This document shows, piece after piece, positions 1-64,000 of a DNA stretch of 64,000 bases; within the stretch, counting starts at the first letter, position 1, and each line of letters starts with the position of its first letter. Position numbers and translations under genes: made by a program. The notes under the pieces were generated by a model. It searched no databases. It was given only the letters and a program-made list of their open reading frames with translations, and was not told where the DNA came from. Origin of the DNA: Dehalococcoidia bacterium (GTDB lineage Bacteria; Chloroflexota; Dehalococcoidia; UBA2979). The DNA is taken from contig CBDCPB010000004.1 in NCBI GenBank assembly GCA_965220125.1, positions 1,670,227 through 1,734,226 on the forward strand, given 5' to 3'.

Positions 1-480
1 GTGCGGCGGCGGCGCGGGCCTCGGCGGCGGCGCGGCGGCGGGTGCGAGCGCCCGTCCCGGCGCGCAACTGCGCCTCGTGCGGGTGGTCCGCACCGGCGTA
101 GACACGGAGGTGCCGGAACAACTCGCGGCCGAGGCGCGTGTGCGGCAGCATGCCGCGGATCGCACGCTCCAGCACCTTGCGCGGGTCGCGCTCCATCTGC
201 TCCTCGAAGGTGCGCTGGCGCAGGTTGCCCGGGTAGCCGGAGTGCCGGTAGTAGATCTTCTGCTGCGCCTTGTTGCCCGTCAGCACCACGCCGCCAGCGT
301 TGATCACGATCACGTGGTCGCCCATCGGCAGGTGCGGCTCGTAGTCGGGCTTGTGCTTGCCGAGCAGCAGCCGCGCGGCCTCGCTGGCGACGCGCCCGAG
401 GGGGCGTCCGTCCGCGTCGACCACTTGCCAGCGGCGGTCGAAGTCTTTGGCGCTCAAGCGGTAGGTCTTCGTCGTCACTT
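1..480 (-). CDS. rplM: 50S ribosomal protein L13, with the C-terminus running off the window start; the C-terminal region is Arg/Ala-rich
   Basis: Hand translation of the minus strand from a GTG at 480..478: VTTKTYRLSAKDFDRRWQVVDADGRPLGRVASEAARLLLGKHKPDYEPHLPMGDHVIVINAG... matches the L13 N-terminus. No stop codon before position 1. Absent from the ORF track because it is unterminated. Confidence 0.8.
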
Positions 481-1304
481 CAGGCCACCATTTCCTGCTC
501 CGCGCCGGCGTCCAGCTCCCAGTCGACCGCTCCCGCCGGGTAGCGGACGGCCTCGAGCGTCAGTCCCCGCGGCGGCGCGGCGGGTCCGACGCTGCACGCG
601 GGCGCATCGATGAGTGCGGCGAACTCCTGCGGCGTCAGCGCGCCTGCGCCGACGCGCTCGAGGGCTCCGACGGTGCGCCGCACCTGGTGCGGCAGGAAGG
701 CGTCGGCCTCCATCGAGACCTCGATCTGGTGGGGGCCGCGACGGCGGACGCCCATGCTGATCAGCGTGCGGACCGTGGAGACGCCCGCGTCCGGCGCGCC
801 CGCGAAGGCGGCCCAGTCGCGGAGTCCGCGCGGCAGTGCGGCGGCAGCCGCGGCCATCGCCGACACGTCGAGGTCGCCTCGACGCTGCCAGACATCGCGG
901 CGGCGCCGCGGCGAGCGCGTGCCGCCGTCGCGGATGCGGTAGCAGTAGCGGCGCGCGACGGCGTCGCGGCGCGGATCGAAGTCCCCCGTCACCTCGCAGA
1001 CGGCACGCACGGCGACATCGTCCGCGAGGTAGTGATTGAGCGCGTCGCGCACGGTCTCGAGGGAGTCCCGGCGGGGGCAGTCGATCACGGCCACCTGCGC
1101 GCGGGCGTGCACGCCCGCGTCGGTGCGTCCGGCGATGGCGATGCGCCGCCGTCCGCCCTCGGGCTCGCCGCAGTAGGCGGCGATGGCGTCCTCCAGCGTG
1201 TCCTGCACCGTGCGCTGCCCGCGCTGCGACTGCGAGCCGGAGAACTCCGTCCCGTCGTACTCGACAAGCAGCGCGATGCGTCGCGGGGTGGTTGGGGAGG
1301 ACAT
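480..1304 (-). CDS. truA: tRNA pseudouridine(38-40) synthase
   Basis: 274 aa with TruA motifs (LVEYDGTEFSGSQ, GRTDAGVHA). Sits between rplQ and rplM, as in the Firmicute/Actinobacterial arrangement. Confidence 0.85.
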   Translation of the reverse strand: MSSPTTPRRIALLVEYDGTEFSGSQSQRGQRTVQDTLEDAIAAYCGEPEGGRRRIAIAGRTDAGVHARAQVAVIDCPRRDSLETVRDALNHYLADDVAVRAVCEVTGDFDPRRDAVARRYCYRIRDGGTRSPRRRRDVWQRRGDLDVSAMAAAAAALPRGLRDWAAFAGAPDAGVSTVRTLISMGVRRRGPHQIEVSMEADAFLPHQVRRTVGALERVGAGALTPQEFAALIDAPACSVGPAAPPRGLTLEAVRYPAGAVDWELDAGAEQEMVA

Positions 1305-1309
1305 GCCGG

Positions 1310-1660
1310 CTAGACCAGTTCCAGTTCCGCCATCGCCGCGGCGTCGCCGCGACGGGGCCCCAGCTTGCGCACGCGCGTGTAGCCGCCGGGGCGGCTCGCG
1401 TACTGCGGCGCGATCTCGTCGAACAGGCGCGAGACCACCTTCGGGTCGTAGACGAAGGCGAGCGCCTGGCGGCGCGCGTGCAGCGTCCCGCGCTTGCCGA
1501 GCGTGACCATGCGGTCGACGAAGCGGCGCGCCTCCTTGGCGCGCGCCTCGGTGGTGGTCACGGAGCCGTGGCGGAGCACGTCCGTGGTGAGATTGCGCAG
1601 CATCGCCATCCGCTGCGCGGTCGGCATATCGAACTTGCGGCCATCGACTTTGTGACGCAT
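1310..1660 (-). CDS. rplQ: 50S ribosomal protein L17
   Basis: 116 aa; [10 protein letters not shown]...RQALAFVYD is the L17 signature; directly downstream of rpoA. Confidence 0.9.
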
Positions 1661-2775
1661 CAGTGATCGCCCAGACCCGGCGTGTCCTCGCCGGCTTCGC
1701 GCAGCGCCTGGATCAGCGCCGCGCCCAGTGACCCGACCTCGTCGCCGTCGTCCTCGGCCGCTGCGGCAGGCGCCGCCTCGGCTGCGGCAGGCGCTGCCTC
1801 GGCGGCGGGCTCGGCGACGGCGACCGGCTGCCGCGAGCGCGGCGCATCGCCGCGCGGCGCCGGGAAGCCGTTCGCGACGAGCTTGTCGCGCAGCTCCTCG
1901 TACGACTTCTCGCCGAAGTTGCGCAGCGCGAGCAGCTCCTCCTCGGAGCGCTCGAGGATGGAGCCGATGGTGATCAGGCCGGAGCGCTTGAGGCAGTTGT
2001 AGGCGCGCACGGACAGTTCGAGCGTCTCGATCGGCGTGTCGTGGCCGTCGATCGGCTGTGCAGTGTCGCTGCTGCGTTCGGCGGCGGCCTCGACGCGGCC
2101 GAGTTGCTGCAGTTGCAGCAGCTGATCGCGGATGATGCCCGCCGCCATCGCGATCGCGGTCTGGCCGTCGACGGTGCCGTCCGTCCAGACCTCCAGCTCG
2201 AGGCGGTCGAAGTTCGTGTCCTGCCCGACGCGCGTGTTGGAGACCTGGTAGTTGACCCGCTTCACCGGGGTGAAGAGCGCATCGACGGGGATCACGCCGA
2301 TCGGCAGGCCCTCGCTGACGGTCGCGGGCATGTAGCCGCGGCCCGTCTCGACGTTGAGGTCGATCACGAGCGACCCCTCCGCGTGGCCGAGCGTCGCGAG
2401 GTGCAGATCGGCGTTGGCGATCTCGTAGTCCGCGGTGGCGCGGATGTCGCCCGCCTTCACCTCGACCTCGCCGCCGACATCGAGGAAGAGCCGGGCGGGC
2501 CGGTCGGCGAAGGCGCGGAGCCGCACATCCTTGAGGTTGAGCAGCAGCTCCGTGACGTCCTCCTGCATGTGCGGCACCGTCGAGAACTCGTGCTCGACTC
2601 CGTCGATGCGGACGGAGGTGATGGCCGCACCCGGAAGCGAGGAGAGCAGCACGCGACGAAGGGAGTTACCGATCGTCGTGCCGAAGCCTGCCTCGAGGGG
2701 CTCCATCACGAGCTTCGCGTAGTCCATCTCCGCCTCTTCAATGCGGAGCGTCGGGGTCTGCAGTTCAGCCGCCAA
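1660..2775 (-). CDS. rpoA: DNA-directed RNA polymerase alpha subunit, with an Ala/Glu/Pro-rich C-terminal extension
   Basis: 371 aa; alpha N-terminal domain motifs ([28 protein letters not shown]) and C-terminal domain motifs ([15 protein letters not shown]). Confidence 0.92.
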
Positions 2776-2825
2776 AAATCACCTCGCTGCGTGCTCGCCG
2801 GTAGAGCGGGCTGATTGTCACTTGC

Positions 2826-3434
2826 TCAGCGTGAGTAGTACTCAACGATGGCGCTCGGGTTGAAATGGGGCTCGTAGTCGCCGGCGCCGGGGAGCGCGAC
2901 GACACGGCCGGAGAACTGTTCGCGGTCGACTTCGAGCCAGCCGGGAACCTCGCGGGCCTGGATCTCCTCGCGCAGCACGTCGAGGTACTTCGCGCGCTTG
3001 CCCCGAGCGCTGAAGCTGATCGCGTCACCGATCGACGTCTCGGCGCTGGGGATGTCGAGCTTCTTGTCGTTGACGGCGACCAGGCCGTGCGTCACCAGCT
3101 GGCGCGCCTGTGCGCGCGTGCCCGCAAGTCCGAGGCGGTAGACGACGTTGTCGAGGCGTCGCTCCAGCGAGACCATCAGCTGGTCGCCGGTCACGCCCGG
3201 GTGCCGGACCGCGCGCTCGTAGTAGCGGCGGAACTGCTTCTCCATCAGGCCGTAGGCGTAGCGCACCTTCTGCTTCTCGTTGAGCTGGAGGCCGCGGTCG
3301 GAGACCTTGCGGCGGCGCAGCGGGCGCGGGCCGGGCGGGTTGGTGCGGCGCATGCGCAGCACGGCGGCGTTGGCGAAGATCGGGGCGCCGTAGCGGCGCG
3401 CCTTCTTCACGCGAGGTCCGGTGTATCGGGCCAT
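2826..3434 (-). CDS. rpsD: 30S ribosomal protein S4
   Basis: Internal ATG at 3434 gives MARYTGPRVKKARRYG..., the canonical S4 N-terminus. The track ORF runs 76 codons further upstream. Confidence 0.9.
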   Translation of the reverse strand: MARYTGPRVKKARRYGAPIFANAAVLRMRRTNPPGPRPLRRRKVSDRGLQLNEKQKVRYAYGLMEKQFRRYYERAVRHPGVTGDQLMVSLERRLDNVVYRLGLAGTRAQARQLVTHGLVAVNDKKLDIPSAETSIGDAISFSARGKRAKYLDVLREEIQAREVPGWLEVDREQFSGRVVALPGAGDYEPHFNPSAIVEYYSR

Positions 3435-3453
3435 CTGCTCGCTCTCCTCGCCG

Positions 3454-3837
3454 CTAGTTGCGCGGGCGGCGCCGCGCGCGGCAGCCGTTGTGCGGGATCG
3501 GGGTGACATCACGGATCGAGGAGACCCGCACGCCGCTGGCCTGCAGCGCGCGGACGGCTGCCTCGCGGCCCGCTCCCGGTCCGCGGATGTAGACGTCCAC
3601 CTCGCGCATGCCGTGCTCCACCGCCTTCGCGGCGGCGCCCTCGGCGGCGAGCTGCGCCGCATAAGGCGTGCTCTTGCGCGATCCGCGGAATCCGGCGGTG
3701 CCGCCGGACCCCCAGGCGATCACGTTGCCGTTCGGATCGGTCATCGTGATCAGCGTGTTGTTGAAGGTCGAGCGGATGTAGGCCCGGCCCCGCGGGACGG
3801 ACTTGCGCTCTCGACGCCGACCGCGTCGACCACCCAT
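3454..3837 (-). CDS. rpsK: 30S ribosomal protein S11
   Basis: 127 aa; ...[28 protein letters not shown]... is the S11 signature. Confidence 0.9.
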
Positions 3838-3852
3838 ATTCCCGGTGCTCCC

Positions 3853-4233
3853 TTACTTCCGCGCGACGCGGCGCTTGCCGGCGACGGTCCGCCGGGAGCC
3901 GCGGCGCGTGCGTGCGTTGGTCTTCGTGCGCTGCCCGCGCACGGGCAGCCCGCGGCGATGGCGATAGCCGCGGTAGCAGTTGATCTCGATCAGCCGCTGG
4001 ATGTTCTGGCGCACCTCGCGGCGCAGGTCACCCTCCACCGTGTGCTCGCCCTCGACGACGGCGCGCAGGCGCACGAGCTGCTCCTCCGACAGGTCGCGCA
4101 CCATCGCATCGCGGGGGATGCCGACCTGCTCCGCGATCTGGAGGGCCTTCGTGCGCCCGATGCCGTAGACGTACGGCAGCGAGAATTCGAAGCGCTTGTC
4201 GTTGGGAATCTCGACGCCTGCGACGCGTGCCAT
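3853..4233 (-). CDS. rpsM: 30S ribosomal protein S13
   Basis: 126 aa; [14 protein letters not shown]...[26 protein letters not shown]. Confidence 0.9.
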
Positions 4234-4243
4234 TCGCGTCCTC

Positions 4244-4357
4244 CTAGCCCTGGCGCTGGCGGTGCCGCGGAATCACGCAGATGACCCGCAGGCGGCCATG
4301 CCTGCGGATGATCTGGCAGCGGTCACAGCGCTTCTTCACCGACGCTCGTACCTTCAT
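4244..4357 (-). CDS. rpmJ: 50S ribosomal protein L36 (Cys/His zinc type)
   Basis: Hand-translated 37 aa: [37 protein letters not shown]. Below the size cut-off of the ORF track. Lies between rpsM and infA. Confidence 0.85.
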
Positions 4358-4386
4358 CGTTCGCTCCTCGGACGGCCGCCTCCGCG

Positions 4387-4653
4387 CTAGCGGAAGCGGT
4401 ACGTGATCCGTCCCCGGGTGAGGTCGTAGGGGCTCAACTCCACGAGCACGCGGTCTCCGAGCAGGATGCGAATGTAGTGCATCTTCATCCGCCCCGAGAC
4501 GTGCGCGAGCACGTGGTGCCCGTTTGCCAGCTCAACATCGAACTGGGCGTTGGGGAGCGCGTCCTTGACGACGCCCTCGACCTCGATGACCTCCTTCTTC
4601 TTGCGCTGTGGCGCCTGGCGTTGAGACCGCTGGTTCTGGCGTCCCTTCGCCAT
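4387..4653 (-). CDS. infA: Translation initiation factor IF-1 with a basic N-terminal extension of about 15 aa
   Basis: 88 aa; the core ...[51 protein letters not shown] matches IF-1. Start codon overlaps the map stop (ATGA). Confidence 0.88.
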
Positions 4654-5474
4654 CAGGCAGCGCCCCTGGCCGGGACCGCCGCTGCGTCATCGCGCGCTTC
4701 GTCCGGGCGGCCCATGCTGGTGAGGATCTCCGGCGCACCGTCGGTGACCGCGATGGTCTCCTCGAAATGGGCGCACAGGCTGCCATCACGCATGCGCACG
4801 GTCCAGCCGTCCGCTTCCTCTTCCGTGTGCTCGGCCCCGAGGCTGAACATCGGCTCCAGGGCCAGCACCATGCCCGGCTTCAGCATGTGGCCCACGCCGG
4901 GCCGGCCGTAGTTCGGGATGTGCGGCTCCTCGTGCATGCGCCTGCCGACGCCGTGGCCTCCGTAGTCGCGAATGATGCCGTAGCCCTCCTCGCGTCCGAC
5001 GGCCCCGATCGCGCTCGACAGATCGCCGATGCGCTTCCCGGCCAACGCCTGCTCGACCCCGGCGTGGACGGCGGCCTCGGTCCGTTCGAGCAGCCTCCGC
5101 ACCTTCGGCGAGGTGTCGCCGACGGCGGCCGTGAAGGCCGCATCGGAGACATAGCCGCGCCAGGTCACTCCCAGGTCGATGCTGACGATGTCGCCCTCCC
5201 GCAGCGCCCGGTCGCCCGGTATCCCGTGCACCAGTTGCGCGTTCACCGAGTAGCAGATCGCGCCGGGGTAGGGAGGCCGCCCGCCTGGACCGTAGCCGAC
5301 GAAGGTGGGCGTCGCGCCTCGACGCGCGATCTCCGCCTTCGCCAGCTCGTCCAGCTCACGGCCCGTTACGCCCGGAGCGATCGCGTCGAGGAGGAGCTTG
5401 CGCACCTCCGCGTTCAGCCTTCCGGCCTCGCGCATGATCGCGATCTCGTCCGGCGACTTTATGACGACGGACAT
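4653..5474 (-). CDS. map: Methionine aminopeptidase type I
   Basis: 273 aa; metal-binding region motifs ([21 protein letters not shown]-like). Confidence 0.88.
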
Positions 5475-5526
5475 CGATCTATGTTACGCCCTCTCCGCCG
5501 GGCCCGGTACCTGCCGGACCCCGTGC

Positions 5527-6102
5527 CTACGCAGCGGCTACCCGCTGCAACTCCACATCGAGCCGCTCGTACACCTCGTCCACGCTGCCGACGCCGTCGA
5601 CATCGCAGAGCGCACCGCGATCGCCGTAGAAGCAGGCGACGCCCTCGAGGCCCTCCGCCTGCTCCCGCAGGCGGCGCTGGGCGACCTCCGGCGCGTCGTC
5701 CGCTCGCCCCTCGATCTCCGCGCGCCTGGCGATGCGCTCCAGCAGCAGCTCCTCCGGCACACGGATGAAGGGCACGGTGTCGATGCCCTGCGACTGCGCC
5801 TCGAGGGCGGTCTGCAGCGCCTCGGCCTGACCGACGGTGCGGGGGAAGCCGTCGAGGATGAACCCCGCCGCGGCGTCCGGCTTGGCGATCCGTTCGAGCA
5901 GCATGCCGATCACCAGCTCGTCGGGGACCAGCTCGCCGCGTGACATGTAGTCGTTGGCCTGCGATCCGAGCGCCGTGCCCTGCGCGACGGCGTCGCGCAG
6001 CATGTCGCCGGTCGAGACGTGGAGCAGGCCGCGCCGCTCCGCGACGAGCTTCGCCTGCGTGCCTTTGCCGGCGCCGATCAGTCCCAGCAGCACCATCTTC
6101 AT
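5527..6102 (-). CDS. adk: Adenylate kinase
   Basis: 191 aa; MKMVLLGLIGAGKGTQA P-loop and the NMP-binding region. Confidence 0.9.
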   Translation of the reverse strand: MKMVLLGLIGAGKGTQAKLVAERRGLLHVSTGDMLRDAVAQGTALGSQANDYMSRGELVPDELVIGMLLERIAKPDAAAGFILDGFPRTVGQAEALQTALEAQSQGIDTVPFIRVPEELLLERIARRAEIEGRADDAPEVAQRRLREQAEGLEGVACFYGDRGALCDVDGVGSVDEVYERLDVELQRVAAA

Positions 6103-6142
6103 CGCAGCGCCACCCGCATCGTCTCCCTCGCGATCGCGAACC

Positions 6143-7480
6143 TCACGAGATGAACCCCTCGTAGTTGCGCATCAGCATCTGCGCCTCGAGTTGCCGCATC
6201 GTATCGATCACGACGCCGACCACGATCAGCAGGCCGGCGGCGCTGATCTGCAGCGCCTGCACGTCCGTGAGTGCCGTGGCGAAGAACGGGAGCACGGAGA
6301 TAAAGCCGAGGAAGAGCGCGCCTCCCCAGGTGATCCGCACCAGCACCCGCGTGATGTACTCCTGCGTCGGCCGTCCCGGCCGGATGCCGGGGATGAAGCC
6401 GCCCTGGCGTTGCAGGTTCTCGGCCAGGTTCTGCTGCTGGAACTGCACCATCGTGTAGAAGAACGTGAACATCACCACCAGCACGAAGACGAAGATCCAG
6501 TACGGGAGATTCGCCGGGGTCAGCGCGTTCTCGAAGAAGCGCGCGACGGTGCTGATCCAGCCGACGTCCGACATCTCCGCGAGGAACTGCGCCGCCACGG
6601 GCGGGAAGATCATGATCGAGAAGGCGAAGATCAGCGGGATCATCCCGGCGCTGTTGACGCGCAGCGGGATATGCGTCTGGCCCTGCTGGCGATACATCCG
6701 CCCGCCCCGGATCGTGGAGCGCGCGTACTGCACGGGGATGCGCCGCTGCGCCTCCTGGAAGAGCACGATCATCGCGATCACGGCGATCGTGATCACCGTC
6801 AGCAGGAAGATGCCGCCCGTCAGCGCGGCCGTCCCGGAGAGCGTGCTGCGGCCGACGATGCCGGGCAGTCCGGCGACGATGCCGCCGAAGATGATCAGCG
6901 AGATGCCGTTGCCGATGCCCTCTTCCGAGATCAGCTCGCCGAGCCAGACGAGGAACATCGTGCCGCCCACCATCGAGACGATCGTCGCGACAGTCGGGAG
7001 CGCGTTGCCTCCGCTCAGCCCAATGTCCTGGATCCCCCCGAACTGCTGGATCAGCAGCAGCTGCGCGTAGCCCTGGAAGAAGGCGAGCGGCACCGTCATC
7101 CAGTGCGTGTAGACCTGGATCTTCTGGCGCCCGGCTTCGCCCTCGCGGGAGAGCGCCTGCAGGCGCGGCACCAGCGGCACGGCGAGCTGCATCACGATCG
7201 AGGCGGTGATGTAGGGGTAGACGCCGAGCGCGGCGACGGAGAGGTTCTCCAGCGCGCCGCCGGAGAAGATATTGAGGAATCCGAGGATCGCGTTGTTGTC
7301 GAAGACGTCCTGCAGCCGGTCCGAGTTGACGCCCGGCACGGGCACGTGCGCGACGAAGCGGAAGACGAGCAGCATCGCGAGCGTGAAGAGAATCTTCTGC
7401 CGTACGTCGGGCTGCTTGAACGCATCGACGGCGGCCTGGAGCAGCCGCGGACGGGCCGACGGCGTCTCCTGCTGACTCAC
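6143..7480 (-). CDS. secY: Preprotein translocase subunit SecY
   Basis: 445 aa; multiple TM helices, SecY motifs, positioned between rplO and adk. Confidence 0.92.
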   Translation of the reverse strand: MSQQETPSARPRLLQAAVDAFKQPDVRQKILFTLAMLLVFRFVAHVPVPGVNSDRLQDVFDNNAILGFLNIFSGGALENLSVAALGVYPYITASIVMQLAVPLVPRLQALSREGEAGRQKIQVYTHWMTVPLAFFQGYAQLLLIQQFGGIQDIGLSGGNALPTVATIVSMVGGTMFLVWLGELISEEGIGNGISLIIFGGIVAGLPGIVGRSTLSGTAALTGGIFLLTVITIAVIAMIVLFQEAQRRIPVQYARSTIRGGRMYRQQGQTHIPLRVNSAGMIPLIFAFSIMIFPPVAAQFLAEMSDVGWISTVARFFENALTPANLPYWIFVFVLVVMFTFFYTMVQFQQQNLAENLQRQGGFIPGIRPGRPTQEYITRVLVRITWGGALFLGFISVLPFFATALTDVQALQISAAGLLIVVGVVIDTMRQLEAQMLMRNYEGFIS

Positions 7481-7981
7481 CTAGCTGGTCTCCCCGCGGC
7501 GGTGGATACGGTTGCGGACGCGCTTCACGGCGGGCGCCAGCTCCTCGAAGCTGCCGCCGGCGGCGCTGATCGCCTCCTTGGCGGCGGCGGAGAGGCGCGG
7601 TGCGCGCACCGTCAGCGCGTGGCCGAGTTCGCCGTCGGCGAGCACCTTGAAGGGCTCATCCGGGCCGTCGATCAGCCGCACGGCCGCGAGCGCCTCGGCG
7701 TCGACCTCGGCGCCCGGCTCGAAGCGGGCGGCGATGTCGCGCAGGTTCACGGCCTGGAACTCGACGCGCGAGAAGTTGCGGAAGCCCGGCTTGCGGGCGA
7801 GGCGGCGGATCAGCGGGATCTGGCCGCCCTCGAAACCGGGGCGGACCTTGCCGCCGGAGCGCGATTTCTGCCCCTTGAGCCCGCGCCCGGAGTACGTGCC
7901 CTTGCCGGACGCGTTGCCGCGCCCACGCCGCAGGCGCGATCGCTTCGCGCCCTTCGGCGGCTGCAGCTGGTGCTGATCCAC
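7481..7981 (-). CDS. rplO: 50S ribosomal protein L15, with a C-terminal extension
   Basis: 166 aa; Gly/Arg/Lys-rich N-terminal part typical of L15 (GKGTYSGRGLKGQKSRSGG). Confidence 0.85.
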   Translation of the reverse strand: MDQHQLQPPKGAKRSRLRRGRGNASGKGTYSGRGLKGQKSRSGGKVRPGFEGGQIPLIRRLARKPGFRNFSRVEFQAVNLRDIAARFEPGAEVDAEALAAVRLIDGPDEPFKVLADGELGHALTVRAPRLSAAAKEAISAAGGSFEELAPAVKRVRNRIHRRGETS

Positions 7982-8164
7982 CTACTCGACCTCCTCGACC
8001 GTCACGAGGTGCCGGACCTTGTGCGCCATGCCCCGGATCGTGGGCGAGTCGTCGTGCTCAACGCTGTGGCGCAGGCGCTTCAGCCCGAGCGCCTTGATCG
8101 TCCTCTTCTGGCGTTCGGCGTAGCCGATCGCCGACTTCGTCCAGGTGATGCGCAGCTTCGTCAC
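7982..8164 (-). CDS. rpmD: 50S ribosomal protein L30
   Basis: 60 aa; [28 protein letters not shown]. Confidence 0.85.
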
Positions 8165-8739
8165 GAACCCGCCCCCACCAGCGCGCGGCGCGCCGAGACG
8201 ACGGCGCCCGGATGGCGCAGCGCGACCAGCCCTTCGACGGTCGCGCGCACGAGGTTGACGGGGTTGTTGGAGCCGAGCGACTTCGTAAGCACGTCGGTCA
8301 CGCCGGCCGCCTCGAGGACGGCGCGCACGCCGCCGCCGGCGATGATGCCGGTCCCGGGCGCGGCCGGGCGCATCACGACCCTGGAGGCCTTGAAGCGCGC
8401 GATCGTCTCGTGGGCGATCGTGCCCTGGCTGAGTGCGATCGAGGTCATCGAGCGGCGCGCGATCACTCCGCCCTTGCGGATCGCCTCGGGCACTTCGTTG
8501 GCGCGGCCCATGCCGAAGCCGACGCGGCCCTGGCCGTCGCCGACGACGACGATGGCGGTGAAGGAGAAGCGCCGCCCGCCCTTGACGACCTTGGCGACGC
8601 GGTTGATGTGCACGACCTTCTCGATGTAGTCGGGGCCCTCGGGCTCGCTGTCGCGGCGGCGGTCGCGCCGTCCGCGGTCGCCGCGCGGCCCGCGCCCGCC
8701 GCGGCCTCCGCGTCCGCCCCCTTGTTGCTGCTGGACCAT
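8161..8739 (-). CDS. rpsE: 30S ribosomal protein S5, with a Gly/Arg-rich N-terminus
   Basis: 192 aa; S5 dsRBD and C-terminal motifs ([28 protein letters not shown]). Confidence 0.9.
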
Positions 8740-9107
8740 CAGAAGACCAGGCCTTCCTCGCGCGCGGCCTCGGCCAGTGCGCGCACCCGTCCCTTGTAGG
8801 AGAATCCGCCGCGGTCGAAGACCACGGCCTCGTGCCCGGCCTCGCGGGCGCGCTTCGCGACCAGCTCGCCGACGGCGCGGGCGCGCTCGACCTTGGTCTC
8901 GCCGGCGCCGTCGCGCAGCGACGGCTCGAGGTCAGAGGCCTGCGCCAGCGTGCGCCCGGCCTCGTCGTCGATCAGCTGCGCGTAGATGTGGCGCGCGGAG
9001 CGGAAGACGCAGAGCCGCGGCCGCTCGGCCACGCCCTGGACGCGCTTGCGCAGGCGCCGGTGGCGGCGCAGGCGTGCGGCTCGCCGTGTCTGTTGCTCGC
9101 TGCCCAT
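8739..9107 (-). CDS. rplR: 50S ribosomal protein L18
   Basis: 122 aa; [18 protein letters not shown]...[12 protein letters not shown]. Confidence 0.9.
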
Positions 9108-9129
9108 CGCGCTGCTTCCCCGCCTCGTC

Positions 9130-9663
9130 CTAGGTTCGCTTGCCGGCCTTGCGGCGCACCTGCTCGCCGCGGTAGCGGATGCCCTTGCCCTGGTAGGGCT
9201 CGGGCGGGCGCACGCGGCGCACGAGCGCGGCCTGCTGGCCGACGATCTGCTTGTCGATGCCGTCGATGTGCACCACGGTCGGCGTCTCCAGCTCGAAGGC
9301 GGCGCCCTCGATCGGGTCCAGCTGGACCTGGTGCGAGAAGCCGACGCTGAGCACCAGCGAGTCTCCGCGCTTCTCGGCGCGGTAGCCGGTGCCGTGGATC
9401 TCGAGGGTCTTGCGGAAGCCCTCGGTCACGCCGACGACCATGTTGTGGATCAGGGAGCGGGTCAGCCCGTGCAGCGCGCGGTGCGTGGGCGCGTCCGAGG
9501 GGCGGTGCACGGTCAGCACGCCGTCCTCGATGCGCACCTCCATCTCCGTGCGCAGATCCTGGCCGAGATCGCCCTTCGGGCCGCGCACGAGGCAGCGGCC
9601 TCCGTCGAGGCTGACCTCGACGCCATCGGGAATCTGCACGGGCGCCTTGCCGACGCGGGACAT
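9130..9663 (-). CDS. rplF: 50S ribosomal protein L6
   Basis: 177 aa; [17 protein letters not shown]...GYRAEKRG. Confidence 0.9.
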
Positions 9664-9688
9664 CTCGTTGCTCCTCGTTTGTTCGCCG

Positions 9689-10087
9689 CTACCAGACGTA
9701 GCAGAGCACTTCGCCGCCGACGTTGCGCCGCCAGGCTTCCTGGCCGGTCATCACGCCGCTGGAGGTGCTCATGATCGCCACGCCGAGCCCGCCGTAGACA
9801 CGCGGGATCTCGCGCTTGTTCACGTAGACGCGCAGCCCCGGCCGCGAGACGCGGCGGATGCCGCCGATCGCGGACTGCTGTTCGCTCACGTAGTTCAGCC
9901 GCAGCCGCAGATAGCTGCGGCTGCCGTCCTGTTCCTCCGCGTAGCCCGCGATGAAGCCCTCGGACTGGAGCACGTCGGCGATCGCGCGCTTCACCTTGGA
10001 GGCGGGAACGCGCACGCTCTCGTGCTTCGCCATCACGGCATTGCGGATCCGGGTGCACATGTCGGCGAGCGGATCGGACATGCTCAT
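9689..10087 (-). CDS. rpsH: 30S ribosomal protein S8
   Basis: 132 aa; MSMSDPLADMCTRIRNA...GGEVLCYVW. Confidence 0.9.
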   Translation of the reverse strand: MSMSDPLADMCTRIRNAVMAKHESVRVPASKVKRAIADVLQSEGFIAGYAEEQDGSRSYLRLRLNYVSEQQSAIGGIRRVSRPGLRVYVNKREIPRVYGGLGVAIMSTSSGVMTGQEAWRRNVGGEVLCYVW

Positions 10088-10127
10088 GCGCTCGTGCTCC
10101 CTCCCTCTTGTTGTCCCGGCGTCCCCG

Positions 10128-10331
10128 CTACCACGATGACTTGCGGACGCCGGGGAGCTTCCCCTGGTTGGCGAGCGTACGGAAACAGATGCGGCACATC
10201 TGGAAGCGGCGCAGGTAGCCGCGCGCGCGCCCGCACGGCCGCGCGCGCCACACCACGGGGCAGCGGTTCACCTTCCGCGATGAGTACTTCGGCTTGCGCT
10301 CGGCCTGTGCGATCAGCGATTTACGCGCCAT
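10128..10331 (-). CDS. rpsZ: 30S ribosomal protein S14, zinc-binding type Z
   Basis: Short form of 67 aa carrying Cys residues (..RCP..C....CRICF..) and ending GVRKSSW. Confidence 0.85.
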
Positions 10332-10348
10332 GGCTCCGTCCTCGCCGC

Positions 10349-10915
10349 CTACGTCCGCCGGAACGGCATGCCCAGCAGTTCGAGCAGCCGCTTGCCTTCT
10401 TCATCGTTGCGGGCGCTGGTGATGATGTTGACCTGCATCCCGCGCACGCGATCGACGCTGTCGTAGTTGATCTCCGGAAAGATCATCTGCTCGCGGATGC
10501 CGAGCGCGAAGTTGCCCCGGCCGTCGAAGGAGTGGTCCGGCACGCCCCGGAAGTCGCGCACCCGCGGCAGCGCGATGTTCACGAGGCGGTCGTAGAACTC
10601 CCACATGCGCACGCCGCGCAGCGTCAACTTGAGACCAATCGGGTTGCCGGCCCGCAGCCGGAAGTTGGAGATCGCCCGCTTCGCCCTCGTCACCACCGGC
10701 TGCTGGCCGGTGATCGCCTTCAGGTCCGCCGTGGCCGTCTCGATGGCGCGGGCGTTATCGAGGGCCTCGCCGAGGCCGATGTTGACGTTGATCTTCTCCA
10801 GCGTCGGCGCCTGCATCGGGTTGCCGTAGCCGAACTCGCGCATCAGCGCGTCGTGAATCTCCTGCTGGTAGCGCGCCCGCAGGCGCGGGGTGTAGCCGTT
10901 CGTTTGTTCGTTCAT
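10349..10915 (-). CDS. rplE: 50S ribosomal protein L5
   Basis: 188 aa; L5 motifs ([30 protein letters not shown]). Confidence 0.9.
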
Positions 10916-11235
10916 CAGTCAATCGCCTCGTCGCAGGACTTGCAGTAGCGGACCTTGCGGCCGTCGCCGAGGACGCGGAAGCCGACGCGCGTCGCCGCGT
11001 CGCAGCCGCCGCAGACCAGCGCCACGTTCGAGACGTGCAGGGGCGCCTCCACCTCGAGGATCTCGGAGGGTGCGGTGGGGCTGCGCGAGCGGCGGTGCTT
11101 CTTGACCATGTTCGCGCCGGTGACGACCACGCGCTGCGCGTCGTGCAGCACCTGCCGCACCTCGCCGCGCCGTCCGCGGTCCTTGCCGGTCTGCACCTGC
11201 ACGGTATCGCGCCGCCGGATCTTCGAGGCCATCAC
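10915..11235 (-). CDS. rplX: 50S ribosomal protein L24, variant with four C-terminal Cys (putative zinc ribbon)
   Basis: 106 aa; the KOW region is L24-like and the C-terminus reads ...[14 protein letters not shown]...RYCKSCDE (CxxC...CxxC). Confidence 0.85.
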
Positions 11236-11603
11236 AGCACCTCCGGGGCGAGCGAGACGATGCGCATGAACTGCTTGTCGCGCAGCTCACGGGCGACCGG
11301 CCCGGAGATGCGCGTGCCGCGCGGGTTGCCGGCGCGGTCGGACAGCACCACGGCCGCGTTCTCGTCGAAGCGGATCGAGGAGCCGTCCGGGCGCTGGAAC
11401 GGCTTGGCGGTGCGCACGATCACGGCGAGCACGACTTCACCCTTGGGCACCGGGCTGTTCGGCTGTGCTTCCTTCACGGTGGCGACGATCACGTCGCCGA
11501 CGCGCGCGTAGCGCCGGCCGCTGCCGCCGAGCACGCGGATGCAGAGCAACTCGCGCGCACCCGAGTTGTCGGCGACCTTGACCCTGCTTTCCTGCTGGAT
11601 CAT
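11232..11603 (-). CDS. rplN: 50S ribosomal protein L14
   Basis: 123 aa; [27 protein letters not shown]. Confidence 0.92.
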
Positions 11604-12556
11604 TGCGTTGCGGGCTCCCTGGTGTCCTCGTCTGCGGCCCCATCGGCCTCAGCGTCCTCGCCTGCGGTCTCTTCAGCCTCAGCCTCCGCTGCCGGCTCTT
11701 CGGCCTCGGCCTCAGCTTCCGCTGCCGGCTCCTCGGTCTCAGCTTCCGCTGCCGGCTCTTCGGCCTCGGCTTCCGCTGCCGGCTCTTCGGCCTCGGCTTC
11801 CGCTGCCGGCTCTTCGGCCTCCGCCTCTGCTGCCGGCTCTTCGGCCTCGGCTTCCGCTGCCGGCTCTTCGGCCTCAGCGTCCTCGCCTGCGGGCTCTTCG
11901 GCCTCGGCCTCTGCTGCGGGCGCCTCTGCCTCCGCCTCTGCTGCGGGAGCCTCTGCCTCGGCCTCTGCTGCGGGCTCCTCGGCCTCCGCCTCCGCTGCGG
12001 GCTCTTCGGCCTCTGCCTCTGCTGCGGGCTCTTCGGCCTCGGCTTCCGCTGCGGGCTCCTCGGCCTCGGCCTCTGCTGCGGGCTCCTCGGCCTCGGCTTC
12101 CGCTGCGGGCGCCTCTGCCTCCGCCTCTGCTGCGGGAGCCTCTGCCTCGGCGGGCGACTCGGCGACCGTTTCGCCGGAGGCGTCCGCTGCTTCGTCCGCC
12201 TCGGCGGCGGCGCGGGCGGCGGTGCGCTGCACCTCGTCGACCAGCGCCTCGTCGATCGACTCGGGGGCGACCTCGGCGACCTCGCGCTCGGTGATGACCT
12301 CGACCAGCCGCCAGCGCTTGGTCTTGCTGATCGGCCGGCACTCCTCGATCACCACGAGGTCGCCGGTGCTGGCGCTGTTCTCCGGGTCGTGCACGGGGTA
12401 GCGCTTCGTGCGCCGGATCACCTTGCCGTAGAGGCGGTGCCGGGAGGCGGAGGAGACGGCGACGATCACGGTCTGATCGTTGACGCCGGAGACCACCACG
12501 CCCCTGCGCGTCTTGCGATTCACCCTGCGCTCGGCTGCCTGTTCGGCCTGGACCAC
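11600..12556 (-). CDS. rpsQ: 30S ribosomal protein S17 fused to an acidic [11 protein letters not shown] repeat tail of roughly 200 aa
   Basis: The N-terminal ~100 aa are the S17 OB fold ([21 protein letters not shown]...[13 protein letters not shown]). The rest is Ala/Glu/Pro repeats encoded by near-perfect 33-nt tandem units over 11640-12130. Confidence 0.85.
11640..12130 (-). repeat. In-frame tandem 33-nt repeats (about 14 units, near-perfect copies) encoding an (A/E/P)11 motif within the rpsQ 3' region
   Basis: Directly visible on the plus strand: ...ctcggcctcagcttccgctgccggctcttcggc... repeated over the interval. Confidence 0.9.
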
Positions 12557-12559
12557 GGC

Positions 12560-12997
12560 TTACTCCCGCTCCCCGTCCGCAGCGTCGTCTCCCGCGGCCT
12601 CGTCTGTCGTCTCGTCTGTCGCAGCGTCGTCGTCCGCCGTCTCGTCTGTCGTCTCGTCTGTCGTCTCGTCGTCCGCCGTCTCGTCTGTCGCAGCGTCGTC
12701 GTCCGCCGCCTCGTCGGCCGCGGCGTCGTCGTCCGCGGCCTCATCCGTCGTCTCGCTGCTCGCGAGGGCGTCCGCGTCGCCGGACCCGGCCAGCACGGCC
12801 AGGATGTCGCGCTCGCGCAGGAGCGTCCGGACGCGTGCGACGCGCCGGCGCGCCCGCCGTACCTGCGAGACATCGGCGAGCTGCCGCGTCGCCGCCTGGA
12901 AGCGCAGGTTGAACAGCGCGCGCTGGCTCTCGTCGAGCTCGCGTTCGAGCTCGTCCGAGGGCAGCGCCCGCAGATCGATGGTTTCCTGCGTGGTCAT
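12560..12997 (-). CDS. rpmC: 50S ribosomal protein L29 with an acidic (D/E/T/A) C-terminal tail of about 80 aa
   Basis: Internal ATG at 12997 overlaps the rplP stop (ATGA). [40 protein letters not shown] is the L29 core. The tail reads ...TDEAADDDAAADEAADDDAATDE.... Confidence 0.85.
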   Translation of the reverse strand: MTTQETIDLRALPSDELERELDESQRALFNLRFQAATRQLADVSQVRRARRRVARVRTLLRERDILAVLAGSGDADALASSETTDEAADDDAAADEAADDDAATDETADDETTDETTDETADDDAATDETTDEAAGDDAADGERE

Positions 12998-13410
12998 CAC
13001 TGTTCCTCGCGGGGGATGATCTTCGTATTGACGGACAGCTTGTGGTGGGCGCGGCGGAAGGCCTCGCGGACCGCATCCTCGGGTACGCCGGCCACCTCGA
13101 ACAGGACGCGGCCGCGCTTGACGACGGCGACCCAGTGGTCGGGCGCGCCCTTGCCCTTGCCCATGCGCGTCTCCACCGGCTTCTTGGTGACGGGCTTGTC
13201 CGGGAAGACGCGGATCCAGACCTTGCCGCCACGCCGCAGCGATCCGGTGATCGCGCGGCGCGCTGCCTCGATCTGGCGGGCGTCCACCCAGCCCGTGGTC
13301 TGGGCCTGCAGGCCCCACTCGCCGAACGCCACGAAGTTGCCCGTGTGCGCCATGCCGCGGCGCTTGCCGCGGTGCTGCTTGCGGTAACGGACGCGCCGAG
13401 GCATCAGCAT
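12997..13410 (-). CDS. rplP: 50S ribosomal protein L16
   Basis: 137 aa; [30 protein letters not shown]. Confidence 0.92.
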
Positions 13411-13414
13411 CGCG

Positions 13415-14086
13415 CTACTCCGTCTCGTCTCCGTTGGCGATCACGAAGGGCGAGCGCTCCGGGGTGATCTCGCCCTTGTAGATCCAGCACTTCACGCCGA
13501 TCACGCCGAACGTCGTCCGCGCCTCGGCCAGGCCGTAGTCGATGTCCGCGCGCAGCGTGTGCAGCGGAACGCGGCCCTGCATCTCGTACTCGGAGCGGGA
13601 CATGTCGGCGCCGCCGAGACGCCCGCCGATCTTGATCTTGCAGCCCAGCGCGCCCCTCGACATCGTGCGCTGCAGGGACTGCTTCATCGCGCGCCGGAAG
13701 GCGACGCGGCGCTCGAGCTGGTCGGCCACGGAGCGGGCAACGAGGAAGGCGTCCATCTCCGGGACGCGAATCTCCTCGATGTTGAGCCGCACGCGGCGCT
13801 CGGTCGCGCGCTCGAGGGCACCCCGCAACTGCTCGACGTTCGCGCCGCCGCGCCCGATCACGATGCCCGGCTTGGCGGTCTGCACGGTCAGCGTGAGCTG
13901 GTTGGCGTTGCGGTCGATCGTGATCTCGGAGATGCCGGCGTCCGGCAGGCTGTCGAGCACGATGCGGCGCATCCGCAGATCCTCGTGGACCAGCCCGGCG
14001 TAGTCGCGCTCGCTGAACCAGCGCGCCTGCCAGTGCTTGGTCACGCCGACACGGAAGCCGTAGGGGTGAACCTTGCGACCCATCAA
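13415..14086 (-). CDS. rpsC: 30S ribosomal protein S3
   Basis: 223 aa; KH domain and C-terminal motifs ([33 protein letters not shown]). Confidence 0.92.
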
Positions 14087-14427
14087 TACACCTCGTCACC
14101 ATCGACGACGATCTCGATATGGCTGTAGCGCTTGAGACGCGGCGCAGCGCGTCCGCGCGAGCGCGCCTTGTAGCGGCGCAGGGTGCGCGCGTCGCCGGCG
14201 TCGGCGCGCTTGATGACCAGCGCGTCCGGGTTGAGGTTGAAGTTATTCTCGGCGTTGGCCATCGCGGACTTCACCGTCTTCCAGACCATGCGCGCGGAGG
14301 GCTGCGGCAGGAACTCCAGCAGCGTCAGCGCCTCGGCCGCGGGCTTGCCGCGGATCAACTCCAGCACCAGCCGCACCTTGCGCGGCGAGACCTTCGCATC
14401 GCGGTGGACCGCCCGGACTTCCATCAC
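14083..14427 (-). CDS. rplV: 50S ribosomal protein L22
   Basis: 114 aa; [27 protein letters not shown]. Confidence 0.9.
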
Positions 14428-14708
14428 CGTGCCCTCGAGGTCTGCTCGCTACGGCCGCGGTGGCCGCGGAAGGTGCGGGTGAAGGCGAACTCGCCGAGCT
14501 TGTGACCGACCATGTTCTCCGTGCAGAAGACCGGCACGTGGCGGCGGCCGTCATGCACGGCGATGGTGAGGCCCACCATCTCCGGCATGATCGTGGAAGC
14601 GCGCGACCAGGTGCGGATCACCTGCTTGCTCTGCGATCGCTGGGCGGCCTCCACCTGCTTCAGCAGCTTCGGGTGGATGTACGGCCCCTTCTTCGTTGAA
14701 CGCGACAT
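14424..14708 (-). CDS. rpsS: 30S ribosomal protein S19
   Basis: Internal ATG at 14708; [20 protein letters not shown]...[16 protein letters not shown]. The track ORF of 397 aa over-extends through the rplB region. Confidence 0.9.
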
Positions 14709-14710
14709 CG

Positions 14711-15550
14711 CTAGCGCCTCCGCCCTCGCGTGCGCCGACGCACGATGAAGCGGTCGGTGCGCTTGTTGCGGCGCGTGCGGTAGCCGAGCGCCGGCTTGCC
14801 CCACGGCGTCTTCGGGCCGGGCAGCCCGATCGGGGACTTGCCCTCGCCACCGCCGTGCGGGTGATCGACAGGGTTCATGGCGGAGCCGCGCACCTCCGGC
14901 CGGCGGCCGCGATGGCGCTTGCGCCCCGCCTTGCCGAGCTTGATCAGTGCGTGCTCCGGATTGCCGACGGTCCCGATCGTCGCGTGGCAGCGCTCCAGCA
15001 CCTGTCGCATCTCGCCCGAGGGCAGGCGCAGCAGCACGTAGCCGCTGTCGCGCGCCATCACCTGGATGCCGGTCCCGGCCGAGCGGCCCAACTGGCCGCC
15101 CCGCCCGGGCTGCAGCTCCACGTTGTGCACCATCGTGCCCGGCGGGATCTCGTGCAGCGGGAGCGTGTTGCCCGGGCTGATCGGCGATCCCGAGCCGGAG
15201 ACGATCGAGTCGTCCACAGCCAGCCTGTCCGGCGCCACGATGTACCGCTTGTCGCCGTCGGCGTAGAAGATCAGCGCGATGCGCGCACTGCGGCCGGGGT
15301 CGTACTCGATCGCGGCGACGCGGCCCGGCACGCCCGCCTTGTCGCGCTTGAAGTCGATGATGCGGATGCGGCGCTTGTGGCCGCCGCCGCGATGGCGGAC
15401 GGTGATGCGGCCCTGCTGGTTGCGGCCCGACTTCTGCTTCTTGGTGACGAGCAGCCGCTTCTCCGGCTTTTTCTTCGTGATCTCGCCGAAGGTGTAGCCC
15501 ATCGAGTTGCGGCGGCCCGGAGAGGTCGGCTTGTAAGTGCGCAGCGGCAT
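14711..15550 (-). CDS. rplB: 50S ribosomal protein L2
   Basis: 279 aa; L2 motifs ([32 protein letters not shown]). Confidence 0.93.
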
Positions 15551-15553
15551 CGC

Positions 15554-15850
15554 CTAGACCCCCTCGAAGTATTCGATTTGCTCGCCGGGGGCGAGCGTTA
15601 CGATCGCCTTCTTCCACGCCGGCCGGCGCGAGATGCGCGTGCCGACGCGCCGCGTGCGGCCGCGCACCATCATCGTGCGCACCTTCTGCACGTTGACGTC
15701 GAAGGCGCGCTCGACGGCGTCGCCGATCTGCGGCTTGTTGGCGCGCACGTCCACCTCGAACACGTACTGGCCCTGCGCGCCGAGCATCGTCGACTTCTCC
15801 GTGATGATCGGGCGCCTCAGCACCTGGTAGGGATGGATCGCCTTCGGCAT
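15554..15850 (-). CDS. rplW: 50S ribosomal protein L23
   Basis: Internal ATG at 15850; [20 protein letters not shown]...; 98 aa. Confidence 0.88.
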
Positions 15851-15852
15851 CG

Positions 15853-16533
15853 TCAGGCCTCCGCCGTCACGGGCTCGGGCGGCTCGGACGGGCGGCCCGA
15901 GGCGCGATCGCCGCCCCACAGCGCCTCGGCGCGGCGCACGGCGTCCACCGTCAGCAGCACCGAGTGGTGCGCCAGCAGGTCGGCCACGTTCAGCGTGTCG
16001 GCCGGCACCACGCGCACACCCGGCAGGTTGCGCGCCGAGAGGAACGCCGTGCGGTCCGGCGCGGCCGTCACGACCAGCACCGAGCGCTCGATACCGAGCG
16101 CCTGCACCAGATCCCGGGCCGCGCGCGTCGAGGGCGCCTCGATCGCCAGCTCGTCGACGACGTGCAGGCGCTCGTCGCGCGTGCGCGCGGAGAGCACGGA
16201 GCGCAGCGCCAGGCGGCGCATCCGCTTCGGGAGCCGCTGCGTGTAGGAGCGCGGCTTCGGACCGAAGGCGACGCCGCCGCCACGCCGGATCGGCGAGCGA
16301 TTGGAGCCCATGCGGGCCATGCCCAGCCCCTTCTGGCGCCGGATCTTCGCGGTCGACCCGCGGACCTCGCCGCGCGTCTTCGTGCTGTGGTTCCCGCCGC
16401 GGCGGGCGGCAAGCTGCGCGACCAGCGTCTGGTGCACGACCGGCTCGTTCGGCTCGATCCCGAACACGGCGTCGTCCACCTCGATCGGATCGAGCTCCTC
16501 GGCGGCGGCGTTGCGGACGCGGAGCTGCATCAC
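15853..16533 (-). CDS. rplD: 50S ribosomal protein L4
   Basis: 226 aa; L4 motifs ([34 protein letters not shown]). Confidence 0.9.
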
Positions 16534-17402
16534 TCGCGCTCCTCTTCGCTCGCCTCGGCGTCATCGGCCTCATCGGCCTCGGTCGCCTCGTCCTCGGTCG
16601 CGTCGGTCGCCTCGTCCTCGGTCGCGTCAGTGGCGTCGTCCTCGGTCGCCTCGGTCGCCTCGTCCTCGTCCTCGGCGGCCACGATCTCCTCGGGCTCGTC
16701 CGGCTCGGGCTCGTCGACTTCCATCACGGGCGGTGCGGGCAGCTCGGGCGGCTCGAAGCCGCTGCGCGGCGGCTTGCGGCCGGGCGTGACGGTGACGAGG
16801 CCCCGGTTGGGGCCGGGCACGGAGCCCTCGACGAACAGCAGGTTGCGGGCCGTGTCGGACTGGACGACGAGCAGGTTGAGGACGGACGTGTTGCGTGCGC
16901 CCATGTGCCCGGCCATCTTCTGGCCCTTCCAGACCTTGCCGGGCGTGGTGCCGGCGCCGATCGAGCCGGGCGCGCGGTGGCGGTCGGACTGGCCGTGCGT
17001 CTTCGGGCCGCCGTGGAAGCCCCAGCGCTTCACGCCACCGGCGAAGCCACGGCCCTTCGAGACGCCCGAGACGTCGACGTACTGGCCGGGCTCGAACTGG
17101 TCACAGGTCAGGACCTCGCCGGTCTCGTGGGCGGAAGGACTGTCGGCCGGGAACTCCTGCAGCAGGGACAGCGTCTCGTTCCCGAGGCCGGCCTTGCCGA
17201 GGTGGCCGCGCTGCGGCCGGTTGAGGCGCTTGCGGTTGCCGCCGTAGCCCACCTGGACGGCCTCGTAGCCGTCGCGCTCCACGGTGCGCAACTGGGTGAC
17301 GCGGTTGGGGCCGAGCTCGATCACGGTGACCGCGCGGACACGCCCGCCTCCGTCGTAGAGGCGCATCATTCCGAGCTTGCGGCCGATCATCCCGCGGATC
17401 AC
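16530..17402 (-). CDS. rplC: 50S ribosomal protein L3 with an acidic (E/D/A/T) C-terminal tail of about 80 aa
   Basis: The core is L3 (MIGRKLGMMRLYD..., FAGGVKRWGFHGGPKTHGQSDRHRAPGSIG). The tail reads ...[47 protein letters not shown]. Confidence 0.88.
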   Translation of the reverse strand: MIRGMIGRKLGMMRLYDGGGRVRAVTVIELGPNRVTQLRTVERDGYEAVQVGYGGNRKRLNRPQRGHLGKAGLGNETLSLLQEFPADSPSAHETGEVLTCDQFEPGQYVDVSGVSKGRGFAGGVKRWGFHGGPKTHGQSDRHRAPGSIGAGTTPGKVWKGQKMAGHMGARNTSVLNLLVVQSDTARNLLFVEGSVPGPNRGLVTVTPGRKPPRSGFEPPELPAPPVMEVDEPEPDEPEEIVAAEDEDEATEATEDDATDATEDEATDATEDEATEADEADDAEASEEERE

Positions 17403-17421
17403 TCGTTCGTCCTCGCGTCCG

Positions 17422-17736
17422 TTACAGCTTGATCTCGATGTCCACGCCGGACGGCAGTTGCAGCCGCATCAGCGTGTCCACCGTGCGCGAGGTCGGTTCG
17501 AAGATGTCGATCAGCCGCTTGTGCGTGCGGATCTCGAACTGATCTCGCGAGTCCTTGTCGATGAACGGCGAACGGATCACCGTGTACTTGCGAATCCGCG
17601 TCGGGAGCGGCACCGGGCCCGCGACGGCGGCGCCGGTGCGCTCGGCAGTCTCCACGATCTGCTTCGCGGAGCGGTCCAGGACGCGATGGTCGTAGGACTT
17701 GAGCCGGATGCGTATCCGTTGTCTCGAAGCTACCAC
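17422..17736 (-). CDS. rpsJ: 30S ribosomal protein S10
   Basis: 104 aa; [30 protein letters not shown]. Confidence 0.92.
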
Positions 17737-17766
17737 CGCGTCGTCCCCCGCGTCCTCGTGTCCGCG

Positions 17767-18966
17767 CTACTCGTTGATGCCGGTGACGACGCCGGCGCCG
17801 ACGGTGCGGCCGCCCTCGCGAATCGCGAAGCGCAGTCCGTCCTCGATCGCAATCGGCGTGATCAGCTCGATGTCCACCGTCACGTTGTCCCCGGGCATCA
17901 CCATCTCCGTGCCCTCGGGCAGCGTCACCACCCCCGTCACGTCCGTGGTGCGCACGTAGAACTGCGGACGGTAGCCCGTGAAGAACGGCGTGTGCCGCCC
18001 ACCCTCCTCCTTGGAGAGCACGTACACCTCGCCTGAGAACTTGCGGTGCGGCGTGATGCTGCCCGGCTTGGCCAGCACCTGACCACGCTCGATGTCGCCA
18101 CGCTCGATGCCGCGCAAGAGACAGCCGACGTTGTCGCCCGCCTCACCGGTGTCGAGGATCTTCTTGAACATCTCGACCCCGGTCACGACCGTGGTCTCCG
18201 TCTCCTTGATGCCCACGATCTCGATCGGGTCGCCGACGTTGACGACGCCGCGCTCGATCCGCCCCGTCACCACCGTGCCGCGACCCTTGATCCCGAACAC
18301 GTCCTCGATCGGCATCAGGAAGGGCTGGTCCTTGGGCCGCTCCGGCTGCGGGATGTAGCTGTCCACCGCCTCCAGCAGCTCCCAGATCGCCCGGTACTCC
18401 TCGGCGTCCGCGTCGGTCGAGGCGGACTCCAGGGCGTGCAGCGCCGAGCCGCGGATGATCGGCACCTCGTCGCCGGGGAACTCGTAGCCGTCCATCAGCT
18501 CGCGCATCTCCAGCTCGACCAGCTCGAGCAGCTCCTCGTCGTCCATCATGTCCACCTTGTTGAGGAAGACGACGACGGCGGGCACCTCCACCTGGCGCGC
18601 CAGCAGCAGGTGCTCGCGCGTCTGCGGCATCGGCCCGTCGGGCGCGGCGACGACGAGGATCGCGCCGTCCATCTGCGCGGCGCCGGTGATCATGTTCTTG
18701 ATGTAGTCGGCGTGACCGGGGCAGTCGACGTGCGCGTAGTGGCGCGCCTCCGTCTCGTACTCGACGTGGGCGATCGCGATCGTGATCCCGCGCGCCTTCT
18801 CCTCGGGGGCGTTGTCGATCGAGTCGAACTCGCGGAATTCGGCCTCGCCCTTCAGTGCGAGCACCTTGGTGATCGCCGCCGTCAGCGTGGTCTTGCCGTG
18901 GTCGACGTGACCAATCGTGCCTACGTTCGCGTGCGGCTTCGTCCGCTCAAACTTGCGTCGCGCCAT
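17767..18966 (-). CDS. tuf: Elongation factor Tu
   Basis: 399 aa; [29 protein letters not shown]. Confidence 0.95.
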
Positions 18967-19047
18967 CCCTCGGCTCCCGTTCTCCTCCGCCGCCCCACGA
19001 CTCCTGCGTGGGGGGCGATCCGATCGCTTTTCCGTTCGCGGGCGGTC

Positions 19048-21144
19048 CTAGACCGCCGCCACGCGCCGTTCGGAGCGCGTGTCCGTAATCTCCGCGACGA
19101 TCGCATCCGGCACGCGCGCGTAGTGCTCGAACTCCATCGAGTACGTCGCGCGGCCCTGCGTCAGCGAGCGCAGGTCCGTCGCGTAGCCGAACGTCTCGGC
19201 CAGCGGCGCGTGCGCCTGGATGACGTGCGCGTTGCCTCGCGGCTCCGCGCCCAGCACCTGCCCGCGGCGACCGCCGATGTCGCCGAGCACGTCGCCGAAG
19301 TGGTCCTCCGGCGTCACGATCTCCATCTTCATCACCGGCTCCAGCAGCACGGAACCGCCGCGCTGCAGCGCCTGCCGCATGCCGATCGAACCGGCCGTCT
19401 GGAACGCGATCTCCGAGGAGTCCACGTCGTGGTACGAGCCGTCGACGACGGCGACCGCGAGATCGACCACCGGGTAGCCGGCGCGCGCGCCGCTGGCGAG
19501 CGCCTGCTCGACGCCGCGGCGGACGGCGGAGATGTACTCGCGCGGGATCGACCCGCCGACGGTGCGGTCCTCGAAACTGAAGCCCGCACCCGGGTCGCGC
19601 GGCGCGACCTCCAGGACGCAGTGGCCGTACTGGCCGCGGCCTCCGGTCTGGCGCACGAAGCGGCCCTCGGCGCGCAGCGAGCGCGTCAGCGTCTCGCGGT
19701 AGGCCACCTGCGGGCGGCCGACGTTCGCCTCGACGCGGTTCTCGCGGCGCATGCGGTCCACGATCACCTCGAGGTGCAGTTCGCCCATGCCGGAGATCAC
19801 GGTCTGGCCGGTCTCCTCGTCGTAACGCACGCGGAAGGTCGGGTCTTCCTCGGAGAGCCGCTGCAGGGCGTCGCCGAGGCGGTCCTGGTCGTTGCGCGTG
19901 CGCGGCTCGATCGCGATCGAGATGACGGGCGCCGGGAAGCGGATCGTCTCGAGGGCGACCGGGCTCTTCATGTCACAGAGCGTGTCGCCCGTGAACGTGT
20001 CCTTGAGGCCGATGCCCGCGGCGATCTCTCCCGCGTAGACCTCCTGGACGTCCTCGCGCGAGTCGGCGTGCATGCGCAGCAGCCGCCCGAAGCGCTCGCG
20101 GCGGCCGCGGGTGCTGTTGCTCACCTGCCCGCCGCTGCGCACCACGCCCGAGTAGACGCGGAAGAAGACGAGGCGCCCCACGAACGGGTCGGAGACCACC
20201 TTGAACGCGAGCGCCGTCAGCGGCGCATCGTCATCGGCGGGGCGCTCGACGCTGCGCTCCGGATCGCCGACCGCGTGCGCGGTCACCGGCGGCACGTCGA
20301 CCGGCGAGGGCAGGTAGGTGACGACGGCGTCGAGCAGCGGCTGCACGCCGCGGTTGCGCAGCGCGGCGCCGGCGAGCACCGGCGTGATCGCGTTGCTGAT
20401 CGTCGCGCGACGGATCGCCTTCTGCAGCTCGATGATGTCGATCTCGTGTCCCTCGAGGAACGAGACCATGAGCTGGTCGTCGTTCTCGGCGACGCGCTCG
20501 ACCATCAACTCGCGGGCGTCGCGCGCGGCGTCCTGGAAGGCGCCCGGGATCTCGCCGACGGAGACCTCCGCGCCGCGATCACCGCCGAAGGTGATCGCGC
20601 GCATCTCGACGAGGTCGATCACGCCTGCGAAGTGGTCCTCGGCGCCCATCGGCAGTTGCAGCGGTACCGGGACCGCCCCGAGGCGGTCGACGATCATCTC
20701 GACGGTGCGGTCGAAGTCCGCGCCGGTGCGGTCCATCTTGTTGACAAAGCAGATGCGCGGCACGTCGTAGCGGTTGGCCTGGCGCCAGACCGTCTCCGAC
20801 TGCGGCTCAACGCCGGCGACGCCGTCGAAGACCACCACGCCGCCGTCGAGCACGCGCAGCGAGCGCTCGACCTCGACGGTGAAGTCGACGTGGCCGGGCG
20901 TGTCGATGATGTTGATCTGGTGGTCGCGCCACTCCGCGGTGGTCGCGGCGGACGTGATCGTGATGCCGCGCTCGCGCTCCTGCGCCATGAAGTCCATGAC
21001 GGCGGTGCCGTCGTGCGTCTCACCAAGGCGGTGGGTGCGGCCGGTGTAGTAGAGGATGCGCTCGGTCACCGTGGTCTTGCCGGCGTCGATATGCGCGATC
21101 ACGCCGATGTTACGCACACGCTCGAGCGGTGTTTCGCGTGACAT
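19048..21144 (-). CDS. fusA: Elongation factor G
   Basis: Internal ATG at 21144; [31 protein letters not shown]...; about 698 aa. The track ORF carries 80 spurious upstream codons. Confidence 0.93.
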
Positions 21145-21247
21145 CGTTAGTCGTTCCCCCGGCCCGGCATGACGCCCGGCGTAGTTCCCGCGAATGGTTC
21201 CGCCCCCGATGCAGCGGGGGCGGATGCTGGCCGAGTGATCCGGCCGC

Positions 21248-21715
21248 TTACCATCGGTAGTGCACAAACGCGCGGTTGGCCTCGGCCATCCGGTGCGTTT
21301 CCTCCTTGCGGCGCACGGCGTTGCCGGCGTTGTTGGCCGCATCCAGCATCTCGCCGGCGAGACGCTCCACCATCGAGCGCCCACCGCGCGAGCGCGCCGC
21401 GGTCAGCAGCCAGCGCAGAGCGAGCGCCTGACGGCGCTCGGAGCGGATATCGACCGGGACCTGGTAGGTAGCCCCACCTACGCGGCGCGGCTTGACCTCG
21501 ATGATCGGCGTGACGTTGCGCACCGCCTGCTCGAAGACGTCGATGCCGGGGCGGCCGGTCTGCTCCTCGATGCGGTCGAAGGCGCCGTAGACGATGCGCT
21601 CGGCGGTGCTCTTCTTGCCGTTGCGCAGCACCTTGTTGGTGAACGCGGTGACGAGCCGCGACTGGAAGCGCGGATCGGGGGCGACTGGCCGGATGGGAGC
21701 TTGGCTGCGACGCAT
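21248..21715 (-). CDS. rpsG: 30S ribosomal protein S7
   Basis: 155 aa; S7 motifs ([20 protein letters not shown] at the C-terminus). Confidence 0.92.
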
Positions 21716-21721
21716 CTTCGG

Positions 21722-22135
21722 CTAGTCCCTGCGCGTCCCGTACTTGCTGCGGCTGCGGCGGCGTCCCTCGACGCCGGTCGCATCGAGGGCGCCACGCACG
21801 ACGTGGTAGCGCACGCCCGGGAGGTCCTTGACGCGACCGCCGCGGATCAGGACCACGGAGTGCTCCTGCAACGTGTGGCCCTCGCCCGGGATGTAGGCGG
21901 TGACCTCGATGCCGTTGGTGAGGCGCACGCGGCAGACCTTGCGCAGCGCCGAGTTGGGCTTTTTGGGGGTGACGGTGCGCACCTGGGTGCAGACGCCGCG
22001 CTTCTGCGGCGAGCCCTTGCGCCCGCGCGTGGTGCGGTTGGTGAGCGAGTTGTAGCGGAAGCGCAGCGCCGGCGCCTTCGTCTTCTTCGTGACGGGCTTG
22101 CGGCCCTTGCGGACCAGCTGATTGATGGTCGGCAC
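21722..22135 (-). CDS. rpsL: 30S ribosomal protein S12
   Basis: GTG at 22135 gives [24 protein letters not shown]...; 137 aa. The track ORF runs further upstream into the leader. Confidence 0.9.
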
Positions 22136-22374
22136 TTCGTTCCCGTCCTTCGAGGCGCGCGTTCCTCGCGCCACTGTTGTGTGCGTTGCGCTTCCGGCTG
22201 TTCCGGCGCTGCGTTCTGCCAACCGGGCGGTGGGCAGAATGAACGGCCAGATGGCTGCGGTGTGAGCCAGAACGCGACATCGCACGGTGTGCGATACCTG
22301 TCGCCGGTCCTCACCCCGCCCCGGCCAGCCGACCGTCGAACCAACATGCCAACGCTGCGAGGCGCAACCAAAAA

Positions 22375-22403
22375 AGGCTACGTCCGGGCCGGTCCAGTGT
22401 CAA
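22375..22403 (-). promoter_or_regulatory. Putative sigma70-type promoter for rpsL-rpsG-fusA-tuf: TTGACA-N17-TAGCCT, read on the minus strand
   Basis: Plus strand carries tgtcaa at 22398-22403 and aggcta at 22375-22380, separated by 17 nt. A 5' UTR of about 230 nt would follow. Confidence 0.3.
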
Positions 22404-22431
22404 CGCGTGGGGATACCGCCTGCGCAAGCGC

Positions 22432-22812
22432 TCACCCCGGGCGATCAAGCGTGCGGCGGATGGCGTCCTTCACGTTCTGGCTCGTCATCCGCGACGCCAG
22501 GGCGCCGTGCTGCACTCGCAGCAGCAGGTCCGGGTCGAACGGCTCCCTCTGTTGAAGTACGCCGCGGATCCTCGCGTCATCCAACGGCCGCACTGGATTT
22601 AGTATCGCACCACGGTAGTAGACGCACGAGTCGCGGGACGGGTACTCGTGCTCGCCGGGTCCCACCACGACACATCCGGAGCCGCATATCCTCTGGCGCC
22701 CGTGGGTCGTGAGATTCGCCAGCGCCACAAGGCCAGCGTCGGTCTCAATGCTCAGGACAATCCAAAGGTGATTGCCGAAGTCCAGGCCGAGAATCGTCTC
22801 TCCGGGATCCAC
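22432..22812 (-). CDS. Uncharacterised 126-aa protein overlapping the Panacea antitoxin-like gene; candidate toxin
   Basis: Its GTG start shares one base with the upstream gene's TAG stop. GC is lower than the flanks. I recognise no family from the sequence (MDPGETILGLDFGNHLWIVLS...). Confidence 0.5.
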   Translation of the reverse strand: MDPGETILGLDFGNHLWIVLSIETDAGLVALANLTTHGRQRICGSGCVVVGPGEHEYPSRDSCVYYRGAILNPVRPLDDARIRGVLQQREPFDPDLLLRVQHGALASRMTSQNVKDAIRRTLDRPG

Positions 22813-23369
22813 TACCCAGAGTACGCCTCGTGGAAGGAGCGGGCGGCATCGGCTTGTTCGCGGACCGCCCGAATTTCCGTTTCACTCAGACCGGCTTCCC
22901 GGAGAATGACAGTCTCGTCGATACCAATGGCGCTGCCCGAGGGATCGACCCACTCGGGGAGATCGTGGGTGAAGTCAACCAACTCCCAGCGGCTCATGTG
23001 CCCGAATTGGTCGATCACCTGCTCGAGGACGGCCAGCTCGTACTCCGACAACTCATCAGCCTCAGTCCGCTTGATGAGACTGACTTCATAGTCCACCGGG
23101 CTCGACACGTACTCGTGCCATGCTGATGGCTCGACGGGGCGGTCTTGTCTGATCAGGTCCAATACCCGGCTCAGCGCCGGCCCACGGTCCATCGACACCA
23201 GGCGATCGCCGGTGATGGGGTACCCCGATTCAATCAGGGACTGCCGATCCGCGAGGTACAGCAGCTTGATGAGCTTGAGGTACGGCATCCGCCCGTCGTG
23301 GCGATCGAGCAGCCACGCGGCGGCCTGCGCGGTCTTGCGATCATTGAAAACGAACTGCATCTGTGTCAT
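22812..23369 (-). CDS. Panacea-domain (DUF4065, SocA/GepA-like) putative antitoxin
   Basis: Internal ATG at 23369: MTQMQFVFNDRKTAQAAAWLLDRHDGRMPYLKLIKLLYLADRQSLIESGYPITGDRLVSMDRGP matches the DUF4065 N-terminal pattern. GC is lower, with an AT-rich stretch at the start. Confidence 0.65.
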   Translation of the reverse strand: MTQMQFVFNDRKTAQAAAWLLDRHDGRMPYLKLIKLLYLADRQSLIESGYPITGDRLVSMDRGPALSRVLDLIRQDRPVEPSAWHEYVSSPVDYEVSLIKRTEADELSEYELAVLEQVIDQFGHMSRWELVDFTHDLPEWVDPSGSAIGIDETVILREAGLSETEIRAVREQADAARSFHEAYSG

Positions 23370-23392
23370 CTCAAGAACGATGATACACGCCG

Positions 23393-24166
23393 TCAGCGCG
23401 CCCGCGAGCCTCGATCGGCGTTCGCGCTGCTTCGCGCGCGCTCCCACGTCACCTTGCGGAACGACTCCCGGTAGCGAGGACCGGAGGTTGGCCCGGCGCG
23501 CTCGCGCCACCAGCGCAGCATTTGCTCCCGCGAGCGCCCGCCCACCTGCGAGACATGCGCCGTGACCGCTGCAACCTTGAGCTCCAGCACCGGCTCGATG
23601 TCGATGATGACGTCCGGGTCGGTCGCCCCGGCCAGCAGCAGCATGTCCGGGCGATGCGGCGTGAGGCCCTCCTCGCGGTGCTCGGGGTAGAAGAGGTGGT
23701 CGTCGGCCGCGGGGTAGATCGCGTCGTAGGCGGCGCGGCCGATCTCGCGATGGTCGCGGTGGTTGAAGCCGGGCCGGAAGCCGTCCCAGGTGATCGCGAG
23801 CGAGGGCCGCAGCCGCCGCAACTCGCGCACCAGCAGCCCGCGCATCTCGCCGTCGTTCTCGACGCCGCCGTCGGGGAAGCCGAGGAAGATCGGCTCGCTG
23901 ACGCCGAGCACGGCGGCCGCCTGGCGCTGTTCCTCCTCGCGCTCGGCGGCGAGCTGCTGGGCGGTGCGGCGCGGGTCCTTGGTGCCCTTGTTGCCGTTCG
24001 TCGCCACCAGCAGGTCGACCTCCCAGCCCGCCCGGCAGAGCAGCGCCATCGTGCCGGCGCAGCCGAAGTCGGCGTCGTCGGGGTGGGCGACCATGACGAG
24101 GGCGCGCCGGGGATCGAGATCGCCGACCAGTTCCTCGATGTCGGTGGGCGGCGTGTCGTCGCTCAC
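23393..24166 (-). CDS. PIG-L/LmbE family N-acetylglucosaminyl deacetylase (MshB/BshB-like)
   Basis: GTG start overlaps the stop of the glycosyltransferase (GTGA). Motifs: MVAHPDDADFGCAGT ... HRDH ... H. Confidence 0.8.
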   Translation of the reverse strand: MSDDTPPTDIEELVGDLDPRRALVMVAHPDDADFGCAGTMALLCRAGWEVDLLVATNGNKGTKDPRRTAQQLAAEREEEQRQAAAVLGVSEPIFLGFPDGGVENDGEMRGLLVRELRRLRPSLAITWDGFRPGFNHRDHREIGRAAYDAIYPAADDHLFYPEHREEGLTPHRPDMLLLAGATDPDVIIDIEPVLELKVAAVTAHVSQVGGRSREQMLRWWRERAGPTSGPRYRESFRKVTWERARSSANADRGSRAR

Positions 24167-25434
24167 GGCGCGGCGGCCAGCACCGGCTGCGCGGCCGGAC
24201 CGGGCGCGCGCTCGCGCAGCAGCGAGGCGTAGAGATCGAGCAGCCCGCTCGCGACGGCGGACCACTCGTAGCGCTCCATCGATCGCGCCGCGGCGGCCCC
24301 GAGGGCCTCGCGCAGCGGCCGGTTCTCCAACAGCAGGTCTATCTTCTCGGCAAAGGGGCCGGGGCAGCGCCAGGGGATCAGGTAGCCGCTGCGGCCGTCG
24401 GCGACCGTCGAGGTGAGGCCACCCACGCGCGAGGCGACGACCGGCACGCCGGAGGCCATCGCCTCCGTCGCCACCAGCCCGAACGACTCGTAGAACGAGG
24501 GCACGACCACCACGTCGGCGGCGTTGTAGTAGACGTCGATCTCCTCGTGCGGCACGGCGCCGACGAAGCGCACGAGGGAGTCGACCGCCGCCGCCCTCGC
24601 AACGGCGCGCAGGCGCGCGATCTCGCGCTCGGCGCGATCGTCCCCGCCCACGATCAGCAGTTGCAGGCGCTCTCGCCCGCTCATCTCCGCCAGCGATTCG
24701 ATGAGGATGTCGAGGCCCTTGAGCGGCTCGATGCGCCCGACGGCGAGCAGCACCTCCGCCTGCGGGTCGAGGCCGAGCGCGAGGCGCGCATCCAGCTGTG
24801 TGCGGGGACGGAAGCGCTCGCGGTCCACGCCGAGCGGGATCACCTTGATGCGATCGCGGGGCACGCCGTAGACCTGCTCCAGCAGCCGCTGCTCGTGTTC
24901 CGTCGCCGCCACGATGCGATCGACCTCGTGCACGAGGCGGCGCTCGGCCTCGCGGCGCGATTGTGGCTCGCGCTCCGAGGCGCGGTGGAGCAGCTTGACC
25001 TCGGCCAGCGTGTGGAACATCGCGACGTGCGGGACGCCCCACTCGCGCGCGAGCAGCGCGCCCGCCTCCACGGCGAGCCAGTAGTGCGAGTGCACGAGCT
25101 CGTAGGCGACGCCCTCGGCGCGCGCGAAGGCGGCGACGCGGCGCGCGAACGTCCCGGCGAGCGGCTGCAGCTCCTCCTTCTCGAGGCGCTCCGGTCTGCC
25201 GGCGTCGACATGCACCAGGCGGACGCCGGGGGCGATCGTCTGCACCTCGGGCTGGAGCGGGTCGGTGCGGCGGGTGAAGACGTCGACGGCGACGCCGCCG
25301 CGCGCGAGCCAGTTGGAGACCTCGCGCACGTAGACGTTCATCCCGCCGCTCTCGCGTCCGCCGAGCGGCGCGAGCGGCGAGGTGTGGAACGAGAGCACGG
25401 CGAGCCGTTGTGGGGCGAACATTGAGGCAGGCAT
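24163..25434 (-). CDS. GT4 glycosyltransferase, MshA-like (D-inositol-3-phosphate glycosyltransferase family)
   Basis: N-terminal LAVLSFHTSPLAPLGGRESGGMNVYVREV matches the MshA signature (HTSPL..PG..D.GGMNVY); C-terminal GT-B motifs present. Confidence 0.75.
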   Translation of the reverse strand: MPASMFAPQRLAVLSFHTSPLAPLGGRESGGMNVYVREVSNWLARGGVAVDVFTRRTDPLQPEVQTIAPGVRLVHVDAGRPERLEKEELQPLAGTFARRVAAFARAEGVAYELVHSHYWLAVEAGALLAREWGVPHVAMFHTLAEVKLLHRASEREPQSRREAERRLVHEVDRIVAATEHEQRLLEQVYGVPRDRIKVIPLGVDRERFRPRTQLDARLALGLDPQAEVLLAVGRIEPLKGLDILIESLAEMSGRERLQLLIVGGDDRAEREIARLRAVARAAAVDSLVRFVGAVPHEEIDVYYNAADVVVVPSFYESFGLVATEAMASGVPVVASRVGGLTSTVADGRSGYLIPWRCPGPFAEKIDLLLENRPLREALGAAAARSMERYEWSAVASGLLDLYASLLRERAPGPAAQPVLAAAP

Positions 25435-25510
25435 CCTTCCGGAGCAGCCTACGGAGCCGCGCCGTAGCGCGCCAGAGACGATCGCCGCGCTGGTCGGACG
25501 TCCGCCACGA

Positions 25511-26110
25511 TCAGGACAAGGGCCGGATCAGACCGAGGAACTCCTGGCGGGTGTTGGCGTCGGTGCGGAAGCAGCCGCGCATCGCCGAGGTGACCATCGT
25601 CGCGCCCGGCTTGCGCACGCCTCGCGCCGTCATGCAGAGGTGTTCGGCCTCGATTACCACGCCCACGCCCTGCGCGCTCAGCACCTCCTCGATGCAGTCG
25701 GCGATCTGCGAGGTCAGCCGTTCCTGCACCTGCGGGCGCCGCGCGAAGATATCGACGGCGCGGGCGATCTTGGAGAGACCGACGATGCGGCCGTCCGGCA
25801 TGTAGCCGATGTGCGCCTGGCCGTGGAACGGCATGAAGTGATGCTCACACATCGAATAGAAGGGGATCTCGCGCAGGATGACCAGCTCGTCGTGGCCCTC
25901 CTCGAACCCGACGGAGAGGACCTCGACGGGGTCGCGGTTGAGGCCGGCGAAGAGCTCGCGGTACATCGCGGCGATGCGCCGCGGGGAGTCGGACAGGCCC
26001 TCGCGATGCGGGTTCTCTCCGACGGCTTCGATCAGCGCGCTGATGGCGGCTTCGGCCCGTTCGCCGTCGAAGCCCGGCCTGATGTCCACGTCGTACTGCG
26101 CCGTGCTCAC
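25511..26110 (-). CDS. folE: GTP cyclohydrolase I
   Basis: Motifs [22 protein letters not shown] and [12 protein letters not shown] at 26110 is preceded by GGAAGGA. Confidence 0.88.
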
Positions 26111-26200
26111 GAGTGATCCTTCCGGGCCGTAGCGGGAGTAGGTGGAGCGTTCCCGCCGCAATCGACCGCGCCGATCGTAGCACGGGGCCGAGTGGGGGGA

Positions 26201-27211
26201 TCAGCGCCAGCCGAGCGCCTTCGCCACGGCCTCCGGCTCGGCGGGCGCGGAGTGGCGTGACGCCTCGATGCTCAGCGCCGTGTCCGGGTCCTTGAGGCCG
26301 GAGCCGGTGATCACGCAGACGACGGTGAGCCCGCCGAGGTCGGCGCCCGCGCGCGCCTGCTTGACCAGCCCGGCCACGCTCGCGGCGGAGGCCGGCTCGG
26401 CGAAGACGCCCTCGTCGCGCGCGAGGCGGCGGTAGGCGTCGAGGATTTCGTCGTCGGAGACGGCGGCGATCATGCCGCCGGAGTCGTCGCGCGCGGCGAT
26501 GGCGCCGCGCCAGGAGGCGGGGTTGCCGATGCGGATCGCGGTCGCGACCGTTTCCGGCTCCGCCACCGGCTCGCCGCGCACCAGCGGCGCGGCGCCCTCG
26601 GCCTGGAAGCCCCACATCCGCGGCAGCCGCGCGCTGCGCTCGAGGCGGTAGTACTCGACGAAGCCGCCCCAGTAGGCGGTGATGTTGCCGGCGTTGCCGA
26701 CGGGGATGCAGAGCAGGTCCGGGGCGTCGCCGAGATCGTCGGCAATCTCGAAGGCGGCGGTCTTCTGGCCCGCGATGCGGTGCGGGTTGACGGAGTTCAT
26801 CAGCGCCACCGGGTACTGCGCGGCCAGCGCGCGCACGACGCTCAGCGCATCGTCGAAGGAGCCGTCGACGGCCACGATGCCTGCGCCGTAGGCGATCGCC
26901 TGCGCCAGCTTGCCGGCGGCGACGCGACCGGAGGGCACCACGACGTGGGCGCGCAGCCCGTAGCGAGCGGCGTAGGCCGCCATCGACGCGGAAGTGTTGC
27001 CGGTGGAGGCGCAGATCATCGCCTCCGCGCCCTCCTCGACGGCCTTCGCGGCCGCGAGCACCATCCCGCGGTCCTTGAATGAGCCGGTCGGGTTGGAGGC
27101 TTCGAGCTTGAAGTAGAGCGCCCCGACCCCCAGCTCACCCTCGAGCACCCGCGAGCGCAGCAGCGGCGTGCCGCCTTCGCCGAGCGTGACGCGAGGCGTG
27201 TCCGGCCCCAC
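26201..27211 (-). CDS. thrC: Threonine synthase, short actinobacterial type
   Basis: PLP motif SNPTGSFKDRGM... and CASTGNTSASMAAYAARYG. Homology to ThrC continues about 25 codons upstream of the GTG at 27211, with no ATG/GTG/TTG in frame. Confidence 0.85.
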   Translation of the reverse strand: MGPDTPRVTLGEGGTPLLRSRVLEGELGVGALYFKLEASNPTGSFKDRGMVLAAAKAVEEGAEAMICASTGNTSASMAAYAARYGLRAHVVVPSGRVAAGKLAQAIAYGAGIVAVDGSFDDALSVVRALAAQYPVALMNSVNPHRIAGQKTAAFEIADDLGDAPDLLCIPVGNAGNITAYWGGFVEYYRLERSARLPRMWGFQAEGAAPLVRGEPVAEPETVATAIRIGNPASWRGAIAARDDSGGMIAAVSDDEILDAYRRLARDEGVFAEPASAASVAGLVKQARAGADLGGLTVVCVITGSGLKDPDTALSIEASRHSAPAEPEAVAKALGWR

Positions 27212-27297
27212 GGGCAGCAGATCTGCGTAGCGCTCCAGGATGAAGCGCGTCTCCGCAGGCCCTGCACCGGCCGCTTCGGGACTCCCGCCGGCGGGCG

Positions 27298-28170
27298 TCA
27301 GGGCGCCTGCTCCTGTCCGCTCTGGGGTCCGCTCCGGGGTCCGCTCTCGCGGAGTCGCACGAGCAGGCTGCGACCGCGGCGGAGACGCTGCTCGATCTCC
27401 TCGATCTGTCGCTTCCCCTGCTGCTCCTCGACATCAAGCATGCGCCGGAAGTGGTCGATCACGGCGTCGCGCTGGAACTCGAGGGATTCCGTCAGCCTGC
27501 CCATCCGCTCCTCGATGCCCCTCGTCTGGTGACGCAGCGCCAGCCGCTCCTCGGCCGCGTTCCCAAGCAACTCCAGCGTCTGCTGCAATCCGTCCTCGAG
27601 ATCGCGCAGCCGGTCTTCGAGCCGGATGCGAACCGCGCGCTGCTGCTCGATCACCTGGCGCAGTTCTTCCTCACGCCCGAGGCTCGTCTCGAGGCGTGCA
27701 AGACCGTCTTCCGAGCGGCGCAGCGCCGCCTGCATCGCCGTGAGGCGGGCGTCGGCCGCGTCGACGGCGCCCGCCAGCTCCGGCAGCGCGGCGTCGACTC
27801 TCGTTCGCTCCTCGCGCTCCGTTCCGGCGGCTTCGGCCAGTGCGGCGACGCGGCCCTCGACGCCTTCGAGCCGGGCGTCGGCCACCTCGCGGGCACGATC
27901 GTGCTCGGCCAGTTCGTCGCCGAGCCGTCTCCCACTCTCGCCCTGGCCGGCGATGCGCTGTTCGAGCAGGTCGATCTGCGTGCGGACGCCTTCCACGAGA
28001 AAGGTGGCGTCCCCGTCACTGGAGCGCTGGTGCAAGCTGAGCGTCGTGCGCATCTCGTCGAGTTCGCGCCGCAGATTCTCCTGGCCGGCGCGCAACTCGC
28101 TGAGTTGCTCGCCGAGGCGCTGGATCTGGCGACCGACCGCCAGTTCGCGCAGGGGCGGCCCGTTGGTCAT
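27298..28170 (-). CDS. Hypothetical coiled-coil protein (E/R/L/Q-rich, 290 aa) between hom and thrC
   Basis: Long ORF in the same orientation with uniform heptad-like composition. I recognise no family. Could still be a GC-driven ORF. Confidence 0.4.
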   Translation of the reverse strand: MTNGPPLRELAVGRQIQRLGEQLSELRAGQENLRRELDEMRTTLSLHQRSSDGDATFLVEGVRTQIDLLEQRIAGQGESGRRLGDELAEHDRAREVADARLEGVEGRVAALAEAAGTEREERTRVDAALPELAGAVDAADARLTAMQAALRRSEDGLARLETSLGREEELRQVIEQQRAVRIRLEDRLRDLEDGLQQTLELLGNAAEERLALRHQTRGIEERMGRLTESLEFQRDAVIDHFRRMLDVEEQQGKRQIEEIEQRLRRGRSLLVRLRESGPRSGPQSGQEQAP

Positions 28171-28174
28171 GCTG

Positions 28175-29482
28175 CTAGCCCGCCATCGCGATCACGTTGC
28201 CGATCTCCTCGACCACGTCCGAGGCGCTGATCGTCTCGAGCGCCGTTTCCAGTTCCGCGCCCGCGGCGAGGTGCGTGGTGAGCACGATCTCCGCGGTCTG
28301 CGCGTCCTCGTCCGCCTCCACCTGGATGACGGAGGCGATGCTGATGCCGTGCGCCCCCAGCGCCTGTCCGATCTCGCCGAGCACGCCGGGGCGGTCCGCC
28401 ACGGTCATGCGCAGATAGCGCCTCGCGAGGTGCTCGCCCGCCGGGCGCACGCGCACGTTGCGGAGCGGCGGTGTCTCCAGCGGCGGCCGTCCGGCGACGA
28501 TGTCGCGTGCGACATCGAGCACGTCCGCCAGCACGGCGCTGGCCGTCGGACCGGGGCCCGCCCCGGGGCCCTCGAGGACGACGCGGCCGACGAGGTCGCC
28601 CTCGACCTGCACGGCGTTGAGCACGCCGTCCACCTTTGCCAACGGCTCATCGCGCGCGATCAGCGTCGGCCGGACGGAGGCGATCAGTGCGCCGTCGGCG
28701 AGCCGCCCGTTGGCGAGCAACTTGATCGCGTAGCCGAGGGCGTCGGCATGCCGCAGATCGGCGGCCGTCAGCTTCGTGATGCCCTCGCGCACGATGTCGT
28801 CCGGGCTCACGGAGACGTGGAAGGCGAGGCCGCAGAGGATTGCGAGCTTGAAGGCGGCGTCGATGCCCTCGACATCGGCGGTGGGATCGGGCTCCGCGTA
28901 GCCGAGGCGCTGCGCCTCGGCGAGGATGTCGGCGTAGTCCGCGCCCTCGCTGGCCATGCCGCTGAGCATGTAGTTGGTGGTGCCGTTGATGATCGCGGTC
29001 ACGGCGCTGATCTCGTTGGCCAGCAGGTCGCGGGAGAGCGGGCTGATGATCGGGATGCCGCCACCGACGGAGGCCTCGTAGAGCAGCCGCACGCCCTCTC
29101 CGGCGGCGGTCGCCAGCAGATCGCGTCCGTGCTTGGCGATCACCTCCTTGTTCGCCGTCACCACGTGGCGGCCGGAGCGCAACGCGCGCGCGATGTAGTC
29201 CGCGGCCGGATCCTCGCCGCCCATCAACTCGACGACGATGCGCACCTGCGGGTCGGCCAGCAGCGCATCGGGGTCCGTGGTCAGCCGCTCCGTCCCGAGG
29301 CCGTGGCGGGGCGCCGAGGCGTCACGCACGAGCGCGCCTCGCAGTTCGAGCGGACGCCCGACGACCGCGCGGTAGCGATCGCCGCCGCGATCAAGCGCGC
29401 CGATCACCCCGCCGCCGACATTGCCCGCGCCGAAGAGGGCGATGCCGATCGGGCCGCCCTCGCTCGCCTGCCGGTCGCTCAC
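28175..29482 (-). CDS. hom: Homoserine dehydrogenase
   Basis: GTG at 29482 (GTGA overlap with the upstream gene); IGIALFGAGNVGGG Rossmann motif; C-terminal ACT domain. Confidence 0.88.
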   Translation of the reverse strand: MSDRQASEGGPIGIALFGAGNVGGGVIGALDRGGDRYRAVVGRPLELRGALVRDASAPRHGLGTERLTTDPDALLADPQVRIVVELMGGEDPAADYIARALRSGRHVVTANKEVIAKHGRDLLATAAGEGVRLLYEASVGGGIPIISPLSRDLLANEISAVTAIINGTTNYMLSGMASEGADYADILAEAQRLGYAEPDPTADVEGIDAAFKLAILCGLAFHVSVSPDDIVREGITKLTAADLRHADALGYAIKLLANGRLADGALIASVRPTLIARDEPLAKVDGVLNAVQVEGDLVGRVVLEGPGAGPGPTASAVLADVLDVARDIVAGRPPLETPPLRNVRVRPAGEHLARRYLRMTVADRPGVLGEIGQALGAHGISIASVIQVEADEDAQTAEIVLTTHLAAGAELETALETISASDVVEEIGNVIAMAG

Positions 29483-30642
29483 GAACCGCCTCCCTGGCTG
29501 ATGCTGAACGGACTGCCGTCCCCACTCGAGAGACTGCTGACCACGCGGTCGAGAATCCAGCGCTCCTCGCCGTCGGACAAGTCGCGTTCCACGGCAACAA
29601 TAGCCCGTTGCGACAGGAGCCACTCGTCCCAGCGACCCGTGACCCGCGCCTCGATCTGCGCGGGTTCGAGCGGCCGGGCTTGCTCGCGCTCCACGACGAG
29701 GTAGACGTCGAAGAAGAGCTCCGTCTCGACCACGTCGCTGATCGCGCCGGTTTCGACGCCTTCGAGCGCGGCGCGGGCGATGTCGCTCAGCGATTCCAGC
29801 GGCAGCCAGCCGAGGTCACCGCCCTGCGCAGCGTACTCGGCCTCGGCGCTGCGCTCGGTGGCGAGTTCGGCGAAGTCGGCGCCCTCAAGCAGGAGCGCGC
29901 GCACGTCCTCGGCGCCGCCGCGGTCGGCGAGGCGGATGCGGGAGACGCGCAACTGGTCGGCCGTCTCGCCGATCTCCGCGCGGAACTGATCGAGCAGGCG
30001 ATCACGCAGGATCCCGGCCGCCACGACCCGGTCGTACTCGTCCTTCGGCAGATCGACGTGGCGCAGCCAGTCGGCCAGCGCGCTCGCGAAGCGAGCGGCT
30101 TCCTCCCTGGGATCCTCCTCGAGCGTGGCCGCGACCTCGTCGCCCTCGTCCGAACCGTTGTCATCGTCCGCCGCGTCGTCCGAGTCGCCACTGTCCGCGG
30201 TCTCCTCCTCGAGACCTTCGGGAGGAGCGAAGCCGAGGTGGGCGCGCAGCCACTGCGTGACGTCCTCGTCGGTCACCTCGCCGACGAGGGCAGGCGCGCG
30301 GGCGAGCACGATCGATTGCTCTTCGAGCACCGTCAGCGTCCCCGGCACGGCCTCGCCGATGCCGCCGGAGAGGTCGCCGAAGCGCAGCTCGTAGGTGGTG
30401 CGGCGAGCGACCTCGGCGGCCTCGTAGTCCGTCTCGCCGGCGCTGAGCACGTGCGCGCGCGGCGGCCGGTACTGCGTGGCGTAGAGGCCGGCGAGCACCA
30501 CCAGCGCGGCAACGCCGAGCACCACCGTGACGGCGATGATGGCGAACTGCTCGTTGCGGTGGGCGCGTTGATCGCGCTCCCGGCGCGAACTGATGCGCGC
30601 CGATCCGGATCTGCGATCAGCCTGGCCGCGGTCCCGGGGCAC
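29479..30642 (-). CDS. Membrane-anchored parvulin-type peptidyl-prolyl isomerase (PrsA/SurA-like foldase)
   Basis: N-terminal TM helix (FAIIAVTVVLGVAALVVLAGL) and a C-terminal PpiC motif GGDLGWLPLESL. Confidence 0.7.
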   Translation of the reverse strand: MPRDRGQADRRSGSARISSRRERDQRAHRNEQFAIIAVTVVLGVAALVVLAGLYATQYRPPRAHVLSAGETDYEAAEVARRTTYELRFGDLSGGIGEAVPGTLTVLEEQSIVLARAPALVGEVTDEDVTQWLRAHLGFAPPEGLEEETADSGDSDDAADDDNGSDEGDEVAATLEEDPREEAARFASALADWLRHVDLPKDEYDRVVAAGILRDRLLDQFRAEIGETADQLRVSRIRLADRGGAEDVRALLLEGADFAELATERSAEAEYAAQGGDLGWLPLESLSDIARAALEGVETGAISDVVETELFFDVYLVVEREQARPLEPAQIEARVTGRWDEWLLSQRAIVAVERDLSDGEERWILDRVVSSLSSGDGSPFSISQGGGS

Positions 30643-30687
30643 GTTTGCGGGCCCTCCTCCCGGAGCGCCGCCTCAATGCGCGAGCGA

Positions 30688-31095
30688 CTACCGGCGCGGG
30701 CGTCCGGCGGGGACGTTGCTCACGCGGACATGCTCGGCGGTGTACGGGAGCAGGGCCATGTGACGAGCGCGCTTGATCGCCTGCGCAAGGAGCCGCTGGC
30801 ACTTGGCCGTGCAGCCGCCGCGGCGGCGCGCCTCCATCTTTCCCCGCTCCGTGAGGTAGCGCCGCAGCATCGACGTGTTCTTGTAGTCGACCACACGCGT
30901 GCCGGGCGGGCAGAACTCGCAGGGCCGTCGCCGGCCGCGGCCTCCACCGCCGCCACCGCCGCCGCCACGGCCGCCGCGTCCACGCCCGAAGTCCGAGTCG
31001 CGATCGCGGTCACGGTCGTGGTCACGGTCGCGGTCGCGATCGCGGCCCATGGGCGGGCGGCCCGGTGCGGCGCTTCGGGGTGGCTCGGTAGTCAT
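30688..31095 (-). CDS. rpsR: 30S ribosomal protein S18 with an N-terminal RD/RGG low-complexity extension
   Basis: Core CEFCPPGTRVVDYKNTSMLRRYLTERGKMEARRRGGCTAKCQRLLAQAIKRARHMALLPYT. The N-terminus reads GRDRDRDRDHDRDRDRD...GRGRGGRGGGGGGGGGRGRRR. Confidence 0.88.
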   Translation of the reverse strand: MTTEPPRSAAPGRPPMGRDRDRDRDHDRDRDRDSDFGRGRGGRGGGGGGGGGRGRRRPCEFCPPGTRVVDYKNTSMLRRYLTERGKMEARRRGGCTAKCQRLLAQAIKRARHMALLPYTAEHVRVSNVPAGRPRR

Positions 31096-31119
31096 CGGCT
31101 CCTCCGGCTCAAACGGCGG

Positions 31120-31533
31120 CTAGAACGGCAGGTCATCGGCATCGAGATCGCCCCCGGCGTCGGACACGCCCAGGGGCGGCGCGCCCGCGCCCTCGAACGC
31201 GGCATCGCGCGGACTGCCGAGGAACTTCACTTCCTGGGCGATCAGCTCGGTGGTGTATCGGGTCTGCCCGTCCTGGCCCTCCCAGGAGCGGGTCTGCAAC
31301 CGGCCCTCGACGTAGACCTGGCGGCCTTTCGAGAGGTACTGGCTGCAGATCTCGGCCAGGCGGTTCCAGGTGACGACCCGGAACCACTCCGTCTCCTGAC
31401 GGCGCTCGCCGTCGCCCGTGGTGTATTCGCGGTTCGAGGCGACGTTGAAGTTGGTGACGGCACTGCCGTTGGCGGTGTACCGCATCTCCGGATCGGCGCC
31501 AAGGTTCCCGATCACCATTACCTTGTTCAGCAT
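31120..31533 (-). CDS. ssb: Single-stranded DNA-binding protein
   Basis: OB-fold motifs (MLNKVMVIGNLGADPEMRYT, WFRVVTWNRLAE) and an acidic C-terminal DDLPF. Confidence 0.9.
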   Translation of the reverse strand: MLNKVMVIGNLGADPEMRYTANGSAVTNFNVASNREYTTGDGERRQETEWFRVVTWNRLAEICSQYLSKGRQVYVEGRLQTRSWEGQDGQTRYTTELIAQEVKFLGSPRDAAFEGAGAPPLGVSDAGGDLDADDLPF

Positions 31534-31602
31534 GCTCGCACCCCCGTCCCTGGGGAGAGTAGCCGATTCGTTGCGCCCTCGATCATCGGGACCGCCGAGG
31601 TG

Positions 31603-32157
31603 TCACTCCGCCGGAGCCGCGGCGGGCGCTTCCGCTGCCCCCGGCTCGGCGGCGGGCGCCTCTGCCGTCTCCGGCTCGGCGGCGGGCGCTTCGGCTGCCT
31701 CGGGCTCGGCGGCGGGCGCTTCGGCTGCCTCGGGCGCTTCCTCCACGGGCGGCCTCTCGTCGCGCGGTGGCGCCTCGTCGCGCGGTGGCGCCTCGTCGCG
31801 CGGCGGCGCCTGCCGCGACGTGGCGCGGCGCTGGTACATGACCTCTTCCTCCGGCGGGCCGTCGTAGCCGGGGACGAGGCCGCGGACCAGCAGGTGCCGC
31901 AGGATGTTCTCGTTGATGTGCAGCGCGCGCTCGAAGCCGGCGATGCGATCGCCCGGCATCGTGATGTGCGTGAGCACATAGGTGCCCTCGAAGTGGTGCT
32001 TGATCGGGTAGGCGAGACGGCGGCGGCCCCAGTTGTCCGTCATCAGGATCTCGCCGCCTGTGTCTTCGACCAGCCCCTGGACGCGCTCGATGGTGGCGTC
32101 GGCCTCCTCCACCATCAGGCGCGGGCTGATCACGTACATCAACTCGTACTCGTTCAA
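31603..32157 (-). CDS. rpsF: 30S ribosomal protein S6 with a Pro/Glu/Ala repeat C-terminal tail
   Basis: Core MNEYELMYVISPRL...GRRRLAYPIKHHFEGTYVL. The tail contains APPRDE x3 and AEAPAAEPE repeats. Confidence 0.88.
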   Translation of the reverse strand: MNEYELMYVISPRLMVEEADATIERVQGLVEDTGGEILMTDNWGRRRLAYPIKHHFEGTYVLTHITMPGDRIAGFERALHINENILRHLLVRGLVPGYDGPPEEEVMYQRRATSRQAPPRDEAPPRDEAPPRDERPPVEEAPEAAEAPAAEPEAAEAPAAEPETAEAPAAEPGAAEAPAAAPAE

Positions 32158-32288
32158 ACGATCCCCCTCGCGGGGCTGTCACCCGCCGCTCGCAGCTGAA
32201 GGCGCCCCGATGAACACAGCGCCCGGCGCCGCCGTGCGCGGCAACCGGGCACAGCGGGAAGCGCGGCGGCCCGTACTCCGTGCTCGCC

Positions 32289-32317
32289 AGTATATGAACG
32301 CGCCGATCGAGGGGCAA
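32289..32317 (-). promoter_or_regulatory. Putative sigma70-type promoter for rpsF-ssb-rpsR: TTGCCC-N17-TATACT, read on the minus strand
   Basis: Plus strand carries gggcaa at 32312-32317 and agtata at 32289-32294, with a 17-nt spacer. Confidence 0.35.
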
Positions 32318-32341
32318 TCGAGCCTCCCAGGCGGCGTGTCG

Positions 32342-33610
32342 CTATGCGGACGGCACACCCGGCGCGGGGAACGCCTCGCAGAGGGACTGCACGTCGGCGT
32401 GCACCTCGGCGCTGACGGCGTCGTCCTCGGGCGCATCGAGGATGCGCGCGATCAGCTCGCCGACCCGGCGCAGCTCCGCCGTCGCGAGCCCGCGCGAGGT
32501 CAGCGCGGGCGTGCCGACGCGGATGCCGGAGGCGACGGCCGGCGGCAGCTCGTCGTAGGGGATCGCGTTCTTGTTGACGACGATGCCCGCGCGCGCCAGC
32601 GCGTCCTCCGCCGTCTGGCCGGTCAGCCCCTTCGGCGTCACGTCGACGAGCAGCAGGTGGTTGTCCGTGCCGCCGCTGACCACGCGCAGCCCGGCCTCGA
32701 CGAGCGTCTCGCCGAGCACGCGCGCGTTGTCCACCGTCTGCTGCGAGTAGGCGCGGAACTGCGAGGTCGCCGCCTCCGCGAAGGCGACCGCCTTGCCGGC
32801 GACGACGTGCATCAGCGGGCCGCCCTGCGCGTTGGGAAAGACGCCCCGGTCGATGCGCCGCGCGTACTGCTCATCGCAGAGCACCATCCCGCCGCGCGGC
32901 CCGCGCAGCGTCTTGTGCGTGGAGCTGGTGACGATCTGCGCCTGGCCGATAGGCGAGACGTGCACACCGGAGGCGACGAGCCCGGCGATGTGCGCCATGT
33001 CCGCCATCAGGATCGCATCGACCTCGTCGGCGATCGCGCGGGCGCGGGCGAAGTCGATCTCGCGCGGGTAGGCCGTCGCGCCGGTGACGATGATCTTCGG
33101 GCGGTGCTCGCGGGCGAGCGCGGCCATCTCGTCGTAGTCGATGTACTCCGTCTCGCGATCGACGCCGTAGGAGACGAACTGGAAGAGCTTGCCGCTGAAG
33201 TTGACGCTCGATCCGTGGGTGAGGTGGCCGCCCTGGTCGAGGCGCAGACCCATCACCGTGTCGCCCGGCTTGAGCAGCCCGAAGTAGACCGCCATGTTCG
33301 CCTGCGCGCCGGAGTGCGGCTGGACGTTGGCGTGCTCCGCCCCGAAGAGCGAGCGCGCCCGCTCGATCGCGAGGGTCTCGACCTCGTCGACGAACTCGCA
33401 GCCTCCGTAGTAGCGGCGGCCGGGGTAGCCCTCGGCGTACTTGTTGGTGAGCACGGTGCCCACGGCCTCGATCACCGCCGCCGAGGCGAAGTTCTCGGAG
33501 GCGATCATCTCGAGGGTGGAGCGCTGCCGCTGCTCCTCGCGAGCGATCGCCGCGGCGATCGCGGGATCAACATCGGCGAGCGTGCCCGCCAGTTCCGTCA
33601 GCGTGCTCAT
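32342..33610 (-). CDS. glyA: Serine hydroxymethyltransferase
   Basis: 422 aa; motifs [11 protein letters not shown] and ASENFAS. Confidence 0.93.
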
Positions 33611-33649
33611 CTCTCGCTCCTCGTGGGGATACGCGCCGCTGCCACGATC

Positions 33650-34636
33650 CTACCGCAGGCCGGGCGCAGGGGCCGCGTCTCGAGCGTCAGGCGTGCGCAA
33701 CGCTTCGACGCGTACGCGCGGCTCCAGGCGGCGCGCGTCGGTCACGCGCCCAAGGGCGGTGCCGGGCGCCAGGCAGGTGGCCGCCCCGGCCGCCGTCGCG
33801 GTCGTCAGGGCCGCGGCCCAGCCGCGGTTGCGCACGAGGCCGAAGATCAGCCCGGCGAGGAAGGCGTCGCCGGCTCCCACCGCGGAGCGCACCTCGACAT
33901 CGAGCGCGCCGACGCGGAAGCCGCCCTCGGGCGTCATCGCCACCGCGCCGCCGTCGCCGCGAGTGATCACGACCTGCTCCAGGCCCCAGGCGCGCAGCGT
34001 GCGGGCCGCCTCGATGGCGCCCGCTTCGTCCTCGATCGTGCGCCCGAGCAGGCGTTCCGCCTCGTGTTCGTTGAGCTTGAGCAGGTCGGGCGCGGCGCCG
34101 CCGCTGAGGATCGCCGCGACTACCTCGCCGTCGGCATCGACGGCGCTGTACGCGCCGCGCTCGGCGGCCATGCCGAGCAGGTCGGCGTAGAGCGCGGGAT
34201 CGCAGCCGGGCGGGATCGAGCCGGCGAGCACCAGCCAGCTCTGGCCGTGCGGGCGCAGGCGGCGATTGAGCCGCGCGCGCAGCAGCGAGATCGCGTGCTG
34301 CGTCACCTTCGGCCCGCTGGCCGCGAGCACGGTGTCGCGGTGCGTCTGGCGGTCGAGGATCGTGATGTTGGTGCGCGTCTCGCCGGGCACGAAGATGAAC
34401 TCGCAGCCGATGCCCGAGTCGAGCAACGAGTCCTCGATCATCCGTCCGAGGTCGCCGGGGGCGAAGCCGCTGGCGAGCGGCTCGTAGCCGAGCTCCTTGA
34501 GCATGCGCGCGACGTTGATGCCCTTGCCGCCGATGTCCCAGCGGATGGCGGCGACGCGGTTGGTGTCGCCTTCGACCAGGCGATCGATCTCGATCGTCTG
34601 GTCAATCGCCGGGTTGAGGGTGACCGTGATAATCAC
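33650..34636 (-). CDS. PfkB-family sugar kinase (1-phosphofructokinase/tagatose-6-phosphate kinase-like)
   Basis: 328 aa; MIITVTLNPAIDQT..., GGKGINVA, C-terminal GAGDAF motif. Confidence 0.8.
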   Translation of the reverse strand: MIITVTLNPAIDQTIEIDRLVEGDTNRVAAIRWDIGGKGINVARMLKELGYEPLASGFAPGDLGRMIEDSLLDSGIGCEFIFVPGETRTNITILDRQTHRDTVLAASGPKVTQHAISLLRARLNRRLRPHGQSWLVLAGSIPPGCDPALYADLLGMAAERGAYSAVDADGEVVAAILSGGAAPDLLKLNEHEAERLLGRTIEDEAGAIEAARTLRAWGLEQVVITRGDGGAVAMTPEGGFRVGALDVEVRSAVGAGDAFLAGLIFGLVRNRGWAAALTTATAAGAATCLAPGTALGRVTDARRLEPRVRVEALRTPDARDAAPAPGLR

Positions 34637-34716
34637 AGCGCGCCTCCCGTGGCGGCCGCGGGGCGCATTCTAGGCCCGCCCCGTGCCCGCTTGCCAGCAC
34701 CCCGGCGCGCGCGCCC

Positions 34717-35397
34717 TCAGTCCTCCCGCGCGACGGCGAGGGCGTAGACGCGCTCGGCGCCGGCGTCCAGCAGCGCTCGCGCGCCCGCGGCGAGGGTCGC
34801 GCCGGTCGTCGAGACGTCGTCGACGAGCAGCACACCGGCGGGCGGCTCGCCGACGGCGGCGAACGCGCCCGCGACGTTCGAGGCGCGCCGATCCGCGCCG
34901 AGCGTGGTTTGCGGCGCAGTCGCACGGGCGCGGCGCAGCAGTTCGGCGCGCAGCGGCAGGCCAAGGCGATCCGCGACCCGGCGCGCGATCAGCTCGGACT
35001 GGTTGAAGCCGCGGCGCCGACGGCGCGCTCGGTGGAGCGGGATCGGGGTCACGGCATCGATCGCCCAGCGGCGCGGCACGATGTCGGCAGCGGCGTCGCC
35101 GAGCGGAGCGAGGTGCGCGCTGATGCCCCGGAACTTCGCCTCCAGCAGCGCGCGGCGCGCGACGCCCGTGAAGCGGTAGGGCGTGCGCAGCCCCTCGAAC
35201 GGCGGCGGATCGGCGAGGCAGGCGGCGCAGGGCGAGCCCGGGCCGGGCGCCCAGCAGCGGGTGCAGCGCGGCTGCCCGGCCGCGGGCAGCGCCTCGAGGC
35301 AGGCGTGGTGCAGCGCCGCGCCGAAGCGTCCGCAGGCGATGCAGCGCTGCGGCAGCAGCGCCTCCGCCAGCTCCTGCAACAACTCGCGCGCGACCAT
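34717..35397 (-). CDS. ComF-family phosphoribosyltransferase-domain protein
   Basis: N-terminal Cys-rich region (CIACG...C..C), a C-terminal PRTase motif LLVDDVSTTGATL, and RGFNQS. Confidence 0.75.
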   Translation of the reverse strand: MVARELLQELAEALLPQRCIACGRFGAALHHACLEALPAAGQPRCTRCWAPGPGSPCAACLADPPPFEGLRTPYRFTGVARRALLEAKFRGISAHLAPLGDAAADIVPRRWAIDAVTPIPLHRARRRRRGFNQSELIARRVADRLGLPLRAELLRRARATAPQTTLGADRRASNVAGAFAAVGEPPAGVLLVDDVSTTGATLAAGARALLDAGAERVYALAVARED

Positions 35398-35486
35398 CGC
35401 CTGCCCTCGATTGCTCCGCGCCGGGTCCGGCGCGCGGAGCGAGCTTATACTCGGAGCACAGCCCGGCGAGCAGACGAGGCAGGCCC

Positions 35487-36206
35487 GTGCGCGTCAGGAT
35501 CCGGCTCTTCGCACAGCTCCGCGAGCTGATGGGCGGCGACTTCCTCGTCGAGGAGTTCGCCGAGAGCGCCGTCACGGTCGCCGATCTGCAGCGCCGCCTG
35601 GAGCAGTCGCGGCCCGCACTGCGGCCGCACCTCCCGACGCTCGCGCTGGCGATCAACGAGGAGTACTGCATCGACGCCTCCACGCAGATCGGCGAACGCG
35701 ACGAGGTCGCGCTGATCCAGCCGATCTCCGGGGGCGCCGATCAGGCGCCGCCGTTCCTCGTGACCCACGAGCCGCTGGACCGCGCTTCGCTGCGCGAGCT
35801 GGTGCGCACCGACGAGAGCGGCGCGGTGGTGCTGTTCGAGGGTGTGGTGCGCAACCACCACGAGGGCCGCGGCGTGGCGCGGCTGGAGTACGAGGCCTAC
35901 GCCTCGATGGCCGAGCGCCAGCTCGAGGCGGCAGCGCGCGAGGTGCTGGCGGAGTTCGAGGGCCGCGAGGTGCAGCGCATCGCGGCGCACCACCGCATCG
36001 GGATGCTGGAGATCGGCGAGGTCTCGCTGCTGGTCGCGGTCTCGGCCTCGCACCGGCGGGACGCCTTCGAGGCCGCCTTGCGCGCGGTCGACCGGATCAA
36101 GGAGACGGTCCCGGTCTGGAAGCGCGAGCACGGCCTCGACGGATCGGTGTGGCAGGAGGGGGTCAGGCCTCGGCCTGCCGGAGCGGAGCACCCCGCGGGG
36201 GCCTGA
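35487..36206 (+). CDS. Molybdopterin synthase MoaD-MoaE fusion protein
   Basis: N-terminal ThiS/MoaD fold ending ...IQPISGG, followed by MoaE motifs (VVLFEGVVRNHHEGRGV, RIKETVPVWKRE). Confidence 0.85.
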   Translation: MRVRIRLFAQLRELMGGDFLVEEFAESAVTVADLQRRLEQSRPALRPHLPTLALAINEEYCIDASTQIGERDEVALIQPISGGADQAPPFLVTHEPLDRASLRELVRTDESGAVVLFEGVVRNHHEGRGVARLEYEAYASMAERQLEAAAREVLAEFEGREVQRIAAHHRIGMLEIGEVSLLVAVSASHRRDAFEAALRAVDRIKETVPVWKREHGLDGSVWQEGVRPRPAGAEHPAGA

Positions 36207-36219
36207 CTGCGGAAGTTCT

Positions 36220-36555
36220 CTAGCCCAACTGGTTCAGGATCACACCGACGCCGATGCTGATCGCGGTCAGCACCAGGCCGAAGCCAGCCGCCATGCCCGC
36301 GCCGAGCTTGAGCAGCAGGCGCGGCTCAATCTGATCGACCTTGTGATCAAGCTGGTCGATCCGGTGGTCAAGTTGGTCGATCCGGTGGTCGAGCTTCCGC
36401 TCGAGGTCCGCGAGCGCAAGCGCCAGGTCTTCCTTCGTGACCAGATTCGAGGGCATCGCAGCCATGTGCGTCGCGAGGGCATCGGCCTGCTGCTCGTTGA
36501 ACCCTGCCGCGCGCAGGTCTTTGGAGATGCTGAGCGTGTCGGAAGCCATCGCCAT
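36220..36555 (-). CDS. DUF1640-like small protein, copy A: N-terminal FDTL-AG-QAEA-like motif, coiled coil with HRIDQLD-type 7-aa repeats, C-terminal TM helix
   Basis: MAMASDTLSISKDLRAAGFNEQQADALATHMAA...HRIDQLDHRIDQLDHKVDQIEPRLLLKLGAGMAAGFGLVLTAISIGVGVILNQLG. Start taken at the MAMAS ATG (36555), with a TATACT -10-like hexamer just upstream. The track ORF starts 9 codons earlier at a GTG. Confidence 0.7.
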   Translation of the reverse strand: MAMASDTLSISKDLRAAGFNEQQADALATHMAAMPSNLVTKEDLALALADLERKLDHRIDQLDHRIDQLDHKVDQIEPRLLLKLGAGMAAGFGLVLTAISIGVGVILNQLG

Positions 36556-36775
36556 GAGTATACGCCGCCGCCTCTGCCACACTTACGCGGGGGTTAGGGT
36601 AGCACAGTCCTGTCATACCATTACGCGCCGGTGCGAGCCTGATCAAGGAGACGGTCCCGGTCTGGAAGCGCGAGCAACGGCCTCGACGGGTCGGTCTGGC
36701 AGGAGGGCGTCGGTCTTCGCCCCACCGGAGCGGAGCGCCCCGCGGGCGCCCTGAGCGCCGGGAGCCCGGAGCCGG

Positions 36776-37153
36776 CTAGCCCAACTGGTTCAGGATCACG
36801 CCGACGCCGATGCTGATCGCGGTCAGCACCAGGCCGAAGCCCCCCACCATGCCGGCGCCCAGCTTGAGAAGCAGGCGCGGCTCAATCTGATCGACCTTGT
36901 GATCGAGCTGATCAACCTTGTGATCGAGCTGATCAACCTTGTGGTCCAGCTGATCAATTCTGTGGTCCAGCTGATCAATTCTGTGGCCAACCTTGAGCTC
37001 GAGTTCTGCGAGCCCAAGTGCCAGGTCTTCCCGTGAGGCCAGGTTTGCCGGCATGGCGGCCATGTGCGTGGCGAGCGCGTCCGCCTGCTGCTCGTTGAAG
37101 CCTGCCGCGCGCAGGTCTTTGGAGATGCTGAGCGTGTCGGAAGCCATCGCCAT
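36776..37153 (-). CDS. DUF1640-like small protein, copy B, with five 7-aa (21-nt) coiled-coil repeats
   Basis: Near-identical N-terminus to copy A; HRIDQLD x2 plus HKVDQLD x3; C-terminal TM helix. Confidence 0.7.
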   Translation of the reverse strand: MAMASDTLSISKDLRAAGFNEQQADALATHMAAMPANLASREDLALGLAELELKVGHRIDQLDHRIDQLDHKVDQLDHKVDQLDHKVDQIEPRLLLKLGAGMVGGFGLVLTAISIGVGVILNQLG

Positions 37154-37364
37154 GAGTATACGCCGCCGCCTCTGCCACACTTACGCGGGGGTTAGGGTAG
37201 CACAGTCCTGTCATACCATTACGCGCCGGTGCGAGCCTGATCAAGGAGACGGTCCCGGTCTGGAAGCGCGAGCAACGGCCTCGACGGGTCGGTCTGGCAG
37301 GAGGGCGTCGGTCTTCGCCCCACCGGAGCGGGGCGCCCCGCGGGCGCCCTGAGCGCCGAGCCCG

Positions 37365-37646
37365 TTAGCCGAGCTGGTGGAGGAGCACCGCTGTGGCTGT
37401 GCCCATCCCGGCAAGGATCAGTCCGACGGCAACCGCCAGGCCCGCACCAAGCCTCAGCAGCAGGCGCGACTCAACCTGATCGATCTTGTGGTTCAGTCGA
37501 GATACCTCCAGTGCGAGGTCTTCCTTCGTGACGAGATTCGTGGGCATCGCGGCCATGTGCGTGGCGAGCGCGTCGGCCTGCTGCTCGTTGAAGCCTGCCG
37601 CGCGCAGGTCTTTGGAGATGCTGAGCGTGTCCGAAGCCATCGCCAT
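37365..37646 (-). CDS. DUF1640-like small protein, copy C, with no internal 7-aa repeats and a divergent TM helix
   Basis: MAMASDTLSISKDLRAAGFNEQQADALATHMAAMPTNLVTKEDLALEVSRLNHKIDQVESRLLLRLGAGLAVAVGLILAGMGTATAVLLHQLG. Only 6 nt separate it from copy D. Confidence 0.65.
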   Translation of the reverse strand: MAMASDTLSISKDLRAAGFNEQQADALATHMAAMPTNLVTKEDLALEVSRLNHKIDQVESRLLLRLGAGLAVAVGLILAGMGTATAVLLHQLG

Positions 37647-37652
37647 AGAGCG

Positions 37653-37901
37653 TCAGCCCAGTTGGTTCAGAAGGATTGCCGTGACAATGCCCATCCCGGC
37701 GAAGAGTAGACCCACGGCAACCGCGAGACCTGCGCCCATCCTCAACTCAAGCCGCGATACCTCCAGTGCCAGGTCTTCTTTCGTCACGAGGTTCGCGGGC
37801 ACGGCAGCCATGTGCGTCGCGAGCGCATCGGCCTGCTGCTCGTTGAAGCCTGCCGCCCGCAGGTCTTTGGAGATGCTGAGCGTGTCCGAAGCCATCGCCA
37901 T
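37653..37901 (-). CDS. DUF1640-like small protein, copy D, shortest form
   Basis: MAMASDTLSISKDLRAAGFNEQQADALATHMAAVPANLVTKEDLALEVSRLELRMGAGLAVAVGLLFAGMGIVTAILLNQLG. Confidence 0.65.
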   Translation of the reverse strand: MAMASDTLSISKDLRAAGFNEQQADALATHMAAVPANLVTKEDLALEVSRLELRMGAGLAVAVGLLFAGMGIVTAILLNQLG

Positions 37902-37966
37902 GAGTATAGGCCGCCGCCGCTGCCACGCGTCCGAGGCGCATACCATACCACAGTCATGTCATACGA

Positions 37967-39328
37967 CTACGCGCCGGTGCGGTAGTCCGGGGCGCGCAGC
38001 TCGTAGGCGGTGGCGACCTGGAGGTCGCTGAGCCGCGAGGCGATGCGCGGCTCCAGATCCGTGAGCGCGAGGTCGCTCGTGATCACCGTCGGGCGGCGGC
38101 CGAGATGGCGATAGTTGAGCAGCTGGTAGAGCTTCTCCTGCGCCCAGCCGCCCGACTTCTCCACCCCGAGGTCGTCGAGGACCAGCAGGCCGGCGTCGCG
38201 CAGGCGGCGGAACAGCGGATCGAAGCGCTCGGCCGAGTCCGGCGAGAACGACGCGCGCAGCTCGTCGAGCAGGTCCGGGGCGGTGGCGAAGGCGACGCGG
38301 TCGCCCTGATCGAGGCGGTAGCCGGCGATGGCGGCGGCGAGGTGGGTCTTGCCGCTGCCGTTCTTGCCAAGCAGCACCAGCCAGCCTGCGGGGCGCTCCG
38401 CCCAGCCGCGCGCGAGGCGGAACGCGCCCTCGAGGTTGCGGCGCTGCTCGCCCCGCAGGCCGTGCCCGCCGGGCCGGAAGCGCTCGAACGTCAGCTCGGC
38501 GAGCCGCTCGCGCGACATCCCGCCGACCTCGGAGTAGCGGGGCGCCGACGTCTCCTCGAGCGTGAAGTGCTGTGCGAGGGCGGGGTCCGCGAGCCGCGCG
38601 CCGAGACGCTCGTCGATCTGCTCGGGCGGCCGCACGCAGGTGAAGACCGTCGGGAGCGCGGCATGGAAGCGGTGCGAGACGAGCTGCGCGAACTTCTCGC
38701 GCGCCCACGGCGTCTCGGAGTAGCTGTCGAGGTCGTCGAGCACGGCCAGCGGCGCCTCGCGGAACTGGTCGCTGAGGCGATCGTAGGAGACTTCGGCGTC
38801 GTCCCCGTAGGAGGCGCGCAGGCGGTCGAGGAAGTCGGCGACGGAGAGGAAGAGCGCGGGGCGGCCGAGCTCGATCGCGCGGTTGGCGATGGCGGCTGCG
38901 AGGTGCGTCTTGCCGCAGCCGGGCACGCCGCTGAAGACCAGCCAGCCCTGGGGATCCTCGGCGAAGCGGCGCGCGGCCTCGACAGCGAGGGTGTAGCGCT
39001 GCTGCGCGAGGGGGTCGGAGGAGCGGCCATGCGGGAGCAGCGTCCCGAAGGTGAAGCGGGAGAGCGTGCCGAGGCGCGAGTAGCGGAGCAGGCGCTCGCG
39101 CCGCTCGCCCTCGTCCTCGCGGTCGGCGCAGCTGCACGGCACGGCGCGCCCGAACTCGGGGCTGGTGAGATCCGCGGTGACCCGCACGAAGCGCGCGCCC
39201 CTGCAGAGCGGGCACGGCGGGTCGCGGTCCACGGCTGCGGACTGGGGATCAGCTGCGGCGGATAACGCGTTCGTACGGTCCGTGATCGCGAGGCTCCGCT
39301 CGCGCATGATCCGCGCCAGGCTTCGCAT
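37967..39328 (-). CDS. Putative helicase loader with an N-terminal Cys4 zinc ribbon and two tandem DnaC/DnaI/IstB-like AAA+ modules
   Basis: ATG at 39328 is preceded by AGGAAGGGGGG. Zinc ribbon CPLCRG...CSC. Two Walker A motifs, GVPGCGKTHLAAAIA and GKNGSGKTHLAAAIA, each followed by a DnaC-like region ending VLDDLD/VLDDLG. Confidence 0.7.
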   Translation of the reverse strand: MRSLARIMRERSLAITDRTNALSAAADPQSAAVDRDPPCPLCRGARFVRVTADLTSPEFGRAVPCSCADREDEGERRERLLRYSRLGTLSRFTFGTLLPHGRSSDPLAQQRYTLAVEAARRFAEDPQGWLVFSGVPGCGKTHLAAAIANRAIELGRPALFLSVADFLDRLRASYGDDAEVSYDRLSDQFREAPLAVLDDLDSYSETPWAREKFAQLVSHRFHAALPTVFTCVRPPEQIDERLGARLADPALAQHFTLEETSAPRYSEVGGMSRERLAELTFERFRPGGHGLRGEQRRNLEGAFRLARGWAERPAGWLVLLGKNGSGKTHLAAAIAGYRLDQGDRVAFATAPDLLDELRASFSPDSAERFDPLFRRLRDAGLLVLDDLGVEKSGGWAQEKLYQLLNYRHLGRRPTVITSDLALTDLEPRIASRLSDLQVATAYELRAPDYRTGA

Positions 39329-40004
39329 CGGCCGTCCCCCCTTCCTCTGCGGCGCCCTCGGACTCCCAGCGGTGCAGGATCGACTCGGCGTAGGCCCAGC
39401 GGCGCACGTTGTGTCGCGCCGCGAGCCGCAGCGCGCGGGCGATCCAGTCGGCCGGCCAGCGCTCCGCGGCCGCGTCGAGGGCGTCCGTGATCGCCGGCGT
39501 GAGCGCGCCGATCTCCTGTTCGTAGACGCGCGCCGGCGCGTCGGCCTCAATGCGCTCCGCCTCCGCCCGAGGCGCGGCGACGCGCACGCCCGGCGGCGGC
39601 TCCAGCGCGCCCGAACGCAGTCGCTCGCGGTTACGGCGTCCCGCGTCCGTGTTCACGAAGCAGAGCGTGTCGCCATCCTCCAGCGCCAGCGTGAGCAGGC
39701 TGCCGCGCGCTGCCGCGCGCTCGATCGAGGGCGTCAGCGCCGCGACGCCGCCGCAGCCCGCCAGCGCGCGACGCAGCGGCTCCTCCGAGGCGAGTTGCGA
39801 GACGCGGACGGCGCGCAGCGTGCCCTTGCGACGTCCGATCGCGTAGAGCGCGTAGAGCGTGACGCGTAGCTCGGCCTCGTCGTCGATGAGCCCCAGCAGC
39901 TCGGTGAAGAACTGCGACGGCAGCGTGGTCGCCGTGCCGCGCGCGACGAAGCCCTCGAAGGGCGTCGCGCGTTCGCCCTCGATGCGCAGGGCCGGGGGCG
40001 TCAT
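39249..40004 (-). CDS. DnaD-domain protein (replication initiation/restart adaptor-like)
   Basis: ATG at 40004 overlaps the dnaB stop (ATGA). C-terminal region VYEQEIGALTPAITDALDAAAERWPADWIARALRLAARHNVRRWAYAESILHRW resembles the DnaD C-terminal domain (YxxxIxxxW). Confidence 0.6.
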   Translation of the reverse strand: MTPPALRIEGERATPFEGFVARGTATTLPSQFFTELLGLIDDEAELRVTLYALYAIGRRKGTLRAVRVSQLASEEPLRRALAGCGGVAALTPSIERAAARGSLLTLALEDGDTLCFVNTDAGRRNRERLRSGALEPPPGVRVAAPRAEAERIEADAPARVYEQEIGALTPAITDALDAAAERWPADWIARALRLAARHNVRRWAYAESILHRWESEGAAEEGGTADAKPGADHARAEPRDHGPYERVIRRS

Positions 40005-41428
40005 GCGAACTCCGGCGGCGGGTCGCGCAGGATCAGGTCCTGGAACGAGGCGGTGCGGTCGAGGAAGCGCACGGAGACGGTGCCGGTCGGGCCGTTGCGA
40101 TGCTTCGCGACGATCAGCTGTGCGATGCCGCTCGGGTGCTGGCGGCCGGACTGGTCGGGATGGGCGTCCTGCCACTCCTCGGGCGTGCGGTAGACGTCCT
40201 CGCGGTAGATGAACGTCACGATGTCCGCGTCCTGCTCGATCGAGCCGGACTCGCGCAGGTCGGACAGCATCGGGATGTGCGGGGTGCGGCTCTCCACGGC
40301 GCGCGAGAGCTGGGCGGCGGCGATCACCGGCACCTCGAGCTCGCGCGCCATCTCCTTGAGCGAACGCGTGATCTTGCCGAGCTCGGAGGCGCGGTTCTCG
40401 CTCCCGCCGCCCATCGCCGAGTGCAGCAACTGCAGGTAGTCGACGATCACGAGGTCGAGGCCGTGCTCGGCCTGGAGGCGGCGCGACTTCGCGCGGATCT
40501 CCGGCACGCTCAGCACCGCCGAGTCGTCGATGAAGATCGCGGCCTCGCCAAGCGTGCCGATCGCGTGCATGATGCGCGACTCCTCGGTCTCGTTGTGCAT
40601 GCCCAGCCGCAGCCGCGTCGCGTCCACGTCCGCCTCGGCGGAGAGCAAGCGCATCGCAAGTTGCTCGGCGGACATCTCGAGGGCGAAGACGGCGACCGTG
40701 CCGTTCTGGCCGACGGCGGCGTTGCGCGCGAAATTCAGCAGCAGCGCGGACTTCCCGACGCCGGTGCGAGCCGCCACGATGATCAGGTCGCCCCGCTTGA
40801 AGCCTCCAGTCAGTTGGTCGAAGTCCATGAACCCCGCGCGCACCGCGCCGACCAGCTCCCCCTCGACGTCCTCCCCGGGGTCCTCGAGGAACTGTTCGAG
40901 CAGGTCGCGCAGCCGCTCGAAGTCTCCGGAGCCCTCGGTGGAGCGGATGCCGAGCAGCAGGCCCTCGGCGGCGGCGATCACGCGGCCGGCGTCGGGGCCG
41001 CCCTCGTAGGCGATCTGGGCAATCTGCCCGGCCGCCTGGATCAGCCGCCGGAAGAGCGCGTCGCGGGCGACGATGCGCGCGTGCGCCTCGACGCCGGCGG
41101 CCGTGAAGTGCCGCCCGACCATCTCGGCGAGGTAGGGCTCGCCGCCGAGCGTATCGAGGCGGCCCGCGCGCTCGAGTTCGTGCGCGAGCGTGGGCAGCGT
41201 GATCGCCTCGCCGCGATCGGCGAGAGCGATGCAGGCCTCGTAGCACCAGCCGTGCTGCTCGCGGAAGAAGTCGCCCGGCTGCAGCATCGGGAGGACGCGC
41301 GGGTAGCTGTCGGGATCGAGCAGCAGGGCCGCGATGACGGCCTGCTCGGCGGAGACGTCATGAGGCGGTAACCCGCCCGCGCTGGGGCGGCGTTCGGGCC
41401 GGAGCTGCGCCGGCTGACCCGTGACCAC
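40001..41428 (-). CDS. dnaB: Replicative DNA helicase DnaB
   Basis: 475 aa; N-terminal domain SAEQAVIAALLLD; Walker A ARTGVGKSALLLNFA; RecA-like C-terminal motifs. Confidence 0.9.
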   Translation of the reverse strand: MVTGQPAQLRPERRPSAGGLPPHDVSAEQAVIAALLLDPDSYPRVLPMLQPGDFFREQHGWCYEACIALADRGEAITLPTLAHELERAGRLDTLGGEPYLAEMVGRHFTAAGVEAHARIVARDALFRRLIQAAGQIAQIAYEGGPDAGRVIAAAEGLLLGIRSTEGSGDFERLRDLLEQFLEDPGEDVEGELVGAVRAGFMDFDQLTGGFKRGDLIIVAARTGVGKSALLLNFARNAAVGQNGTVAVFALEMSAEQLAMRLLSAEADVDATRLRLGMHNETEESRIMHAIGTLGEAAIFIDDSAVLSVPEIRAKSRRLQAEHGLDLVIVDYLQLLHSAMGGGSENRASELGKITRSLKEMARELEVPVIAAAQLSRAVESRTPHIPMLSDLRESGSIEQDADIVTFIYREDVYRTPEEWQDAHPDQSGRQHPSGIAQLIVAKHRNGPTGTVSVRFLDRTASFQDLILRDPPPEFA

Positions 41429-41431
41429 GAG

Positions 41432-42108
41432 TTAGGTCGCTGCGGCGTCTCCGGAGTCCGGTGGGGTCGCGGAACCGGAGGCCACGTCATCCGCGGCGTC
41501 GCCTTCAGCGGCCGACGCCTGCGAGTCATCGATGTAGCCCGGCTCCGACACGTCTTCGGCGTTCGTCAGATCGGGGGTATCCACCCCGGCCTCCGCGCCT
41601 GCCTCGGCAGCAGCCGCTTCTGCGACGAGCGCCTCGGCGGCGTCTTCGACGCCTTCCGGCGCCTCGACGTCGACGACGACGACCTCCGCATCGGCGGTCA
41701 CATTACGCGACAGCCGCAGCGGTACGGTGTAGACCCCGACCTGGCGAATCGCCTCGGGCAGCAGTACACGACGCCTGTCCAGTTCTTCGCCGAGAATCTC
41801 CCCAGCCTTCTCGGCGATGTCAGCATTTGTGACAGAACCGTACAGACGTCCCTGCTCTCCAACGCGCACGGGCATGATCAGGCGGTGGCCTTCGAGCTTG
41901 CCGACGAGCCCTTGAGCCTGCCCGTCCAGGAGCCGTTGCCGCTCTTCCTCCTGAGTGGCGAGCGTTTCCGCTCGCCGGAGCAGAGTGGGCGTTGCCGCCG
42001 CGGCCAAGCCGCGAGGCAGCAGGTAGTTACGGGCATACCCATTGGCGACGGTTCGCACCTCGCCTCGGGTGCCCGATCCCTCAACGGTCTCCAGGAACAC
42101 GACCTTCA
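41432..42108 (-). CDS. rplI: 50S ribosomal protein L9 with an acidic C-terminal tail
   Basis: GTG at 42108 gives VKVVFLETVEGSGTRGEVRTVANGYARNYLLPRGLA.... The tail is ...AEAAAAEAGAEAGVD...DSQASAAEGDAADDVASGS.... The track ORF runs 102 codons upstream. Confidence 0.85.
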
Positions 42109-42451
42109 CGCCGAAACCCTCTCGCCGTGCCGGAGCCGGGACGCCGTTGACTATGGCGACCGCGCGTGCTGCCGGCTTGCTGGTTGTCCAAGGCCCTTTC
42201 AGTTGCTTGCGAACACTCGGACACAGCGCTGTTGACGCTGCACTCTGCCCACAGGCTATCCACGGCCACGGACCACGCGCAATGCCGGAGGCGTGCGCCA
42301 ACCCCCAATCGTCACGGCGTACGCAGTCATCGTATAAGAACGCGTGTTCCGTTGTCAAACGGATGTTCTCAGGCTGTACCATGATTCCCCTGGATCCGGC
42401 GAGCTTCCCGCCCACCCGTGGCGATATGATGCTGTGCGAGTGGAGGGCATC

Positions 42452-42988
42452 GTGACGGACGCAGTGGTCTTCAACCGGCAGAGGTTCCGCGAGGCGCTGC
42501 TCTACGTAGCGCGCGAGTCCGAGGACGACATCCGGTTCGGCCTGACGAAGCTCAACAAGATCCTCTATTTCAGTGACTTCAAGGCCTTCGCAATCCTCGG
42601 GTGCGCGATCACCGGCGCGACGTACCGGAGGCTCGACTACGGCCCCGTCCCCAGCGTGCTGCTGGACGTCCTGTGCGAGATGGAGGCCGAAGGCGAGATC
42701 CAGAGGATCGAGCGGCGCGACCTCAACCGGCTGCAGAAGCGCATCGTCCCGCTGCGATCGCCTGATCTCTCCGTGTTCTCCGACCGCGAACTGGAGATCC
42801 TCGATCGCGTGATCATGGAGTTGGGCGTGCTCGACGCCTCCCAGTCGCGCTTGCTATCTCATCTCGATGTCGGGTGGAGGATCGCCCACTACGAAGAGGT
42901 CATCCCCTACCACTCCGCCTACATCTCCGACCGCCGCCCCACCCAGCGGGAACTCGCCGAGCGCGGGCTGACGCCCGCACCGTGGTGA
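42452..42988 (+). CDS. Panacea-domain (DUF4065) putative antitoxin, second copy
   Basis: GTG at 42452 preceded by GGAGGG. VFNRQRFREALLYVARESEDDIRFGLTKLNKILYFSDFKAFAILGCAITGATYRRLDYGPVP. Lower GC than the flanks. Confidence 0.65.
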   Translation: MTDAVVFNRQRFREALLYVARESEDDIRFGLTKLNKILYFSDFKAFAILGCAITGATYRRLDYGPVPSVLLDVLCEMEAEGEIQRIERRDLNRLQKRIVPLRSPDLSVFSDRELEILDRVIMELGVLDASQSRLLSHLDVGWRIAHYEEVIPYHSAYISDRRPTQRELAERGLTPAPW

Positions 42989-43326
42989 GCGGACCAGACG
43001 ACTCGCCTGACCGGCGCGAGCCCGGCGACAACGCCAGCGTTGCATACACGCCCGCATTCGAGGCTGATCTCGCCACGCTCGTGCCCAACCAGGCTCAGCG
43101 CTTCTACTTCATGCGCGACGGCATCGAGTACCGCCTCACCCACGCAATCGATCTCCAGCAAGTCACCCCACAGCAGGGCTATCTGATCACCGAGGAGCAC
43201 ATCGCCGGCATGCCAGAGTGCGTCATCTGGTTCACGATCGCCGACGCCGAGGGCAAGAGTCCTCAGTACACACTCGACAGCATCCGCGTGCGGCAGCCCT
43301 CGCACGAGGAGGAAGATGACGCCTGA
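42985..43326 (+). CDS. Small protein overlapping the Panacea gene (GTGA), candidate toxin; faint RelE/ParE-like pattern
   Basis: 113 aa from the GTG at 42985: VSGPDDSPDRREPGDNASVAYTPAFEADLATLVPNQAQRFYFMRDGIEYRL...CVIWFTIADAEGKSPQYTLDSIRVRQ. Confidence 0.45.
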   Translation: MSGPDDSPDRREPGDNASVAYTPAFEADLATLVPNQAQRFYFMRDGIEYRLTHAIDLQQVTPQQGYLITEEHIAGMPECVIWFTIADAEGKSPQYTLDSIRVRQPSHEEEDDA

Positions 43327-43329
43327 CGC

Positions 43330-45558
43330 CTACGCCCCCACACCCAGCGCGGCGGGCAGCCCGCCCTCGTGCGCCTCGCGCAACGCGGACAGCGAGGCGT
43401 CCAGCGGGCCCAACTGCAGTCGCGCGTCCTCGCCCGTGCCGCTGGCGACGCCGAGCGTCGTCGCCTCGACGCCCGCCTCGGCTGCGAGCGCCTCGAGGGC
43501 GGTGCGGGCCTCGGCGTCGGGCGCGGCGACGATGAAGCGCGACTGCGCCTCGCCGAAGAGCGCGGAATCGAGGCGCGAGCCCAGCTCGGCCTCGCGGGCG
43601 TCGAGGCCGACGCCGCCGGCCAGGCAGCACTCGGCCAGCGCGACGGCGAGGCCGCCATCGGCACAGTCGTGGGCGGCGCTGAGCAGCCCGGCCGCATTGG
43701 CGTCGAGCACGAGCCGCTGCACGCGCGCCTCGAGGTCGAGGTCGATCGCCGGGAGACCGGCGACGAGGCCGTGGCGCGACACGAGGTACTCGCAGCCCGC
43801 GAGGGCCTGCGCGGGCTGCGCGAGCGGCGCGCCGACCAGCAGCAGCTCGTCGCCCTCGCCGATCGCGGGGGTGAGCCGCCGCTCGACATCGTCGAGCAGG
43901 CCGAGCATCCCGACGGTCGGGGTGGGCAGCACCGGTCCCGCCGGCGTCTCGTTGTAGAGCGAGGCGTTGCCGGAGACCACCGGCGTGCTGAAGGCGCGGC
44001 AGGCGTCCGCAAGCCCGAGGATCGACTGCTCGATCTGGTAGGCGATCGCGGGCCGCTCCGGGTTGCCGAAGTTGAGGCAGTCCGTCACCGCCACCGGCGT
44101 CGCGCCGACGGCGACGACGTTGCGCGCCGCCTCGGCGACCGCGCAGGCGGCGCCGACGCGCGGCTCGAGTTCGACGAGGCGGCCGTTGCAGTCGGTGGCG
44201 ACGGCGAGCGCACGGTCGGAGCCCTTCAGCCAGATCAGCGCGGCGTCGCCGCCCGGCGGTACGACGGTGCCGGTCAGCACCTCGTGGTCGTACTGGCGGT
44301 AGATCCAGCGGCGGCTCGCGAGGTTCGGCGAGGCGAGCAGCGCGAGCAGGTCGGCCGTCGGATCGCCGCAGTCCGGCAGCGCGCCGAGATCGACCGCCTG
44401 GCGGCGGTCGAGGTCCGGCGGCCGCTCGCCTTCGAGCTCGTACTGCGGCGGATCGGTGAGCACGGCGACGGGGATGCGCGCGGCGATCGTCTCGCCATCG
44501 CGGATCGTCGCGTAGCCATCGTCCGTGACCTCGCCGATCACGTCGGCGTGCAGCTCCCAGCGGCGGAACAGCGCGAGCACGTCGTCGAGGTGCTCGGCCT
44601 TGGGGATGACCAGCATCCGCTCCTGCGATTCGGACAGCATCACCTCGTCCGGCGTCATGCCCGCCTCGCGACGAGGCACGCGCGCGACATCGATGTCGAG
44701 GCCGGTTCCGGCGCGGGCGGCGGCCTCGACGGCGCTCGAGGTCAGCCCGGCCGCGCCGAGGTCCTGCAGACCCTCGACCCAGTCGCCGTGCTGTTCGGCG
44801 AGCTCTACGCAGGCCTCGAGCAGCAGCTTCTCCATGAAGGGGTTGCCGACCTGCACGGCGGGGCGGCGCTCCTCGGAGGCGTCGTCGAGCTCCACCGAGG
44901 CGAAGGTCGCGCCGTGGATACCGTCGCGGCCGGTGTCGGCGCCGACGAGGACGAGCGGGTTGCCGACACCGCGCGCCGAGGCGGAGAGCAGGTGCTCGAC
45001 GCGCCCGACGCCGAGGCACATCGCGTTGACGAGCGGGTTGCCGCCGTAGGCGGGGTCGAACTGCACCTCGCCGCCGACGGTGGGCACGCCGACGCAGTTG
45101 CCGTAGCCGCCGATGCCGGCGACGACGCCGCTGAAGAGGTGGCGGTTGCGCGCCTCGTCGAGGGGCCCGAAGCGCAGCGAGTCGAGCAGCGCGACGGGCC
45201 GCATGCCCATCGCGAAGATGTCGCGCAGGATGCCGCCGACGCCTGTGGCGGCGCCCTCGTAGGGCTCGATCGCGGAGGGGTGGTTGTGGGACTCCATCTT
45301 GAAGACGGCGCACCAGCCGTCGCCGAGGTCAATCGCGCCGGCGTTCTCGGCGCCGGCCTCGGTGAGCACGCGCGGGCCGGTGGTGGGGAAGTGGCGGAAC
45401 AGCGGGCGGGTGTGCTTATAGCCGCAGTGCTCGGACCAGAGCGCGGCGGCCATGCCCAGCTCGAGCCCGTTCGGCTCGCGGTCGAGCATCACCACGAGGC
45501 GCTGGTACTCCTCGCGCGAGAGCGCGATGCGTTCGAGGGTGGCGTCGTCTACGGACAT
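43330..45558 (-). CDS. purL: Phosphoribosylformylglycinamidine synthase subunit II
   Basis: Internal ATG at 45558; MSVDDATLERIALSREEYQRLVVMLDREPNGLELGMAAALWSEHCGYKH...; about 742 aa. Confidence 0.9.
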   Translation of the reverse strand: MSVDDATLERIALSREEYQRLVVMLDREPNGLELGMAAALWSEHCGYKHTRPLFRHFPTTGPRVLTEAGAENAGAIDLGDGWCAVFKMESHNHPSAIEPYEGAATGVGGILRDIFAMGMRPVALLDSLRFGPLDEARNRHLFSGVVAGIGGYGNCVGVPTVGGEVQFDPAYGGNPLVNAMCLGVGRVEHLLSASARGVGNPLVLVGADTGRDGIHGATFASVELDDASEERRPAVQVGNPFMEKLLLEACVELAEQHGDWVEGLQDLGAAGLTSSAVEAAARAGTGLDIDVARVPRREAGMTPDEVMLSESQERMLVIPKAEHLDDVLALFRRWELHADVIGEVTDDGYATIRDGETIAARIPVAVLTDPPQYELEGERPPDLDRRQAVDLGALPDCGDPTADLLALLASPNLASRRWIYRQYDHEVLTGTVVPPGGDAALIWLKGSDRALAVATDCNGRLVELEPRVGAACAVAEAARNVVAVGATPVAVTDCLNFGNPERPAIAYQIEQSILGLADACRAFSTPVVSGNASLYNETPAGPVLPTPTVGMLGLLDDVERRLTPAIGEGDELLLVGAPLAQPAQALAGCEYLVSRHGLVAGLPAIDLDLEARVQRLVLDANAAGLLSAAHDCADGGLAVALAECCLAGGVGLDAREAELGSRLDSALFGEAQSRFIVAAPDAEARTALEALAAEAGVEATTLGVASGTGEDARLQLGPLDASLSALREAHEGGLPAALGVGA

Positions 45559-45575
45559 CGGCACTCCCGGCGCCG

Positions 45576-46154
45576 CTACTTCAGCGAGAACGGCGGGTAG
45601 CGGTCGACGAGGAATCCGAGGTACGCGTTCACCCGTGCGTTCCAGCGGCCGACGCCGACGAGGAAGTCGAACAGCCCTCGCGGGTAGCGTCCCGTCACCA
45701 GCACGCCGATCACGAGCGGGATGAACGCCACGGTTGCGATGATCCCGAGCACGGACAGCACGATCAGGTGCGGGATGACCAGCAGCCACTTCACCAGCAC
45801 GAGCCAGCGGTTGAACTCGGGCTTCTCGACCGTGAAGGTGACGCCCTCGTAGTCCCCGTCGCCCATGCTGAACGGCGGGTAGCGGTCGAAGAAGAGGATG
45901 TAGGCGTTGACGTTCGCGCTCCAGCGATTCACGCCGACCATGAAGCCGTAGAGGCTGTCCGGGTAGGTCCTCGCGAAGAGAATCGTGAAGAACGAGATCA
46001 CCCACACGACCCCGGCGAGAAGCCCGAGGAAGTACAGCACCACGTAGTGCGGGATCGCCAGCAGCCAGCGCACCAGGATCAGCCAGCGGTTCGGAGACTC
46101 CGGATATGCAACATCGAACGTGACCGGGTAGTCGTTCATCGAATCAACACCCAA
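45576..46154 (-). CDS. DUF4389-family membrane protein (two internal repeats), paralogue 1
   Basis: Repeated motif ...NRWL.L.RWLLAIPHY.V...GRYP...F..GV.RW..RV.AY...DRYPPFS.. occurs twice in 192 aa. Confidence 0.6.
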   Translation of the reverse strand: MGVDSMNDYPVTFDVAYPESPNRWLILVRWLLAIPHYVVLYFLGLLAGVVWVISFFTILFARTYPDSLYGFMVGVNRWSANVNAYILFFDRYPPFSMGDGDYEGVTFTVEKPEFNRWLVLVKWLLVIPHLIVLSVLGIIATVAFIPLVIGVLVTGRYPRGLFDFLVGVGRWNARVNAYLGFLVDRYPPFSLK

Positions 46155-46197
46155 CGTGCACCCCTTCCGGTCTCCAGCACGTCCTTGCCTGACCTCG

Positions 46198-46860
46198 CTA
46201 CTTCAGAGAGAACGGGGGGTAGCGGTCCGTGGTCAGCAGGAAGGCGTAGGCGCTCACCCGCAGCGCCCAGCGGTTCCAACCCACCACGAAGTTGAACATC
46301 CCGCGCGGGTAGCGGCCGGTGAAGACGATCGCGAACCACGCGATCACGGTGATCGCCAGCAGGACGACCGCGAGGAACGCAAACACGATGTAGTGGGGCA
46401 ACACCAGCAGCCACTTCACCAGCGGCAGCCAGCGGTTGAGGTCGCGCTCCGCGTCCGGGTAGTCGACCTCGATGTGTACCGCCTGCTCCTCGTCGGTCGA
46501 GGGGTACTCGTCACGCAGCAGCAGGAAGTAGGCGCCCACGCGAGTAGAGAAGCGGGTCAGTTCGACGTTCCAGTCGAACCACCAGCGCGGGTACTTGCGC
46601 CGGAACACGATCATGAGCAGTACGGGCAGGAAGACGACGCCGCCCGCCGAGACGACGGCGATCAGGGTTTCGACGGCCATCAGGATTTCGTCGAACTGCT
46701 GAGTGTTCGACCCGCCGCCGCCGGTCAGCACGCCAAGCACGACGACAATCGGGATCGCCAGGATCAGGCGGAACAGCGTGGTGACGCGGTTCAGCCCCTG
46801 CTCGGGGTAGTCGATCTCCAGCCGGGCCGGGTAGGCCGGCCTCGTCAAGTCAGCAGCCAC
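46198..46860 (-). CDS. DUF4389-family membrane protein, paralogue 2
   Basis: Same duplicated architecture as 45576..46154; both end in DRYPPFSLK. Confidence 0.6.
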   Translation of the reverse strand: MAADLTRPAYPARLEIDYPEQGLNRVTTLFRLILAIPIVVVLGVLTGGGGSNTQQFDEILMAVETLIAVVSAGGVVFLPVLLMIVFRRKYPRWWFDWNVELTRFSTRVGAYFLLLRDEYPSTDEEQAVHIEVDYPDAERDLNRWLPLVKWLLVLPHYIVFAFLAVVLLAITVIAWFAIVFTGRYPRGMFNFVVGWNRWALRVSAYAFLLTTDRYPPFSLK

Positions 46861-46884
46861 GACGCACTCTCCTTCCGGGCGGCT

Positions 46885-47589
46885 TCAGGCCGCCGCGATC
46901 TTCGCCTCGAGCCGCGCGAGGGCGGACTGCCAGATCGCGTTGCCGTCCTCGCCGCCGAGCAGCGGCGCTGCCGCGCGCTCCGGGTGCGGCATCATACCTA
47001 GCACGTTGCCTTCCGCGTTGAGCACGCCCGCTATGTTCGCGACCGAGCCGTTGGGATTCGCCTCGGGAGTGACGAGGCCCTCCGCCGTACAGTAGCGGAA
47101 GGCGACGCTGCGCTGCGCTTCAAGCGCCTCGAGCGTGGCGGGATCGGCGAAGTAGTTGCCCTCGCCGTGCGAGATCGGCACCTGCAGCACGCGGCCGGGC
47201 TCGATCCCCGCGGTGAACGGCGAGCTGTGCTCCGCGGCAACGAGGTGGACGGGCTGGCAGCGGAACTGCAGCGAGGCGTTGCGCATCAGCACGCCGGGCA
47301 GCATCCCCGCCTCGCAGAGGATCTGGAAGCCGTTGCAGATGCCGATTGTCAGGCCGCCTGCCTCGGCGTGCGCACGCACCGCCTGCATCACGGGTGAGAA
47401 GCGCGCGATCGCGCCGCAGCGCAGGTAGTCCCCGTACGAGAAGCCGCCGGGCAGCACGACCAGCTCCGCATCGCCGAGGTCGGTCTCGCGATGCCAGACG
47501 CGGTAGGCGTCGACGCCCAGCCGCCCGAGGGCGAACAGGCAGTCGCCGTCGCTCCAACTGCCGGGGAAGACCACGACCGCAGCCCGCAC
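46885..47589 (-). CDS. purQ: Phosphoribosylformylglycinamidine synthase subunit I (glutaminase)
   Basis: 234 aa; MRAAVVVFPGS..., catalytic GICNGFQ, and HGEGN. Confidence 0.9.
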   Translation of the reverse strand: MRAAVVVFPGSWSDGDCLFALGRLGVDAYRVWHRETDLGDAELVVLPGGFSYGDYLRCGAIARFSPVMQAVRAHAEAGGLTIGICNGFQILCEAGMLPGVLMRNASLQFRCQPVHLVAAEHSSPFTAGIEPGRVLQVPISHGEGNYFADPATLEALEAQRSVAFRYCTAEGLVTPEANPNGSVANIAGVLNAEGNVLGMMPHPERAAAPLLGGEDGNAIWQSALARLEAKIAAA

Positions 47590-47666
47590 CGACGCTCCTC
47601 AACTCCCCGGGGGTATCGCGAGTATAGGGCGTGAGCCCGCCGGGGCGGGAATCGCGCCTGCTGCGG

Positions 47667-49937
47667 CTACTCGTCGCGGCGGCGGCGCCAGGGCGCGGAC
47701 GCCCAGATCGGACGCGATGCGGGTCCGCCGTCGCTCTCGCGCGCGTCTTCCCGCTCACCCTGCGGCAGGCGATCCGGGAGCGGTTCCCCGGCGCGAAGCC
47801 GCTCGGGCGCCCTCGCGCCCCGCTCCTCGAGTTCGCGCGCGGTCGGCTCCGGATACTCGACGCGAGGATGGTAGACGGCGGTCAGCGTCGCCACGAACGA
47901 GTCGGCGACGACGCGCAGGTCGCGCAGCGAGATGTCGCACTCGTCGAACTGCTGCTCCTCGAGGCGGTCGCGCACGATGCCATCGACGATTCCGCGGATG
48001 CGGTCGGCGGAGCGGTCGCTGCTGGCGCGGACCGTGGCCTCGCTGGAGTCGGCGAGCATGACGATCGCGGTCTCGCGGCTCTGCGGCTTCGGCCCGGGGT
48101 AGCGGAACAGGTTGGGGTCGATGTCCGGATCGTCGGCAGCGGCGCGGCGGTAGAAGAACTCGACCAGGCGCGTGCCGTGGTGCTGCGGGATGAACTGCGT
48201 GATCGCGAGCGGGATGCCCTCGCGGCGCGCGATCTCGACGCCGGCGACGACGTGCTGCTGGATCACGCGCGTGCTCTGCAGCGGGTCCAGCGAGGCGTGC
48301 GGATCGACTTCGGCCAGTGAGTTCTCGACGAAGAAGCCCGGCGCGACCAGCTTGCCGACGTCGTGGTAGTAGGCGCCGACACGCACGAGCAGCGAGTCCG
48401 CGCCGACCCGGTCGGCGGCGCGTTCCGCCATGTTGGAGACCATCACCGAGTGCTGGAAGGTGCCGGGCGCCTCGTCCTGGAGGCGGCGCAGCAGCGGGTG
48501 GCTGAGCTGGGCGATCTCCATCAGCTCGACGCGGGTGATGATCCCGAAGGGGCGGCTCAACAGCACGAAGAAGCCGACGCCGATCAGCGCCGAGGCGATC
48601 CCGCTGACTCCCGCCGCCCCGGACATCCAGACCAGATCGGTGAGCCGGCGGTCGGGGTCGATCAGCCAGACCGTCCCGAGCGCGGCTCCCGCGGCTACGG
48701 CCGCGGCGAACCCGGCCGTGAGGTAGCGACTCAGGTGGTTCGCCCGCGCGGCGACGAACAGCCCGGCCAGCGAGGCGGCGGAGACCACCAGGAACGCCCT
48801 CGCGGTCTCCAGCTGCCCGCCGCCGGCCGCGTCGGAGAACGGCAGGTAGATCGAGACGAACAGGGCGATCGAGGAGAGCAGCACCGTGAGCAGCACCGCG
48901 GCGCCGAGATCGAGGAGCACGACCGCGGCGATCGGCGAGGCCGCCAGCGGAAGCGCGTAGGCCAGGAAGTGCCTGTCCAGGTCGGGGAGCACAAGCGGAA
49001 ACATGAACTTGATCGCCGCCGCCGGCGCCAGCAGCAGCAGCGTGAACAGCGTGAGGCGGCGGACGCCGGCCAGCGCCCTGGGGCGCGCGACGAAGAGATA
49101 GACCCCGCAGGCCGCACCGGACAGCAGCGAGACGATCGCGACGGCGGCGACGTGCGTGGGGCTGATGCCGCGAGGGTTGAGCCCGGCTGCGTCCAGCAGC
49201 TCGATGTCGGCGCCGGTCAGCCGCTGCTCCTGCACGACCAGCAGCTGGCCGCGCTCGCGCGTCACGCGCACCGGCGGTACCGCGGCGCGCGCTTCCTGGC
49301 GCCGCTCCGTGGTCCGTGATTCGTCGACGACGAGCGTGGGGATGATCAGCGGGGCGATCAGCTCCGTGAGCGCCAGCCGCTGAGCTTCGTCGAGGCTCAG
49401 CGGGAGCAGCTCGGCGGCCTGATCGCGGGCGGCCTCGACGCCGGCGGTCGCGATGCTGCCGGAGAGTGTCCGCCCGAGGATGTCGCGCGCCTCGTCGCCC
49501 AGCGTGCGGAAGTCCGTGTCCGGGATCTCCGCCAGGACCGTGACCGCCTCGTCCGAGAGCTCACCGTCCGTGGCGGCGCGGATCCGGGACTCGCGCGCGG
49601 AGGCGGAGAGGATGTCCGCGCGCGCCTCCTCGACCTCCTCGAGTTGGCGTGCGAGTTCGGCGATCTGGACCTCGGCGATCGAGTCGTCGCGGCGCTGCAC
49701 GTCCGGGACCGCTTCGGCAGCCTGTTCGCGCGCCACCTCCGTCCGGACGACGGACTCGTACGAAAGATCGCGCGGCGCCGAGAGCGTCCACGGCGAGGCG
49801 TCGCCCTCGCGCATTCCCGCGCCGCCGGGGAACCAGGGGAAGAGGACGGCGAAGAGCGCCGCGCCGATCAGGAGGCCCAGGATGATAGCGGCCGGGCGGG
49901 CGAACCAGCCACGGGCCTCGACCGGGCGGCTCAGCAC
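47667..49937 (-). CDS. 7TM-receptor/HD-domain membrane phosphohydrolase (YqfF-like) with an extra C-terminal tail of about 60 aa
   Basis: N-terminal extracellular region, 7 TM helices, then the HD domain (HSVMVSNMAERAA, YYHDVGK, PQHHGTRLVEFFY). Confidence 0.8.
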   Translation of the reverse strand: MLSRPVEARGWFARPAAIILGLLIGAALFAVLFPWFPGGAGMREGDASPWTLSAPRDLSYESVVRTEVAREQAAEAVPDVQRRDDSIAEVQIAELARQLEEVEEARADILSASARESRIRAATDGELSDEAVTVLAEIPDTDFRTLGDEARDILGRTLSGSIATAGVEAARDQAAELLPLSLDEAQRLALTELIAPLIIPTLVVDESRTTERRQEARAAVPPVRVTRERGQLLVVQEQRLTGADIELLDAAGLNPRGISPTHVAAVAIVSLLSGAACGVYLFVARPRALAGVRRLTLFTLLLLAPAAAIKFMFPLVLPDLDRHFLAYALPLAASPIAAVVLLDLGAAVLLTVLLSSIALFVSIYLPFSDAAGGGQLETARAFLVVSAASLAGLFVAARANHLSRYLTAGFAAAVAAGAALGTVWLIDPDRRLTDLVWMSGAAGVSGIASALIGVGFFVLLSRPFGIITRVELMEIAQLSHPLLRRLQDEAPGTFQHSVMVSNMAERAADRVGADSLLVRVGAYYHDVGKLVAPGFFVENSLAEVDPHASLDPLQSTRVIQQHVVAGVEIARREGIPLAITQFIPQHHGTRLVEFFYRRAAADDPDIDPNLFRYPGPKPQSRETAIVMLADSSEATVRASSDRSADRIRGIVDGIVRDRLEEQQFDECDISLRDLRVVADSFVATLTAVYHPRVEYPEPTARELEERGARAPERLRAGEPLPDRLPQGEREDARESDGGPASRPIWASAPWRRRRDE

Positions 49938-50015
49938 CGCTGCCTCCCTGTCCGGCCGATCCGGGCGACCATCCCGCCCCCGATCATGCGATGTCTCTTT
50001 ATGGCGATGACCAAA

Positions 50016-50468
50016 TCAGGCGTCGGCCAGCAGCTCCCGCACGATGGCGTTCGCCTGCCGGCCGTCGGCGCGTCCGCGCACACGCTGCATGAGCGGGCCC
50101 ATGACCGCGCCGAGGTCCCCGGGACCGCTCGCTCCGCGCTCGGCGATCACCTCCCGCGCCATGGCGCGCAACTCGTCCTCGCCAAGCTGGCTCGGCAGAT
50201 ACGCCTCAATGATGACGAGTTCCGCTTGTTCCGCTTCGGCGAGATCGTCGCGGCTGCCCTTGCGGTACTCCTCGATCGACTCGCGGCGTTGCTTCGCCTC
50301 GCGCTGCAGCGCGACGACCGCGTCGTCGTCGCTGAGATCGCGTCCGGCGGCAATGCGCGCGTTGCCGAGGGCGGCGATCAGCAGCCGCAGGGTGTCGCGG
50401 CGCTGCGTGTCGCGCTCGCGCATCGCGGTGGTCATCGCGGAGCGGATCGTGTCCAGCAGGGCGGGCAT
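50016..50468 (-). CDS. GatB/YqeY domain protein
   Basis: Internal ATG at 50468: MPALLDTIRSAMTTAMRERDTQRRDTLRLLIAALGNARI.... The track ORF carries a spurious N-terminal extension. Confidence 0.8.
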   Translation of the reverse strand: MPALLDTIRSAMTTAMRERDTQRRDTLRLLIAALGNARIAAGRDLSDDDAVVALQREAKQRRESIEEYRKGSRDDLAEAEQAELVIIEAYLPSQLGEDELRAMAREVIAERGASGPGDLGAVMGPLMQRVRGRADGRQANAIVRELLADA

Positions 50469-50544
50469 GACGCCTCCCGGCCGCACCGGCCGCGAGGGTG
50501 CAGCAGTCACCAGCAGCGGATCCCGGTTGGGGCCGGGATCCGTG

Positions 50545-50748
50545 TCAGTGTCGTTTGACCTGGGCTCGCATGGCCTTGCGCAGCTTGCGCAGGCGCGCGG
50601 CTTCCTTCTTCTTGCGGCGCACGGAGGGCTTCTCGTAGTACTCGGCGCGACGCGCCTCGGAGAGGATCCCGTCCGCCTGGACACGCTTGTTGAAGCGCTT
50701 CAGCGCGCCTTCGAAGGATTCCGATTCGCCGACATAGACCTCAGTCAC
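50545..50748 (-). CDS. rpsU: 30S ribosomal protein S21
   Basis: GTG at 50748: VTEVYVGESESFEGALKRFNKRVQADGILSEARRAEYYEKPSVRRKKKEAARLRK. Confidence 0.8.
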   Translation of the reverse strand: MTEVYVGESESFEGALKRFNKRVQADGILSEARRAEYYEKPSVRRKKKEAARLRKLRKAMRAQVKRH

Positions 50749-51014
50749 GCAGCACGCAGTCCCGTCCCCGCCACGCCCCATCCGGGTCGCGTGTTACCGC
50801 AGTCCGACGATCGTAGGGGCGGCCCCCGTGGCCCGTCAAACGCGCGGGGACTACATCCGATAGTGCCCAATGAGCCGCATCACCGCTCGGAAAGGCAGAC
50901 TCCGCCTGCCGCAAATCGGAGGTTCAGTGCGCTATGAACATACACATCCGAGTCAAGTAGTGTGACGTGCTGACGCCCGTGCTACACTCCCGATCTTCTC
51001 GGAAGGAGGGCTCG

Positions 51015-51110
51015 ATGGGCAAGGAGACGAAGACGCAGGGGCGCGACCTGCGCATCCCCACGACACCCGAGAAGCTGGCGAAGGCGGTTCTCAAACCTCT
51101 GAAGCGCTAG
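51015..51110 (+). CDS. Candidate small basic protein (31 aa) with a strong SD
   Basis: GGAAGGAGGG sits 4 nt upstream of the ATG. MGKETKTQGRDLRIPTTPEKLAKAVLKPLKR*. Lies in the intergenic region upstream of rpsU. Confidence 0.3.
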   Translation: MGKETKTQGRDLRIPTTPEKLAKAVLKPLKR

Positions 51111-51289
51111 CAGGCTGCTGAAGAACCCCTGATCCTGAGCCGCAGGGTCTCACTGGCCATTCGGTGGGCTGGCGTAGAGCCCAGAAACATTGGGTTTTTT
51201 GATGTCGCGGCCAGCGCGATTTCAGCCCAAAACCGCTGCGGCGGACTTTTTCATCACCCTGCTAGGGGAGACGTGGAAGGAGAGCACCC

Positions 51290-52195
51290 GTGACCGAAAT
51301 GCCTGTGCGCGACATCGAGATGGACCCGGCGATCCAGATCCGTGACTCGAACCACGGAGAGACGATCGAGCGCTACATGGACTCGTTCGAGCGGCTTCCG
51401 CCGATCGATGTGTTCGCCACGCCCGAGGGCAAGTACGTGGCCGACGGCTTCCAACGCCTCGCCGCTGCGATCCGGCTCGGCCGCCAGACGATCGAAGTCA
51501 CGCTCCACGAGGGGACGTACCAGGAGGCAGCCGAGTTCGCAGCCGTCGCGAACACGCGCAGCGGGGACCCGCTCACGAGGAAGGAGCGCAGCCGAGGCAT
51601 CCGCCGGCTGCGTGGGCTCCACGCTGACTGGTCAACGAACCAGATCGCAGAGGCAATGAGCGTCGGGCAGACGACCGTCCGTGACGTATTGAACGTCGAC
51701 AAAATGCGTACCAATCTGATCCATAGCGCACGCGCTATGGAGCTGCCGGATGCTCATATCCGCGAGGTTGCCCGCGCTCCCGAGCCAGCGCAGCAGCAGA
51801 TCGCCGAAGCAGCTTCCGATCGCGGGTGGACCGCCTCGGAGACGGCGTCTGCCGTTCGGAACCTTCAAGACGAAGCGCTCCCCAGCGCCCACAAACGCGC
51901 CCTGCTTGACGGTGAGGCCGATCCGGTCGTGGCCGGTCCCAACGGTGAGTACGCGATGCCGGTTGAGACGATCAGCCGGCGTGTCAGGCAGCAGAAAGAG
52001 AACAGCGCCCAGCTCGCGTACGCCGAAGCGGTCCGCGGGCTGGCGCGTCTGGAGCTGTTCCGCCCCGATGCGATTACTGAGGTCGAGCCGCGGCGACTCC
52101 AGCAGCTCGTGGACGAACTCCCGCGACACATCGCGTTCATGGAGGACGTGCTGGCGTCGGCACGGCGGAAGAGCCAGCGCCTTGAGGCGGTGTAG
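51290..52195 (+). CDS. ParB/Srx-superfamily N-terminal-domain protein (ParB-like nuclease domain)
   Basis: KYVADGFQRLAAAIRLGRQTIEV resembles the ParB N-terminal GxxR box region. GTG start preceded by GGAAGGAG. Confidence 0.6.
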   Translation: MTEMPVRDIEMDPAIQIRDSNHGETIERYMDSFERLPPIDVFATPEGKYVADGFQRLAAAIRLGRQTIEVTLHEGTYQEAAEFAAVANTRSGDPLTRKERSRGIRRLRGLHADWSTNQIAEAMSVGQTTVRDVLNVDKMRTNLIHSARAMELPDAHIREVARAPEPAQQQIAEAASDRGWTASETASAVRNLQDEALPSAHKRALLDGEADPVVAGPNGEYAMPVETISRRVRQQKENSAQLAYAEAVRGLARLELFRPDAITEVEPRRLQQLVDELPRHIAFMEDVLASARRKSQRLEAV

Positions 52196-52197
52196 GT

Positions 52198-52650
52198 ATG
52201 AAGAAACACACCAACGAATACATCAAGACGCAGGTCCAGCGCGCCATCAGGAACACGGCCAACCAGCAGCCCTCGTTCTTTACGGGGGAGGACGTGCTGC
52301 GCACTGTGCTCAAGGTCCAGAAAATCAAGCACTCGATCGATGTGCTCTACAAGAATCACGCCTGGCTCTACTCGATCGCACTCAGGGCACTGCGTGGCGT
52401 CATCAGCGAAGAACTCCGCGTGAAGGACGCCAAGGGCACCCGCGTCTACGAGCACTACCAGGTCGGAGCAGACCACCGCTGGCGCCGGCTCCGCGCCATG
52501 ACGCTCCCGCAACTGCGCACGGTCGTTGCTGACCGCCAAGCCGGCATTGAAGCGGACCAGGCGGTCGTGGACGCCTATCTCAAGATCATCGCCGACCTGG
52601 AGAAACTGCCCACAGGCTCCGTTGTCGCCGACGTGCTGGACACCGGCTGA
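52198..52650 (+). CDS. Hypothetical protein with conspicuously lower GC
   Basis: Begins atgaagaaacacaccaacgaatacatcaagacgcag...; 150 aa; I recognise no family. Confidence 0.5.
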   Translation: MKKHTNEYIKTQVQRAIRNTANQQPSFFTGEDVLRTVLKVQKIKHSIDVLYKNHAWLYSIALRALRGVISEELRVKDAKGTRVYEHYQVGADHRWRRLRAMTLPQLRTVVADRQAGIEADQAVVDAYLKIIADLEKLPTGSVVADVLDTG

Positions 52651-52664
52651 CCAGTACGAGCCTG

Positions 52665-53177
52665 CTAGGCGATCAGCTCGTCGTAGCGGAGGCGCTTCCC
52701 GACGAGGCCGGCGGCGATCCGCCGCATCTGCTCTGCCGTGTCCCGTGACCGCTGGTTGTGACGGCCCGCGAACTCCTTCGCGTACCTGTCGAGGTGCTTC
52801 GCGCTCATGCGGTGGTACGTCCCCATGTAGCCGCGCTTGAACATCGACCAGAACGACTCGATCGCGTTCGTGTGCGCGTCGCCGATGACGTAGGTGCCGG
52901 CGCTGTGCTGGACTGCGGCGTGCTTGTACTCGCCCTCGAGGAGGGTGTAGGCGCTGTGGCCGTCCGAGTAGACCTGCGCCCCGGGCCGCGCGTGCTCGCG
53001 GACGAATTCGCGGAGCGTCTCCCCGTCTGTGAGCTCGATTGCCCGAGCGGAGACGCGGCCCGTGGCGCGGTCCCTGACGCCGACGACGGGAGCCTTGGGG
53101 TAGTCGGCCCGGCGCATCTTCTCGCGCTTGCTCTCGTGCATGTTGGCGGCCTTGCCGCCGACGAACGTCTCGTCCAC
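52665..53177 (-). mobile_element. IS1595-family (ISXO2-like) transposase gene remnant, C-terminal DDE portion only (pseudogene)
   Basis: MDETFVGGKAANMHESKREK...NAIESFWSMFKRGYMGTYH is the conserved C-terminal half. Only about 80 nt of non-coding sequence lie upstream, so the N-terminal zinc-ribbon/HTH half is missing. I did not search for flanking inverted repeats. Confidence 0.7.
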
Positions 53178-53260
53178 CTCGACCGGACCCTCGAACGGCT
53201 CTCCGTTCTCGGCCCACGCCTGGCGGATGCGGTGCGCGAGGTGCCACGGGCGCGGGCCGG

Positions 53261-53620
53261 CTATCTGCCGCCTGGGAGCGGCGTCATGCGGATTCGGTCG
53301 TTCGCGATCACGGCGAACTGACCCGCCCAGTCATCCCGATCCTCGACCGCGGCGACGAGCGCCGCCGTCCTCGTCTCGGCCGAGCCGCGCAGGCGCAGCA
53401 GAATGACGCCGCTGGCGGCGGGAAGCCTCGCGCGGAAGGCAAGCTCGCCGAAGTCCTTGTCAGCAGTCACGAGAACCCGGCCCTCGGCAACTCCGCGTGC
53501 AAGCACCTGCTCGTCCGTGCTCCCGGGAGCGTCCACACGGACCCAGGCCACGTCATGGCTGAGGCGGCGCAACGCCTCGACCATGCCCGAGGACAAGTTT
53601 TCGTCGGCCAGGAACTGCAC
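53261..53620 (-). CDS. DUF5615-family PIN-like protein (putative toxin)
   Basis: MQFLADENLSSGMVEALRRLSHDVAWV...VLVTADKDFGEL matches the DUF5615/Mut7-C pattern. Confidence 0.65.
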   Translation of the reverse strand: MQFLADENLSSGMVEALRRLSHDVAWVRVDAPGSTDEQVLARGVAEGRVLVTADKDFGELAFRARLPAASGVILLRLRGSAETRTAALVAAVEDRDDWAGQFAVIANDRIRMTPLPGGR

Positions 53621-53626
53621 GATCGA

Positions 53627-53863
53627 CTACGCGTTGAGCGGGTAGACCTTCTCTGCCTGGAGACGCTCGCTCGCGTAGCTCAGGCAGGCGTGGATGTCTT
53701 CACCGCTCAGATCGGGGTACTCGCGGAGGATCGCCTCCTCCGTCCAGCCATCCGCCAGCAACTCGACGATGAACTCCACCGCGAGCCGCGTGCCCCTCAC
53801 GACCGGCTTCCCAGCCAGGATGTCGGCGTTCAACTCGATCCGCTCTTCCCAGCCCACGGGCAT
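53627..53863 (-). CDS. DUF433-domain protein (putative cognate antitoxin)
   Basis: ATG at 53863 preceded by GGAGGAGGG. ...GKPVVRGTRLAVEFIVELLADGWTEEAILREYPDLSGEDIHACLSYA. The track ORF is over-extended. Confidence 0.65.
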   Translation of the reverse strand: MPVGWEERIELNADILAGKPVVRGTRLAVEFIVELLADGWTEEAILREYPDLSGEDIHACLSYASERLQAEKVYPLNA

Positions 53864-53928
53864 GACCCTCCTCCGCCGTGACTCATAGCCTACCCCGAAC
53901 CGCCCGCCACGAGTCGGCACGTCACGCC

Positions 53929-55458
53929 CTACTCGCGGTTCGGGACGTGACGTGCACCGCCGGCCGCCTCGAACACCACCTCGCCGGCAATCACGGTCAG
54001 CCGCACGCGTGCGGCCGCGGGGTCCCGCTCGAGCGGGCCGTCGATGAGCACGAGGTCCGCCGCGGCGCCCTCGCGCAGGCGTCCGCGGTCCGCCAGTCCG
54101 GCGGCGTCTGCCGCTCCCGCGGTCCAGGCGCGCCACGCCTCGAGCGGCGCCAGCGCCTGCTCCGGCGCGAGGTCCGAAGGGCGCTCCGAGGACGCCGCAG
54201 CGACCGATTCGATGGGGCTCGCGCGGGAGATCGGGGCGTCGCTGCTGAAGGCGAGCGCGCCGCCCGCGTCGAGCAGCGCCCGCCACGGGTGCAGTCGCGC
54301 CCGCTGCGCCCCGTCGAGCAGTTGCCGGTAGCGCCCTGCGACTTCGCCGAGCAGGCCCGGCTGCGCCACGACGACCGCGCCGATCGCGACGATCTCCTCG
54401 ATCAGCGCCGGCGACAGCAGCGGGGCGTGCTCGATGCGCTGCCCCGGTGGCGCGTCCGCGGCGCGGAACGCGGCCAGCGAGGCCTCGACAGCCGGCTCCG
54501 TCGGCGCGTGTACGGCGACGCGGCGTCCCGCCTCGATCGCCGTGCGCACCAGAGCCGCGAGCGCCTCGGTGTCCGGCGTCTCGCCCTCGAAGACGGCCGG
54601 CTGCAGCTTCGTCTCGCCGCGCCGCAAGCGGCCGGCGGCGCCCTCAGGCGGCAGCGTTTCGAGGGCGTCCGCCGACTCCATCGCCACGACGCGCTGCGGG
54701 ATCGCGCCCACTCCGAGCAGCCGCTCGAACGTCGACCACTCGGCCGGTCCGTTGCGCACCCCGGCGTCGACGAGCGTGGTGACTCCCTCGGCGGCGCGCG
54801 CGTGCGCCCAGCTGCGCACGCGCGCCTCGACCGCCGCGGGGTCCGGCGGCGGCATCGCCGCCTCGATCGCGTCCGCCATGCCGAGCAGCAGCCCGTCGAG
54901 GCCGCCGTCCGCGAGCGAGCGCCCGAAGAGCGAGCCCGGCGGCTCCGGGGTGGACTCGTCGATGCCGACGAGGGCGAGCGCGCGCGAGTTCAGCACCTCG
55001 GCGTGCCCGCTGCGCTGGATCAGGCGGACGGGGTGGTCGGGCACGGCGCGATCGAGTTCGGCGCGCGTGGGGTGGCGGCCCTCGGCGAGCATCGCCTCCT
55101 CGTAGCCACTGGCGCGCACCCACTGGCCGGGCGGCGTGCGTGCCGCCGCCTCGCGGAGCGCTTCGAGCAGCTCCGGGATGCTGGCGACGGCGCGCGGCGC
55201 GACGTCCGGGCCGGCTGCCGCGACGGCGGCGGCGAGGACGTGGACGTGCGCGTCGACGAAGCCGGGCAGCAACGTCGCCTCGCGCGCCTCAATGCGACGG
55301 TGTCCCGAGGGCAGGCGGCGCGCGCACTCCTCGGGCGTCCCGACGGCGACGATGCGCCCGTCCGCGCAGGCGACGGCGCCGGGCGCGGGCGCGTCGCCCC
55401 GGCGCGTCATCGTCAGCAGGCGCGCCTCGATCAGCAGCGGTTCAGGCGAGGAGATCAC
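53929..55458 (-). CDS. Amidohydrolase-family metal-dependent hydrolase
   Basis: 509 aa; motifs PGFVDAHVHV, VAVHAPTE, SSDAPI. Confidence 0.75.
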   Translation of the reverse strand: MISSPEPLLIEARLLTMTRRGDAPAPGAVACADGRIVAVGTPEECARRLPSGHRRIEAREATLLPGFVDAHVHVLAAAVAAAGPDVAPRAVASIPELLEALREAAARTPPGQWVRASGYEEAMLAEGRHPTRAELDRAVPDHPVRLIQRSGHAEVLNSRALALVGIDESTPEPPGSLFGRSLADGGLDGLLLGMADAIEAAMPPPDPAAVEARVRSWAHARAAEGVTTLVDAGVRNGPAEWSTFERLLGVGAIPQRVVAMESADALETLPPEGAAGRLRRGETKLQPAVFEGETPDTEALAALVRTAIEAGRRVAVHAPTEPAVEASLAAFRAADAPPGQRIEHAPLLSPALIEEIVAIGAVVVAQPGLLGEVAGRYRQLLDGAQRARLHPWRALLDAGGALAFSSDAPISRASPIESVAAASSERPSDLAPEQALAPLEAWRAWTAGAADAAGLADRGRLREGAAADLVLIDGPLERDPAAARVRLTVIAGEVVFEAAGGARHVPNRE

Positions 55459-55524
55459 GGCAGCACGCGTCGAAGCCGGGAGCGGATGCCCCCGGCCTGG
55501 CGATGGATACGGAACCGGCCGGTG

Positions 55525-55668
55525 CTAGTCGGCGGAGGGCAGCACCTTCGGCTGGAGTTCCTCCATGCCGCGCCCGTCGACGTTGAGGTTGCATTCGCCA
55601 GGCTTGATGCAGAGCACCTCGATCTCGGAGTCGGCGTCCTTGTAGCGCTTACCCAGTGCGACGGCCAT
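55525..55668 (-). CDS. Small desulforedoxin-related protein, paralogue 2 (degenerate Cys motif)
   Basis: MAVALGKRYKDADSEIEVLCIKPGECNLNVDGRGMEELQPKVLPSAD; AGGAG lies 7 nt upstream of the ATG. Confidence 0.45.
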   Translation of the reverse strand: MAVALGKRYKDADSEIEVLCIKPGECNLNVDGRGMEELQPKVLPSAD

Positions 55669-55678
55669 CGGGATGCTC

Positions 55679-55798
55679 CTAAATCTGCTCGAGCTCGTGG
55701 TCGCCGCAGCGAAGCAAGCCTTCGCCGCCGCGCGTGACGATGAACTCCGCACTGCACTCGGTGCAGCGGTAGCGCTTCCCCGTCTCGACCTGTGCCAT
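55679..55798 (-). CDS. Small desulforedoxin-like protein, paralogue 1
   Basis: MAQVETGKRYRCTECSAEFIVTRGGEGLLRCGDHELEQI aligns with desulforedoxin / Dfx N-terminal domain (GDVYKCELCG..V.VL..GGG.LVCCGE.M) but carries R in place of the third Cys. GAAGGGGAAG SD. Confidence 0.5.
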   Translation of the reverse strand: MAQVETGKRYRCTECSAEFIVTRGGEGLLRCGDHELEQI

Positions 55799-55881
55799 CT
55801 CTTCCCCCTTCGGCGGATTGCCCCGCCAGTCTGTCTCTCTCGTCCTGCTCGCTGTCGCACTCCTCGTGCGGCGAGCAGCCC

Positions 55882-57048
55882 CTATTCGATCGTCTTCAGA
55901 TACAGAATGATCGATTCGAGATCGATGGACTCCAGGCTGCTGAAGTCTGGCATCGGGGCAAAGTCCTCGAAGCCGGCGACGATCTTCGCCTGCGACATCA
56001 GGATCGACTCGCGGAGATAGGCATCGTCGACGACCACGCTCTCGCCGCTCGCCAGTTGCTCGGGGCGGCCGTACAGGCCCAGCCAGCTCGGCGCGGCCAG
56101 CACGGTGTCGTCGAGCGCGTGGCAGGCGAGGCAGCCGAGGGCCTCCACGAGTTGCGTGCCCCGAGCCACCGTCGGGCCGGTCGGTGTCGCCACCGCCGTC
56201 GCGTCAGCGCCGTCTCCGCCCCCGGTAGTCGGCACGGCGGTGACGACTCGCGGGTCGTCCCCGGTGCGGATGGCGAGCTTCGTCGCGTTGGAGAACTGGC
56301 CGCAGTTGTCCGTGGTGATCGTGATCGTGGCCGCGTCGCGAGTGATCGTCACGGCCTCGCTCTCCGCACGGATCTCGGCGGCCGTCGGATGGCGGCCGTA
56401 GCGCTCAACGACGCCCACGAACTGCTCGGCAGTGAGTTGCCGTGCGTAGGCGTCGATCTCCTCCGCCGTCGGCTCCCGGCCGTACTGCTCCCTGAGCGCC
56501 GCCGTCAAGGCGAAACGCTTCTCGAGCACGACGCCGAACTGCTCCTCGTCGGCGTGCTCGCCCTCCTCGCGGACGAGCTCCCAGAAGTCATGCTCGCCCT
56601 TGGGATCGCCGGTGATCAGTGTGACCAGCTGCTGGACCTGCGTGGCCGAGAGCGAACCTCCGAAGTCGATGTCCCACTTCGGCATGTAGGTGCCGGCGCG
56701 GCCGCAGGTGATGGTCTCGCGCAGGTAGTTGCGGATCACCTGCGCTTCGCTCTCGGAGGTGGCCGCGGCGCCGTAGACGTTGTCCTCGCCGAGGATCAGG
56801 AAGTGAGGCGCGTTCAGCGCGACGCCGATGGTGCCCTTGCCCGCGGAGTCCTTGCCCGTGCCGTCGAGGCCGTGGCAGTTGCGGCAGTTCTGCACGAACA
56901 GGCGCGCGCCGCGCTCGGCGTTGCGCTCGTGGATCTCGGCGGACTCGACCTCCTGGCGGTTGGCCTCGTTGAAGAGGTAGCCGACGGTGACGACGAAGGT
57001 CACGAACAGCAGCCCGATCATCACGTTGACCTGTTTGCTGGTGTTCAT
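55882..57048 (-). CDS. Membrane-anchored dihaem cytochrome c
   Basis: N-terminal TM helix and two CxxCH motifs (CRNCHG, CLACHA). Confidence 0.75.
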   Translation of the reverse strand: MNTSKQVNVMIGLLFVTFVVTVGYLFNEANRQEVESAEIHERNAERGARLFVQNCRNCHGLDGTGKDSAGKGTIGVALNAPHFLILGEDNVYGAAATSESEAQVIRNYLRETITCGRAGTYMPKWDIDFGGSLSATQVQQLVTLITGDPKGEHDFWELVREEGEHADEEQFGVVLEKRFALTAALREQYGREPTAEEIDAYARQLTAEQFVGVVERYGRHPTAAEIRAESEAVTITRDAATITITTDNCGQFSNATKLAIRTGDDPRVVTAVPTTGGGDGADATAVATPTGPTVARGTQLVEALGCLACHALDDTVLAAPSWLGLYGRPEQLASGESVVVDDAYLRESILMSQAKIVAGFEDFAPMPDFSSLESIDLESIILYLKTIE

Positions 57049-57088
57049 CTCGCCTCAGTTCCCCGAGAGAGTCCGCTGGCCTGCCGCA

Positions 57089-57772
57089 TCAGGCGCTCGC
57101 GCCCGCGCGCTGCGGGTTGTCCGGACCGCCGTCCAGGCGGTCGCCCGTCTGCACGGTGATGTTGCCCGCTGCGTCGACATCCACCTTCATCGTGGTCATG
57201 GAGCGCGGGGCCGGTCCGAAGACGCGGATGCCGGACTTGGTGTACGTGGAGCCGTGGCAGGGGCAGCGGTACCAGCCCTGGTCGTTGTCCCAGGTGAAGC
57301 CCGAGCGCCACGGCACGGTGCAGCCGAGGTGCGGGCACTTGTGCCAGAGCGCGAGCAGCCCGTCGCCGCCGCCGCTGCCGCCCGCTCGCGTCTCGCTCCG
57401 GTCGAGGTTCACCAGCCAGAACTGACCGGTGATGAAGTGGACCGGGTCGCCGCCCTTCCGGAATTCCGAGATGTTGCCCGCGGGCACGGGACCGCCGAAG
57501 CCCTTGATCCCGCGCGGGTACATGAAGTCGAGCAGCGAGCCGACGGTGCCGAGCAGCGCCAGCCCGAGCCCGCCCCAGAAGGAGGCGCGGATGAAGTTGC
57601 GGCGCGAGGCGATGGGGCCGGTGGGCCGGCGCGCCTGTGCGGCCGGAACCGGCGCATCCTCGGGAGCGCGGGTACGACGCGCGGCGATCGCCTCGCGCCA
57701 GGCGTCCGTCACCTGTCCGGGGTCGGGAGCGTCCTGCACCGCAGCGCCTCCGCGTTCGCCCTCGTTCGTCAC
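57089..57772 (-). CDS. Rieske [2Fe-2S] subunit of the cytochrome bc/b6f-type complex
   Basis: Tat-like N-terminus (RRNFIRAS), CPHLGC...CPCHGS boxes. Confidence 0.85.
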   Translation of the reverse strand: MTNEGERGGAAVQDAPDPGQVTDAWREAIAARRTRAPEDAPVPAAQARRPTGPIASRRNFIRASFWGGLGLALLGTVGSLLDFMYPRGIKGFGGPVPAGNISEFRKGGDPVHFITGQFWLVNLDRSETRAGGSGGGDGLLALWHKCPHLGCTVPWRSGFTWDNDQGWYRCPCHGSTYTKSGIRVFGPAPRSMTTMKVDVDAAGNITVQTGDRLDGGPDNPQRAGASA

Positions 57773-57794
57773 TGTGCGGCCTCTCGTCCGACGA

Positions 57795-58730
57795 TCATGA
57801 CTCGGCAGGCTTGACTTCCCACGGCCAGAGCAACTCGAGGCCCTCGCCGCGGAAGTACGTACCGGCGATCGTGAGCGTCAGGTAGGCGCCCAGCCAGCCG
57901 GAGAACAACAGGATCATGAAGTCGCGTCGTGTGCTCGCGAGGCCGAGGCGCCAGGCAACGAGGCAGAGCAGCGCCGGCAGGCCGAGCATCAGGTTGATCG
58001 GGATCGCCTGCTCCACGATCCAGGCCGGGAAGTTCCACTGGATGCTGCCGCGCGGCAGGCCCAGCAGGTCCGTGCGCACGAACGTCTCGCCGAGCGGAAT
58101 CCTCTCGAGCTCGCTCGGCCAGTTGATCTCGGTCTGCAGCGCGCGAACGCTGGTCAGCCAGCCAAGGCTCTCCGGCCACTCGCGCACGCGCGCGTCCACG
58201 ATCAGCGGCGGGAACTTGTCGAAGCTGTCGGCATCGAACGTGAAGCGCTCGAAGGCGACGATGTGCTTGCCGGAGTTGTAGAGAATGAGCGTCCAGGTGC
58301 CGATCGTGCCGACGATCGCGCCGACGATCAGGTTCGGCCAGGCGCGCGGCGTGCTCAGCCACTCCCCCTGGCCCTCGTGGGAGGTGTCGAAGAAGGGCAC
58401 GGCGCCGAGGATGATCAGGAAGACCGTGGGCACGATCACGCCGGCCAGCGCCGGGTGCATGTGCAGCAGCAGCTCCTGAAGGTTGAGGAAGTACCACGGC
58501 GCCTTCGAGGGGTTGGGCGTGTTCGCCGGGTTCGCGCGGTCCTGCAGCGGCGCGTTGATCAGGATCGCCAGCGCGACGAACGTCAGCGTGAAGACCAGCG
58601 CCGAGATGAACTCGACGAAGACCAGGTCCGGCCAGACCAGCAGCTCTTCCTCGCGCTGGCGGCGCGGGCGTGCAGTGGGTACGGCGCCGCGCGACCTCGA
58701 GGGACCGCGAGCAGGAGCCTCAGCGACCAT
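57795..58730 (-). CDS. Cytochrome b C-terminal portion (subunit IV/PetD-like) with a long C-terminal extension
   Basis: PWYFLNLQELL motif (PEWY-like); TM helices; follows the b6-like gene. The true start is uncertain. Confidence 0.65.
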   Translation of the reverse strand: MVAEAPARGPSRSRGAVPTARPRRQREEELLVWPDLVFVEFISALVFTLTFVALAILINAPLQDRANPANTPNPSKAPWYFLNLQELLLHMHPALAGVIVPTVFLIILGAVPFFDTSHEGQGEWLSTPRAWPNLIVGAIVGTIGTWTLILYNSGKHIVAFERFTFDADSFDKFPPLIVDARVREWPESLGWLTSVRALQTEINWPSELERIPLGETFVRTDLLGLPRGSIQWNFPAWIVEQAIPINLMLGLPALLCLVAWRLGLASTRRDFMILLFSGWLGAYLTLTIAGTYFRGEGLELLWPWEVKPAES

Positions 58731-58769
58731 CGGCGTTCCTTCGCCTCTCCGCGCGCCTGCGCCCGGCGC

Positions 58770-59525
58770 CTACAGCGGCCGGGCGAGCCCGCCGTCACGG
58801 CGGATTCGCCAGAAGTGGACGGCCATGAAGACCGCCGCCAACAGCGGCAGTGCGACCACGTGGAGGGTGTAGAAGCGGATCAGCGCGTTCTGCCCAACCT
58901 CGAAGCCGCCGATCATCACGAACTGGTTGACCTCGCCCAGGATCGGGTCCGAGCCGATCATGTTCGTGCCGACCGTGATCGCCCAGAAGGCCAGCTCATC
59001 CCACGGCAGCAGGTAGCCGGTGAAGGAGAGCAGCAGCGTGAGCACCAGCAACACCACGCCGACGATCCAGTTGAACTCGCGCGGCGGCTTGTACGCGCCG
59101 GTGTAGAAGACGCGCATCATGTGCATCAGCACGGTGATCACCATGCCGTGCGCCATCCAGCGGTGCGTGTTGCGCATCATCATTCCGAAGCGCACGTCCG
59201 TCTGCAGCGCCTGCATGTCCTGGTACGCCCGCTCCACCGAGGGCACGTAATAGAACATCAGCAGCACGCCGGTGATCGTCAGCCCCAGGAAGAGGAAGAA
59301 GGAGAGCCCGCCCAGGCAGTAGGTGTGCGTGATCTTGACGTGGGTGCGGTGGATGCGCGTCGGGTGCAGGTGCAGGAAGACGTTCGTCGCGACGGCGAGC
59401 ATCTGGTTGCGCGGCGTGTTCGGGTAGCCCGTGCGGATGATCGAACGCCAGACGCGGTTGTTGACGGTGAAGTCGTACAGCCGGTCAGCAAGCGGTCGGC
59501 CCTGCGGGCGCTCGGTCGTCGCCAT
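58770..59525 (-). CDS. Cytochrome b6-like (N-terminal haem-binding half of a split cytochrome b)
   Basis: His ligands in helices B and D, plus the [21 protein letters not shown] and [11 protein letters not shown] motifs. Confidence 0.85.
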
Positions 59526-59573
59526 CCGCTCCCCCCGATCAGCTCACGCGCGAGCCGATGGTTGTCGCCGTCT

Positions 59574-59681
59574 CTAGGCTTCCCACCACTTGCCGAGCAG
59601 CACGAGCGTAGCGAAGGCCCCCATCATCAACAGGAAGATGATGGTGAGTTCGAGCGCCTCTCCGACTTCGCCGAAGATCAT
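59574..59681 (-). CDS. Candidate 35-aa single-TM small protein upstream of cytochrome b6
   Basis: Hand-translated: MIFGEVGEALELTIIFLLMMGAFATLVLLGKWWEA*. Has a weak SD and is below the ORF-track size cut-off. Confidence 0.3.
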   Translation of the reverse strand: MIFGEVGEALELTIIFLLMMGAFATLVLLGKWWEA

Positions 59682-59847
59682 GGTGAGCCCCACTTTCGCT
59701 GCCCGAGGCAAGCAGCCGCCGCAGCGAGGTCATGCCTCGCTCCCAGGCGCCGCGATCCTAGCGATGACCCTTTCCTACGGTCAAGGATTCGCCGCCTGGA
59801 GACGGCCCGAAGATGCGCCGATTCGTAATAGACGGGCCGTTCGGCGG

Positions 59848-60597
59848 CTAGGCGCCGCCGCCGCGCTGCGGCACCCGCGGCACGCCGCCGATACGCAGCC
59901 GCCACAGCCCCTTGAGGTCCTCGAGCGCCGTGTGGAGGATCGCGACGCGGCTGTCGCGATCCTCGATCCAGCGCACGGGCACCTCGCGCAGGCGGTAGCC
60001 GTTCTCCTGCGCCAGCAGCAGCAACTCGGAGTCGAAGAACCAGCCGGTGTCGCGCACCAGCGGGAGCAGCGCCCGCGCGGGCTCGCGCCCGATCGCCTTG
60101 AACCCGCACTGCGCGTCGCTGACGTTGAGCCGCCCCAGCCGCCGCAGGATCTGGACGTAGATGCGCGAGGTGAGCTCGCGGCGGAACGATCGCTCCGTCT
60201 CCGAGTCGCGGTGCAGGCGCGTGCCGTAGGCGATGTCCACCTGGCCCGCCGCGATCGGGTCGATCAGCTCCGGCAGGTGCTTCATGTCCGTTGAGAGATC
60301 GACGTCCATGTAGGCCAGCACGTCGGCGGGCGAGGTCAGCCAGCTGACGCGCAGCGCGATGCCCCGCCCCTTGACCGGGATGTGCAGCGCGACGAAGCGA
60401 CCGCCTTCGTCGCCGCCGTGCTCCGCCTCGAGCTCCTTCGCTATCGAGTACGTGCGGTCCGTCGAGGCGTTGTCGGCGACGACGATGCGCCAGTCGTGCT
60501 CCGGGTGCTCGCCGATCCATTCGAGGACGCGCGCGACGCTGGTCGCGAGGATCTGCTCCTCGTTGTAGACCGGCAGCACGAGATCGACGTTCGCCAT
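59848..60597 (-). CDS. GT2-family glycosyltransferase (polyprenol-phosphate sugar transferase-like)
   Basis: LVLPVYNEE, VVADNASTDRT and DxD-like motifs; 249 aa. Confidence 0.75.
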   Translation of the reverse strand: MANVDLVLPVYNEEQILATSVARVLEWIGEHPEHDWRIVVADNASTDRTYSIAKELEAEHGGDEGGRFVALHIPVKGRGIALRVSWLTSPADVLAYMDVDLSTDMKHLPELIDPIAAGQVDIAYGTRLHRDSETERSFRRELTSRIYVQILRRLGRLNVSDAQCGFKAIGREPARALLPLVRDTGWFFDSELLLLAQENGYRLREVPVRWIEDRDSRVAILHTALEDLKGLWRLRIGGVPRVPQRGGGA

Positions 60598-60699
60598 CGT
60601 GCGCCCATCGTATCCGGTTATGACGCGTCCGGGCCAACCGGGAAGCAGGGGCCCTCACCCCAACCCCCTACCCGGGGGAGGGATGCGCGGGAATGAGGA

Positions 60700-60870
60700 C
60701 GCTTCGAGGCCGATCGGGTGTCGCCTGCGGGGGGCTGCGCCCCCCACACCCCCATCCCGGACGAGCACGCTGCGCGGCTCTGGCCCACCCACCCGCCCTC
60801 GGATTTCTTTCCATGGGGGCTGCGCCCCCACGCCCCCACCCGGATCGGCGGCCGGAACACAACGCCGAGG
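60700..60870. repeat. G/C-rich intergenic hairpin repeats (GGGGG-CTGCG-CCCCC-ACnCCCCCA), two copies, plus a further GC palindrome near 60665
   Basis: ggggggctgcgccccccacacccccatccc at about 60728 and gggggctgcgcccccacgcccccacccgg at about 60810. Confidence 0.5.
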
Positions 60871-61014
60871 GCGGACCCTCCGATCCCCTCACCCGCTGGC
60901 GGGCCCGGGACCAGTCTGCCCGATACACCGGGCTGCTGGTCGAACCCCATTAGGGTCAGGGTGAGGGGGATTCCGGGAGCCGGAGCGCGTCCGCGGCATC
61001 CCCGGCTGCGTGGG

Positions 61015-62580
61015 CTAGTGGCGGAAGTGCCTCTCCCCGGTCGCCACCAGCGAGACGCCGAGGCGGTTCGCGGTCTCGATCGAGTCCTCGTCGCGGATCG
61101 AGCCACCGGTGTGAGCGACGACCGTGCAGCCAGCCTCGGCGCACACTTCGACGGTGTCGGGGAAGGGGATGAACGCATCCGTCGCGGCAACCGCACCCCG
61201 CGCGCGCTCGCCCGCCTGCTGCTGGCAGAGGCGGGCGCTGCCGACGCGGTTGGGCTGGCCGGCGCCCATGCCGATCAGCACGCCGTCCTTCACGAACACG
61301 ACGGCGTTCGACTTGACGTGCTTGCACACCACCCAGGCGAGCCGCAAGTCCTCGAGCTCCGCCTCCGAGGGTTCCCGCTCGCTCGTGACGTCGAACCTCA
61401 TTTCCCCGGAGACGTCGGCCGTCTGCAGCAGCATCGCGCCGCGGATGCCGCGAGCTTCGACGCGCTCGCGTCGCGGTTCACCCGGCGGAGCCTCGAGGAT
61501 GCGCAGATCCTTCGACTTTTTCTTGAGGTGCTCCAGGCCGTCCTCCGTGTAGCTCGGCGCGATCACGATGTCATAGCGCATGCGCACACCGGACTCGGGA
61601 TTGCGTACCTGCCGCAGCGCGTCCGCCATCTCGAAGTCGATCGGTCGGTTGACCGCGACGATGCCGCCGTACGCCGAAACACAGTCGCCCTCGGCCAGCG
61701 CACGCTGGTAGAGCGGCGTGAGCGCGTCGCCCTCGGCGCCGGCGGCGAAGCAGGCAGGGTTCGTGTGCTTGATGATCGCCACCGCAGCGCCCTCGATGTC
61801 ACAGACGAGATTGAAGGCGGCGTCGGCGTCGAGGAAGTTGACGTACGACATTCCCTGCCCGTGGTGCTGCTCGAAGCCGCCGACGCCCTCGACGGGCTGG
61901 CGCACTGAGTCGAGGCGATAGAAGGCGCCCTGCTGGTGCGGATTCTCGCCGTAACGCATGACCTCGACGCGTGTCATCGCCAGCGTGAGCTGCTCCGGCA
62001 GCAGGTCGTCCTCGCCGCGCAGGTACTCGGCGATGGCCGCGTCGTAGTGGGAGACGTGCGCGAACGCCTTGGCCGCGAGCGCGCGCCGCTGCCCGGCGTC
62101 GAGCCCGCCCTCGCGCAACGCCTCGAGGATCATCGCGTAGTCCGAGGGGTCGACGACCGGGACTACCCACGGGTGATTCTTGGCGGCCGCACGGATCATC
62201 GTCGGCCCGCCGATGTCGATCTCCTCGAGCGCCTCGGCGAGGCTCACGTCCGTGCCGCTGACGGTCTCGATGAACGGGTAGAGGTTGCCGGCGACGAGAT
62301 CGATCGGCTCGATGCCGTGCTCGGCGAGCTCGGCCGCGTCGTCCTCGCGGTCGCGCCGCGCGAGCAGGCCGCCGTGGACCTTCGGGTGCAGCGTCTTCAC
62401 GCGCCCCTCGAGCATCTCGGGGCTGCCGGTCATCTCGGCGATGCTCTCGACCGGCACGCCCGCCTCGGCGATCACGGACTGCGTGCGGCCGGTTGAGAAC
62501 AGCTCCCAGCCGAGCTCGTGCAGCCCCTTCGCCAGTTCGGCGATGCCCGTCTTGTCGTAGACGCTCAGGATCGCCCGCAT
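61015..62580 (-). CDS. purH: Bifunctional AICAR transformylase/IMP cyclohydrolase
   Basis: Internal ATG at 62580: MRAILSVYDKTGIAELAKGLHELGWELFSTGRT.... The track ORF carries a spurious N-terminal extension of 94 codons. Confidence 0.9.
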   Translation of the reverse strand: MRAILSVYDKTGIAELAKGLHELGWELFSTGRTQSVIAEAGVPVESIAEMTGSPEMLEGRVKTLHPKVHGGLLARRDREDDAAELAEHGIEPIDLVAGNLYPFIETVSGTDVSLAEALEEIDIGGPTMIRAAAKNHPWVVPVVDPSDYAMILEALREGGLDAGQRRALAAKAFAHVSHYDAAIAEYLRGEDDLLPEQLTLAMTRVEVMRYGENPHQQGAFYRLDSVRQPVEGVGGFEQHHGQGMSYVNFLDADAAFNLVCDIEGAAVAIIKHTNPACFAAGAEGDALTPLYQRALAEGDCVSAYGGIVAVNRPIDFEMADALRQVRNPESGVRMRYDIVIAPSYTEDGLEHLKKKSKDLRILEAPPGEPRRERVEARGIRGAMLLQTADVSGEMRFDVTSEREPSEAELEDLRLAWVVCKHVKSNAVVFVKDGVLIGMGAGQPNRVGSARLCQQQAGERARGAVAATDAFIPFPDTVEVCAEAGCTVVAHTGGSIRDEDSIETANRLGVSLVATGERHFRH

Positions 62581-62621
62581 CACGCTTCCCCCTGTCTTCG
62601 CGCTGTCTTCGCGCTGTCTCG

Positions 62622-63695
62622 TCAGTCCGGCAACCCGGCGATCGCCGGTCCGCCCTCGGCGCGGCGTTCGACCGCGCCGATACGCCAGCTGCCCGGCGCC
62701 GCCTCCAGCACGGCTGCCGCGTCCGGGGACGACGCGGCGAGCACGAGGCCTGCTCCCATGTTGAACGTGCGGAACATCTCGCCGTCCTCGATGCCGCCCG
62801 CGCGCTGGATGTGCGCGAACAGCGGCGGCGGCGGCCAGCTCGCGGTGTCGATGCGCGCGCACAGGCCCTCGGGCAGCATCCGCGGCACGTTGCCCGGCAA
62901 CCCGCCGCCGGTGATGTGCGCGATGCCATGGAGGAGCGGCAACAGCGGCCGCACGACCTCGAGGAAGGAGCCGTGCACCGCCAGCAGCGCCTCGCCGAGC
63001 GTCTCGCCGATCTCCTCGACGTGCTCGTCCAGCAGCTCGCGATCGCGCTCCTCGCCAAGGCCCTTGGCCACGCCGAAGATCTCCCGCACCAGCGAGTAGC
63101 CGTTCGTCTGCAAGCCCGTCGAGGGCAGCGCGATCAGCACGTCGCCCTCCTCGATCGCCGAGCCGTCGATGATCGCCTCGCGCTCGGCGACGCCGACGAT
63201 GAAGCCGGCGAGGTCGTAGTCGCCCGGCGAGTAGAGGTCCGGCATGTCCGCGGTCTCGCCGCCGAGCAGCGCGACGCCGTTCTCCTCGCAGGCTGCGCCG
63301 ATGCCGGCGACGAGTTCGAGACGCTGCTGCTGCGGCAGCCCGGACGTCGCGAGGTAGTCGAGGAAGAACAGCGGCTCGGCGCCGGCGGTGAGGATGTCGT
63401 TGACGCAGTGGTTCACGAGGTCGCGGCCGACGCTCTCGTAGCGTCCAAGCGCCGAGGCGATCAGCAGCTTCGTGCCGACGCCGTCGGCGCTGGCGACGAG
63501 CACCGGGTCGCGGTAGCGCCCGGCGCCGAGCTGGAACAGGCCCGCGAAGGCGCCGACGCCGCCGAGCACCTCGGGCCGGCTCGTGCGCGAGGCGATGCTG
63601 CGCAGGCCGGGCAGGCTCGCTTCGGCGGCCGGCACGTCGACGCCCGCGTCGGCGTATCGCAGCGGCGTGGACGATCGTTCAGTCGGGGCGCTCAT
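62622..63695 (-). CDS. purM: Phosphoribosylformylglycinamidine cyclo-ligase (AIR synthase)
   Basis: Internal ATG at 63695; motifs GGVGAFAGLF, DGVGTKL. Confidence 0.88.
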   Translation of the reverse strand: MSAPTERSSTPLRYADAGVDVPAAEASLPGLRSIASRTSRPEVLGGVGAFAGLFQLGAGRYRDPVLVASADGVGTKLLIASALGRYESVGRDLVNHCVNDILTAGAEPLFFLDYLATSGLPQQQRLELVAGIGAACEENGVALLGGETADMPDLYSPGDYDLAGFIVGVAEREAIIDGSAIEEGDVLIALPSTGLQTNGYSLVREIFGVAKGLGEERDRELLDEHVEEIGETLGEALLAVHGSFLEVVRPLLPLLHGIAHITGGGLPGNVPRMLPEGLCARIDTASWPPPPLFAHIQRAGGIEDGEMFRTFNMGAGLVLAASSPDAAAVLEAAPGSWRIGAVERRAEGGPAIAGLPD

Positions 63696-63753
63696 CGCAC
63701 AGGTTCCGGGGGAGGCGTCGGGCCGGGCCGGGTCATGCACCGTCCCTCATGCT

Positions 63754-64000
63754 CAGTGAACGGCTCGCAGCGGGACCGCGTGGCGATCGAAGGAACCCTC
63801 GCCCTCGAGGGCGAACTTGTCCAGTTGCAGCGGCACCTCGCTCGGGTACTCGCCGCTGAAGCAGGCCGCGCAGAGCGCATCCCGCTGCTGACCGGTCGCG
63901 CCGACCGTGCCCTCAAGCGAGAGGTAGCCGAGCGTGTCCGCGCCGATGTGCTCGCGAATCTCCTCGATCTCGAGGTACGCGCCGATCAGCTCGCCGCGCG
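63754..64000 (-). CDS. purF: Amidophosphoribosyltransferase, C-terminal part (gene continues beyond the window end)
   Basis: Hand translation: ...RGELIGAYLEIEEIREHIGADTLGYLSLEGTVGATGQQRDALCAACFSGEYPSEVPLQLDKFALEGEGSFDRHAVPLRAVH*. Confidence 0.75.

Follow-up and report, generated by a model that had tools for sequence, protein, structure and literature searches.

Why should a putative helicase loader encoded next to dnaB carry two AAA+ modules in a single chain when, to our knowledge, all characterised helicase loaders have one AAA+ module per polypeptide? The question is raised by positions 37967-41428, minus strand, of a Chloroflexota (Dehalococcoidia) window (the whole stretch of 64,000 nucleotides that was analysed), where the gene order is dnaB, a DnaD-domain gene and the loader gene, with rplI upstream of dnaB. 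An earlier note had described this locus as a “Firmicute-style” primosome module with a covalently duplicated loader. The features to which we refer throughout are the following.

41432-42109, minus strand: rplI, coding for ribosomal protein L9, whose C-terminal tail is long and acidic (Pfam Ribosomal_L9_N and L9_C)
40001-41428, minus strand: dnaB, replicative DNA helicase, 475 aa (TIGR00665, Pfam DnaB and DnaB_C)
40001-40004, minus strand: ATGA junction, the dnaB stop overlapping the start of the DnaD-domain gene (sequence gcATGAcg)
39249-40004, minus strand: DnaD-domain protein, 251 aa (PF07261, TIGR01446)
39336-39346, minus strand: Shine-Dalgarno-like AGGAAGGGGGG, 7 nt upstream of the loader ATG
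39249-39328, minus strand: 80 nt over which the 3' end of the DnaD-domain gene runs, out of frame, into the 5' end of the loader gene
37967-39328, minus strand: tandem-AAA+ helicase loader gene (putative), 453 aa plus stop
39299-39328, minus strand: loader N-terminal motif MRSLARIMRE (family conservation)
39128-39214, minus strand: zinc ribbon, residues 39-67, with C39, C42, C65 and C67 (conserved Cys)
38522-39076, minus strand: AAA+ module 1, residues 85-269 (motifs, profile and structure matches)
37970-38515, minus strand: AAA+ module 2, residues 272-453 (motifs, profile and structure matches)

The dnaB product scored 460.7 bits against a cutoff of 385 with TIGR00665, the equivalog model for chromosomal DnaB, with Pfam matches to DnaB and DnaB_C (E 2.4e-94), and stayed under the cutoff of the phage_DnaB model (345 vs 499). 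The surroundings of rplI-dnaB are of the housekeeping type (purL, moaD/E, pfkB), and the further neighbours of the loader are small coiled-coil genes. The start of rplI is approximate, having been set at the beginning of the L9_N match (the two L9 domains cover residues 103-248 of an ORF spanning 41432-42415), and a promoter-like site is found near this gene at 42358-42329. The DnaD-like gene does follow dnaB directly with ATGA coupling, as had been claimed, and overlaps comparable to the one at its 3' end (about 45-85 nt) are present in many related loci, the DnaD match ending at ~6080 and the loader beginning at 6001. The G+C content of the window, 66-74%, produces long spurious ORFs on both strands.

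The loader ORF is free of internal stops, and its frame stays open further upstream, as far as a TTG at 39550. We have taken the ATG at 39328 as the start because the N-terminal peptide that it provides is conserved in the family. This motif, located ~35 aa ahead of the CxxC, was matched at 58 of 79 examined loci, and closely similar peptides occur at most of the others; its most frequent forms are MESLGDILKR, MEHIGDILRR and MKRLGEILSK. The same start had been chosen earlier from the 80-nt overlap and the upstream AGGAAGGGGGG, both of which are present, and it is now backed by the conserved peptide. The motif is similar to the first residues of DnaC from E. coli (MKNVGDLMQR) and of DnaI from B. 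subtilis (MEPIGRSLQG), and residues 8-11 of DnaC contact DnaB (PMC4705694). It is followed by a four-Cys zinc ribbon, C39-x2-C42...C65-x-C67, which is the CxxC...CxC element that the earlier note had seen; C65 and C67 are invariant and C39 and C42 at least 90% conserved (88 sequences), and the AF2 model places short strands at 47-49 and 62-64. By analogy with DnaC and DnaI, the peptide and the ribbon together are a putative helicase-binding domain.

Next come two AAA+ modules of the initiator/loader clade, 38% identical to each other, with the Walker motifs as they had been quoted, GVPGCGKTHLAAAIA...VLDDLD and GKNGSGKTHLAAAIA...VLDDLG. The domain search returned two DnaC-like modules in the 453-aa protein, not one. 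Pfam IstB_IS21, the best-scoring family, matched two stretches (E 2.1e-27), Bac_DnaA also matched two, and NCBIfam PRK08116 was exceeded (193.5 vs a cutoff of 189), again over two stretches; the Bac_DnaA and Hda models were weak on both modules, and the protein was under the Hda and DnaA model cutoffs (61 vs 195 and 92 vs 344, respectively). Of the NCBIfam equivalogs, neither DnaI (90.7 vs 228) nor DnaC (108 vs 357) reached its cutoff, and DnaI_N was absent among the best 25 of 42 Pfam matches, all of them NTPase families, so we consider the loader a lineage separate from both. Judged from these scores, it appears to belong to the broad DnaC/DnaI-type family and to be an orthologue of neither DnaC nor DnaI, which fits the independent acquisition of a dnaC/dnaI-type gene by Chloroflexi (PMC5109545). 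The “Firmicute-style” label holds in kind, i.e., a DnaD-domain protein accompanied by a DnaC/DnaI-type ATPase, but not in lineage.

Single modules superpose on 3ecc (A. aeolicus DnaC), 2w58 (DnaI), 6qem, 8q3w (IstB) and 2hcb (DnaA) at 2.8-4.5 A rmsd, DnaA, DnaC, DnaI and IstB being the best single-module fold matches. In the AF2 model (pTM = 0.62 for the whole loader), two helices are found between strand 2 and the Walker B strand of each module (163-172 and 182-191 in module 1, 350-359 and 369-378 in module 2), a predicted layout that is that of the initiator-specific motif. The junction between the modules is short and confidently modelled (pLDDT 88-96), with G269 invariant and M271 at least 90% conserved. 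With the whole chain as query, the Foldseek matches were p97/Cdc48/NSF (rmsd 10-17 A, TM 0.24-0.44), because these too have two tandem modules. A stacked D1/D2 double ring of the p97/NSF/ClpB kind was rejected given these large whole-chain deviations and the better fit of the modules to initiator-clade structures.

The two modules differ in their ATPase motifs. Module 1 has Walker A K140/T141, Walker B D198/D199 and box VII R241/R245, with V232 rather than Asn at the sensor I position and without the PDYR sensor II motif, while module 2 has Walker A K327/T328, Walker B D385/D386, box VII R428/R432, D420 at sensor I (family consensus Asn) and R450 as sensor II. The Walker A/B residues of both modules are invariant or nearly so (88 sequences; 156 proteins) and the four box VII arginines are invariant in the alignment of 88 sequences; the Walker B and arginine-finger residues, which it had been suggested to check, are kept in both modules. 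The 156 proteins form the query-type subgroup, defined, like a second subgroup, by HMM score. Their module 1 has the Walker A Lys in all 156, the Walker B DD in 148 and the arginine finger in 150, PDYR is absent in 154, and sensor I Asn occurs in none (V, D, S, A or E instead), an assignment that depends on the alignment, since phmmer against DnaC moves the module 1 box VII region by four residues. Their module 2 has sensor I Asn in 97 or Asp in 30, the arginine finger in 156 and the sensor II Arg in 155. Asp at sensor I, used by DnaA, is the module 1 residue in 26 of the 156, and a semi-conserved PRY in module 1 might act as its sensor II. In the second subgroup, one member of which is from Anaerolineales, the asymmetry is reversed and the C-terminal module is the degenerate one.

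In E. coli DnaC, ATPase activity disappears when any one of five residues (Walker A/B, sensor I, arginine finger, sensor II) is lost, and loading suffers most in the sensor I mutant; DnaC has Asn203 as sensor I and R237 as sensor II, and the box VII motif consists of the arginine finger and a second arginine four residues upstream (PMC8213410). By this yardstick only module 2 appears to have the sensor I and II residues that DnaC needs for hydrolysis, and the loader would combine one motif-complete ATP site (module 2) with an incomplete one (module 1). The earlier note had suspected that one of the modules might be degenerate, and this holds for module 1, in which sensor I Asn and PDYR are missing throughout the family and Walker A/B and the arginine finger are retained. 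Binding of ssDNA is probable for both modules, because the equivalents of DnaC K143/F146/S177/Y179, the ssDNA-binding residues, are 92-100% conserved in each.

GTDB species genomes with the full-length two-module loader number at least 591, nearly all of them MAGs of Dehalococcoidia/Chloroflexota, and the 120 listed cluster representatives of the protein, from many sources, are 404-485 aa long with 58-92% identity. Two modules were present in 242 of 271 relatives (the top-scoring matches, not a random sample). When synteny in relatives was checked, as had been proposed, dnaB was followed by the DnaD-domain gene and then the loader in about 75 of 80 loci, including some whose loader identity was as low as 43%. 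Relatives with one, two or four modules retain this order, and a three-module relative follows dnaB in the same orientation, the DnaD gene being absent from its locus; the three- and four-module forms are represented by one cluster each, the former on a short scaffold. No description of a tandem helicase loader was found in the literature searched. The covalently duplicated loader is, as had been stated, unusual in comparison with characterised loaders; among Chloroflexota, however, two modules in tandem are the usual arrangement.

The 251-aa protein carries a C-terminal DDBH2/DnaD domain (157-216), in which the YxxxIxxxW motif defined for the DnaD family (PMC2978336) reads Y205-AES-I209-LHR-W213. 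PF07261 and TIGR01446 place the domain at residues 159-217, both above cutoff (23.7 bits vs 22 and 31.6 vs 24.95). We found 210 homologues, which carry the name “DnaD domain protein” and in which W203, Y205, L210 and W213 are invariant. The AF2 model (pLDDT 83) has helices and a beta hairpin in a putative winged-helix-like domain at about residues 30-131 (pLDDT >90); its top fold match was the full-length DnaD model 9a5c_B (prob 0.98, E 2.4e-3), the remaining listed ones being mostly winged-helix DNA-binding proteins with weak E-values.

Among known systems, E. coli DnaC (6qel/6qem) shares with the loader the AAA+ clade, Walker A/B, the ssDNA-binding tetrad, the arginine coupler and finger four residues apart, a similar extreme N-terminal motif and, in module 2, sensor I and the C-terminal sensor II (fold match 3.8 A; sequence match E 1.3e-12). 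However, the DnaC chain combines a single AAA+ module with a helical, zinc-free N-terminal domain, and the dnaC gene neither adjoins dnaB nor has a DnaD-domain partner. In B. subtilis a zinc-dependent N-terminal helicase-binding domain precedes the AAA+ module of DnaI (PMC2673437), the N-terminus of DnaI (MEPIG...) resembles that of the loader family, and there is also a DnaD-family partner with YxxxIxxxW (PMC2978336). Yet DnaI holds its zinc via Cys3His in its own ~100-aa fold instead of a compact ribbon and has one AAA+ module instead of two; unlike in B. subtilis, only one DnaD-family gene is seen here, and dnaB itself is in the operon. IstB, the IS21 transposition helper ATPase (5bq5, 8q3w; fold match 4.5 A), gives the top Pfam family but is single-module, and the loader has no IstA partner and sits in a replication context. 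The p97/NSF/ClpB type II proteins, ORC-Cdc6, RFC and dynein also have several AAA+ modules of which some ATP sites are catalytic; they belong to other AAA+ clades, and the asymmetry of ORC and RFC comes from separate subunits and not from a covalent repeat.

We infer the role, stoichiometry and mechanism of the loader from sequence. The locus is probably a chromosomal helicase-loading operon made up of rplI-dnaB, a DnaD-domain adaptor and an AAA+ loader with an old internal duplication, in which a catalytic and a hydrolysis-impaired module are covalently paired. The loader would be held on the C-terminal face of DnaB by its N-terminal peptide and zinc ribbon, with modules 1 and 2 at adjacent positions of a DnaC-like head-to-tail spiral on ssDNA. 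Each arginine finger would serve the neighbouring ATP site, so that several chains would have to assemble; the ATP site of module 2 would be the hydrolytic switch that releases the loader, and that of module 1 would bind ATP mainly for the cohesion of the assembly, like the non-catalytic sites of ORC and clamp loaders. The DnaD-domain protein may be the link between the complex and either DnaA/oriC or restart sites, and the translational coupling of its gene (ATGA, then the 80-nt overlap) may help to fix subunit ratios.

There is a negligible chance that two neighbouring loader genes of one module each, or a gene with a pseudogene beside it, have been read as one because a stop was overlooked or the sequencing or assembly was faulty. 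Some MAGs do have frameshift merges here, e.g., P0001 (684 aa), the DnaD-domain gene and the loader joined out of frame, and high G+C gives rise to long open frames. Nevertheless, the hidden stop or frameshift envisaged by the earlier note is not there: the ORF is continuous here, in the 120 representatives and in hundreds of genomes (the 591 or more species), the junction is conserved as protein with no start or SD signal to require it, and 242 of the 271 top-scoring relatives have two modules, for which reasons the fused-gene artefact was rejected. Pairs of DnaD-domain and DnaC-like genes are typical of phage replication modules, and with IstB_IS21 as top Pfam family the locus could also be read as a prophage replication module or the loader as an IS21-type IstB transposition helper; the nearest phage matches are Bacillus phage DnaC-like genes (~31% identity). 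Loaders of the DnaC/DnaI type are regarded as phage genes that became domesticated (PMC5109545). A mobile element is very improbable all the same, given the rplI-dnaB and housekeeping context, a synteny that is vertical throughout a class and a two-module form found in 0 of 50,697 phage records; no att sites at the flanks and no integrase or transposase genes were seen, nor was the presence patchy in close relatives. The IstB identity itself was rejected, since IS21_help_AAA gave 125.8 against an equivalog cutoff of 200, no IstA transposase is nearby, and the neighbours are dnaB, the DnaD-domain gene and the coiled-coil genes.

The remaining alternatives concern how the modules work. Quite improbably, the chain holds two functions, with module 2 as the loader and module 1 in a co-loader or remodelling role (as B. 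subtilis DnaB) or in Hda-like regulation directed at DnaA. This would agree with the single DnaD-family gene, where Firmicutes have two (DnaD, DnaB), with the weak Bac_DnaA and Hda matches and with evolutionary constraints on module 1 unlike those on module 2; but module 1 shares the ssDNA-binding and arginine-finger residues of module 2, the Hda and DnaA scores are far under their cutoffs, and the degenerate module of the second subgroup is C-terminal, which points to a generic catalytic/non-catalytic split and not to a new function tied to position. We regard as unlikely, though less so, a self-contained dimer in which the modules close on each other and each chain works on DnaB by itself, with no spiral of several chains; module 1 would then be an internal regulator or a cap that keeps oligomerisation in check. 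Its attractions are the short, conserved and confidently modelled junction, the copy number of 1 to 4, which speaks against a fixed six-module assembly, and the paralogue IstB, found among the fold matches (8q3w), which works as dimers inside a larger clamshell. However, a closed pair needs only one arginine finger and both are near-invariant (150/156 and 156/156); two would be needed only with symmetric packing, unlike the head-to-tail mode of the clade, and ssDNA-binding residues in both modules are what a continuous spiral predicts.

Returning to the helicase-loading operon with a multi-chain spiral, we put forward a more specific version, only tentatively, since it is possible but doubtful as a whole. 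Chloroflexota would open DnaB with a spiral of covalently linked modules (1-4 per chain); in the two-module form three chains would give six modules with alternating catalytic and non-catalytic sites, an “ORC-like” asymmetric assembly whose three helicase-binding N-termini would match the DnaB trimer-of-dimers, and the degenerate module would have become, independently, the N-proximal one (Dehalococcoidia type) or the C-terminal one (Anaerolineales type). The three- and four-module relatives are at odds with a simple scheme in which each DnaB hexamer takes six modules.

Work on DnaC/DnaI has yet to tell the number of loader ATP sites that must fire, the order of firing and the reason for six loader subunits per helicase. 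A two-module loader of fixed order, with one module devoid of hydrolysis sensors, would allow questions about single ATP sites to be put to the test with no need for engineered concatemers. The tandem architecture appears to be in use throughout a bacterial class, and probably in much of the phylum, whereas the literature searched records only the Chloroflexi gain of a dnaC/dnaI-type gene (PMC5109545). Consistent naming of the tandem loader proteins in annotation is now possible; their present labels are “ATP-binding protein”, “AAA family ATPase”, “DnaC” and, once, “DnaA”.

The window has a G+C content of 66-74% and, because of this, long spurious ORFs cover both of its strands, so that the real genes were chosen via homology. 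The earlier note had placed a DnaD-domain protein and a helicase loader with two AAA+ modules next to dnaB, and the sequence elements that it quoted were all found where it had put them. The genes concerned are the following:

about 41432-42109, minus strand, rplI, with L9_N and L9_C domains (Pfam)
40001-41428, minus strand, dnaB (TIGR00665, 460.7 bits, cutoff 385; below the cutoff of the phage-DnaB model)
39249-40004, minus strand, DnaD-domain gene (251 aa), its ATG overlapping the dnaB stop as ATGA
37967-39328, minus strand, loader gene (453 aa), overlapping the DnaD-domain gene by 80 nt, with AGGAAGGGGGG upstream

No terminator-like sites were found in 36000-43000, and a search for tRNA genes found none.

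The loader is matched in two stretches by Pfam IstB_IS21 (E 2.1e-27), by Bac_DnaA and, above cutoff, by NCBIfam PRK08116. HMM bounds place the N-proximal module 1 at residues 85-269 and the C-terminal module 2 at 272-453, with 38% identity between them, and the modules are preceded by a zinc ribbon with C39-x2-C42 and C65-x-C67, each of its cysteines being either invariant or conserved in at least 90%. In the AF2 model (pLDDT 88, pTM 0.62) both modules have the same order of strands and helices, and in each a pair of helices separates strand 2 from the Walker B strand, where the initiator-specific motif is located. Single modules superpose at 2.8-4.5 Å on DnaA, IstB, Aquifex aeolicus DnaC, DnaI and Escherichia coli DnaC. 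A stacked double ring of the p97 (D1/D2) kind was considered and rejected, since whole-chain matches to p97-type proteins had an rmsd of 10-17 Å. By sequence the protein is a member of the broad DnaC/DnaI/IstB family (PRK08116), although it falls below the equivalog cutoff of DnaC, of DnaI and of IstB.

That the tandem loader is an artefact or an erroneous fusion is essentially excluded. The ORF is continuous, its homologues include 120 listed cluster representatives (58-92% identity), at least 591 matches were confirmed in a GTDB scan of one genome per species, and 242 of the 271 best relatives have two modules. All but one of the 120 representatives measure 386-485 aa, the exception being a 684-aa frameshift merge (P0001). 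We kept 80 loci from the scan, nearly all of them from Dehalococcoidia/Chloroflexota MAGs. The matches remain full-length as identity falls to 43%, and in about 75 of these loci the order dnaB, DnaD-domain gene, loader is preserved. Among the best 120 matches of a search with a Dehalococcoidales member, every listed source was a MAG or uncultured. One contig labelled Acidimicrobiia (Actinomycetota; L016, VFZH01000120.1) has a tandem loader 63% identical to ours in unchanged synteny, and we consider mis-binning of a Chloroflexota contig more probable here than a genuine case from another phylum.

The two modules are not equivalent. In E. coli DnaC, K112, E170, N203, R216, R220 and R237 are each required for ATPase activity (PMC8213410), and we tabulated the residues aligned to E. 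coli DnaC in 156 proteins of the same type as this loader (query-type).

Residues of the two modules in 156 query-type loaders (number of proteins)
Walker A Lys: module 1, 156; module 2, 156
Walker B DD: module 1, 148; module 2, 152
Arginine finger: module 1, 150; module 2, 156
Sensor I: module 1, Asn 0 (V47, D26, S23, A19, E18); module 2, Asn 97, Asp 30
Sensor II (PDYR): module 1, absent in 154; module 2, Arg in 155

The sensor I assignment depends on the alignment, for with phmmer the box VII region is displaced by four residues in module 1, and a semi-conserved PRY is present in that module. In a second subgroup of 46 proteins, separated from the query-type by HMM score and without a tree, the pattern is reversed, with a canonical module 1 and a degenerate module 2; the cluster of one of its members is labelled Anaerolineales. 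Equivalents of the ssDNA-binding tetrad of DnaC (K143/F146/S177/Y179) are kept at 92-100% in both modules of both subgroups; the numbering of this tetrad was checked.

The number of modules is also variable. Besides the two-module majority, 25 of the 271 best relatives have one module, three give three HMM matches and one gives four; in at least one of these three cases (P0155) there are really two modules, the HMM having split the second. A zinc ribbon of the same kind precedes one module in P0219 (L084, in the order dnaB, DnaD-domain gene, loader), two in P0130 (L082/L083), three in P0122 (L085, 1620-5382, directly after rplI-dnaB and without a DnaD-domain gene) and four in P0121 (827 aa; L081, where a dnaB with an intein and then a DnaD-domain gene come before it on a 64-kb contig). 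Pairwise identity among the P0121 modules is 40-66%, so that an assembly repeat is excluded. In P0122, modules 1 and 2 share 85% identity, and as its scaffold is short (5.7 kb) this locus is possibly a misassembly; the protein also has an extra repeated segment at its C-terminus. The intein in the dnaB adjoining the four-module loader (PF14890) lies at L081 2433-4259. A nearest-neighbour comparison assigns the extra copies to the module-1 type and the final module to the module-2 type, which suggests an old duplication followed by later copying of module-1-type units. The duplications were possibly independent in the two subgroups.

We found no two-module loader in the 50,697 phage records searched. 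A phage origin of the tandem form was rejected, both modules matching the same single-module phage gene (ca. 560 bp), and a mobile-element origin of the loader is essentially excluded. A single acquisition of a dnaC/dnaI-type gene has been described in Chloroflexi (PMC5109545), a paper from which the words tandem and DnaD, and any word beginning with duplicat, are all absent. It was the only source on Chloroflexi loaders in the literature searched, where no tandem or duplicated DnaC/DnaI loaders appeared. Tandem loader sequences are already public under generic names, and the architecture, the module asymmetry and the variable copy number were not found described in that literature.

How such a protein would most likely work can be sketched as follows. 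The N-terminal peptide and the zinc ribbon would bind DnaB, and the modules would assemble head-to-tail on ssDNA in the manner of DnaC. Both arginine fingers are conserved, hence each ATP site would be completed by a neighbour and more than one loader chain would be required. Module 2 would be the hydrolytic switch, with ATP binding by module 1 holding the assembly together, and the DnaD-domain protein would, as an adaptor, connect the complex with DnaA/oriC or with restart intermediates. A ratio of three loader chains to six DnaB is attractive, but the three- and four-module relatives do not fit such a complex. Two rivals to this multi-chain assembly are that the loader forms a self-contained dimer, its two modules closing on each other within one chain, and that module 1 has taken on a second function.

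The extreme N-terminus of the loaders carries a conserved motif (e.g., MESLGDILKR, MEHIGDILRR, MKRLGEILSK; MRSLARIMRE in the window, 39299-39328, minus strand), which a pattern search recovered from 58 of 79 loci, most of the remainder carrying closely similar forms. Its conservation supports the ATG at 39328 as the start. E. coli DnaC (MKNVGDLMQR; L086, 3947-3976) and Bacillus subtilis DnaI (MEPIGRSLQG) begin similarly, so that M-[EK]-x-[LIV]-G-[DE]-[IL]-[LM]-x-[RK] seems to be common to all three. DnaC contacts DnaB through residues 8-11 (PMC4705694), and as a lead we propose that these ten residues may be a common helicase-contact peptide.

PF07261 (23.7 vs. 22) and TIGR01446 (31.6 vs. 24.95) both score above cutoff over residues 159-217 of the DnaD-domain protein. 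The matched stretch includes Y205-x3-I209-x3-W213, i.e., the YxxxIxxxW hallmark of the DDBH2 domain of DnaD and B. subtilis DnaB (PMC2978336); all of the 55 homologues compared keep Y205 and W213. Homologues carry the source name “DnaD domain protein”, and the presence of a DDBH2 domain is established. In the AF2 model (pLDDT 83) the N-terminal domain consists of helices and a beta hairpin, and the C-terminal domain is helical. The top PDB match of this prediction is a model of full-length DnaD (probability 0.98, E only 2.4e-3), the remaining listed matches being mostly winged-helix DNA-binding proteins, and the N-terminal domain is likely DDBH1-like.

The out-of-frame overlap of ca. 80 nt between this gene and the loader gene (39249-39328, minus strand) recurs family-wide (around 6001-6083 in many of the 80 loci, L001-L080). 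Conserved peptides are staggered within it: opposite the loader motif the DnaD frame encodes a weakly conserved linker, and opposite the conserved DnaD tail (RDHGPYERVIRRS) the loader frame encodes residues 13-27, which are disordered. The loader ATG shares its A and T with a GAT codon, that of D226, a near-invariant residue of the DnaD-domain protein. In some MAGs, gene calling has merged both proteins into one ORF of 638-684 aa (P0001, P0398, P0454). P0454 combines PF07261 with AAA+ domains. P0001 was rejected as a fusion, its merge being out of frame and probably an indel error.

Directly 3' of the loader are four tandem paralogues of 93-134 aa (36220-37946, minus strand), with an invariant N-terminus (MAMASDTLSISKDLRAAGFNEQQADALATHMAA), a variable count of DH[RK][IV]DQL heptads and a hydrophobic C-terminus. 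A Pfam search with them gave no family above cutoff, and the gene is found, in one or two copies, only in the closest relatives (L001-L004, L014). The paralogues occupy segmental repeats of roughly 598 bp, inside which the 3'-terminal 74 nt of the moaD-moaE fusion (36130-36203, plus strand) appear twice more (36677-36750 and 37275-37348; 84-85% identity); the segmental duplication therefore carried along a fragment of the neighbouring gene. On the other side, between rplI and purL and on the opposite strand, a SocA/Panacea antitoxin-domain protein (42344-42988, plus strand; PF13274, E 5e-16) is followed by a small ORF, and the two may be a toxin-antitoxin pair.

What the first reader, a model, noticed from the sequence alone, without database searches (positions are those of the whole stretch)
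42452..43326. Second Panacea-domain gene coupled (GTGA overlap) to a 113-aa ORF with a faint RelE/ParE-like pattern, divergent from rplI
A second DUF4065-like protein (…VFNRQRFREALLYVARESEDDIRFGLTKLNKILYFSDFKAFAILGCAITGATYRRLDYGPVP…) has a good SD (GGAGGG). Its TGA overlaps the GTG of the downstream ORF (VAYTPAFEADLATLVPNQAQRFYFMRDGIEYRL...CVIWFTIADAEGKSPQYTLDSIRV), which loosely resembles RelE/ParE-fold toxins. GC is lower than the surroundings. The module is wedged between rplI-dnaB and purL. Two unrelated candidate toxins partnered with Panacea domains in one 64-kb window would fit Panacea's described role as a promiscuous antitoxin domain.
Basis: partly seen in the sequence, partly recalled or inferred. 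Interest (0 to 1): 0.6.

Follow-up and report, generated by a model that had tools for sequence, protein, structure and literature searches.

The report
Panacea antitoxin plus acidic RelE-like partner
This is a two-gene toxin-antitoxin-like cassette: a Panacea-domain antitoxin gene is translationally coupled to a small, very acidic protein from an undescribed family, which is predicted to fold like RelE/ParE toxins but lacks their RNA-cutting residues, so it is an unusual variant of a known kind of system rather than a new kind.

Summary
ORF-A (42452-42988, 178 aa) is a standalone Panacea/SocA-like protein (PF13274, E 3e-16). Its TGA overlaps the GTG of ORF-B (42985-43326, 113 aa). ORF-B matches no Pfam, NCBIfam, PADLOC or PHROG family and no PDB sequence. 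Only about 14 clusters resemble it among 1.84 billion proteins. Two AlphaFold models give a beta-alpha-alpha-beta4 fold, and the best PDB matches are almost all RelE-superfamily toxins (probability 1.0, but E only 0.017). ORF-B is atypical for that superfamily. It is acidic (pI 4.3), RelE's catalytic residues are absent, profile comparison with RelE fails, and its most conserved feature is a C-terminal acidic tip (E-x-E-D-D/F-S/T/A). The pair is conserved and coupled in every relative. Both genes are under purifying selection. The module is a low-GC, hypervariable, recombining island between near-identical rplI and purL flanks, and one relative combines a 97%-identical PanA with a 63%-identical ORF-B. 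More distant PanA-linked homologues end in exact copies of the SSB C-terminal tip (DFDDDIPF). Best reading: a PanA-PanT module whose effector acts by protein binding, not RNA cleavage. Toxicity is untested.

The parts
42110..42451 (.). Divergent intergenic region between rplI and panA. No convincing plus-strand promoter or operator for panA was found. It contains a conserved minus-strand promoter-like site, TTGACA-18-TACGAT (42358 to 42329), and a conserved rplI leader.
42442..42447 (+). Shine-Dalgarno GGAGGG, 4 nt upstream of the GTG start of panA.
   Evidence: Read from the sequence.
42452..42988 (+). panA: a 178-aa standalone Panacea (SocA-like, DUF4065) protein. The Panacea domain covers residues 34-142. 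The GPV motif is at G64-P65-V66. A conserved C-terminal extension (IPYHSAYISDRRP, residues 151-163) lies outside the Pfam domain.
   Evidence: PF13274 E 3.1e-16. Invariant columns of the subfamily. dN/dS 0.13-0.21. The motif is kept across subfamilies.
42985..43326 (+). ORF-B, the candidate PanT effector: 113 aa, pI 4.3. Residues 1-17 are predicted disordered. The core is b1(18-21) a1(23-32) a2(36-53) b2(57-61) b3(64-68) b4(79-86) b5(94-102), followed by a Pro-containing linker and an acidic tip.
42985..42988 (+). GTGA start/stop overlap, indicating translational coupling. Tight coupling is kept in relatives, from a 29-nt overlap to a 9-nt gap.
   Evidence: Gene tables.
43306..43323 (+). Conserved C-terminal acidic tip, EEEDDA. 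Family pattern: E-x-E-D-[D/F]-[S/T/A]-COOH. E110 and D111 are two of only three invariant residues across the 18 family members.
43005..43020 (+). Approximate 5' recombination breakpoint seen in relative L011. Upstream of it L011 is 97-100% identical to the window. Downstream, through ORF-B, identity falls to 66-75% and L011 resembles L001 instead.

Best explanation
The two genes form a chromosomal PanA-PanT (type II toxin-antitoxin-like) module. The standalone Panacea protein PanA is made first. ORF-B is translated by coupling at the GTGA overlap, so the two appear together, and PanA neutralises ORF-B by direct binding, as shown for other standalone Panacea antitoxins. ORF-B is the effector. 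It uses a RelE/ParE-type scaffold but is not a ribosome-dependent RNase. It is acidic and lacks RelE's catalytic residues. I therefore infer that, like ParE, it acts by binding a protein target, and that its invariant disordered acidic C-terminal tip is a functional address or binding peptide. Shown: the domain identity, the coupling, conserved co-occurrence, purifying selection, the predicted fold, the acidity, the tail conservation and the recombination. Inferred: toxicity, neutralisation by binding, the non-RNase mechanism and the role of the tail.
For: ORF-A carries the Panacea domain with the GPV motif. The GPV motif is essential for neutralisation, and standalone Panacea neutralises directly (PMC8832971, PMC10440598). 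The antitoxin-then-toxin order with a 4-nt overlap is typical of the PanAT loci in Kurata's Dataset S1. A PanA gene lies immediately upstream of every ORF-B homologue with enough DNA, in at least four different genomic contexts: rplI/purL, coaBC/pepA, dapB, and others. ORF-B is a real gene, with dN/dS 0.14-0.29. Its predicted fold is consistent over five models (pLDDT 75-78, core 82-91). Its best PDB matches are RelE1, RelE2, HigB2, RelK, HigB, RelE and YoeB, and ParE2 also appears in the list. PanA paired with RelE/ParE/HigB-like or MqsR toxins is already on record. The module shows marks of a conflict or accessory element. GC is 7-12 points below the flanks. Its dS of 0.5-1.1 compares with 0.07-0.28 in rplI, purL and dnaB. 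L011 is a mosaic (PanA dS 0.015, ORF-B dS 0.91). ORF-B is disrupted while PanA stays intact in L013 (in-frame TGA) and possibly in L012 (+1 G). Against an RNase role and for a binding role: pI is 4.2-4.8 in all 18 members, no basic residues are conserved on the sheet, and the tail is invariant.
Confidence: 0.55

Rival explanations
1. ORF-B is a conventional RelE-type, ribosome-dependent mRNA interferase neutralised by PanA.
For: The best structural matches are RelE1, RelE2, RelK, RelE, YoeB and HigB. PanA-MqsR and PanA-HigB-like pairs are known.
Against: pI is 4.3 against 9.7 for E. coli RelE. In the pattern-based register, the RelE R61 equivalent is V80 (CVIWF aligned to YRLVY) and K52/K54 fall on GYLIT. 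There is no C-terminal helix carrying the R81/Y87 equivalents; a fifth strand and an acidic tail take its place. hhalign against a RelE profile gives probability 0.6%. No PF05016 hit was found.
Confidence: 0.07
2. The module is a SocAB-like (type VI) system. PanA acts as a protease adaptor that delivers ORF-B for degradation, and the conserved acidic C-terminus is a degron or adaptor handle.
For: SocA is a Panacea protein that hands SocB to ClpXP (PMC8832971). ORF-B has a conserved, disordered C-terminal tip on a variable linker. Direct and proteolytic neutralisation need not exclude each other.
Against: The NCBIfam SocA equivalog scores 13 bits against a cut-off of 190. ORF-B shows no similarity to any NCBIfam or Pfam family, SocB included. 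Kurata et al. found ClpXP and Lon dispensable for the PanAs they tested. Acidic C-termini are not known ClpX tags (from my own knowledge).
Confidence: 0.1
3. ORF-B is not a toxin. The pair is a domesticated or decayed module, or a PanA-regulated accessory factor with a host function, for example in replication or repair.
For: The chromosomal position next to rplI-dnaB is stable across species. There are no mobile-element genes and no viral or plasmid relatives. RelE's catalytic residues are lost. Many predicted PanTs are non-toxic in E. coli. Ernits et al. propose a sensory role for Panacea.
Against: Both genes are under purifying selection. The locus is hypervariable, low in GC and recombining, unlike its housekeeping flanks. 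The partnership with PanA is strictly conserved across different genomic contexts.
Confidence: 0.2
4. The roles are reversed. This PanA subfamily is the harmful partner, and the acidic, partly disordered ORF-B is its neutraliser.
For: ORF-B is acidic with disordered termini and evolves faster than PanA, as antitoxins usually do. Three PanAs were themselves toxic in E. coli.
Against: L013 keeps PanA intact while ORF-B carries a stop codon. The first-gene-antitoxin order and the RelE-like folded core fit the usual polarity. PanA keeps the GPV motif needed for neutralisation.
Confidence: 0.08

Closest known systems
PanA-PanT systems (Panacea/DUF4065 antitoxins; Kurata et al. 2022 PNAS, PMC8832971; Ernits et al. 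2023 PNAS, PMC10440598), especially predicted PanT clusters with RelE/ParE/HigB-like HHpred matches (T14, T28) and MqsR-like PanTs
   Same: A standalone Panacea protein with the GPV motif. Antitoxin-first order with a 4-nt overlap. A small partner with a RelE/ParE-type fold. The partner family varies while Panacea stays constant.
   Different: The ORF-B family has no detectable sequence link to RelE, ParE, HigB or MqsR. It is acidic and lacks the catalytic residues. It carries an invariant acidic C-terminal tip. It is known only from Dehalococcoidia-type MAGs and metagenomes. It sits at a fixed chromosomal site rather than on a mobile element.
ParE toxins (RelE/ParE-fold gyrase poisons)
   Same: The same general fold without RNase catalytic residues. 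Action by protein binding, with a C-terminal region important for toxicity (from my own knowledge). ParE2 (7r5a) appears in the Foldseek list (rank 32).
   Different: There is no sequence similarity. ParE matches rank below RelE-type matches. Gyrase targeting is untested. ParE does not have an acidic tip (from my own knowledge).
SocA-SocB (type VI TA of Caulobacter)
   Same: The Panacea-domain partner. SocB poisons replication by using a short motif to bind a replisome hub, the beta clamp. Sister clades of ORF-B carry the motif of another replisome hub, the SSB C-terminal tip.
   Different: PanA here is not a SocA orthologue (13 bits against a cut-off of 190). ORF-B is unrelated to SocB. There is no evidence for proteolytic control. 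ORF-B's own tip lacks the I/L-P-F of SSB.
SSB C-terminal tip (…DFDDDIPF), the interaction hub for replication and repair proteins
   Same: The same architecture: a folded domain, a variable Pro-rich linker and a conserved acidic tip. PanA-linked homologues of ORF-B end in DFDDDIPF, FEDDIPF or EDEDIPF.
   Different: ORF-B ends in EEEDDA (or S/T) without the hydrophobic I/L-P-F. The host's own SSB (31120-31533, minus strand) ends in DADDLPF. ORF-B has no OB fold.

Membership tests
Panacea / PanA antitoxin (PF13274) | Panacea domain above Pfam's gathering score | tested here: met
   60.7 bits against 25.7, E 3.1e-16, profile positions 1-112 of 113.
Panacea / PanA antitoxin (PF13274) | Conserved GPV signature motif, which is critical for neutralisation (PMC8832971) | tested here: met
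   Y63-G64-P65-V66-P67 in the window. G64, P65 and P67 are invariant in the subfamily, and V66 is Ala in several relatives.
Panacea / PanA antitoxin (PF13274) | A conserved, tightly linked two-gene arrangement with a partner gene | tested here: met
   Partner homologues lie directly downstream in L001-L009, L011-L016, L026, L029, L034, L035, L094-L097 and many others.
Panacea / PanA antitoxin (PF13274) | Neutralises the partner's toxicity and forms a complex with it | not testable with these tools
   Needs expression and pull-down assays.
RelE/ParE toxin superfamily | The b-a-a-b-b-b fold | tested here: met
   AlphaFold2 models. Foldseek PDB hits: 9g12_B RelE1 (E 0.017, probability 1.00, TM 0.52/0.67), 3g5o_B RelE2, 5jaa_D HigB2, 3oei_K RelK, 4fxe_E RelE, 2a6r_C YoeB. 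This rests on a predicted structure only, and no hit has E<1e-3.
RelE/ParE toxin superfamily | Sequence or profile similarity (PF05016 and related families) | tested here: not met
   No Pfam hit at E<=10 for any of the 18 members or for 10 wider relatives. No PDB sequence hit. hhalign against the E. coli RelE family gives probability 0.6% and 0.3%. Only the E. coli RelE subfamily was profiled.
RelE-type mRNA interferase | Catalytic basic and aromatic residues (E. coli RelE K52, K54, R61, R81, Y87) and a basic surface | tested here: not met
   Only G65, E110 and D111 are invariant. By pattern alignment the equivalents are hydrophobic. pI is 4.2-4.8 against 9.7. No 3-D superposition was possible.
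ParE-type gyrase inhibitor | Inhibition of DNA gyrase, with ParE family sequence signatures | not testable with these tools
   No sequence similarity. ParE2 (7r5a_A) is only rank 32, probability 0.20. Needs a biochemical assay.
SocAB type VI TA | SocA orthology (NCBIfam NF047745 equivalog) and a SocB-like partner | tested here: not met
   13 bits against a cut-off of 190. ORF-B has no NCBIfam or Pfam match.
SSB-tip mimic | A C-terminal [D/E]-D-D-[I/L]-P-F-COOH | tested here: not met
   ORF-B ends in EEEDDA and family members end in EDD[S/T] or EDFS. The feature is met only in sister clades: L026, L034, L035, P0019-P0021, P0024-P0027 and P0029.

The most novel reading that the evidence does not exclude
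ORF-B belongs to a previously undescribed superfamily of PanA-coupled proteins with a catalytically inert RelE/ParE fold. Their activity would reside in a short C-terminal acidic 'address' peptide displayed on a disordered linker. In sister clades this peptide is an exact copy of the SSB C-terminal tip (DFDDDIPF). That predicts toxins which compete with SSB for its many replication and repair partners, a counterpart to SocB's attack on the beta clamp. The window's invariant EEEDD[A/S/T] tip would be a second kind of address, aimed at a different and still unknown basic pocket. The allele shuffling at this locus would reflect an arms race over that interaction.
Probability: 0.2. Interest if true: 0.75.

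Novelty: new variant of a known kind. Interest (0 to 1): 0.5.

Why it matters
If ORF-B is a working effector, it extends Panacea's partner list to a RelE/ParE-fold protein that has given up RNA cleavage. That would be a further case of one toxin fold being reused for different biochemistry. The conserved acidic tip, and the exact SSB-tip copies in related PanA-linked proteins, give a concrete and cheap hypothesis: short-motif mimicry of a replisome hub. No toxin-antitoxin system of this kind turned up in the literature I could search. The locus is also a clear natural example of a toxin allele being swapped under an unchanged antitoxin allele. That bears on how Panacea tolerates diverse partners.

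Tried and rejected
- **Family libraries.** Pfam, NCBIfam, PADLOC and PHROGs gave nothing for ORF-B, and Pfam gave nothing for the wider relatives.
- **PDB by sequence.** No hit.
- **Profile comparison with E. coli RelE.** No similarity.
- **Rfam on 41900-43500.** Only a sub-threshold snoRNA hit inside panA, taken as chance.
- **Operator or promoter upstream of panA.** The conserved TTGTCAA belongs to a minus-strand promoter.
- **ORF-B's tail as a copy of the host SSB tip.** Rejected. The host SSB ends in DADDLPF, and no other ORF in the window ends similarly.
- **The tail as the PanA-recognition element.** Not supported. PanA motifs do not co-vary with tail type, though this is a weak test.
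- **Kurata's widespread cluster T1 (which includes a Nitrolancea pair) as the ORF-B family.** Unlikely. An exhaustive HMM search finds only 14 clusters, all from high-GC sequences.
- **Mobile context.** No relatives in IMG/VR or PLSDB.
- **Spurious ORF.** Rejected on conservation and dN/dS.

Full report
**Observation**

The two ORFs are exactly as described. ORF-A runs from GTG 42452 to TGA 42986-42988 (178 aa) and is preceded by GGAGGG. ORF-B starts at GTG 42985, inside a shared GTGA, and ends at 43326 (113 aa). A GTG three bases upstream (42982) would give the MVSGP start seen in orthologues.

ORF-A is a clear Panacea/SocA-like protein: PF13274, E 3.1e-16, covering the full domain. It is not a SocA orthologue, scoring 13 bits against a cut-off of 190 in NCBIfam.

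The module has 63-66% G+C against 70-78% in dnaB and purL. rplI (41432-42109, minus strand) diverges from ORF-A. purL converges on ORF-B with a 3-nt gap and no terminator-like site between them.

A second Panacea gene lies at 22812-23369 (minus strand, E 6e-24). It is coupled to a 126-aa partner unrelated to ORF-B.

**Is ORF-B a real gene, and what family is it?**

ORF-B matches nothing in Pfam, NCBIfam, PADLOC or PHROGs at E<=10, and no PDB sequence.

A word-indexed search of 5.8 billion proteins found five relatives at 56-100% identity. An exhaustive HMM scan of 1.84 billion cluster representatives found only 14 clusters. None of the 18 members has a Pfam hit of note. The genomes that carry it are Dehalococcoidia MAGs.

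Pairwise dN/dS is 0.14-0.29 for ORF-B and 0.13-0.21 for PanA, so both are constrained coding genes.

**Conserved partnership**

Every ORF-B relative with enough flanking DNA has a Panacea gene directly upstream. The spacing ranges from a 29-nt overlap to a 9-nt gap.
- The close relatives keep the rplI | panA-orfB | purL position.
- More distant relatives sit between coaBC and pepA or after dapB.
- In L010 the ORF-B homologue lies upstream of rplI in the same orientation.

PanA is better conserved than ORF-B: 52-60% against 29-38% identity in the distant pairs.

**Fold**

Two AlphaFold2 runs, with 5-sequence and 18-sequence alignments, agree on the topology b1-a1-a2-b2-b3-b4-b5 with disordered ends. 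With the deeper alignment all five models score pLDDT 75-78, and the core scores 82-91.

Foldseek against the PDB puts RelE-superfamily toxins at ranks 1-6 and 8-11:
- M. tuberculosis RelE1 and RelE2 (probability 1.00, TM 0.52/0.67);
- HigB2, RelK, a pneumococcal HigB, E. coli RelE and YoeB;
- ParE2, further down the list.

**How ORF-B departs from RelE**

- All 18 family members are acidic (pI 4.2-4.8). They stay acidic without the tail in every case, although one member, P0016, rises to pI 6.1. E. coli RelE has pI 9.7.
- Only G65, E110 and D111 are invariant.
- In the sequence-pattern register, CVIWF aligns to YRLVY and GYLIT to YKIKL. RelE's K52, K54 and R61 then fall on hydrophobic residues.
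- RelE's C-terminal helix, which carries R81 and Y87, is replaced by a fifth strand, a proline-containing linker and an acidic tip.
- Profile-profile comparison with an E. coli RelE family alignment finds nothing, at probability 0.6%.

A ribosome-dependent RNase activity is therefore unlikely. A ParE-like, binding-based activity is the more natural reading of a catalytically bare RelE/ParE fold, but that is an inference.

**The tail**

The most conserved element of a fast-evolving family is its extreme C-terminus: E-x-E-D-[D/F]-[S/T/A]-COOH, on a variable and predicted-disordered linker.

I fetched 80 metagenomic loci that encode PanA relatives at 38-74% identity. Most carry a coupled, roughly 100-aa, mostly acidic ORF downstream. 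These ORFs are homologous to ORF-B by iterative HMM search. They are also homologous by hhalign, with probability 88.7%, E 2.6e-6 and 81 aligned columns spanning the whole core. They too are absent from Pfam.

Their tails vary by clade. One clade ends in exact copies of the SSB C-terminal tip: DFDDDIPF, DFEDDIPF, LEDEDIPF, IYDDDIPF. The members are L026, L034, L035, P0019-P0021, P0024-P0027 and P0029. Each of those checked lies directly downstream of a Panacea gene.

The host's own SSB is in the window (31120-31533, minus strand) and ends in DADDLPF. ORF-B's tip is therefore not a full SSB-tip copy, because it lacks the I/L-P-F.

PanA's conserved motifs, including IPYxxx[F/Y][I/L]S outside the Pfam domain, do not change with tail type. 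This weakly argues that the tail addresses something other than PanA. I found no report of TA toxins carrying SSB-tip motifs in the searchable literature.

**Population pattern**

Among the window, L001, L002, L011 and L012, the flanking dnaB, rplI and purL are 87-100% identical in DNA. An exception is a short stretch at the 3' end of rplI (about 41470-41540), where L002 falls to 66-73%. The module drops to 63-85%.

Synonymous divergence of the module is 0.5-1.1, against 0.07-0.28 for the flanks.

L011 is a mosaic. Its PanA is 96.6% identical to the window's (dS 0.015, below that of the flanks). Its ORF-B is only 63% identical (dS 0.91) and is closer to L001's. The breakpoint lies about ten codons into ORF-B, near window position 43013.

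Allele genealogies at this locus are thus uncoupled from the flanks and from each other. One PanA allele coexists with ORF-B alleles that differ at more than a third of residues.

ORF-B is interrupted while PanA stays intact in two relatives:
- In L013 by an in-frame TGA.
- In L012 by an extra G in a G-run, which may be a long-read sequencing error.

These features fit an accessory, conflict-type module better than a housekeeping gene pair. However, no mobile-element genes are nearby, and no relatives were found in viral contigs or plasmids.

**Regulatory region**

The invariant TTGTCAA is the -35 of a minus-strand TTGACA-18-TACGAT site facing rplI, and it is conserved in relatives. No meaningful operator palindrome is present in the window. 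L001 and L004 do carry a perfect palindrome abutting the panA Shine-Dalgarno sequence.

**Comparison with what is known**

- Kurata et al. (PMC8832971) defined PanA-PanT systems, showed direct complex formation, and showed that the GPV motif is needed for neutralisation.
- Their Dataset S1 lists predicted PanTs with HigB/YoeB/ParE/RelE HHpred matches (clusters T14, T28) and 90 MqsR-like PanTs.
- Ernits et al. (PMC10440598) showed that standalone Panacea neutralises directly. They also found RelE/ParE to be one of the commonest toxin folds in the network.

The kind of system is therefore known. What is new here:
- an orphan, acidic, non-catalytic RelE/ParE-fold partner family with a conserved acidic tip;
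- sister clades of that family that mimic the SSB tip;
- the recombining, position-fixed locus.

**Verdict**

Membership of RelE/ParE by sequence or catalytic features fails, and function remains untested.

- Most likely (about 0.55): a type II PanAT module whose effector acts by protein binding.
- Rivals: a non-toxic or domesticated partner (0.2), SocAB-like proteolytic control (0.1), reversed roles (0.08), and a classical RelE RNase (0.07).

Noticed in passing
L026:1814-2122, L034:750-1055, L035:842-1147, L094:1395-1706, L096:3043-3348; proteins P0019-P0021, P0024-P0027 and P0029: PanA-coupled homologues of ORF-B end in exact copies of the SSB C-terminal tip (DFDDDIPF, DFEDDIPF, LEDEDIPF, IYDDDIPF). 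Other clades end in EDEGYI, EDEDYL, EEDFSQ, PPFVRYEE or MDVFL. No such toxin family turned up in the literature I could search.
   Followed up: partly
window 22432-23369 (-): The first Panacea module of the window. PanA1 is at 22812-23369 (185 aa, PF13274 E 6e-24). It overlaps by 1 nt a 126-aa partner at 22432-22812, which has no Pfam match and no similarity to ORF-B.
   Followed up: partly
window 42110-42358 (-): A conserved minus-strand promoter-like site (TTGACA-18-TACGAT, 42358 to 42329) precedes a leader of about 220 nt upstream of rplI. The 40 nt next to the start codon are invariant. RNAalifold on four orthologous leaders gives 55 pairs, 10 of them with compensatory changes, and places the SD and GTG start inside a hairpin. 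No Rfam family matches. This may be an undescribed rplI-dnaB leader.
   Followed up: partly
L011:4469-5342 compared with window 42452-43326: A mosaic allele. PanA is 96.6% identical (dS 0.015) but ORF-B only 63% (dS 0.91), with the breakpoint about 10 codons into ORF-B. A 1-nt deletion at the junction also lengthens PanA by a few codons.
   Followed up: yes
L013:732-1076; L012:5001-5337: ORF-B is interrupted while PanA stays intact. L013 has an in-frame TGA. L012 has an extra G in a GGG run, which may be a long-read error. In both, the reading frame and the acidic tip downstream are still recognisable.
   Followed up: partly
L001:5280-5475 and L004:2840-3035 (upstream of panA): These relatives have about 200 extra bp in the rplI-panA spacer. 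It ends in a perfect palindrome, CCGCGTTGCTA...TAGCAACGCGG, that abuts the panA Shine-Dalgarno sequence. The palindrome is absent from the window and from L002. It could be an operator or a translational hairpin.
   Followed up: no
window 30688-32157 (-): This is the rpsF-ssb-rpsR operon. SSB ends in the canonical DADDLPF. S18 has an odd N-terminal DRDRDRDHDRDRDRD plus Gly/Arg-rich extension. S6 has C-terminal EAPPRDE and AEAPAAEPE repeats.
   Followed up: no
L010:78-961: In a distant relative (P0017) the ORF-B homologue lies about 340 bp upstream of rplI in the same orientation. The link to rplI therefore recurs with a different gene arrangement.
   Followed up: no
window 42583-42644 (-): A sub-threshold Rfam hit to the archaeal C/D-box sRNA sR-tMet (24.6 bits against a gathering score of 50, E 0.11) inside the panA coding region. 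It is almost certainly chance.
   Followed up: no
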